From assembly GCF_000020025.1 (NCBI RefSeq), contig NC_010628.1, positions 7,440,001 through 7,472,000 of the forward strand: DNA of 32,000 bases. The letters are read 5' to 3'. The notes under the pieces were generated by a model. That model saw nothing but the letters and a program-made list of their open reading frames with translations, had not been told where the DNA came from and did no database searches. The stretch is from Nostoc punctiforme PCC 73102. GTDB taxonomy: Bacteria > Cyanobacteriota > Cyanobacteriia > Cyanobacteriales > Nostocaceae. This document shows positions 1 to 32,000 of the stretch, in pieces (within the stretch, counting starts at the first letter, position 1; every line of letters starts with the position of its first letter). A program made the translations under genes and the position numbers.

Positions 1-825
1 GATTTCTAAGTTACCAAAAGCTTGCTCATATAGGTAATAAACAATCGTTTTTGAGCTACTGAGCGGTCCCCCTTGGGTCATAATGTATACTTCTTCAAAA
101 ACTTTGGTTGCAGAAATAGCTGAAATCACCGCTACTAATGCTAAATATGGCTTCATCAAAGGTATGGTAATATCCCAATGTTTGCTGATACCATCGGAAC
201 CATCGATCGCAGCAGCTTCGTATACATCAGCAGGAATTGATTGCAACCCTGCTAAATAAATCACCATATAGTAGCCTAGTCCCTTCCACACAGTGACAGC
301 CATAACGCTGGCCAGAGAAATTGGTATAATGCCAAAAATTTTCGCTGGGCTAGTTAGCCAAGGAATACCTTCTGGAAAAAGCCCCAAAGCTTTTAGGAAT
401 TGATTCAGTAATCCGTTTTCTGCATACAGCCATTTCCAAGCTATTCCTGCAACCACCATTGAAATCACTACTGGGGTGTAGTAGGCTGCTCTAAACCAAT
501 TCATCCCCCGCAGTTTCTGATTTACCAAAATTGCCAGCAATAAGGGAGCAATTACCAAAATTGGGACTACGCCCACAAGATATAAAAAAGTGTTTTCTAA
601 GGTTTTCCAAAAAACTGCATCCTTCCAAAGTTTAAGAAAGTTGGCTAAACCTATCCATTGTGGCGGCTGGGCGATATCTTCATAGCTAGTAAAGCTGAGG
701 TAAAACGCTTGCAGCGCAGGCAACAAGACTGTTAACCCCAAAAGAACCAAGGCGGGTAGTAAAAATAAATAGGGGGTAAGTCGCTGTTTGATAAAGATCC
801 AATTTTTAGGTGTCAATTGATTCAT
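1..825 (-). CDS. ABC transporter permease (MalF/UgpA-type sugar permease), partial; the 3' end lies beyond the window edge
   Basis: Hand translation of the minus strand from the ATG at 825-823 gives 275 open codons (MNQLTPKNWIFIKQRLTPYLFLLPALVLLGL...). It has multiple hydrophobic helices and the EAA loop EAAAIDGSDGISKHWDITIPLMKP typical of binding-protein-dependent permeases. It is absent from the ORF track because it is truncated by the window edge. Confidence 0.85.
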   Translation of the reverse strand, partial: MNQLTPKNWIFIKQRLTPYLFLLPALVLLGLTVLLPALQAFYLSFTSYEDIAQPPQWIGLANFLKLWKDAVFWKTLENTFLYLVGVVPILVIAPLLLAILVNQKLRGMNWFRAAYYTPVVISMVVAGIAWKWLYAENGLLNQFLKALGLFPEGIPWLTSPAKIFGIIPISLASVMAVTVWKGLGYYMVIYLAGLQSIPADVYEAAAIDGSDGISKHWDITIPLMKPYLALVAVISAISATKVFEEVYIMTQGGPLSSSKTIVYYLYEQAFGNLEI

Positions 826-947
826 ATAAGGTCTAATAATTGTTTTTCCTTTGTCAGCAATAATTTGGGGATGTGAGTAGATTTAAGCTTCAATATTCTA
901 AAGGCATATATTTGCAATCTGCTGTCATAACTCAGAGATAAACGACG

Positions 948-1610
948 ATGGAAACTCAGCACAACCCGCCAATTGAACATCAAAATGTCCCCATAAACCA
1001 CCGTGGGCTACATGAATTTTTGTATAGTTCCGATGACGAACACACTGCCATTGAGGTGAGTATAACCCCTGAGCTGGCAAACAATGGTACTGAAATCATT
1101 GGACTTGAGACTTGGAGTGCATCTGCTCAGAACGCTAAAATTGCAGGTGTTTACTCAGTATTAGATGCAGAACGCCGCGTGCAGTACATTGGCTATTCTC
1201 GAAATGTGTTACTTTCCCTAAACGGCCATGTCACCCAAAATGGTCAGCAAAAGTGTGCTTTTGTGCGCGTGCAAGCATTCAAGTTCCCCAAGCGTCAAGA
1301 TATGGAAGACTTGCGAGATGCGTGGATAGCAGAACTCGAAACCACACCACCTGGTAATGCGTCCGAAAGCGAAATGTGGGCTAGTACAGTAGGGGAAGCT
1401 GCAAAGGCGGTAATGTCGGAGGCGGAACGTCAAGCATACGAGGAGAAAAAGCTAAAACTGCGGAAAGCAATGGCTGACACCACCCTTTCTAAAGAGTCAG
1501 AAACAATAGATACGAATATAGCCGAACGTCAGCGTCAACTTGAAGCTGCTGTGACAAATGATGACTGGAGTGTAATTATCGACGCACAGACCCAAGAAAC
1601 CAAGTCTTAG
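948..1610 (+). CDS. Conserved hypothetical protein with a GIY-YIG-like motif
   Basis: 220-aa ORF with an ATG start. GVYSVLDAERRVQYIGYS has the same GIY-to-YIG spacing as UvrC-type GIY-YIG modules. The C-terminal half is an acidic, helical tail. The functional call is tentative. Confidence 0.6.
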   Translation: METQHNPPIEHQNVPINHRGLHEFLYSSDDEHTAIEVSITPELANNGTEIIGLETWSASAQNAKIAGVYSVLDAERRVQYIGYSRNVLLSLNGHVTQNGQQKCAFVRVQAFKFPKRQDMEDLRDAWIAELETTPPGNASESEMWASTVGEAAKAVMSEAERQAYEEKKLKLRKAMADTTLSKESETIDTNIAERQRQLEAAVTNDDWSVIIDAQTQETKS

Positions 1611-1647
1611 GATGAGTGTTCAGTCTTCTTGTTATTTCCCCACTTGG

Positions 1648-1676
1648 ATACCCCACTCTCTAAAGGGATGGGGTAT
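1648..1676 (+). terminator. Candidate stem-loop downstream of the 948-1610 gene
   Basis: ATACCCCA (1648-1655) and TGGGGTAT (1669-1676) form a perfect 8-bp inverted repeat about 40 nt after the stop codon. No clear U-tract follows. Confidence 0.3.
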
Positions 1677-1867
1677 TTAAGTGTAAGTGTTTAGATGAAT
1701 ATTTTTGCCGACGCAGCTTTAGGGATCTATCTGAAGGTAGTTTTTGACTTACCATCATTTTTTTTTATCATTTTGAAAAAAAACAATATTTGCTCCTATC
1801 GTTTAAGCAGCGTAAATTAAAAGTCATCAGGATAAATGCAGACAGAAATAACGCCAACAGGTGCAAT

Positions 1868-2524
1868 ATGAATCCATTCAAAAAAGTATCGTCTAACAAT
1901 GTTGATGCAAAAGTAGTTCAAAAACCTCAGGTTGTGGAGATACAACCAGCAGCACAGAATACTTCTACTCAAGAACTGACTCGCGGACAACGCCTTGCTG
2001 ATAAATTTGCCGCGCAAGTGGGTTCTTGGGGATTTCTCATTGGGCAAAGCACGGTTTTGGCCGGATGGGTTAGTATCAACTTAATGCCTGGGGTTCCCCA
2101 CTGGGATCAATCACCCTTCATGATGCTTAATTTAGTGTTTTCATTTGCCTCAGCCTATACAGCACCCATCGTCTTGATGAGTCAAAATCGCCAGTCTGAT
2201 ACCGATCGAAGAAATGCCGAAATTGACCATCAGGTGAATTTAAGGGCTGGACAAAATATTGAACTTCTCCATGAAAAATTGGATGACTTACACACTCAGC
2301 AGCTAAATGAACTAACCCAAATTGTCAAAGAACAGCAGCGAGTTATCCACGAGCTTAAAGTAAGCCTAGTGCCTGGTTCTAAAGAGATTAAAGAATTTAA
2401 GATGAGCGTATGCCAGGAATATATGTCCAAAATGGCGCTCAATTACCTAAGCAAATTATTATTAATAAAGCTTTCAATGTTGACCAACCAATCGGGGACA
2501 ATAACAAAGTTTTTGAGAAGTTAA
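1868..2524 (+). CDS. DUF1003-family membrane protein
   Basis: LADKFAAQVGSWGFLIGQSTVLAGWVSINL...SPFMMLNLVFSFASAYTAPIVLMSQNRQSDTDRRNAEIDHQVNLRAGQNIE matches the DUF1003 signature as I recall it. The track ORF starts at a TTG (1790); the ATG at 1868 (MNPFKK) is the more plausible start. Confidence 0.75.
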   Translation: MNPFKKVSSNNVDAKVVQKPQVVEIQPAAQNTSTQELTRGQRLADKFAAQVGSWGFLIGQSTVLAGWVSINLMPGVPHWDQSPFMMLNLVFSFASAYTAPIVLMSQNRQSDTDRRNAEIDHQVNLRAGQNIELLHEKLDDLHTQQLNELTQIVKEQQRVIHELKVSLVPGSKEIKEFKMSVCQEYMSKMALNYLSKLLLIKLSMLTNQSGTITKFLRS

Positions 2525-2642
2525 TCCGTCGATAAGTATTTAAAGTAAGTTAATAGAATAAAGTATTTGTCAACGATACATTTGGCTGACTTACATAGAA
2601 GTACTAAAAAGATATCTAACTCTGGTTAGCAAAGTAATAGAG

Positions 2643-3425
2643 TTATGCTGACACAGCAGAAATTGCACAAACTTGTAAACCCACAGGTGTCTGGATAATC
2701 ACAGATTCCACACCAAATACTTGAGCGATCGCATTTGGTGTCAAAACTTCTTCAGGTTTACCAACTTCCCAAAGATGACCTTGTTTTAATAAAGCAATGC
2801 GAGAACTGTATCGTGCCGCTAGGTTTAGTTCGTGTAGAACTGTAACAATAGTTAATTCTTGCTGTTGATTCAGATTTTTTAGTAATTCCAATAATTGTAA
2901 TTGATAGTTGATATCTAAAAAAGTTGTAGGTTCGTCTAATAATAAAACTTTTGGTTCTTGCGCTAGTGCTAAAGCTAAAAAAGCGCGTTGTCTTTCACCA
3001 CCGGAAAGTTGTTCAACTAAGCGATCGCTCAATTTTTCTAGTTGCGTCTTTTTAATTGCAACTTCTACTTTCACCCAATCTTGAGCGTTTAATTCCCATT
3101 GCCACCAAGATTGATGTGGCGTGCGTCCCAAACTTACTAATTGTCGCACTGTTAAGCCCACGGGAACCGTTTGTTGTTGCGGTAATAATGCTAGTTTCTG
3201 TGCAACTATATTTGGGGGTTGGGAATGAATTGCTTTGCCATCAAGTAGAACTGTTCCTTGCTGTGGGGAAAGAATACGACTCAGCAATTTTAATAAAGTA
3301 GATTTACCTGAACCATTAGCACCAACTAAACTCAACCATTCTCCTGTTTGCAGAGTCAGATTAATGTCTTGAACAATTGGTACTGTGGTGTAACCGCCTG
3401 TGAGGTTTTGCAGTTCGAGTGGCAT
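2643..3425 (-). CDS. ABC transporter ATP-binding protein (iron-chelate/FecE-FhuC-like)
   Basis: Walker A GANGSGKST, ABC signature LSGGERQRAFLA and Walker B VLLLDEPTTFLD in a 260-aa protein. No cognate permease is adjacent. Confidence 0.9.
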   Translation of the reverse strand: MPLELQNLTGGYTTVPIVQDINLTLQTGEWLSLVGANGSGKSTLLKLLSRILSPQQGTVLLDGKAIHSQPPNIVAQKLALLPQQQTVPVGLTVRQLVSLGRTPHQSWWQWELNAQDWVKVEVAIKKTQLEKLSDRLVEQLSGGERQRAFLALALAQEPKVLLLDEPTTFLDINYQLQLLELLKNLNQQQELTIVTVLHELNLAARYSSRIALLKQGHLWEVGKPEEVLTPNAIAQVFGVESVIIQTPVGLQVCAISAVSA

Positions 3426-3627
3426 TTCAGCAATTTAACAATAAGAAACTTAATTTTAGAAGGTTTCCCCGATATCTGCATTAAAATTTACAAGTTTTGC
3501 GATCGCTAAACTCTCTGAATCATACCTGCTGCGATCGCTCCAAATCTTGTATTTAAGTATAATAGTGTATCACTAGGAACATATACTTCAATGCTCCTAG
3601 ATTACATCTTTTTGCTGAAGTGGAATT

Positions 3628-4470
3628 CTACTTATTGCCGCACAGTAAGCCAAACCGAATTAACCCACGTTCATAACCGCGACGCATTAATCCCAGTGAT
3701 AATGCCCCTTGAATGGTAGTCCAACCAGCATTTAGTAAACCCCAAAGCGCTTGGGGAGTGAATGCAGAATCAATTACCACATTCCAAAAGGGGGCGACAG
3801 CAGTTGACCAATCAGCAGTGCGGATATTATGTAATGGTAGTTGATGTGCGATCGCTTCATACTCTGGCAAAGAAATCACATAAGGCAAACAATACACCCG
3901 ATAAATATCCTGCAAGTGCTTTTCCTCATCTGCCGTTAATGGAGATTCATCAGTTGGTCGATGACACCAAGTCACCATAATTAACTTGCCACCAGGCTTC
4001 AGTACTCGATAGCACTCCTGAAGAAACTTGGTTTTATCTGGCATGTGTTCGCCACTTTCCAGCGACCAAACCAAGTCAAAAGAATCGTCAGCAAAGGGCA
4101 TTGCTTGAGCATTAGCGACTTGGAACTGTGTTCTCAGACTCAAATTAGCTTCCAATGCGCGTTCTGTTGCTCTTGCAGCTTGTACAGGACTCAATGTAAT
4201 CCCTGTAGCTTTAGCATTAAACTTTTGCGCCAGGTATAAAGAACTACCGCCAATTCCACAACCCACATCTAGTATATCTTCTGCTGCTTGTACCCCTGCC
4301 CAATTAAGCAATTCTTCGATTAAATCAATTTGAGCCTGACGGCGGTCTTTTTTCTGGGTACCATCAGCGCCGTAATAGCCGTGGTGCATGTGTTCGCCCC
4401 ATATCTGTTCCCACAGACCAGATGAAGCATCGTAAAATTGCTGAATTTGCTGGTAAAGTGTTGCACTCAT
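3628..4470 (-). CDS. vte4: Gamma-tocopherol methyltransferase (SAM-dependent)
   Basis: SSGLWEQIWGEHMHHGYYG, DRRQAQIDLIEELL, SAM motif LDVGCGIGGSSLYLA, WSLESGEHMPDK and YCLPYVISLPEYEAIA are colinear with Synechocystis slr0089 / plant VTE4 as I recall them. Confidence 0.85.
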   Translation of the reverse strand: MSATLYQQIQQFYDASSGLWEQIWGEHMHHGYYGADGTQKKDRRQAQIDLIEELLNWAGVQAAEDILDVGCGIGGSSLYLAQKFNAKATGITLSPVQAARATERALEANLSLRTQFQVANAQAMPFADDSFDLVWSLESGEHMPDKTKFLQECYRVLKPGGKLIMVTWCHRPTDESPLTADEEKHLQDIYRVYCLPYVISLPEYEAIAHQLPLHNIRTADWSTAVAPFWNVVIDSAFTPQALWGLLNAGWTTIQGALSLGLMRRGYERGLIRFGLLCGNK

Positions 4471-4711
4471 GAAAAAAGTAGTATTGAGACGAAGTAAAAT
4501 TCAAAAAAACATACTGGTAGACTACCATGTATGTTTTTAATTAAATAAGGGTATTTTTGTTCTAAGAAAGCTAAACCGGAATTAATCCTCTTTAGAAAAA
4601 TTTCTCAGTTTTACCTGAACAAGCTGTTATTGCTCAAAATTATACCAACTATCCAAAAAATATACGATATCCAAGAGGTTTAAACCCAGGTTAAATCTAA
4701 CTTTCTTAACC

Positions 4712-4746
4712 ACGAATTACGAATTACGAATTACGAATTACGAATT
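4712..4746. repeat. Heptanucleotide tandem repeat, 5 x ACGAATT (same family as 16514-16538)
   Basis: Five perfect head-to-tail copies read directly from the sequence. The array ends 4 nt before the ktrB ATG at 4751. Confidence 0.95.
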
Positions 4747-4750
4747 AATT

Positions 4751-6085
4751 ATGACTGTTGCTCGGACAATTTGTTTGGGATTTTTGGCTGTCATTGCTGT
4801 TGGTGCTATCCTGTTGATGATGCCTTTTTCGACTAGCAATGGTACATGGAATAACCTGATTGTGGCACTATTCACCTCGACATCCGCAGTTTGTGTCACA
4901 GGTTTATCAGTAGTTGATCCTGGTACTTATTTTTCCTTTTGGGGCCAATTGTTTATTGCACTATTAGCTCAGATTGGCGGTTTGGGCTACATGACAACTA
5001 CCACATTTCTAATTTTGCTCATTGGTCGTAGGTTTGATATGCGGCAGAAAATAGCAATTCAACAAGCTTTAGACCGACCAGGGATGAGTGGTAGTGCCCA
5101 AGTTATCCGTTCAATTATTGCCACAACTTTAATTTTTGAAATTACAGGCACATTCTTACTTCTGCCTGCTTTCGTTCCTGAATATGGATGGAGTAAAGGG
5201 CTTTGGTTAGCCATTTTTCATAGTATCAACGCTTGGAATAATGCTGGTTTTAGTTTATTTAAAGATAACTTAATTGGCTATCAGTCATCTTTCTTAGTAG
5301 TCTTTACCATCACAATGTTAATTATCTTTGGGGGAATTGGCTATCAGGTAATTTTGGAAATGTACCTTTGGTTGCGCGATTGCCTTTTCAAAAAAAATCA
5401 TAACCAAATATTTTCTCTAGATTTTAAAGTTGCAACTAGCACAACTATTATATTGTTAGTAATAGGAGTAATTGCATTCTTTTGTATAGAGATTAGAAAC
5501 CCAGAAACATTTGGTTCTCTAAATTTTCGTGACCAGATATTACTAGCTTGGTTTCAATCAGTTACTCCTAGAACTGCTGGTTTTAATACCATCGATATTA
5601 GCAAAATGACTACCGCAGGTTTATTTATTACGATTGCGATGATGTTTATTGGTGCAAGTCCAGGTGGTACAGGAGGAGGCATGAAAACAACAACTCTTAG
5701 AGTCTTGACCAGTTGTACCAAGGCAATTCTTCAGGGAAAAGAAGAAGTTTTATTATACGATCGCAAAATAGCAATATCTTTAATTTTGAAAGCCGTAGGT
5801 GTGTTAGTGGGTTCAATAGCAACAGTAATTTTAGCTACTATCTTAATCAGCCTTACAGATCCAACTTTGGATTTTATTCAAATTTTGTTTGAAGTGGTAT
5901 CAGCCTTCGCCACTGTGGGGCTTTCAACAGGTATTACAGGAAGTATCTCTATAATAGCAAAGCTCATCCTCATTATAACTATGTACATTGGACGAGTAGG
6001 TGTTTTACTACTGATGTCCGCAGTACTAGGAGACCCCCGCCCCACCAGAATTCACTATCCTGAAGAAAATCTCCTCGTGGGATAG
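4751..6085 (+). CDS. ktrB: Potassium uptake protein, TrkH/KtrB family membrane subunit
   Basis: 444-aa polytopic protein with four pore-loop glycine motifs: QIGGLGYMTT, AWNNAGFSLF, TPRTAGFNTI and FATVGLSTGI. A ktrA-type gene follows it. Confidence 0.88.
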   Translation: MTVARTICLGFLAVIAVGAILLMMPFSTSNGTWNNLIVALFTSTSAVCVTGLSVVDPGTYFSFWGQLFIALLAQIGGLGYMTTTTFLILLIGRRFDMRQKIAIQQALDRPGMSGSAQVIRSIIATTLIFEITGTFLLLPAFVPEYGWSKGLWLAIFHSINAWNNAGFSLFKDNLIGYQSSFLVVFTITMLIIFGGIGYQVILEMYLWLRDCLFKKNHNQIFSLDFKVATSTTIILLVIGVIAFFCIEIRNPETFGSLNFRDQILLAWFQSVTPRTAGFNTIDISKMTTAGLFITIAMMFIGASPGGTGGGMKTTTLRVLTSCTKAILQGKEEVLLYDRKIAISLILKAVGVLVGSIATVILATILISLTDPTLDFIQILFEVVSAFATVGLSTGITGSISIIAKLILIITMYIGRVGVLLLMSAVLGDPRPTRIHYPEENLLVG

Positions 6086-6250
6086 TTAAGGAGTGGGAAG
6101 TGAGGAGATAATAATTTCTTGACAACTCACTAATGACTAATGACTAAACTGATAAAATATACATTGGAAGGCAAAGAATAAGATTTTTAATTCAAGTATT
6201 ATAACCGTTTTTTGCCCTAAATACAGGGAGCCATTATAAGGATAAAAAGG

Positions 6251-6946
6251 GTGAATCTTTCATCATTAAGTTTTTTTCGCAGTTTACGTAAAGATAACCA
6301 ACAATTTGCTGTGGTTGGGTTAGGTCGTTTTGGTAGATCGGTCTGTTCTACACTGCATAACTTCGGTTATCAAGTGCTGGCAACAGATATTGATGAAAAA
6401 CGAGTTTCAGAAGCATTAACTGAGGGAATAGTTGGTCATGCTTTGCAATTAGATTCTACAGAACCAGCCGCACTAAAGGAAGCTGGAATTTTTGAATTTG
6501 ATACTGTAATCGTAGCGATTGGCAACTACGTTCAAGAAAGCATTATAACCACCCTAAATGTGAAAGAGGCTGGCGTACCTCATGTAGTCGCCAAAGCTTC
6601 TAGCGAAGTTCACCGTAAACTATTACGGCGAGTAGGAGCAGATCATGTTGTTTTTCCTGAATATGAAGCAGGTTGCGCTCTAGCGCGTACACTTACTAAA
6701 CCAGCAATCTTAGATCGATTTGATCTAGACCCAGATAACAGTATTGTAGAGTTGATTGTGCCTGATGAATTTCACGGTAGAACAATCACCGAGCTTCAAC
6801 TTCGTAACCGCTACGGTTTAAATTTGCTAGCGGTGAGTCAGGATGGTAAATTTCAAATTAATCCCGATCCTACCAAGCGTTTAGAACGTGGTTCCGCAAT
6901 GGTAGTTATTGGCTGCAATAAAGATATCAATCGTTTGCCGATTTAA
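6251..6946 (+). CDS. ktrA: Potassium uptake protein, KtrA/TrkA RCK-domain subunit
   Basis: GTG start. Rossmann motif VVGLGRFGRSV (TrkA-N) plus a C-terminal TrkA-C-like region (ITELQLRNRYGLNLLAV...VVIG), directly downstream of ktrB. Confidence 0.85.
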   Translation: MNLSSLSFFRSLRKDNQQFAVVGLGRFGRSVCSTLHNFGYQVLATDIDEKRVSEALTEGIVGHALQLDSTEPAALKEAGIFEFDTVIVAIGNYVQESIITTLNVKEAGVPHVVAKASSEVHRKLLRRVGADHVVFPEYEAGCALARTLTKPAILDRFDLDPDNSIVELIVPDEFHGRTITELQLRNRYGLNLLAVSQDGKFQINPDPTKRLERGSAMVVIGCNKDINRLPI

Positions 6947-7086
6947 AAAATTTAGAAGTCATTCAATTTGAGATTTTAGATTTTTCCTTAAATCCAAGTT
7001 GCGCTGTAAGCACACCAAAAGTGCTACTTAAAATCTAAAATTGGCAGAGTTAGAAGTTATTAATTTATTTCTAACTCCGAGTTTGT

Positions 7087-8232
7087 TTATTGTCCGGAAG
7101 TCGTTGAAGTAGATTGTGGTTCAACTGAGACAGGGTTTTCTAGTTGATTTGGCGTTTGTGGCTCAGGTGTTTGTACTACATTACTTGTTTTGTCTGGAGT
7201 CTGAGAGGGAGTAGTTGTTTGACTGGCTTGAGGCTGCTGTTGACCACTTTTTTGAGCAATTTGCTGCATTAGCTGTTCAATTTTTTCAGCTTGCTCAATG
7301 TTCCCTTGCTCACGATACTCAGTATGGGCACGTTTCAAGACTCCATTAGCTTTCTTGATGTCGCCTTGATTATATAAAGTGACTCCCAAATTATAGTAAG
7401 CTGAGGCGTTTTTAGGATTTAAGCGAATAGCTTGCCGATAAACAGAAATAGCCTCAGAAGCTTGGCCTTGAATTGCTAGCAAATTTGCCATGTTGTTATA
7501 AGCTGTGGCATTTTGAGGATCTAGCTGCAAGGCTTGACGATAAGTTGCGATCGCCTGCTCTGTTTGACCTTGTTGTTGCAAGGCGATCGCTAAGTTAAAA
7601 TAAGCATTGGCATTGCTGCTATCTAAATTAATTGCTTGCTGGTATACTGCGATCGCTTCCGGTAGCTGTTCTTGTTCATACAGCACCAAACCCAGATTAT
7701 ACAGCGCTGCTACCTTTGTGGGATCTATCACAAGGCTTTGACGATAAGCCGTAATCGCGGCATCTTTTTGTCCCTGACGATGCAGCACTAACCCTAAGTT
7801 GTAATAAGCTTCACTAAAATTAGGATTAATCCTAATCGCCTCTGTATATTCTTGTAAAGCTACATCTAGGCGATTTTGTTCCATGAATATATTACCCAGA
7901 TAATTTAGCGCAGCCCCAAGGCTAGGATCTCGCTGCAACGCCTGACGAAAGGCATATTCTGCACCCTGTAAGTCTTTGCGGTTATAGCGCGTGACTCCCT
8001 GCTGGAAAAAGCTAGCTGCTTCAAGATCCTGAGAAATTGCGGTTTCTGCTAGCAGCTTGCTTCCTGGAAAATTAGTAATCGCCGGTGCAGCTATGACCAA
8101 AAACGCAGAGAACGCAAATAGAAGTCTGAACAGGGGCTTTTTCTGAACAGAGTTTTGGTGAAATAAGGAGTGTAACCACGGCTGAGTTTGACTTTTTCTA
8201 GACAGGAGTGACATAGATGTACTTATGCTCAT
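7087..8232 (-). CDS. TPR-repeat protein with an N-terminal hydrophobic anchor/signal and a Q/P/T-rich C-terminal tail
   Basis: About 8 consecutive 34-aa TPR units (e.g. AYYNLGLVLHRQGQKDAAITAYRQSLVIDP). The hydrophobic segment is LLFAFSAFLVIAAPAI. The track ORF begins at a GTG (8259); the ATG at 8232 is chosen here, so the start is uncertain. Confidence 0.8.
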   Translation of the reverse strand: MSISTSMSLLSRKSQTQPWLHSLFHQNSVQKKPLFRLLFAFSAFLVIAAPAITNFPGSKLLAETAISQDLEAASFFQQGVTRYNRKDLQGAEYAFRQALQRDPSLGAALNYLGNIFMEQNRLDVALQEYTEAIRINPNFSEAYYNLGLVLHRQGQKDAAITAYRQSLVIDPTKVAALYNLGLVLYEQEQLPEAIAVYQQAINLDSSNANAYFNLAIALQQQGQTEQAIATYRQALQLDPQNATAYNNMANLLAIQGQASEAISVYRQAIRLNPKNASAYYNLGVTLYNQGDIKKANGVLKRAHTEYREQGNIEQAEKIEQLMQQIAQKSGQQQPQASQTTTPSQTPDKTSNVVQTPEPQTPNQLENPVSVEPQSTSTTSGQ

Positions 8233-8567
8233 ATCTTTATAAGTCAGAATACCCACCACAGCATGAAAAATTGCAAATCAAAAAATTAAGAATTTCTCAC
8301 TCTGTGAGCATTCGACTTTTGTGAAAACACTCTTGTCCTTGCTCAGTTGCTTTACATACCGTAGTTAGTGCAATATTCTACAGGTTTTATAATCTGCTAA
8401 TAAACAAATTCAAATCAACTGTTCTTTTACTTTCATGCCATCTTTCTTGACTAGATTTGACAAATTTAATTATTTAATCATGCATAAAATTAATCGTCTT
8501 GATATTGCAAGTCTCTAAAAATGGAGGGATTAAAACTTCAGCGAACCTTATTGCCCTCAAACTTGAC

Positions 8568-9773
8568 TTAAGACTTTATGGCTTCCGGCAAAATTAGCAT
8601 AGCATCACCAAAGGAATAGAAACGATACTTGGAAGCGATCGCTTCGTTGTATATATTCAATAGCCGTTCTCTGCCAATTAGCGCACTTACCAACATCAGC
8701 AAACTGGAACGCGGTAGGTGAAAATTGGTAATCAAACCATCCACCACCCGCCATTGGTAGCCGGGATAAATAAACAAGTCTGTTTTACCGCAAAATGCTT
8801 GTAAATTCCCAGATTTAGCCGCCCCTTCCAAAGCCCTTACTGCCGTTGTTCCCACAGCAATAATTCGACCGCCAGCAGCTTTGGTGGCGCGAATTTGCTC
8901 TACCGTGGCGGCGGGAACTTCAATCCATTCTTCATGCATCTGGTGGGTAGTTACGTCTTCCACTTCCACAGGGCGAAAAGTGCCTACACCAACGTGTAGC
9001 GTCACAAAAGCTTGATTGATATTGCGATCGCGCAGCTTTTGTAATAATTGTGGGGTAAAGTGTAATCCTGCCGTCGGTGCTGCGATCGCTCCTGGCTGTT
9101 CGGCATAAACTGTCTGATACTGCTCATCAGCAGCTGAGGAGGCAGTAATGTACGGTGGTAGCGGTACTTCACCAAATACCTCTAACAGTTGCACCAAAGG
9201 CTTTCCCTCTGGCACATCAAATTGCAGCAAACGTCCCCCGGTTGCTGCGTCTGTTTCTAAAACCGTAGCCGTGAGTTGTTGGCTGGTTACTGGGGAAAAA
9301 TCAAGGGAGCAGGGTGAAGAGTTTTCCCCTCTGCCCCCCGCACTCCTCCCCTCTGCCTCTTTTGAATCCCCAATCCTCTGCTTTGCTTCAAAAATAATCT
9401 TCGTTCCCTGTTTGAAGCTTTTTCCTGGCTTAACTAAAGCTAACCAACAGTTATACTGCCGTTCTTCCAACAGCAACACCTGGATTTTAGCACCAGTGGT
9501 TTTATGACCATAAAGCCGAGCTGGAATAACCCTTGTATTGTTCATGACCAACAAATCACCAGAGCGTAGCAGTGCAGGCAAATCATGGAAAATATGGTGA
9601 GATGCTTCTGTTTCAGCGCCTGTAGTGGGAGAATTAACTACCAGTAACCGGGAACTATCTCTAGGAACTGCTGGGTTTTGGGCAATGAGTTCTGGAGGTA
9701 GTGTGTAGTCATAGCCTGCTACCGAGCAATCTAATTCAAAATTTTTTTCTTTGGGGCTAGATGTATCTTTCAA
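8568..9773 (-). CDS. queA: S-adenosylmethionine:tRNA ribosyltransferase-isomerase (queuosine biosynthesis)
   Basis: [53 protein letters not shown] and [10 protein letters not shown] motifs. Apparent TTG start. It contains an atypical Gly/Ser/Glu/Arg-rich segment (see findings). Confidence 0.92.
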
Positions 9774-10046
9774 CTTGGCTTGTACTAGTTTTTGCTTTAT
9801 TTAGTATTTATACTCTCTGACAAAAAGCTGTTTTTAGCTTTCTCTTCTAAAGGAACTTTAAGGCATCTTTGCCCAATTTTGTCGCGAGGCTATAAGATTG
9901 TTACTATTAAGTAACACGGAAAAATTAACATAAAAACTGGGTAAACCTCCCCATCTAAAAACGGGGGCTTTTACCCTACCGGGAACAGGCACTGATTGAC
10001 GAATATAGATATGTAGGATTGGCTTTGATCCCAAGCACCAACAAAC

Positions 10047-10436
10047 ATGGAATACTTGTACTATCTGGCAAATGCCAGTCTAACCCTGAGGGTCGTTCAA
10101 CACCTGCACGCTAGACCCCAGACACCAGTTTCGTTCGTCACCGTGATTCATCAAATTGATGGCTGGGTGGTTAGGATCAAACTCAAAGGTCAAGTCTCGC
10201 CCCAAGAAGATGGCGACTTTCGGGCTTTTCTAAATGAATTAGGAATTAGCTATGAGCCACCAATGAGGGTGCAAATGGCACTTTGGAGTTTAGAAGCGGG
10301 ACAATGCCCTGTGGACGTGATGCGTCGCTACCAGGTAGCGATCGTTTCTCATGGTAGTCCAGAGAGAGACGAAATCGAAGCTTTCCGGCAACAGTTTGTT
10401 CGGGGCTTAGGCTACTGCCCAGAAACTTTGGCGTAA
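10047..10436 (+). CDS. Hypothetical protein (129 aa)
   Basis: ATG-initiated ORF in a gene-sized gap, with non-repetitive composition. No motif was recognised. Confidence 0.55.
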   Translation: MEYLYYLANASLTLRVVQHLHARPQTPVSFVTVIHQIDGWVVRIKLKGQVSPQEDGDFRAFLNELGISYEPPMRVQMALWSLEAGQCPVDVMRRYQVAIVSHGSPERDEIEAFRQQFVRGLGYCPETLA

Positions 10437-10499
10437 TAACATTTGGTTGTAACGCCAGCACATAATTATTGGTAATTAAGATATTTTATCCATTACCAA

Positions 10500-11042
10500 T
10501 TAACCATTATCAATTGAAGAGTCGAAAGCTGCCAGAATGTATTCTTGCAGCTTAAACTTATATTCGGCTGTTGATGAAGTAGCAAGAGCTTCCTGAGTTG
10601 CTATAACCGCAGTCTGATTTTTTGATATCCTTTGACAGTAGACAATAGCAACATCAAATCGGCAAGAATAATCCGCCTTTTCAGGGTACTGGGCCAAGAA
10701 TATTCCAGCTGTCCGTGAGATTTTTGCTTGCTTTTGTGGGGTGATGGCGCTTCTTCCCCCTGCATCCCAACTCCCTGAACTGCGGGTTTTGACTTCAACA
10801 AATGCCAATAATGAGTGCTGAGTGCTGTTAGCGGTAGCGGGGCGTTTAGCCCGTAAGGAGTGTTGAGTAAGGAGTTTTTCCCCAGTTTGTCCATCATGTT
10901 GAGCAATAATATCAATTTCCCCCCAGCGACTAGCAAAGCGACGATGGAGAATTATCCAACCAGTAGATTGCAACCATTGGGCAACTAGGTCTTCTCCTAA
11001 ATGACCAATATCTGGATAATGAGATGGAGGAAGGTTAGCCAT
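10500..11042 (-). CDS. yraN: YraN/UPF0102-family endonuclease-like protein carrying an internal insertion
   Basis: [32 protein letters not shown] ... FVEVKTRS ... CRFDVAIV matches the UPF0102 pattern. At 180 aa it is longer than the roughly 120-aa family norm. Confidence 0.75.
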
Positions 11043-11065
11043 TGACGAAAAATATCATAAATTCT

Positions 11066-11641
11066 ATGAATTCTAGGTTAAGCGATTGCACAGCAGGTTC
11101 TAAACTCGACTCATCCCGAACACAATTCGGGTTGAAGCGTCAGACTGACTATCACTTTTGGACAAATATACTCAGCTTATTCTTGTGGGGAATGATTAGC
11201 ATCACCGCAACGCTCGGTTTTGCTCCAACAGCTTTGGCACTCGAATATAATAAGGAGATTTTGGTCGAGGCTGATTTTTCAGGGCGTGATTTAACAGACT
11301 CTAGCTTTACCAAAGCTAATCTTCGCCAGAGTAACTTCAGCCGAGCTAATTTGAACGGTGTCAGTTTCTTTGCAGCAAATTTAGAGTCTGCGAATTTGGA
11401 GGGTTCTGATTTAAGAAATGCCACTTTAGACTCGGCTCGTTTAGTTAGAGCAAATTTGACAAATGCACTGTTAGAGGGTGCATTTGCCGCTAATGCCAGA
11501 TTTGATGGTGCAATCATTGACGGAGCAGATTTTACCGATACGCTGCTGCGTCCCGATGAACAAAAAAAATTGTGCAAACTTGCCAAAGGGACTAATCCAA
11601 CCACAGGACGAGATACGCGTGACACGTTGTTTTGTCCTTAG
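11066..11641 (+). CDS. Pentapeptide-repeat protein (probably exported/lumenal)
   Basis: Runs of A(D/N)LxX pentapeptides: [56 protein letters not shown]. An N-terminal hydrophobic segment is present. The track start at 11042 is a TTG; the ATG at 11066 is used here. Confidence 0.8.
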
Positions 11642-11710
11642 TATTTTCTACTGGGAATTGGGCATTGGTTATTCTCCATTCCCTATTCCCCATCAACAAA
11701 TATTGAGCCA

Positions 11711-12112
11711 CTACCAACCAAGGGCCCCAATCTTTTGACAAACAATTTTCATTCCTTTGCCTGGTGAAGAATTGGCGACAAAAGGTATTTCTCCTTTCTC
11801 CTTATCCTCTTGAAGTAGCTGTCCCTCTGAACCGTAAATGGCAATGTGATTCCGAAAAAGCCGCGATTCAGAACATGATGCATCGAATGTAGTCTCGAAG
11901 ATGCCATCTCCGTATATGCCATAAAGCTTGTATGTTGTGCCCTTTATAGTTTTTGTGTCCAGAGCTACGCTGTTTCCTAATTTATCATGCCCCACAGTGA
12001 TATATCTTTGTACATCTTGGGCGATGGCTGCGCCAACACCTTCAGCGATCGCACTACCATTGCTCAATAAGATAGCGATCGCTCCTACCATACCGCCGAT
12101 TTTAAAATACAT
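11711..12112 (-). CDS. Hypothetical secreted protein (133 aa)
   Basis: ATG start with a signal-peptide-like N-terminus (MYFKIGGMVGAIAILLSNGSAIAEG). No motif was recognised. Confidence 0.55.
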   Translation of the reverse strand: MYFKIGGMVGAIAILLSNGSAIAEGVGAAIAQDVQRYITVGHDKLGNSVALDTKTIKGTTYKLYGIYGDGIFETTFDASCSESRLFRNHIAIYGSEGQLLQEDKEKGEIPFVANSSPGKGMKIVCQKIGALGW

Positions 12113-12281
12113 ACGGTTTCAAAATATAAGATTTGATATATTTTTACCCGCAATCAAAGTTGTTCTGGCATGGTAGAAGCACTGAAAAGTTAAATTACTG
12201 ACAACTTTCACGAAGTCGGCGATCTGAATACCGCGAATGTTCACAAATCCAGGACTTATGCAAATAATAGCTAAAACCCTA

Positions 12282-12307
12282 TAGGGGCAATTCATGAATT
12301 GTCCCTA
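12282..12307. repeat. Palindromic hairpin repeat TAGGGGCAATTCA/TGAATTGTCCCTA, a possible terminator for the amidase gene
   Basis: 13-nt arms with one mismatch (a G-U pair in RNA), 60-85 nt downstream of the minus-strand stop at 12367. It resembles dispersed Nostoc palindromic repeats. Confidence 0.55.
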
Positions 12308-12366
12308 CAATCTTTAGTTTGGCCTAAGAAATAACATTGCTATAGCTCGTAAGTTTAACTCCCGAT

Positions 12367-14121
12367 CTATCGAACGCTTTTAAACCACTCAGTAATCCCC
12401 TGAGCGATCGCATCAGCCATTTTCTTCTGTTCTTTTGGGTTCACTACCTGCTCAAATTCATCAGGATTGCTCATAAAACCCAATTCCAGTAACACCGATG
12501 GCGCAGCTGCTGGGCGTGTCAGCGCTAGGTTGTCCCAAAACACACCATAAGAAGGTTTGCCGAGTTTTTTAACAACATAGGTCTGTAAAAATATTGCCAG
12601 GCTGTGGGCTTGGGGTTGATACCAAAAAGCCGCGAATCCCTTGGTTTTTTCAGCATCGCCATCATCGGGTAGAGAGTTGTGGTGTATGGAAATAGCGATC
12701 GCAGGTTCTTCTTTACTAATAATTGCCTGACGTTCTGCTAGAGAAACCTCCTTATCGTCCTCCCGCGTCATCACTACCGTTGCTCCTCGCTTCACCAAAT
12801 CGTCCCGCAGCAACTTAGATACCAGCAAATTCACATCTTTTTTTAAATATCCAGTTGGGCCACTGGCACCAGTTTCTTTACCGCCATGCCCTGGATCGAG
12901 TACAATCTTGAGATTAGCTAAAGGCTTGCGTCTTGTGTTCCCAATATTAGGCGGATGACGCAAAGCCAAAACCAGGGTTGTACCGTCGTATCTCAGCTTA
13001 TATCCCCACTGTTGAGCTTTTTTGAGGTTAAAGGTGTATTTTACTTGTTCTGGAGCCTCCTGTTGCCAATCTAGCCGAGAAATTAGAGGGTCATCATCCA
13101 GGCGAATAATGTCTGTTTGGGCAGTAGTATTGTAGAGAGTGAGAGCGAGAGCTTTCTCACTTTGTTGCACGCTCACAGGTACGGGAACTTGTAAGGGGAA
13201 AAATATCTCTGTCGCACCAGGGAGTTGACGGTATCCGACACTGCGAATTATTGTTTGTGGCGGAATTGCACCAGGTAGAATGCGAGTTTCCTGACTATTA
13301 ATCCAAGCGCCATAGTCTAGGCGCAACCATTCACCTTCCTTACCTGTTACTGTTGCACGTGTGCCTTTAGGCAGTGGCGTGAGTCGAGAATAATCGGTGC
13401 TTGGGCCAGTGCGAGCAACGCCTGACTCTACTGTAACCTCAGAAACCGGCAACTCTGCTCTTGAGAGGATTTGAATTTTACCAGCCCCTGGTTGAGTTAT
13501 CGTCTTGCCATTGAGTGTTAGTTGAAACTGAGGTTTTCCCAGATCGGCGGCTGTAGCCACTGTGGTGCAACCTTTATAATTGCCTACGCTAAACTGGGCA
13601 TGAGGCTGATTTTGTCCTGTCAGTGCTGCCAAATTATTTGGTAGTTGTGCCTGTTGGGGTTGGGGTGAAAGGGCAATTGTTTGATTAGCCAGGGTTACAG
13701 AGACATTGGCGTTAGGGGGTGCAATCGCGCTAAAACAAATTAGTTCTCCTGGTAGTCTGGCAATGTCAGCTGCGGGAGTCAAGGAATCTTTAGCAAAGGC
13801 TACCCCCTGTGGTAGTTCAGGGCTAGTGTTAACCCTTATCACCTTAATTTTAAGTTCTTGATTCTGGCGACGCACAGTAAAAAGATTCTCCCCCAACTGC
13901 AAGGGGAAACTAGGGGAAAAATGACCAGCTTTGCTGCGGTTAATTGGCTTACTATTGATCAAAACCTCACCATCTGGTGGAGCAGTCCCCAGAAAAAAGA
14001 TTTTTTGGGAACTCGTCTGGTAGTTTGTCTCAGGAAAAACGACTATAAGAGATGGCTCTGCCAATGCTACGGAGGATGTGAGAATACAGCCTAATATTAC
14101 TAATCCTAAAAGGTTTTTCAC
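12367..14121 (-). CDS. N-acetylmuramoyl-L-alanine amidase (Amidase_3 family) with a long N-terminal domain region
   Basis: GTG start and signal peptide (MKNLLGLVILGCILTSSVALA). The C-terminal catalytic domain shows LKIVLDPGHGGKETGA ... AIAISIHHNSL ... LLELGFMSNP. Confidence 0.88.
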   Translation of the reverse strand: MKNLLGLVILGCILTSSVALAEPSLIVVFPETNYQTSSQKIFFLGTAPPDGEVLINSKPINRSKAGHFSPSFPLQLGENLFTVRRQNQELKIKVIRVNTSPELPQGVAFAKDSLTPAADIARLPGELICFSAIAPPNANVSVTLANQTIALSPQPQQAQLPNNLAALTGQNQPHAQFSVGNYKGCTTVATAADLGKPQFQLTLNGKTITQPGAGKIQILSRAELPVSEVTVESGVARTGPSTDYSRLTPLPKGTRATVTGKEGEWLRLDYGAWINSQETRILPGAIPPQTIIRSVGYRQLPGATEIFFPLQVPVPVSVQQSEKALALTLYNTTAQTDIIRLDDDPLISRLDWQQEAPEQVKYTFNLKKAQQWGYKLRYDGTTLVLALRHPPNIGNTRRKPLANLKIVLDPGHGGKETGASGPTGYLKKDVNLLVSKLLRDDLVKRGATVVMTREDDKEVSLAERQAIISKEEPAIAISIHHNSLPDDGDAEKTKGFAAFWYQPQAHSLAIFLQTYVVKKLGKPSYGVFWDNLALTRPAAAPSVLLELGFMSNPDEFEQVVNPKEQKKMADAIAQGITEWFKSVR

Positions 14122-14181
14122 AGCAAATCACAGAAGATTACACCACAACAACTGTGGCACAATGACGGGATGTATTTTTAG

Positions 14182-15843
<1,662 letters not shown>

Positions 15844-15967
15844 CAATTCATAATTCAAACAAATTAATTTGATTTTGAATTGGTACACGGCAACATAAAC
15901 TTAAGGCTTCAGTAGACTTAGACATACAGGGTGCATCATTCGTAAATTTTGGACTTGAGGAGATGTT

Positions 15968-16390
15968 GTGGCGTACTGGGTGAAAATCCTTTACGAGAGG
16001 AGAGAATATGTAGTGAATTTTGAACGTGTCCATGCTTTTTGTTATGAAGTGAATGGCAGGGTTACTTTTTGGCTACCCGATAGTGCCATTCCAATAGTCA
16101 TTAATCCACAAAGTAACCTAGAAGATTATCAAAAGATTCTCGATTATTTAGAATGTGTGACAAGTTTAGAATTAGATCATGCCCACTGGGTGAAAATTCT
16201 TTACGAAAAAAACGAATATGTAATTAATCTCAACTGCATCAGTTCCTTTTGTTATGAACCGAATGGTAGGATAACTTTCTGGTTGCCAGATGGCACTATA
16301 CCCATCATCATTAATCCTGTGAGTAATCCCGAATCATATCAAAAAGTTGTGCAATACGTTCACAAAGCAACGGGCTATTCTTTATCTTAA
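15968..16390 (+). CDS. Small protein made of two tandem copies of a roughly 70-aa module, function unknown
   Basis: GTG start 5 nt after GAGGAG. WVKILYE..EYV.N......FCYE.NGR.TFWLPD..IPI.INP.SN.E.YQK occurs twice with a 210-nt offset (TGGGTGAAAAT at 15977 and 16187). Confidence 0.65.
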   Translation: MAYWVKILYERREYVVNFERVHAFCYEVNGRVTFWLPDSAIPIVINPQSNLEDYQKILDYLECVTSLELDHAHWVKILYEKNEYVINLNCISSFCYEPNGRITFWLPDGTIPIIINPVSNPESYQKVVQYVHKATGYSLS

Positions 16391-16513
16391 AATTATTAAT
16401 TAGATTTTAGACTTTCCTGCGGAATGTTACGCGAACACTGTGAAGGTAGCTCGACTGAGCGATCGCAGAACGTCTCAGCCGAACGATTTTAGTAACTCAA
16501 CAATTCCTGTTCC

Positions 16514-16538
16514 AATTACGAATTACGAATTACGAATT
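16514..16538. repeat. Heptanucleotide tandem repeat, about 3.5 x AATTACG (a cyclic permutation of ACGAATT at 4712-4746, same strand)
   Basis: Read directly from the sequence. It overlaps the 3' end and stop codon (16530-16532) of the ureohydrolase gene. Confidence 0.9.
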
Positions 16539-17573
16539 CTGTTTTGACAAATCCATCAAATTTGCCAGCTTGTAAACTACCCGCGCTCCAACATTACCAT
16601 CCCATTCGGCATCACCGACTTCACAAATATCAAAGCCAATAATTTTTCTACCACTCTTGACTAATTCCCGGAACAGAAAAAATGTTTGCTCTAATTCCAA
16701 TCCACCGGGAACAGGAGTACCTGTACTGGGACAGAGTTTTGGATCTAGACCATCGACATCAAAGCTAATGTAAACAAACTCAGGTAAATGACTGATAATT
16801 TCTCGGCATAAATCAAGCCAAGTTGTTCCAGAGTAAAGCTTTTGTTTAATGGCTGGGTCGTAATATGCAATAATGCGACTCTCAGATTGGTCTATCATTT
16901 GCACTTCATCATGACTAATATCACGCAAACCCACTTGCACTAGCTTGGAAATTTGCGGTATTTTCATTGCATTAAACATAATAGACGCATGGGAAAACTC
17001 AAATCCCTCATAAGCATCGCGTAAATCTGCGTGGGCATCAATGTGCAAAATGCCATAGTTGGTGTAGTTCGCCGCTAATGCTTGGAAATAACCTAACGGT
17101 GAACTGTGATCTCCTCCAATAACTGCGACTCCTTTACCTTTGCTAATTGCTTCTTGGCAATTGTCAAACAGCCATTGATTTACCTGTTCCCCAGCCTGAT
17201 TAATTTCTGTGAGGACAGATGTTAAATCTGGTGTATCTGAGAGTTCTTTACCTTGGGCTAATCGCTCAATAATTTTTGCTGCCAAGGCGCGGTAGTATGT
17301 ATTCTTCTCTAAAATATCTTGGGGAATTTCTACCATGAAAATTCCCTGCTTCCAACCATTAGGGTTATCGAAATCGAACAAATCTAATTGAGTTGAAGTA
17401 TCAAGAATTCGCTGGGGGCCATTAGCTGTGCCTGCGCCATAAGAAACAGTGACTTCCCACGGCACACCAAAGACAATCAGGTTTGCAGATTCATAATCGC
17501 AGGGCAAACCTAAGAGGTTGCCATTTATTTCACCTACGCCGCTAGGATTGTAGTCTTGTAGTTGATTACTCAT
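16530..17573 (-). CDS. Arginase/agmatinase-family ureohydrolase
   Basis: Metal-binding motifs GGDHS, HIDAHADL and SFDVDGLDP in a 347-aa protein. The substrate (agmatine, guanidino compound, etc.) cannot be assigned from sequence alone. Confidence 0.85.
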   Translation of the reverse strand: MSNQLQDYNPSGVGEINGNLLGLPCDYESANLIVFGVPWEVTVSYGAGTANGPQRILDTSTQLDLFDFDNPNGWKQGIFMVEIPQDILEKNTYYRALAAKIIERLAQGKELSDTPDLTSVLTEINQAGEQVNQWLFDNCQEAISKGKGVAVIGGDHSSPLGYFQALAANYTNYGILHIDAHADLRDAYEGFEFSHASIMFNAMKIPQISKLVQVGLRDISHDEVQMIDQSESRIIAYYDPAIKQKLYSGTTWLDLCREIISHLPEFVYISFDVDGLDPKLCPSTGTPVPGGLELEQTFFLFRELVKSGRKIIGFDICEVGDAEWDGNVGARVVYKLANLMDLSKQNS

Positions 17574-17640
17574 CGATTATTTTCTGGATTTACGTGGATA
17601 TACAGTACGCCGCCTAGTGCTAAGGTGCATAGTCATTGGA

Positions 17641-17754
17641 GATCCCCCTTAATCCCCCTTAAAAAGGGGGAAAATTAAGACATTCTTAGCCCCCCTTAAA
17701 AAGGGGAAAATAAGCCATTCTTAGCCCCCCTTAAAAAGGGGGGTTGGGGGGATC
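17641..17754. repeat. MITE-like palindromic repeat element with three CCCCCTTAAAAAGGGGG hairpins
   Basis: It starts GATCCCCC and ends GGGGGGATC (terminal inverted repeats). Inside is a roughly 35-bp unit (CATTCTTAGCCCCCCTTAAAAAGGGG) repeated in tandem. It is flanked by imperfect direct repeats: ACAGTACGCCGCCTAGTG (17602-17619) and ACAGTATTGCCGCCTAGTG (17770-17788). Confidence 0.6.
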
Positions 17755-17827
17755 GACTCAATATCTACACAGTATTGCCGCCTAGTGGACATCTGCATTC
17801 TAATCAAAATTTTTCACTGACGGTAAA

Positions 17828-19420
17828 CTACAACGCCTCTATTACTTGGTCGAAATTGCGGCGATATATCTGTTGGCTGTAGTCCTCCCACTCTTTATCT
17901 GACGAGTGGGGCGATCGCTGTAATGTTGCCTCTTGGACGTATGCTATCAATGGGCGACGAAGATGTTCGTATTTCTTGAAGGCTTTGGCTATAGTTTGCA
18001 GATTATCCCAGTTATTCTCCTCAGTAATTTTAGCGATGAGTGTTGTAACAACTAGTGCATCTTCCAATCCTTGATTAGCTCCTTGAGCCATGAAGGGTGG
18101 CATTCCATGTGCGGCATCGCCAACTAAGACGATTCGCCCTACACTCCAGGCTGGTGGAATTTTGGCAGGATTAGCTTCAGGATTGAGGTCAGTTGGGTTA
18201 GAAACTTGTAGAGAATCCAAAATGCTAGCGCGGTGAATGTAGTATGGACGCTGCTGCATATTGGCAGGAGGAGACATACGCACTAATTGCTTGAGCGCAT
18301 CAGGAAACCCTGCTTTTTCCAACTCCTGCAAAGCTAAATCAATTAAAGAACTTTCAAATTTTCCTTGCAATGAGTCTAAAGGCAAAGCAAGATGTATTAT
18401 GTACCCTAGTTCACCAGTTGGTCTGTAATATAAGATTATCCGAATGTTATTTATACAAACAGAATTTCCAGATTTTTCATCGTTAGTGATTGTTATAAGT
18501 GTTGAGCCTTGAAAAAAATCTTCTTCTAGTTTTGTCCATAGTTCCTTTGGTACTTCAGTTATTTCTCTACAAAATATAGCTGCAAATCCAGAGTATTCAG
18601 GTCGGGCAAAATTATGATATTGAGTATCTGTGTAAAGCAGCCTACGAACTGTAGAATTAATCCCATCTGCTGCAACAATTAGTTTAGCTCTAATGGATTT
18701 TGTTGCTAATTCTTGGGGAGGGATATCTGAGTTTTGGTGCTGCATCTCATTATTTTTCTGCCCATCTGTCCAATAGGCATAAGGGTTGGCTTCTATTCCT
18801 GTATCACCTACACAATCTATGCGGACACAACCTTTTTCCGGCTCATTCACAACATTAATGCAACGGTGATTAGCTTTAACTAGGTCTGGTGGAAGTAGCT
18901 GTCTGAGGGTTGTCTGCAAATTGTACCAAGAAATTGACACTCGACCCTCACCATAATCTTGAAGCCAGTCATCAAAACTAAGCGAAATTGAATTAATTAT
19001 CTCGCCCTTTAAATTTTTGTAAGCCCATTGTGGTGAGGATTTTAGAGGCTGTTGCTTTTGATTAGGTTCGACAGTTTCCTGGTCATTAGACTGTTTGGGA
19101 TTCAATAAACCCAGTCCAGTTTTTTTGACTTCTTCGTAAGCATTAGGATCTAAATGTTTAAGAGCTTTTAATCCATTGGGCAGAAGATCCAATGTTTGCC
19201 CAATTTGACGAAAGGCGCGAGTTTGATCGATGACAAGGATATTTTCAATTCCACGTTTACGTAAACCAATGGCAGTTGCTAACCCAATAGGCCCAGCACC
19301 AACCACTACAACATCGTAGATTTCTTGAGAGGTAGAAGAGGAGATAACAGATGCAGGTAAGTTATCAGCTTTGGTTGATGTGCTTGTATGTGTATGAGGA
19401 GTTGATTTAGTTTCTGGCAT
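17828..19420 (-). CDS. FAD-dependent monooxygenase (UbiH/salicylate hydroxylase-like)
   Basis: Dinucleotide-binding motif VVVVGAGPIGLATAIG and the GDAAHGMPPFMAQGANQGLEDA motif. The track ORF starts at a TTG (19456); the ATG at 19420 (MPETKST) is preferred. It has a Ser/Thr/His-rich N-terminal extension. Confidence 0.8.
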   Translation of the reverse strand: MPETKSTPHTHTSTSTKADNLPASVISSSTSQEIYDVVVVGAGPIGLATAIGLRKRGIENILVIDQTRAFRQIGQTLDLLPNGLKALKHLDPNAYEEVKKTGLGLLNPKQSNDQETVEPNQKQQPLKSSPQWAYKNLKGEIINSISLSFDDWLQDYGEGRVSISWYNLQTTLRQLLPPDLVKANHRCINVVNEPEKGCVRIDCVGDTGIEANPYAYWTDGQKNNEMQHQNSDIPPQELATKSIRAKLIVAADGINSTVRRLLYTDTQYHNFARPEYSGFAAIFCREITEVPKELWTKLEEDFFQGSTLITITNDEKSGNSVCINNIRIILYYRPTGELGYIIHLALPLDSLQGKFESSLIDLALQELEKAGFPDALKQLVRMSPPANMQQRPYYIHRASILDSLQVSNPTDLNPEANPAKIPPAWSVGRIVLVGDAAHGMPPFMAQGANQGLEDALVVTTLIAKITEENNWDNLQTIAKAFKKYEHLRRPLIAYVQEATLQRSPHSSDKEWEDYSQQIYRRNFDQVIEAL

Positions 19421-19524
19421 ATTTATACATAGGAATTTGGAATAGAAGCTGGGCAATTCAAAAGTTTGTATAAAAAAGTGAAGCTTCGAGTTCAGAGATC
19501 GGGCGATCGCATGATTGCTTAATC

Positions 19525-19941
19525 TTACGACTTAGGAGACAGTTCAAAAGCCATCTGCGAACGATAAAAACAGACATCGAATTCCACAAAAAAATTCATG
19601 CGTCCTAGAAGTAACGGCACATTATCAGTAACACTCCAAGCAAATACCAAGCGAACTGGTGCAAAACTGGCTATTTGAGCAGATAAAATTAACCCTTTTG
19701 CTTCAACTGGTGCTAGATTTCCAGCTAGTTGCACTGAGGTTGTTAGTTCTTCCCATACCGCCCCTAACTGAATACCTACACTGTAAGGTAAAACATTAAT
19801 GCTAGCTCCAGTATCTAATAGACCCGAAACGTTAACAACGGAATTTTTGTAGCTTAACGTTAAAGGTAATATTGGTACTGCATCGATATCTCCAAACACA
19901 TCACGACTTTCAACGAAGAGAAATCTTTGTGAATTAAGCAT
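19525..19941 (-). CDS. Retropepsin-like (single-domain) aspartic protease
   Basis: Active-site LLDTGAS (Asp codon 19813-19815) and a later LLGRMNFF motif in a 138-aa protein. This size fits a homodimeric retropepsin fold. Confidence 0.75.
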   Translation of the reverse strand: MLNSQRFLFVESRDVFGDIDAVPILPLTLSYKNSVVNVSGLLDTGASINVLPYSVGIQLGAVWEELTTSVQLAGNLAPVEAKGLILSAQIASFAPVRLVFAWSVTDNVPLLLGRMNFFVEFDVCFYRSQMAFELSPKS

Positions 19942-20152
19942 CGTTTACCTGTTTGTCTTGTTCTAGCAGTGCAGCTAGTTTATTAGCAGCTTCATGAGAA
20001 TTATAGGGAGACCACACATGATAAGTGACTCCTGGCTGTAACGATAATGCTTCTTCTTCAGTTGCTAGTTCTTGAACTAAAAACTGCATGACCTTGAGTT
20101 TATCTGCACGAGATAGCTTGTGCAAGGTTGGGAATAAATCTGCTGCGCTCAT
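19934..20152 (-). CDS. Small acidic helical protein (72 aa), translationally coupled to the protease gene
   Basis: ATG start. Its stop overlaps the downstream ATG in the sequence ATGCTTAA (19941-19934). The N-terminus LSRADKLKVMQFLVQELA resembles small addiction-module/antitoxin-type helices (weak, from memory). Confidence 0.6.
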   Translation of the reverse strand: MSAADLFPTLHKLSRADKLKVMQFLVQELATEEEALSLQPGVTYHVWSPYNSHEAANKLAALLEQDKQVNDA

Positions 20153-20526
20153 ATCAAGTTGAAGATCGCGACTAAATACTTTTTATATTTTTACAACTAC
20201 TATAAGGTGATTACAAAGTTTGTGGCGTAGGCGTAGCCTTCCGCAGGCATCACTATTGGTCAATTCTCAAATAAAGACAAAGCGATCGCCCTTTTTGCTC
20301 GATAGTTCGTGTAAAAAGGTGCAAGGTTAGAGTTCAGAGGTGTAATGATGATGCTTTGAGGTCGAGCATAGACACGTAGGAACCTGCTATGTCTATGACG
20401 AGCTACGCTAACGCACATTGCGCTGATGCAATCCTTGATACAGGGTACATTATTAATTAGCTTAATTTCTCTGCTGCGCGTCCAAGCAGCAACTCGTCGT
20501 CAGGCATAGCCTTTGTAAAACCCAAA

Positions 20527-23500
20527 ATGACTAACGAAGAACTGCTGCAAATTATTGAACAAGCTGTCAAAGACGAGGTAACAGAATTAGACCTTTCTTA
20601 CAAAGGGTTAACAATACTGCCACCGGAAATTGGCCAACTCACCAACCTGCAAACTCTCCACCTCGACAGTAATCAACTGAGCAGTCTGCCACCGAAAATT
20701 GGCCAACTCACCAACCTGCAAACTCTCCACCTCCGCAGTAATCAACTGAGCAGTCTGCCACCGGAAATTGGCCAACTCACCAACCTGCAAACTCTCCACC
20801 TCGGCAATAATCAACTGAGCAGTCTGCCACCGGAAATTGGCCAACTCACCAACCTGCAATCCCTCCACCTCTGGATTAATCAACTGAGCAGTCTGCCACC
20901 GGAAATTGGCCAACTCACCAACCTGCAATCCCTCGACCTCGACAGTAATCAACTGAGCAGTCTGCCACCGGAATTTGGCCAACTCACCAACCTGCAATCC
21001 CTCGACCTTGGCAGTAATCAACTGAGCAGTCTGCCACCGGAAATTGGCCAACTCACCAAGCTGCAATCCCTCGACCTCAGCAGGAATCAACTGAGCAGTC
21101 TGCCACCGGAAATTGTCCAACTCACCAAGCTGCAATCCCTCGACCTCCGCAGTAATCAACTGAGCAGTCTGCCACCGGAATTTGGCCAACTCACCAAGCT
21201 GCAATCCCTCGACCTTGGCAGTAATCAACTGAGCAGTCTGCCACCGGAAATTGTCCAACTCACCAAGCTGCAATCCCTCGACCTTGGCAGTAATCAACTG
21301 AGCAGTCTGCCACCGGAAATTGTCCAACTCACCAACCTGCAATCCCTCGACCTCAGCAGTAATCAACTGAGCAGTCTGCCACCGGAAATTGTCCAACTCA
21401 CCAAGCTGCAATCCCTCTACCTCAGCAGTAATCAACTGAGCAGTCTGCCACCGGAAATTGTCCAACTCACCAAGCTGCAATCCCTCGACCTTGGCAGTAA
21501 TCAACTGAGCAGTCTGCCACCGGAAATTGTCCAACTCACCAAGCTGCAATCCCTCGACCTTGGCAGTAATCAACTGAGCAGTCTGCCACCGGAAATTGTC
21601 CAACTCACCAACCTGCAATCCCTCGACCTCAGCAGTAATCAACTGAGCAGTCTGCCACCGGAAATTGTCCAACTCACCAAGCTGCAATCCCTCTACCTCA
21701 GCAGTAATCAACTGAGCAGTCTGCCACCGGAAATTGTCCAACTCACCAAGCTGCAATCCCTCGACCTTGGCAGTAATCAACTGAGCAGTCTGCCAAGGGA
21801 AATCAGGCAACTGTCAAACCTGAAAAAGCTGGATCTTCGTAGAAATCCAGTCCCGATTCCACCAGAGATTTTAGGGCCGAAGGCTGACTACCAAGATCCG
21901 GGTGATGTGAATGAAATTCTTGATTTCTATTTTCGGGTGCAAGACCCAGCCGAAACCGAACCTTTCTATGAAGCAAAATTCTTAATTATTGGCGAAGGAG
22001 GAGCCGGTAAAACCTCTTTAGCCAAGAAAATCAAAGACGAAACCTATAAACTCCAGCCAGAAGAAAAATCAACCCAAGGCATTGAGGTGATCCGGTGGGA
22101 CTTTACACAGTCCAATGGCAAAGATTTTCGCGTCAACATCTGGGATTTTGGCGGTCAGGAAATTTACCATCAAACTCATCAGTTTTTCCTCAGCAAGCGT
22201 TCTCTATATGCCTTAGTTGCTGACACTCGCAAAGAAAACACTGATTTTTACTGGTGGCTGAAAGTTGTCGAACTCTTGAGCGACAAGAGTCCAGTTATCA
22301 TCATCAAAAACGAAAAACAAGACCGTGATTGCCAAGTCAATGAGCGCCAGTTACGAGGAGAATTCAGCAATCTGGAGAAAATACTAGCAACCAATTTAGA
22401 TACTAATCGCGATTTAGCAAAGATTAAAGAGGCGATTCAGCTATACATCAGCAGACTTGACCATGTTGGTATACCTCTACCAAAACTTTGGGTAAGAGTC
22501 AGAGCCGCCCTAGAGAACAATTCCCAAAATTACATTAGCCGTGAAAAATACCGTGACCTTTGCCAAATAAATAATTTAACAGACCCTGAAGACATGGAGC
22601 GCTTGAGCCGCTATCTCCACGACCTCGGCGTTTGCCTCCACTTTCAAGACGATTCTACACTCAAACACTACGTCATCCTCAAACCGGAATGGGCGACAAC
22701 TGCTGTTTACAAAGTTTTGGATAATCAAACTGTCAAGGAAAAGCTAGGTTGTTTTACCAAAAATGACCTCAAAAATATTTGGAAAAGCGGCGAATATGCA
22801 GATATGCAAGATGAACTCCTGCAATTAATGATGCAGTTCAAGCTTTGCTACGAAATTCCAGGTAATCGGGAAAATTATATTGCACCTCACCTACTTTCGA
22901 CCAATCAGCCTGATTTCAATTGGGATGAATCTAACAATCTGATCCTGCGCTACACCTATGACTTCATGCCCAAAGGCATTCTTACCCGCTTTATTGTCGA
23001 AATGCACGCTCATATTGAACAACAAACCCTTGTTTGGAAAACAGGTGTTGTTCTCAATAAAGACCAAACTCGTGCCGAAGTCATTGAACAATATAATCAA
23101 CGAGAAATTAAAGTCCGCGTAGAAGGAAACCGCAAGAAAGAACTGTTGGCAATTATCACTCATGAACTAGATAAAATCCATAATTCTTACGAAAACCTAA
23201 AATATCAAACACTTGTTCCCTGCAATTGTGAAAGCTGTAAAGATAGTCAAACGCCTTATTTTTACCGTCGAGACGTGTTGTATAAATTCCGGGACAATAA
23301 TCGCTACCAAATCCAGTGCCAGGATAGCGGTGATATGGTAGATGTCCGCAGACTGATTGACGATGTTTTAGCAACTCCACCAAATTTAGAAATAGCCATG
23401 TCTGAACCCGTAACCAGAGATCAAGTTTTCATTAGCTATAGTCACAAAGATAAAAAGTGGTTCAATGACCTCAAAACTAATCTAGAACCATTAATTAGAG

Positions 23501-23856
23501 AACAAAATCTCAAACTGTGGGATGATACCCAAATCAAGCCTGGTGCTGTGTGGCGAGATGAAATCCAGGCGGCTTTGGCAACTGCAAAAGTAGCAGTGTT
23601 GCTGGTAAGTCCAAACTTCCTCGCATCAAAGTTTATTAGTCAAAATGAGTTACCACCTCTGTTAGAAGCAGCGAAAGCCGAAGGAGTCAAAATCCTTTGG
23701 ATACCTTTGCGTGCTAGCAACTACAAAGCAACAGCAATTGAAAAATATCAAGCAGCACACCCTACCGATAGCCCATTAAACACCATTATGGGAGGAAAAC
23801 GAGATCAAGCTTGGGTAAATATCTGCAACGAAATCAATACAGCAGCCTTTCGGTAA
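20527..23856 (+). CDS. ROCO-family protein with a C-terminal TIR domain (LRR x18 - Roc GTPase - COR - TIR)
   Basis: Single 1109-codon ORF with 23-aa LRRs from aa 32 to 445. Roc features: P-loop GEGGAGKTS (nt 21991-22014) and DFGGQE (22144-22158). A COR-like region ends in the cysteine cluster CNCESC. TIR signature: VFISYSHKD...VLLVSPNFLASKFISQNELPPLL. Confidence 0.9.
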   Translation: MTNEELLQIIEQAVKDEVTELDLSYKGLTILPPEIGQLTNLQTLHLDSNQLSSLPPKIGQLTNLQTLHLRSNQLSSLPPEIGQLTNLQTLHLGNNQLSSLPPEIGQLTNLQSLHLWINQLSSLPPEIGQLTNLQSLDLDSNQLSSLPPEFGQLTNLQSLDLGSNQLSSLPPEIGQLTKLQSLDLSRNQLSSLPPEIVQLTKLQSLDLRSNQLSSLPPEFGQLTKLQSLDLGSNQLSSLPPEIVQLTKLQSLDLGSNQLSSLPPEIVQLTNLQSLDLSSNQLSSLPPEIVQLTKLQSLYLSSNQLSSLPPEIVQLTKLQSLDLGSNQLSSLPPEIVQLTKLQSLDLGSNQLSSLPPEIVQLTNLQSLDLSSNQLSSLPPEIVQLTKLQSLYLSSNQLSSLPPEIVQLTKLQSLDLGSNQLSSLPREIRQLSNLKKLDLRRNPVPIPPEILGPKADYQDPGDVNEILDFYFRVQDPAETEPFYEAKFLIIGEGGAGKTSLAKKIKDETYKLQPEEKSTQGIEVIRWDFTQSNGKDFRVNIWDFGGQEIYHQTHQFFLSKRSLYALVADTRKENTDFYWWLKVVELLSDKSPVIIIKNEKQDRDCQVNERQLRGEFSNLEKILATNLDTNRDLAKIKEAIQLYISRLDHVGIPLPKLWVRVRAALENNSQNYISREKYRDLCQINNLTDPEDMERLSRYLHDLGVCLHFQDDSTLKHYVILKPEWATTAVYKVLDNQTVKEKLGCFTKNDLKNIWKSGEYADMQDELLQLMMQFKLCYEIPGNRENYIAPHLLSTNQPDFNWDESNNLILRYTYDFMPKGILTRFIVEMHAHIEQQTLVWKTGVVLNKDQTRAEVIEQYNQREIKVRVEGNRKKELLAIITHELDKIHNSYENLKYQTLVPCNCESCKDSQTPYFYRRDVLYKFRDNNRYQIQCQDSGDMVDVRRLIDDVLATPPNLEIAMSEPVTRDQVFISYSHKDKKWFNDLKTNLEPLIREQNLKLWDDTQIKPGAVWRDEIQAALATAKVAVLLVSPNFLASKFISQNELPPLLEAAKAEGVKILWIPLRASNYKATAIEKYQAAHPTDSPLNTIMGGKRDQAWVNICNEINTAAFR
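20620..21861 (+). repeat. 69-bp tandem repeat array encoding the LRRs: 17 near-identical units plus 1 degenerate unit
   Basis: Units begin at 20620+69k with CCACCGGAAAT.... Units 10-13 (21241-21516) and 14-17 (21517-21792) are identical by eye. The last unit (21793-21861) is diverged. Confidence 0.95.
21964..22480 (+). other. Roc (Ras of complex proteins) GTPase domain of the ROCO protein
   Basis: G1 GEGGAGKT (K495), G3 DFGGQ (D540) and an atypical G4-like stretch IIIKNEKQD. The domain borders are approximate. Confidence 0.75.
23422..23853 (+). other. TIR domain of the ROCO protein
   Basis: aa 966-1109: (Q)VFISYSHKDKKW, AVLLVSPNFLASKFISQNEL (Glu1041, codon 23647-23649) and KILWIPL. The pattern parallels the plant/bacterial TIR motif F.SY...D ... 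S..Y..S.WC..EL. Confidence 0.8.
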
Positions 23857-23964
23857 AAGAAGCTCTCCTTGCTTTGAATAAAATTTAAAGTTTATCTATA
23901 AAAATCTGGGTAATGCTCCAATACGGTTTAGTTAAGGGCTACTGGCAAAAATTTTGGGTTTTCA

Positions 23965-23990
23965 AGACGCGATAAATCGCCGTCTCTACA
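23965..23990. repeat. Imperfect hairpin repeat AGACGCGAT..ATCGCCGTCTCTACA downstream of the ROCO-TIR gene
   Basis: Inverted repeat with one bulged C. It shares the CGTCTCTACA arm with the hairpin at 27899-27941. It lies about 110 nt after the stop codon, so it may act as a terminator. Confidence 0.5.
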
Positions 23991-24232
23991 AGTGTTTTGG
24001 TCTCTAAAATTACAGCTAGGCACTTTTCAAACAACCTCTCAGCTAGGCTGAAAATGTTAATTCGATGAAATTCACATTGCATGTAAAATCACAGGTTAAA
24101 GTTTTGTTCTTTTGCCAAAAGTGGTATATTGGCACTTGATCCGACCGAGTACAAACTATGTATAAGCCCGCAGACCAGAGAAGTCGAGGTGTTGTACTCA
24201 CTACTATTAGGACAGGAAGGGAGAGTGGGCTT

Positions 24233-26893
24233 ATGAACAAAAATATTGGTCAAAATGGTGTTTTTCCCCTATTTAAAGGTGTACCTCTACGTCGCATTCT
24301 CGTAGCGTTGTTTGTGCTGCAAATCTTCCTAGCTGTGGGTTTGACTGCATACTTATCAATCCGCAATGGGCAAAAGGCTGTCAATGAGGTAGCTAGCGAA
24401 TTGCGTTATGAAGTCGCTAATCGAGTAGAGCAAAATTTACAGGCTTACCTTTCAACCCCGCGTCAAGTACTGCGCGGTAATCAAAATATCATTGACATTG
24501 GGTTGCTGAAGATGGAAAATTTGGCAACTTGGGAGTCATACTTAATCAAGCAGTTAGAGATTTTTCCTGATGCTGTCGCTTTAACGGCAAGCAATGAACA
24601 GCAAGAACATTTAGCGGTGGAAAAGCTCAACGATCGCCAATATTTACTCAGAAAAGCCGATAAGTCAACTGGTTACGACCTCTACACCTACAAAATTGAC
24701 CGTCAAGGTCAACGTACCCAGCTACCAGAGGTAATCAAAAACTATGATGCGCGATCGCGTCCTAACTATCAAGCAGCAGTTACCGCTAAAAAATTCAGCT
24801 TTAGTCAAATTTTTACACCCATCACCAAACCAACGCTGCTAATTAGTGCTTCTCAACCTATATATAACTCCCAAGGTGAGTTACTCGGTGTCAACAGCAC
24901 CCTAACTCATGTATCACAAATTGGGGATTTGCTGCAAAATATTAAAGTTGGCAAGTCTGGACAAGTTTTTATTATCGAGCGATCGGGGCTATTAGTGGCA
25001 AGTTCCACAACCGAAGAACCATTCCGCCTCCAAAATGGTAAACCGATTAGGTTGGCAGCTTCCCAAAGCGGGAATGCTTTTACTCAAGCCAGCGCTAAAT
25101 ATTTAGAAACTAAATTTAGTAACTTTGACCAAATTCAGAGTTTACAGCAACTAGATTTCTCTTTTGACGGCAAACGACAATTTTTAGAAATTAGACCGTT
25201 ACAGGGCGAACCAAATGTCAACTGGTTGATTGTAGTAGCTGTCCCAGAAGCAGATTTTATGGGGCAAATCGATCGCAACACTCAAACTACAATTTTTCTC
25301 TGTCTGGGAGCGTTGGGATTAGCTACTTTACTAGGAATTATCACCGCCCGTTGGATAACTCAGCCAATTTTGTACTTCAGCACAGCGACAAAAGATTTAG
25401 CTGATTTCACCAAAGGAGAAGACTCAGTGGTGATTGTACCAGGCATTAAAGAAGTAGAAATACTGGGTGAATCTTTCAACGAGATGATGCAGCATTTACG
25501 TAAAACCTTTACTGCACAGATTACTAAAAATGAAGAGTTAGAATTGCAAGTTAAACAGCGAACTCAAGAATTACAGCAAGAGATTCAAAAAAGTATTAAC
25601 AGTGAGCAAAAGCTAGAAAAGCATAATCGGGCGTTGGCAGAACTGGCAAATCATAGAACAATTTCAGAAGGAAATCTGGAAACAGCATTCAAAGTTATTA
25701 CCGAGAAAGCCGCAAATGCTTTAGAAGTAGAACGAGTAAGTGTGTGGTTATTTAATAGTGATGCTGACGGCAGGCTGCGCCAACGCACTAAGCTACAATG
25801 TATAAGTCTCTATGAACGTAGCAATCAAAAACATTCGGCAGGTTTAGAACGCGATCGCGCAGATTATCCCATCTACTTTAAATCCCTGACATCTGCCCGC
25901 ATCATCGCTGTCACCGATACTCGCACCGATCTACGGATACAAGAATTATGGGATGAATTGCTAGAAACAAAGAATATTGTATCCCTAATTAATACCTCCA
26001 TTTGGGTTGGGGGCGAAGTCGTGGGAACAATATTGTCTGAACAGATTGATATTCCTCGGACATGGGAAGTGAGCGAGCAAAACTTCGTTAGCTCAATAGC
26101 TGAATTTGTTGCTCTGACTTTAGAAGTCTGCGATCGCAAAAGTGCAGAATCCGCTCTGCGTGAGGCGAAAGAAGCTGCTGAAGTTGCAAATCGTGCCAAA
26201 AAAACCTTTTTGGTAAATATGAGTCATGAATTGAGGACTCCCTTAAGCTCCATTCTTGAAATTGCAGAAGCACTCCAAAATGAAGTGTACGGTACTGTAA
26301 CCGAAGAACAGCGCCAGTTTCTAAATACCCTCGAATCGAGCGGTAAGAACTTACTAGAATTGATTAACCAAATCCTTGAGCTTACAGATATTGAATCCAG
26401 CAAGATAGAACTGCAACTAGCGGCTACTTTTATTCCAGAATTATGTGATTCTAGTCTCAGTTTCGTCAAAAATTTAGCGTTACAGAAAAATATCCAACTG
26501 AGTGTACAAATCCCTGAAGAACTCGAACCCATCCAAGTTGATGAGCGCCGCATCCGCCAGGTATTTATCAACCTGTTGAGCAACGCTATCAAGTTTACTC
26601 ACGACGGAGGCAAAGTTTGGATTGAAGTTCAGCCAAATTCCACAAATGAATATATCTTTTTTAGCGTGGTAGATACAGGTATTGGTATGCTTTCCGATGA
26701 CCTTTTCCGATTATTTCAACCTTTTATCCAAGTTGAAAATGCCTCTACCCGTCGTTCCGCAGGTACGGGTTTAGGATTGGTGATGGTACAAAAAATCGTC
26801 GAGTTGCATGGTGGTACTGTCCACGCTGAAAGTCAGTTAGGCAAAGGTAGTCGATTTACAGTCAAACTACCGTGGAAAAAGGTTGGAGAGTAG
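24233..26893 (+). CDS. Sensor histidine kinase (TM - Cache-like periplasmic domain - TM - HAMP - coiled coil - GAF - HisKA - HATPase)
   Basis: H-box MSHELRTPLSS (His codon 26225-26227), N-box NLLSNAIKFT, G1 DTGIGM and G2 GTGLGL. Two TM segments flank a roughly 330-aa extracytoplasmic region. The ATG at 24233 follows GGAAGGGAGAG; an upstream ATG at 24158 is also possible. Confidence 0.88.
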   Translation: MNKNIGQNGVFPLFKGVPLRRILVALFVLQIFLAVGLTAYLSIRNGQKAVNEVASELRYEVANRVEQNLQAYLSTPRQVLRGNQNIIDIGLLKMENLATWESYLIKQLEIFPDAVALTASNEQQEHLAVEKLNDRQYLLRKADKSTGYDLYTYKIDRQGQRTQLPEVIKNYDARSRPNYQAAVTAKKFSFSQIFTPITKPTLLISASQPIYNSQGELLGVNSTLTHVSQIGDLLQNIKVGKSGQVFIIERSGLLVASSTTEEPFRLQNGKPIRLAASQSGNAFTQASAKYLETKFSNFDQIQSLQQLDFSFDGKRQFLEIRPLQGEPNVNWLIVVAVPEADFMGQIDRNTQTTIFLCLGALGLATLLGIITARWITQPILYFSTATKDLADFTKGEDSVVIVPGIKEVEILGESFNEMMQHLRKTFTAQITKNEELELQVKQRTQELQQEIQKSINSEQKLEKHNRALAELANHRTISEGNLETAFKVITEKAANALEVERVSVWLFNSDADGRLRQRTKLQCISLYERSNQKHSAGLERDRADYPIYFKSLTSARIIAVTDTRTDLRIQELWDELLETKNIVSLINTSIWVGGEVVGTILSEQIDIPRTWEVSEQNFVSSIAEFVALTLEVCDRKSAESALREAKEAAEVANRAKKTFLVNMSHELRTPLSSILEIAEALQNEVYGTVTEEQRQFLNTLESSGKNLLELINQILELTDIESSKIELQLAATFIPELCDSSLSFVKNLALQKNIQLSVQIPEELEPIQVDERRIRQVFINLLSNAIKFTHDGGKVWIEVQPNSTNEYIFFSVVDTGIGMLSDDLFRLFQPFIQVENASTRRSAGTGLGLVMVQKIVELHGGTVHAESQLGKGSRFTVKLPWKKVGE

Positions 26894-26951
26894 GGGGTGG
26901 AGAGTTAAAATTAACTATTTACTCGTTTCCATACTTTGTACGAGAATGGAT

Positions 26952-27380
26952 TTATTCTGCGATCGCTCCATTCAGTCCATTAAGATATGCAGTTTTAGCA
27001 TTTTCACTAGCTAATTCTTTTGGAGTCGTCCTTAAGCGTGTTGCTCTGCTTTTACGGATGCGATCGCTTTTACGAACAGCACTTGCCATTTCATATTCAC
27101 GGCTATCTTTGCCGTATTTAAAAGCAACTCCAATCAGCATTTTCTCAGTTATGTCACTTAAAGCTTTGTCCAATTCTTCCATCTCAGTTCTAGAAGAGTT
27201 AATCACGGCTAGAGCAGTATTATAAGCATCTATTTTGCTACGGTACTGCTCAATTAGTTGTGTCATGTTTTGCAAGTTGCGAGCATCCCCAAAATCCATG
27301 CTGGGATCAATTGCTTTAAGTCCAGCCACTCTTAATTCAGCTTTTTCTAAAACGCGGTATGTACGTTTTTGAGCAGGCAT
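26952..27380 (-). CDS. Hypothetical helical protein (142 aa)
   Basis: ATG start and non-repetitive, helix-prone sequence with a basic C-terminal segment (RKSDRIRKSRATRLRTTPK). No motif was recognised. Confidence 0.55.
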   Translation of the reverse strand: MPAQKRTYRVLEKAELRVAGLKAIDPSMDFGDARNLQNMTQLIEQYRSKIDAYNTALAVINSSRTEMEELDKALSDITEKMLIGVAFKYGKDSREYEMASAVRKSDRIRKSRATRLRTTPKELASENAKTAYLNGLNGAIAE

Positions 27381-27507
27381 AAATGTATCCTTTTTATTGC
27401 TTTAGAGCTAGTTTGCCTTACTAAAGCGGTGTTTTAGTTCAGTAAAATCCTCACAGCTTGGTGTCTAATATAATATAAATACCAGTGTTTCTCACAAAAA
27501 TTATGGT

Positions 27508-27667
27508 TTTGTTGATGAAACGCATGAGTTTGTTGATGAACAGAACGATTTTGTTGATGAAACGCATGGGTTTGTTGATGAAACGCATGAGTTTGTTGAT
27601 GAAACGCATGAGTTTGTTGATGAACAGAACGATTTTGTTGATGAAACGCATGGGTTTGTTGATGATT
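27508..27667. repeat. 21-bp tandem repeat array: 7 full units plus a 13-nt partial unit, in two unit types
   Basis: Unit A is TTTGTTGATGAAACGCATG(A/G)G and unit B is TTTGTTGATGAACAGAACGAT. The order is A B A A | A B A (partial A), i.e. an 84-bp higher-order repeat present about twice. Confidence 0.95.
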
Positions 27668-27729
27668 AGGGACTTCCAAATAAAAAAATGTCCTAAAACT
27701 GATGAAAAAACTCTCTCTATTTCTCCTCT

Positions 27730-27755
27730 CTCTGTGTTCTCTGTGTCTCTGTGGT
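27730..27755. repeat. CT-rich dispersed repeat CTCTGTGTTCTCTGTGTCTCTGTGGT (second copy at 30734-30759)
   Basis: 22 of 26 nt are identical to CTCTGTGCCCTCTGCGCCTCTGTGGT at 30734-30759, in the same orientation. GC-rich Nostoc-type repeat sequence follows (27756-27850). Confidence 0.5.
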
Positions 27756-27856
27756 AGCCTGCGGCAAGCCGCTGACGCTCCTTTGTCGCTACCGCTTCTC
27801 TACGAGAGGCTTGTCTGCGACACGCTCCGCGAACGCCAACGCTAATGCGTCTATGT

Positions 27857-28621
27857 TTATTTGGATAATTTATTTCTTGGAAGTCCCTTAGATATATGAA
27901 TCTTTGTAGAGACGTTGCATTGCAACGTCTCTACAAAGATTTCGGTTCGGCTATTGCAAATTACCTTTTGAAGAACCTCTATAAAACCACTAAGAGAATC
28001 GCGATCGCTAAAAGCTTGTCCGCCTGTTTCTTTAGCTAATCTGGCGTATTCTTGCTGCAAAGTATCTTTAAATTTGCTCTTAGTCGTCCCAAAATAAGTA
28101 TGAACCTTTACTGTTGCTTGTTGAGCTTTTGCGATCGCTTTATTGGCAGCGATAATATCTTTTTCTTCAGTTTTATCTCCTCCAGCTTCAAGAGCTTCAT
28201 CTCCTAAATCAAAAATTGCTCGTGCTGCGCCTGGTCGCCAATCAAAATAAATTGAGATATCTTCTACAGTTCGAGCCGCATCTTCCTGCGCTCCCGCATC
28301 AGGTAATTATCCCCGCTTTCTAGCTCGTAGTCTCCCTTAGAAACTTGGCACTCTGTCAGGAGATAATCCCGTACTGTCCGATTAAAATTTGTCCCCTTCC
28401 AAGTACCTTCGATGCCAAACCAAATCACTCTCAAATTGCAAGGACAACTAGAAGAGGCGGTATTATATAGCGGCGGCGGCAGCATTGCTAAGGTTGAAAG
28501 CTTGATCTTTCATTGAAGGGCTAGTATCAATTACGACTACTAAATCCACTGGGTCTCTTGCTGTAGCGCTGTCGATTTTGCAAGGGCGCACTGTGGAAAT
28601 AATTTGCTGTGTTTGACTCAT
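27857..28621 (-). pseudogene. von Willebrand factor type A (vWA) domain gene disrupted by two compensating frameshifts
   Basis: Segment 1 (28621-28463) is MSQTQQIISTVRPCKIDSATARDPVDLVVVIDTSPSMKDQAFNLSNAAAAAI*, carrying the MIDAS motif DxSxS. The sequence continues in another frame (28485-28264, ...CNLRVIWFGIEGTWKG...). It then returns to the first frame (28306-27857, ...EDAARTVEDISIYFDWRPGAARAIFDLGDEAL...). Confidence 0.65.
27899..27941. repeat. Perfect 20-bp-stem, 3-nt-loop palindromic hairpin (AATCTTTGTAGAGACGTTGC ATT GCAACGTCTCTACAAAGATT)
   Basis: Read directly: 27899-27918 is the exact reverse complement of 27922-27941. It lies inside the 3' end of the vWA pseudogene reading frame. Confidence 0.9.
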
Positions 28622-28906
28622 ATCTTTGATATACACTGTGATTAGGTGATGCTGATTCCTGTTATTTTGTCACAGACTAAGAACAAATTTTGCCTCTGAT
28701 TTTTTTAGAACTAGCCCTTTCAATGTGTAAAAAACAGCAGATTCCGCAAGGTTGCAGGTGTGGCTATGCTATTGGAGTGAGAAATACTTTGCAGCACAAA
28801 ATCAAAATAGTCCTTACTAGGACAGCTTGGGATTTAAGTGAGATGCAGACACAAGAGAAAATAAAGGCAGTTTAAACGTAAGCTAAAAATAAAATACTTG
28901 GGTGCT

Positions 28907-30673
28907 ATGTCGATTCCAGGAATTTCTGAAGCAATAATCCGTCATAACTCCAACGCTTCATCCTACAGTCGTGGTGAAGAATATTACCGCAGGGGTGCGA
29001 TCGCCGAGCTCAAAAAACGAGGTAATCTGATTCAGGCAGAGATAGAGGGTAGCGAAATTACACCATATCAAGTCAGTATTCGTTTTGATGCAGGTGGAAT
29101 TACCTCAGCTTGTTGTACCTGTCCTTATGATTATGATGGTTGGTGCAAACATATCGTTGCTACCTTATTAAGCTGTTCGCGTCAATCAGAGATCATTGAA
29201 GAACGTCCAACACTAGAACAATTATTAAATCGCCTCGATCTTCTTCAAACTCAGCGATTACTGCAAGAACTGGTGGAAAATAGACCAGAAATAATTGATG
29301 ATATTGATGAGTTTGTAAGTTTGATAGACTTGCCAAAACCAAAAACTAAACAGTCTTCTACCCGTCAAAGCAAAATTGACACATCACCTTTTCGCTCTCA
29401 TGTCAAGCGGATTTTGCGGGATGGATTGAAAGAATTAGAGTATGGTTCAGAAGAAGACCCATTTACAGATGATTTACTGGCTGTAATTGAGAAAGTGCGA
29501 GAGTTAGCAGAAAATGGAGATGGGAATAATGCGATCGCAATTCTCGAAACTATTACCGAAACTTATGCCCAAGAATGGGACGAGTTGCTAGATTACGGTG
29601 GAGACAGTTATTCCATCGCAGAACCTCTTGACAGCGCCTGGACAGAAGCAATTTTGTGTGCAGAAATGTCTACAGGAGAAATACTAGATTTGCAGTTGAT
29701 GTTGGAATCATGGCAAGACGAAATCAGTGCAGACTTTAGTATGAGTTTAGAAGCATTGCGTCAAGGTTGGGATTATGAACCACTGCAACAAATTATGCAA
29801 GGAGATGATACCGCAGAACTTTGGGAAAATGAACGACCAAGCTTTGCTGATGATTTAGCATTGATTCGCTTGCAAATTCTTGAACGTCAAAATCGTTATA
29901 CAGAGTATTTAAATCTAGCTTTAGCAGAAGAAATGACTCTGCAATACCTGACGCAATTAGCAGCTTTGGGAAGAGTAGAAGAAGCCATGTCTGCGGCTAA
30001 AATCCTGATGGAAAAAGCAGAAGAGGGTTTTGCCTTAGCAAAAATATTGCGGGAAGATGGGTATTTGGTTGAAGCGTTAGAAATATGCCAAGCTGGTATC
30101 AATTTAACAGGTAACTGTTTATATGAATTTGCTAGTTGGACAAGTGATTTAGCCCAAGGATTAGAAGATAATGCTACTGCCTTAACTGCCAGTATCATTG
30201 CTTTTAAAATCAGACCATCGTTTCGAGACTATGGTAAGATTCAAGACTATGCAGGAGAAACTTGGTTGACGGTCAAACAAGATTTACTGCAAACACTACG
30301 AGATCAGCCAGATTGGGGAATAAAAGAAGCTCAAGTTGATATTTTCCTCCATGAAGGATTAATTGATGATGCAATTAAAACAGTAGAAAGAGATAGTTAC
30401 TATGCTTCAGAACTAGTTCATCGAGTCATGGATGCAGCAGTTTCCCATCGTCCAAAGTGGGTAATTGATAACGCTCGCAGACGGGCAGAACCAATAATGG
30501 AACAAGGAAAAGCTGACCGTTATGACGCTGCGGTTAATTGGCTCAAAAAAGTAAAAACTGCGTATCTTCAACTAGGACAAAAAGCTGAATGGTCTGCTTA
30601 TCGCTCACAACTAGAAGCGGCTCATGGACGTAAACGTAAATTAATGGAATTATTTAAAGAACTGAATAAATAG
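28907..30673 (+). CDS. SWIM zinc-finger protein with a long helical C-terminal region
   Basis: CxCx(n)CxH motif ACCTCPYDYDGWCKHIVATLL near the N-terminus, in a 588-aa protein counted from the ATG at 28907 (the track uses the TTG at 28898). Confidence 0.85.
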   Translation: MSIPGISEAIIRHNSNASSYSRGEEYYRRGAIAELKKRGNLIQAEIEGSEITPYQVSIRFDAGGITSACCTCPYDYDGWCKHIVATLLSCSRQSEIIEERPTLEQLLNRLDLLQTQRLLQELVENRPEIIDDIDEFVSLIDLPKPKTKQSSTRQSKIDTSPFRSHVKRILRDGLKELEYGSEEDPFTDDLLAVIEKVRELAENGDGNNAIAILETITETYAQEWDELLDYGGDSYSIAEPLDSAWTEAILCAEMSTGEILDLQLMLESWQDEISADFSMSLEALRQGWDYEPLQQIMQGDDTAELWENERPSFADDLALIRLQILERQNRYTEYLNLALAEEMTLQYLTQLAALGRVEEAMSAAKILMEKAEEGFALAKILREDGYLVEALEICQAGINLTGNCLYEFASWTSDLAQGLEDNATALTASIIAFKIRPSFRDYGKIQDYAGETWLTVKQDLLQTLRDQPDWGIKEAQVDIFLHEGLIDDAIKTVERDSYYASELVHRVMDAAVSHRPKWVIDNARRRAEPIMEQGKADRYDAAVNWLKKVKTAYLQLGQKAEWSAYRSQLEAAHGRKRKLMELFKELNK

Positions 30674-30733
30674 TAGTCTGTCAAGCTAACTTTGACGGGT
30701 GAGACACTTCTTAAACATCTCTTTTTTCTCTGA

Positions 30734-30759
30734 CTCTGTGCCCTCTGCGCCTCTGTGGT
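30734..30759. repeat. CT-rich dispersed repeat, second copy (see 27730-27755)
   Basis: CTCTGTGCCCTCTGCGCCTCTGTGGT lies in the 128-bp spacer between the SWIM gene and the next ORF. Confidence 0.5.
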
Positions 30760-30801
30760 TCGTTCCTTTACCCTTCAAACTTCACTTAACAGACCAATAG
30801 T

Positions 30802-32000
30802 ATGATTAATTTAGCAACTGATACCACAAAATTACAAATACAACTTGCGGATAAATACTTCAAATTACATCCTTCCATACAAAAAATTATCCAGTTATTT
30901 TCGGTAATTTATGCACCGATAGACAAAAATTCATTTGTAAGTTGTCTTAGTAAAATTGACGCTTTAGATGAAAACAATAAACCTTGGGTTACTAAAACCC
31001 TCAGTTCCCAAATTGATAAATTGTTAAAAGCAGGCTTGTTAATACAGGAAAGCAGGCAAGGTGCTGAATGTCATCCGTTACTCACAGAAATTGCTACTCG
31101 CCATGCTGTACAAACCGGACAGTTTGAAACCCTCGTCACAGCAGTAGAGGAGAAGCTACCAATACGTACTCACTGGAACAGAGATTCTCGAATATTCTAC
31201 AACTTACGCCAGTGTATCAGAGAAATCCGCATTGGTATTTATCGCCAAGACCTTAGTTTTATTAATCAGCAAATTGAAGCTTATCAGAAGTACAGTGATA
31301 GCGAAGAAAAAATAGTAATAGAAGATATCTTTGAGCAGATATACAATAATCCATTTGATGCAGATTGGTTTAACACCCTTCCACAAGGATTATATGAAAG
31401 TGGTATATCCAGTATCCTCTTCAATTCAGCCTTAAAATTATCTGCTTCTGAAGATGCGTTGATGTTGCTGGAAGAAGAATGTTCTACGCCTGGAAAACAT
31501 TGCTCAGATTATCTACATCTGATTTTGACAGAACAACTGTTGTTACAGGGTTGTACTCAAGAAGCACAAGAAAGTCTGGGGCGGATATCAAATGAATATC
31601 AAAATAACGCTGCGATTTTTTGGGGTTGGTTAAGTTTTCTGCGGGGTGATAATGAACAAGCCATCAAATATTATAAAGATGCCCTGAAAGCCATCAAAAA
31701 GGCTACAGGCAAACGCCAAATATATTTCAATACAATTGGGGGCTTATTTTTTATCCTCGCACTTTTAAAAGATGGTTCAGCGCAAAGCCTCCGCGAAGCA
31801 GAAGAATATACCAGTTTGATGTCCCGTCAATCAGATCATTGGCTCAGGTTCACTTATGGCAGACTGAAAATGGTATTGCAAGTCCACCAAGGCGATATTA
31901 CTCAAAAACAATTTGTAGTCAGTGGTCATATTTCTTCCGTGGAAGAAGAAAATAGCTTACAAACCTTGTTTTGTTCGCTATGCCTTTACTGGATGGATGC
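30802..32000 (+). CDS. Large ORF, N-terminal 399 codons only (continues past the window); possibly the SNF2-type helicase partner of the SWIM protein
   Basis: Hand translation from the ATG at 30802 (MINLATDTTKLQIQLADKYFKLHPSIQKIIQLF...) is open to the window end. It is helical/TPR-like (NEQAIKYYKDALKAIKKA). No ATPase motifs occur in the visible part, so the helicase identity is inferred only from the known SWIM-SNF2 gene pairing. Confidence 0.65.
   Translation, partial: MINLATDTTKLQIQLADKYFKLHPSIQKIIQLFSVIYAPIDKNSFVSCLSKIDALDENNKPWVTKTLSSQIDKLLKAGLLIQESRQGAECHPLLTEIATRHAVQTGQFETLVTAVEEKLPIRTHWNRDSRIFYNLRQCIREIRIGIYRQDLSFINQQIEAYQKYSDSEEKIVIEDIFEQIYNNPFDADWFNTLPQGLYESGISSILFNSALKLSASEDALMLLEEECSTPGKHCSDYLHLILTEQLLLQGCTQEAQESLGRISNEYQNNAAIFWGWLSFLRGDNEQAIKYYKDALKAIKKATGKRQIYFNTIGGLFFILALLKDGSAQSLREAEEYTSLMSRQSDHWLRFTYGRLKMVLQVHQGDITQKQFVVSGHISSVEEENSLQTLFCSLCLYWMD

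Follow-up and report, generated by a model that had tools for sequence, protein, structure and literature searches.

A ROCO GTPase fused to a TIR domain in Nostoc punctiforme, a candidate immune receptor

Results

Domain architecture of the protein

We found that a single 1109-aa chain, encoded within the window (the whole 32,000-nucleotide stretch of Nostoc punctiforme DNA that was analysed), joins an LRR sensor to a GTPase switch of the LRRK2 type (Roc-COR) and ends in a TIR domain. Sequence profiles, PDB sequence matches and AlphaFold/Foldseek agree on this call. Our best explanation, which we judge to have an even chance of being right, is that this filamentous cyanobacterium encodes an NLR-like conflict receptor, a single cytoplasmic chain in which a Ras-like Roc-COR GTPase replaces the STAND ATPase. 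A function as a cell-suicide immune receptor is plausible.

The reading as an immune sensor had been put forward before. Kaur, Iyer, Burroughs and Aravind (eLife 2021; PMC8195603, section 15, Fig. 6D) predicted computationally that LRR-AP-GTPase(Roc)-COR proteins with TIR or other effectors are counter-invader systems, and that part of their survey also reports several paralogues per genome and an enrichment in multicellular bacteria. The novelty implied by the initial annotation was thus overstated. Its remark that no ROCO-TIR protein had been characterised experimentally agreed with our literature searches, in which we found no experimental test of any member; we counted this against the receptor reading. 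New beyond the section of PMC8195603 cited are the mosaicism at the level of the locus, the duplication of LRR units, the NEK variant of G4, the cysteine cluster and the negative defence-island census.

The reading frame was single and unbroken, as the initial annotation had stated, with the nearest upstream in-frame stop at position 20458 and an N-terminus (MTNEELLQIIEQA) that is kept in homologues. Its product matched ACC84329.1 / WP_012412270.1 / UniProt B2IUT6 of Nostoc punctiforme exactly (P0001). A 400-aa antisense ORF (20608..21810) lies opposite the LRR-coding part; we regard it as a by-product, because the repeat array lacks stop codons in that frame. The motifs were located where the initial annotation had placed them (GEGGAGKTS at aa 489 with K495, DFGGQE at 540, KNEKQD at 594, CNCESC at 899, and E1041), and the Roc, COR and TIR folds, for which it had proposed profile and structure searches, were recovered by Pfam profiles, PDB sequence search, and AlphaFold with Foldseek. 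Features are listed in Table 1.

Table 1. Features of the LRR-Roc-COR-TIR gene (positions in the window)
Feature	Position	Strand	Basis
Complete LRR-Roc-COR-TIR gene, 1109 aa	20527..23856	+	ORF list and exact protein match
LRR domain, aa 22-458, 19 units of 23 aa	20590..21900	+	Pfam LRR_8/LRR_4/LRR_14, unit register, AlphaFold, Foldseek
69-bp tandem repeat array, 17.2 copies, 95% matches	20617..21803	+	Tandem Repeats Finder
LRR units 10-13, aa 229-320, first copy of 4-unit 276-bp block	21211..21486	+	DNA rows identical to units 14-17
LRR units 14-17, aa 321-412, second copy of 4-unit block	21487..21762	+	DNA rows identical to units 10-13
Roc (Ras of complex) G domain, aa 484-642	21976..22452	+	Pfam, PDB sequence matches, Foldseek
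G1/P-loop GEGGAGKTS (K495, T496)	21991..22017	+	G489, G494, K495, T496 invariant in 106 homologues
G3/switch II DFGGQE (D540, Q544)	22144..22161	+	D540, F541, G543, Q544 invariant in homologues
R558 in FFLSKRSLY, candidate dimer-dependent catalytic arginine	22198..22200	+	Invariant in family; alignment
Non-canonical G4 K-N-E-K-Q-D at NKxD position	22306..22323	+	Aligns with MbRoco2 LNKIDE
COR-A, aa 652-790	22480..22896	+	Pfam PF16095, E 1e-51, full-length match
COR-B, aa 803-946	22933..23364	+	Pfam PF25497, E 8e-51, full-length match
Cys cluster C899-x-C901-x-x-C904 ... C931 within COR-B	23221..23319	+	Conservation in homologues
Low-confidence linker, COR-B to TIR, aa 950-961	23374..23409	+	pLDDT below 50 in both models
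TIR domain, aa 966-1109	23422..23853	+	Pfam, PADLOC, AlphaFold, Foldseek
E1041, catalytic-Glu position of TIR NADases	23647..23649	+	phmmer alignments

The Roc domain was recognised by Pfam at aa 484-596 (E 6e-25, far beyond chance; Ras 3e-9). Its PDB sequence matches were MbRoco2 (4wnr, 2e-57), CtRoco (3dpu/6hlu, about 1e-52) and LRRK2 (about 1e-22), and the best Foldseek match was 6hlu (E 2e-43). The phosphate-binding and catalytic motifs were intact. The K557-R558 pair aligned to the arginine of CtRoco 'TRS' and to 'SKRS' of MbRoco2, and R558 is probably the residue-level equivalent of the Roco catalytic arginine, mutation of which abolished GTPase activity in both CtRoco and MbRoco2 (PMC6337361). 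Alignment and conservation bore out the atypical G4 of the initial annotation: N595, E596 and K597 were invariant in 106 homologues, and Q598 was found in 102. Most of the nearest 150 Roc-COR cluster representatives carried the NEK motif, whichever C-terminal domain they had; NEKx(D/E/N) in place of NKxD is a hallmark of the whole clade and not peculiar to this protein. The G5 position reads N-L-D. Because both base-recognition motifs (G4 NEKQ and G5 N-L-D) deviate from the canonical ones, GTP binding is only predicted, which counted against the immune-receptor reading.

Both halves of COR matched Pfam far beyond chance; COR-B is the dimerisation half in CtRoco (PMC6337361). Within COR-B, C899, C901 and C931 were invariant in homologues and C904 was at least 90% conserved. 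CxCxxC was present in 142 of 150 clade representatives, most of these with a fourth cysteine 31-33 residues from the first. This cluster is a clade-wide oddity, and a candidate Cys4 metal site.

The flexible linker that follows lies in the same place as a recombination breakpoint between orthologues. For the TIR domain, Pfam gave TIR_2 at aa 967-1065 (E 4e-14, far beyond chance) and TIR (2e-5); the best PADLOC match was ThsB1 (2.6e-16, whole domain covered), and the SAVED-TIR and Aga-TIR models matched as well. PADLOC holds no model for the whole 1109-aa protein, only the TIR part matching, which we counted against the receptor. The AlphaFold model was a (beta-alpha)5 fold (pLDDT 80, pTM 0.76); its low-confidence parts (aa 1005-1007, 1034-1036, 1067-1070) weighed on the same side. 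Among the top 25 Foldseek matches, which include RPP1, L6, TLR10, SARM1, AbTIR and SPARTA, 19 were described as 'TIR' and another five were TIR-containing (RPP1, TLR5, SPARTA TIR-APAZ, full-length SARM1). In phmmer alignments 'SQNEL' fell on '-TEYEL' (7uxr), 'PQKEL' (PdTIR 3h16) and 'LDEL' (AtTIR 3jrn), and E1041 was at least 90% conserved in 51 full-length homologues. Pfam, phmmer and AlphaFold/Foldseek thus agreed on the C-terminal TIR with a glutamate in the catalytic position, as first annotated. NADase activity of the domain is a prediction. Sequence similarity to proven NADases was weak (E about 1e-3, 15-22% identity) and was counted against the receptor reading.

Variation in the LRR domain

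The LRR domain, which has an N-terminal cap helix at aa 3-16, matched Pfam LRR_8 far beyond chance (E 6e-100) and resembled SHOC2 and Leptospira LRR proteins in Foldseek. The core N-x-L-x-x-L-P occurred 18 times with an exact 23-aa period, in keeping with the 18 LRRs of the initial annotation; AlphaFold counted 19 LRR strands (aa 20 to 436, pLDDT above 90). Among units 2-17, 13 of 69 nucleotide sites were variable and only one was purely synonymous. The variation was concentrated on concave-face codons, with a within-gene pN of 0.176 as against 0.035 elsewhere (pooled pN/pS 1.56). Over 671 LRR units, entropy was 2.2-3.2 bits at positions 22, 1, 3 and 4 versus about 0-1.7 at most others. Both comparisons place the variability on the xxLxLxx face.

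Units 14-17 are the second copy in a recent segmental duplication of an identical 276-bp block. One orthologue (P0003) was shorter by exactly 92 aa, that is, four LRR units, and copy number among orthologues (1109, 1017 and 971 aa) shifted by whole units (4 and 6). The units of the Nostoc punctiforme allele were nearly identical to each other, which would make for a rather uniform surface and counted against an immune receptor.

Homologues and genomic neighbourhood

Of the 150 cluster representatives closest in Roc-COR, 136 had a C-terminal tail of at least 60 aa, and these tails fell into about 48 sequence clusters. The modules included two TIR types (with 21 and 13 members, the second keeping its Glu in 'CMFEL'), EAD7, CHAT, TCAD2, metallophosphatase, AAA_21, PNP_UDP_1, NACHT, Schlafen-AlbA_2 and transmembrane tails. 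Swapping at the effector position is typical of conflict systems. At the syntenic locus in Nostoc, alleles were module-wise mosaics: swapped modules, among them COR-B and TIR, had a DNA identity given as 46-85% or, more narrowly, 55-75%, versus 93-98% for the flanking genes. The best 80 loci all belonged to cyanobacteria, and almost every one came from a named filamentous genus or family; two paralogues each were contributed by at least 16 genomes. Some paralogues were plasmid-borne and adjoined PIN toxin-antitoxin, EAD1 and vWA genes. A search of phage genomes gave no homologue, which counted against the receptor.

At 25 loci we screened the nearest flanking ORFs, 99 in all, for PADLOC matches at E <= 1e-8. 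Only about four matched, so that a defence-island signal was absent, and the association of homologues with defence genes raised by the initial annotation was not borne out. The flanking genes were mostly housekeeping, the commonest being histidine kinases, FAD monooxygenase, GH65, phycobilisome linker and arginase. A TIR-encoding partner was nearby in only one of the 99 ORFs, and no conserved partner gene, ThsA-like or other, adjoined at about 31 loci examined. Typical defence genes are mobile; in contrast, this gene is stably syntenic in Nostoc, where in many genomes it adjoins a Cache-GAF histidine kinase, and we counted the synteny against an immune receptor. On the other side, PDC-M52AB, a candidate system of PADLOC, lies immediately upstream of the gene as an insertion confined to this strain.

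Discussion

We propose that at rest the receptor would be closed, with the LRR horseshoe folded onto Roc-COR as in nucleotide-free CtRoco and the TIR unpaired on its roughly 12-residue flexible linker. A ligand from the invader, with a phage protein or assembly the likeliest, would bind the variable concave LRR face, and the LRR-Roc hinge would open on ligand binding and GTP loading. Open protomers might then associate by contacts of COR-B and Roc or by sharing a multimeric ligand. TIR NADases need head-to-tail contact for a complete active site around the conserved Glu, and association could provide this contact around E1041. Cleavage of NAD+ would stop the growth of the infected cell or kill it, protecting the rest of the filament, and GTP hydrolysis (Q544, R558) would reset the switch. 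In CtRoco, GTP drives opening at the LRR-Roc hinge and favours the monomer (PMC11052575). Because TIR catalysis needs self-association, we only infer the polarity of the switch, and this counted against the scheme.

The sensor-switch-effector hypothesis of the initial annotation gained indirect support from effector swapping, the hypervariable concave LRR face and the mosaic alleles, which together with the four-unit LRR duplication support a role in conflict; the defence-island census went against it. Also in favour of the receptor were the recovered folds, the invariant G1, G3 and candidate catalytic arginine, the conserved E1041, the filamentous distribution, the paralogues on plasmids, the earlier prediction for this class of protein (PMC8195603) and the opening of the CtRoco hinge under GTP (PMC11052575).

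The same receptor logic would hold if the TIR made a signal, as Thoeris ThsB and plant TIRs do; this signal, a cyclic ADPR isomer or a nucleotide related to it, would switch on an effector whose gene lies elsewhere in the genome. The whole-domain match to ThsB1 and the plant TNL TIRs and ThsB among the Foldseek matches speak for such a signal, but we consider it unlikely, given the absence of an adjoining partner at the loci examined and the directly toxic modules (CHAT, PNP, metallophosphatase, transmembrane tails) that sister proteins carry in the position of the TIR, which argue for a terminal effector. The glutamate in the catalytic position also bears on whether the TIR is catalytic at all. 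Many TIR domains mediate only protein-protein contacts, and the weak similarity to proven NADases would suit a GTP-regulated scaffold without NAD+ chemistry. However, homologues conserve this glutamate and an F-I-S-Y-S box 1, the second TIR type has its own glutamate, and a TIR-containing partner is almost never nearby; we therefore regard a scaffold as quite improbable.

Two further readings concern what the protein is directed at. It might respond to a self ligand and regulate the filament's own programmed cell death or stress (necridium formation, hormogonium release, nutrient stress), as its stable chromosomal site among housekeeping genes beside the histidine kinase, the missing defence-island signal and the near restriction of the family to filamentous, multicellular cyanobacteria would allow. 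A self-directed developmental switch should be conserved, yet the LRR face is hypervariable and its repeat number strain-dependent. Alleles with swapped COR-B and TIR, paralogues with many alternative effectors, and loss of the histidine-kinase adjacency outside Nostoc likewise make this reading doubtful. Because N. punctiforme is a plant symbiont, we also considered whether the protein might be an LRR effector that is exported to act on a eukaryotic host, comparable to type III effectors with LRRs and to the TIR virulence factors of bacteria. The best NCBIfam matches were indeed the LRR parts of XopAC, XopAE, XopL and internalins, but these cover generic LRRs only and lie far below the curated cut-offs. 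The GTPase core is cytosolic, Pfam recognised no secretion domain, and many homologues come from lineages without a named host association, though many Nostoc entries are lichen or plant cyanobionts. We give a host-directed effector scarcely any credence.

Comparison with known systems

The AP-GTPase(Roc)-COR systems of PMC8195603 have the same layout: rapidly evolving N-terminal LRRs, AP-GTPase, COR and a variable effector, including TIR. Effector variety, evolving LRRs, paralogues and multicellular enrichment, as described in section 15 of that computational survey, were each reproduced by our data; the Nostoc punctiforme gene is not singled out in that section.

CtRoco (6hlu, 3dpu, 8r4b) and MbRoco2 (4wnr) share the LRR-Roc-COR order, DFGGQE and 'HQFF..(K)RS' with the Nostoc protein and are its best matches in sequence (E 2e-57 to 1e-52) and fold (2e-43). 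They differ in a canonical NKID, as against NEKQ in the Nostoc clade. Their alignments stop within COR, and the sources consulted, PMC6337361 among them, describe a TIR-type output domain for neither; the cysteine cluster is not seen in CtRoco because that alignment ends at C899. Human LRRK2, LRRK1, DAPK1 and MASL1, found by sequence (E about 1e-22, about 20% identity) and Foldseek, likewise place an enzymatic output C-terminal to the Roc-COR tandem, but it is a protein kinase, and ARM, ANK and WD40 domains are added.

Plant TIR-NLRs (RPP1, ROQ1, L6) and bacterial STAND receptors (Avs, bNACHT) also unite within a single polypeptide a repeat sensor, an NTP switch and an effector, which may be a TIR or another domain. 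The TIRs of RPP1 and L6 were top fold matches, and variation on the xxLxLxx face is common to plant TIR-NLRs and the Nostoc protein. In the latter, however, the switch is a Ras-like GTPase instead of a STAND/AAA+ ATPase, the order is reversed relative to TIR-NLRs (LRR N-terminal, TIR C-terminal), and assembly is expected to be COR-mediated instead of a STAND ring. Among the bacterial TIR defence effectors Thoeris ThsB, TIR-SAVED, TIR-APAZ/SPARTA and AbTIR, the Nostoc TIR matches the ThsB1, SAVED-TIR and Aga-TIR models and folds like the TIRs of AbTIR, SPARTA and TIR-SAVED, but it has its LRR-GTPase sensor in the same chain and no ThsA, SAVED, Argonaute or cyclase partner.

Brown- and red-algal LRR-ROC-COR proteins are candidate immune receptors in which the LRR units undergo shuffling and diversifying selection, and a TPR-ROCO-TIR has been reported from Chondrus crispus (PMC3341825, PMC11378527). 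Unlike these eukaryotic genes, which are alternatively spliced and encode each LRR in its own exon, the Nostoc gene varies its LRRs by tandem-repeat duplication and by recombination between alleles or paralogues.

Identity and domain architecture of the ROCO-TIR gene

The initial annotation had read a single gene of 1109 uninterrupted codons that fused a ROCO GTPase to a TIR effector, and had proposed its product as a candidate single-protein immune sensor. Our ORF listing contained this reading frame unbroken, with the closest in-frame stop upstream at 20458, and every motif residue that had been claimed was found in place: GEGGAGKTS at 489 (K495), DFGGQE at 540, KNEKQD at 594, CNCESC at 899 and E1041. 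The protein is identical to ACC84329.1, WP_012412270.1 and UniProt B2IUT6, encoded on an 8.23-Mb contig and annotated as 'COR domain-containing protein [Nostoc punctiforme]'. A promoter and terminator scan around the gene gave nothing above shuffled expectation on the + strand. The 400-codon antisense ORF was dismissed as a side effect of the LRR repeat array.

Coordinates of the features discussed in the text (window positions unless another sequence is named)
Feature	Position	Residues or length	Detail
ROCO-TIR gene	20527-23856 (+)	1109 aa	LRR-Roc-COR-TIR
LRR_8	repeat region		Pfam E 6e-100
Roc		aa 484-596	Pfam E 6e-25
COR-A		aa 652-790	Pfam E 1e-51
COR-B		aa 803-946	Pfam E 8e-51
TIR_2		aa 967-1065	Pfam E 4e-14
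LRR units in register		aa 22-458	19 units
69-bp tandem array	20617-21803		17.2 copies, 95% matches
LRR units 10-13	21211-21486
LRR units 14-17	21487-21762
Variant G4 motif	22306-22323	aa 594-599	N-E-K-x-[D/E/N]
Variant G5 position	22393-22401	aa 623-625	N-L-D
COR-B cysteine cluster	23221-23319	aa 899-931	C899-x-C901-x-x-C904 + C931
Antisense ORF	20608-21810	400 codons
PDC-M52A match	19934-20152 (-)	72 aa	PADLOC 1.3e-10
PDC-M52B match	19525-19941 (-)	138 aa	PADLOC 2.5e-57, full length
Cache-HAMP-GAF histidine kinase	24158-26893 (+)
SWIM zinc-finger protein	28898-30673 (+)	591 aa	N-terminal 115-aa PDC-S62 match, 7.7e-24
Plasmid paralogue (locus L008, pNsp_j)	L008 5985-10592	1535 aa	LRR-ROCO
Split homologue (locus L042, Nostoc sp. 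C117)	L042 4346-5887 and 6037-7896	514 aa; 619 aa	ORF, then COR-TIR protein (P0066)

The predicted folds were recovered by Pfam, by sequence matches to the PDB, and by AlphaFold with Foldseek. Pfam placed the domains contiguously along the protein in the order LRR_8-Roc-COR-A-COR-B-TIR_2. The Roc-COR portion matched Methanosarcina barkeri Roco2 (MbRoco2; 4wnr, 2e-57), Chlorobium tepidum Roco (CtRoco; 3dpu, 6hlu and 8r4b, ~1e-52) and LRRK2 (~1e-22). AlphaFold modelling of the whole protein, with 51 homologues as input, gave mean pLDDT 83.5 and pTM 0.59; in this model 19 LRR strands precede a G domain, a COR-A made of helices, a mixed COR-B and a C-terminal (beta-alpha)5 domain, and aa 950-961 are disordered. 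Searched against the PDB with Foldseek, it came closest to 6hlu (E 2e-43), the crystal structure of LRR-Roc-COR from CtRoco, with LRRK1 and LRRK2 next. When aa 940-1109 were modelled on their own (pLDDT 80, pTM 0.76), the model had five strands alternating with helices, and Foldseek matched it mostly to TIR domains (RPP1, L6, TLR10, TLR1, SARM1, AbTIR, SPARTA, MyD88, TIR-SAVED and ThsB) at TM-scores of 0.4-0.56.

Two features of NADase-competent TIR domains are shared by this protein: the flavodoxin-like (beta-alpha)5 fold and a conserved glutamate at the start of helix alpha-C. In phmmer alignments, FLASKFISQNEL pairs with 'FVKKNW-TEYEL' of 7uxr, 'FFKKEW-PQKEL' of PdTIR (3h16) and 'YAASSWC-LDEL' of AtTIR (3jrn), and E1041 falls on the glutamate of the 'xEL' motif in all three. 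We take this position to be that of the glutamate whose catalytic role is well established in SARM1, AbTIR and plant TIRs. As in ROCO proteins generally, a Ras-like Roc is followed immediately by COR in one polypeptide, and G1 (GxxxxGKT/S) and G3 (DxxGQ) are intact as GEGGAGKTS and DFGGQE. The canonical G4 of ROCO proteins is NKxD, whereas the query has NEKQ(D); because G4 does not define the family, this difference does not exclude membership. We concluded that the feature is real and that its initial reading was correct.

Nucleotide-binding motifs and a cysteine cluster in COR-B

Conservation was read from two homologue alignments (n = 106 and n = 51). Among the aligned homologues, G489, G494, K495 and T496 of the P-loop are invariant, as are D540, F541, G543 and Q544 of switch II and R558 of 'FFLSKRSLY'. 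Opposite K557-R558, CtRoco has the arginine-bearing 'TRS' and MbRoco2 an identical 'SKRS', and R558 is the predicted residue-level equivalent of their catalytic arginine. Mutants of that arginine in CtRoco and MbRoco2 are without GTPase activity (PMC6337361).

The base-recognition motifs gave a different picture. Canonically these are NKxD at G4 and S-A/C-K at G5. The atypical G4 noticed at the outset was upheld, KNEKQD lying opposite N-K-I-D of MbRoco2 with N595-E596-K597-Q598 at the G4 position. The N, E and K are invariant in the homologue alignment and the residue after NEKQ varies between D, E and N; 'NEK' is common to most of the 150 cluster representatives nearest to the query Roc-COR (hereafter, clade representatives), regardless of their C-terminal domain. 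At G5, 'SCK' of MbRoco2 aligned to N623-L624-D625, of which N623 is invariant. As judged from sequence, the Roc site is canonical in its phosphate-binding half and a conserved variant in its base-binding half. The NEK variant could be an NKxD in which one extra residue bulges out (N-e-K-x-D), or a sign that another base is preferred, and the nucleotide specificity of this Roc may be unlike that of textbook GTPases. Because both base-recognition motifs were rewritten and then frozen across a large cyanobacterial clade, the switch might no longer be a plain GTPase, a reading that we regard as quite unlikely.

The four cysteines of the COR-B cluster are invariant or almost so in the homologue alignment. 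CxCxxC occurs in 142 of the 150 clade representatives, and most of these 142 have a fourth cysteine 31-33 residues from the first. This pattern suggests a probable structural Cys4 metal site within COR-B. The cluster was not seen in CtRoco, since the alignment to that protein stops at C899.

Turnover and variability of the LRR array

The number of leucine-rich repeats needed a small correction. The 18 repeats counted initially correspond to the 18 occurrences of the core N-x-L-x-x-L-P at an exact 23-residue spacing, and that count held, but the units in register number 19. The underlying 69-bp tandem array has raised G+C and a strongly negative GC skew. Units 10-13 and 14-17 are identical in DNA sequence, forming a perfect 276-bp tandem duplication of four units, and orthologues are shorter than the query by 92 aa (four units) and 138 aa (six units). 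Because these differences are of exactly four and six units, the array evidently grows and shrinks in whole units.

The x positions of xxLxLxx form the concave, ligand-binding face of an LRR. We computed the entropy of each unit position over 671 LRR units from 107 homologues, a calculation in which some of the other positions are fixed by the search pattern. The highest values were at positions 3 (3.17 bits), 4 (2.70), 12 (2.36), 1 (2.19) and 22 (2.18), and four of these five are concave x positions. Within units 2-17 of the query, 13 of 69 nucleotides vary, with only one purely synonymous variable site. Pooled pN/pS within the array was 1.56, and pN was 0.176 at concave codons vs 0.035 elsewhere, a crude statistic, given that the pairs lack independence.

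Some genomes have the LRR part called as one ORF and the Roc-COR-TIR part as another, as at the homologous loci L042 and L019, and four of the flanking ORFs in the neighbour census described below are LRR-only. These split calls stem either from frameshifts in the array and errors of assembly, or from copies that are split or decayed.

Mosaic alleles at the syntenic Nostoc locus

Nostoc sp. FACHB-133, N. punctiforme UO1 and Nostoc sp. C110 each carry the gene at the matching position, with the FAD monooxygenase on one side and the Cache-GAF histidine kinase on the other, and the flanking genes of these loci share 93-98% DNA identity with the window. We compared window positions 21832-23856 with three homologous loci in other genomes (L001 10001-12916, L002 10001-13054 and L003 10001-12961). 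Within the gene, identity shifts abruptly at domain borders, near aa 796 (COR-A/COR-B) and aa 950 (COR-B/TIR). The FACHB-133 allele is 97-100% identical to the query over Roc/COR-A, 73-85% over COR-B and 93-98% over TIR. UO1 is 94-100% identical from Roc/COR-A through COR-B and 60-77% in TIR, and C110 is 46-82% identical over Roc/COR-A (including the linker), about 85% over COR-B and 95-99% over TIR. Orthologues at one chromosomal locus are thus module-wise mosaics. Roughly 25 of 106 close homologues combine a Roc ~90% identical to that of the query with an unrelated second type of TIR; together with the mosaic identities, these combinations point to recombination or gene conversion among alleles and paralogues.

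Relatives and effector swapping

Searches with Roc-COR returned 12,411 relatives at E <= 1e-3 and 4,007 at E <= 1e-30, counted as 50%-identity cluster representatives. All of the 120 closest database proteins have Pfam matches to Roc, COR and TIR, in most cases preceded by N-terminal LRRs, and the named genera among them are Nostoc, Brasilonema, Scytonema, Dendronalium, Aliinostoc, Lyngbya and Phormidesmis. In species-representative genomes, 325 related stretches were detected. Among these 325 loci the best 80 came without exception from cyanobacteria, almost all of them belonging to named filamentous genera or families. Two loci each were contributed by at least 16 genomes to this best 80, a set that does not include the N. 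punctiforme PCC 73102 genome itself. No homologue of the query was found in the phage collection.

Tails of at least 60 aa past the end of COR-B were present in 136 of the 150 clade representatives and fell into about 48 sequence clusters. The larger clusters comprise the query-type TIR (21 members), the second TIR type (13), EAD7, CHAT, TCAD2, a metallophosphatase, an AAA_21/ABC-type ATPase, a PNP_UDP_1 phosphorylase, Schlafen-AlbA_2, NACHT with an inactive REase, and unannotated or hydrophobic tails that are possibly membrane-spanning. Plasmids of Nostoc sp. ATCC 53789, Calothrix, Pseudanabaena and Acaryochloris carry paralogues that end in other C-terminal parts. The paralogue on pNsp_j of Nostoc sp. 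ATCC 53789 is 74% identical to the query in Roc-COR and has a different C-terminus; it is flanked by PIN toxin-antitoxin genes and an integrase (tyrosine recombinase), with EAD1-containing and vWA proteins of the 'ternary conflict system' type nearby. Effector swapping, LRR variability, change of repeat number and mosaic alleles are signatures of a conflict gene.

Separately, a Hymenobacter plasmid encodes a stand-alone TIR protein, 43% identical to the query TIR, adjoining a DNA methyltransferase, a DEAD helicase, an AAA ATPase and a PDDEXK nuclease.

Gene neighbourhood

The window around the gene is of a housekeeping character: a Trk potassium-uptake pair, QueA, an amidase, CTP synthase, arginase, the FAD monooxygenase, the Cache-GAF histidine kinase and a SWIM protein. 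Our neighbour census covered 25 full-length ROCO-TIR loci and took, at each, the two ORFs closest on either side (99 ORFs; PADLOC E <= 1e-8). As a raw count, about 4 of the 99 matched PADLOC (PDC-S17 twice, PDC-S70 once and one TIR). The commonest neighbour domains were HATPase_c with HisKA (11), GAF (9), dCache (7) and FAD_binding_3 (5), with GH65, phycobilisome linker, pseudouridine synthase and arginase also frequent. Enrichment of homologues near known defence genes, which the initial annotation had put forward as a check, was therefore not borne out, and we rejected a defence-island association, as the window too was negative apart from the PDC-M52 pair.

That candidate pair and a partial PDC-S62 match were the only PADLOC matches nearby in the window. 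The pair is divergent and directly upstream, its two genes overlapping by 8 nt, and the 138-aa PDC-M52B-like protein has weak similarity to retropepsin-like aspartyl proteases. Because the pair is missing from this position in the three syntenic Nostoc genomes, it is a candidate defence module inserted beside the ROCO-TIR gene in this strain. The PDC-S62 match is the N-terminus of the SWIM zinc-finger protein, whose gene is followed in the syntenic genomes by one for a 1403-aa SNF2-family helicase.

Downstream by 300 bp, and on the same strand, is the histidine kinase gene, in Nostoc the most frequent ROCO-TIR neighbour (7-11 of 25 loci); the adjacency is lost in Brasilonema, Lyngbya and Nostoc CENA543. 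Since it is kept only within closely related Nostoc, we read it as probable synteny more than as a functional link; a conserved operon partner was likewise rejected, because no neighbouring gene is conserved beyond close Nostoc relatives.

Proposed mechanism and alternatives

We propose that the protein is an autoinhibited cytoplasmic receptor with a TIR NADase output, a mechanism that, taken whole, has in our judgement about an even chance of being right. Its architecture, intact catalytic motifs, flexible linker and evolutionary signatures are observed. A ligand would bind the variable concave LRR face and, together with nucleotide loading of Roc, would open the LRR-Roc hinge. Opened protomers would associate via COR-B/Roc or on a multimeric ligand, allowing the flexibly tethered TIRs to pair and form an NADase site around E1041. 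Loss of NAD+ would then stop or kill the infected cell and spare the rest of the filament, and hydrolysis involving Q544 and R558 would reset the switch. The ligand, the NADase chemistry and the phenotype are those we would predict. TIR domains need contact (self-association) to cleave NAD+. CtRoco opens and becomes monomeric with GTP (PMC11052575), and it is because of this disparity that the polarity of the nucleotide switch, too, is a matter of inference.

As one alternative, the TIR might make a signal, as ThsB does, for an unlinked effector. In Thoeris a ThsB-type TIR adjoins ThsA (SIR2 or Macro-SLOG); the best PADLOC match of the query was to ThsB1 (2.6e-16), with SAVED-TIR and further models of TIR effectors behind it, and no ThsA-like neighbour was present at any locus examined. 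We consider such signalling unlikely. Regulation of endogenous cell death or stress we judge to have a similarly low probability. That the TIR is a non-catalytic scaffold seems very unlikely; E1041 is conserved in at least 90% of the aligned homologues. An exported effector is extremely improbable, and a secreted LRR effector was rejected because the NCBIfam matches to XopAC, XopL and internalins reflect generic LRRs only and are far below cut-offs.

A further idea extends the receptor reading. Plant NLR loci hold allelic series of receptors. Roc might bind ATP or a nucleotide changed by infection, and so act as a second sensor gating a TIR suicide enzyme, while cassette-like recombination at the fixed Nostoc locus would yield a comparable allelic series; we regard this combination as quite unlikely.

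Relation to known systems

Bacterial Roco proteins have, to our knowledge, no established physiological role, and the same therefore holds for the original function of Roc-COR, the switch mutated in LRRK2 Parkinson's disease. The TIR output offers an easily measured read-out for this switch, as NAD+ loss or ADPR-type products, which could tell the 'on' nucleotide state, whether activation is by dimer or monomer, and the input sensed by the LRR. Natural specificity variants are on hand in the mosaic alleles and in the unit-wise changes of the LRR. If the filament is indeed protected by the killing of infected cells, NLR immunity would gain its first GTPase-based bacterial counterpart with experimental support, and cyanobacteria, which current catalogues cover poorly, an added defence system.

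The initial remark that no experimentally characterised ROCO-TIR defence protein was known agrees with our literature search, which found no experimental study of a bacterial ROCO-TIR or of Roco defence and no paper naming the query protein or its accessions. A 2019 review from the LRRK2 field treats prokaryotic Rocos as LRR-RocCOR only (PMC6337361), and a TIR survey paper does not discuss the LRR-Roc-COR-TIR architecture. Brown-algal ROCOs with shuffled, diversifying LRRs have been proposed as immune receptors, and a red-algal TPR-ROCO-TIR has been noted (PMC11378527). AP-GTPase-COR proteins were placed in cyanobacterial conflict systems in a 2020 paper of the Kaur, Iyer, Burroughs and Aravind group. 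The query belongs to a class already predicted (Kaur et al. 2021), and so it is not new in kind and would not surprise a specialist in conflict-system genomics. The mosaicism of the locus, unit-wise LRR turnover, non-canonical base motifs and COR-B cysteine cluster are undescribed as far as literature searches show, and they provide concrete experimental handles.

PADLOC-type defence systems are defined by models covering a whole protein, whereas only the TIR portion of the query (aa 948-1107) was matched. In STAND/NLR receptors (TNL, Avs, bNACHT) the central module is an NB-ARC or NACHT ATPase; here, as had been proposed, its place is taken by a Ras-like Roc, identified by Pfam and PDB sequence matches. 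The protein may be NLR-like in its working, but it is not a member of the STAND/NLR family. Its closest counterparts are the AP-GTPase/COR conflict systems predicted by Kaur et al. 2021, with which the query clade shares variable N-terminal LRRs, an AP-GTPase-COR core and a variable C-terminal effector slot, and its relatives among the best 80 of 325 loci share the several paralogues per genome and the bias towards multicellular or filamentous organisms.
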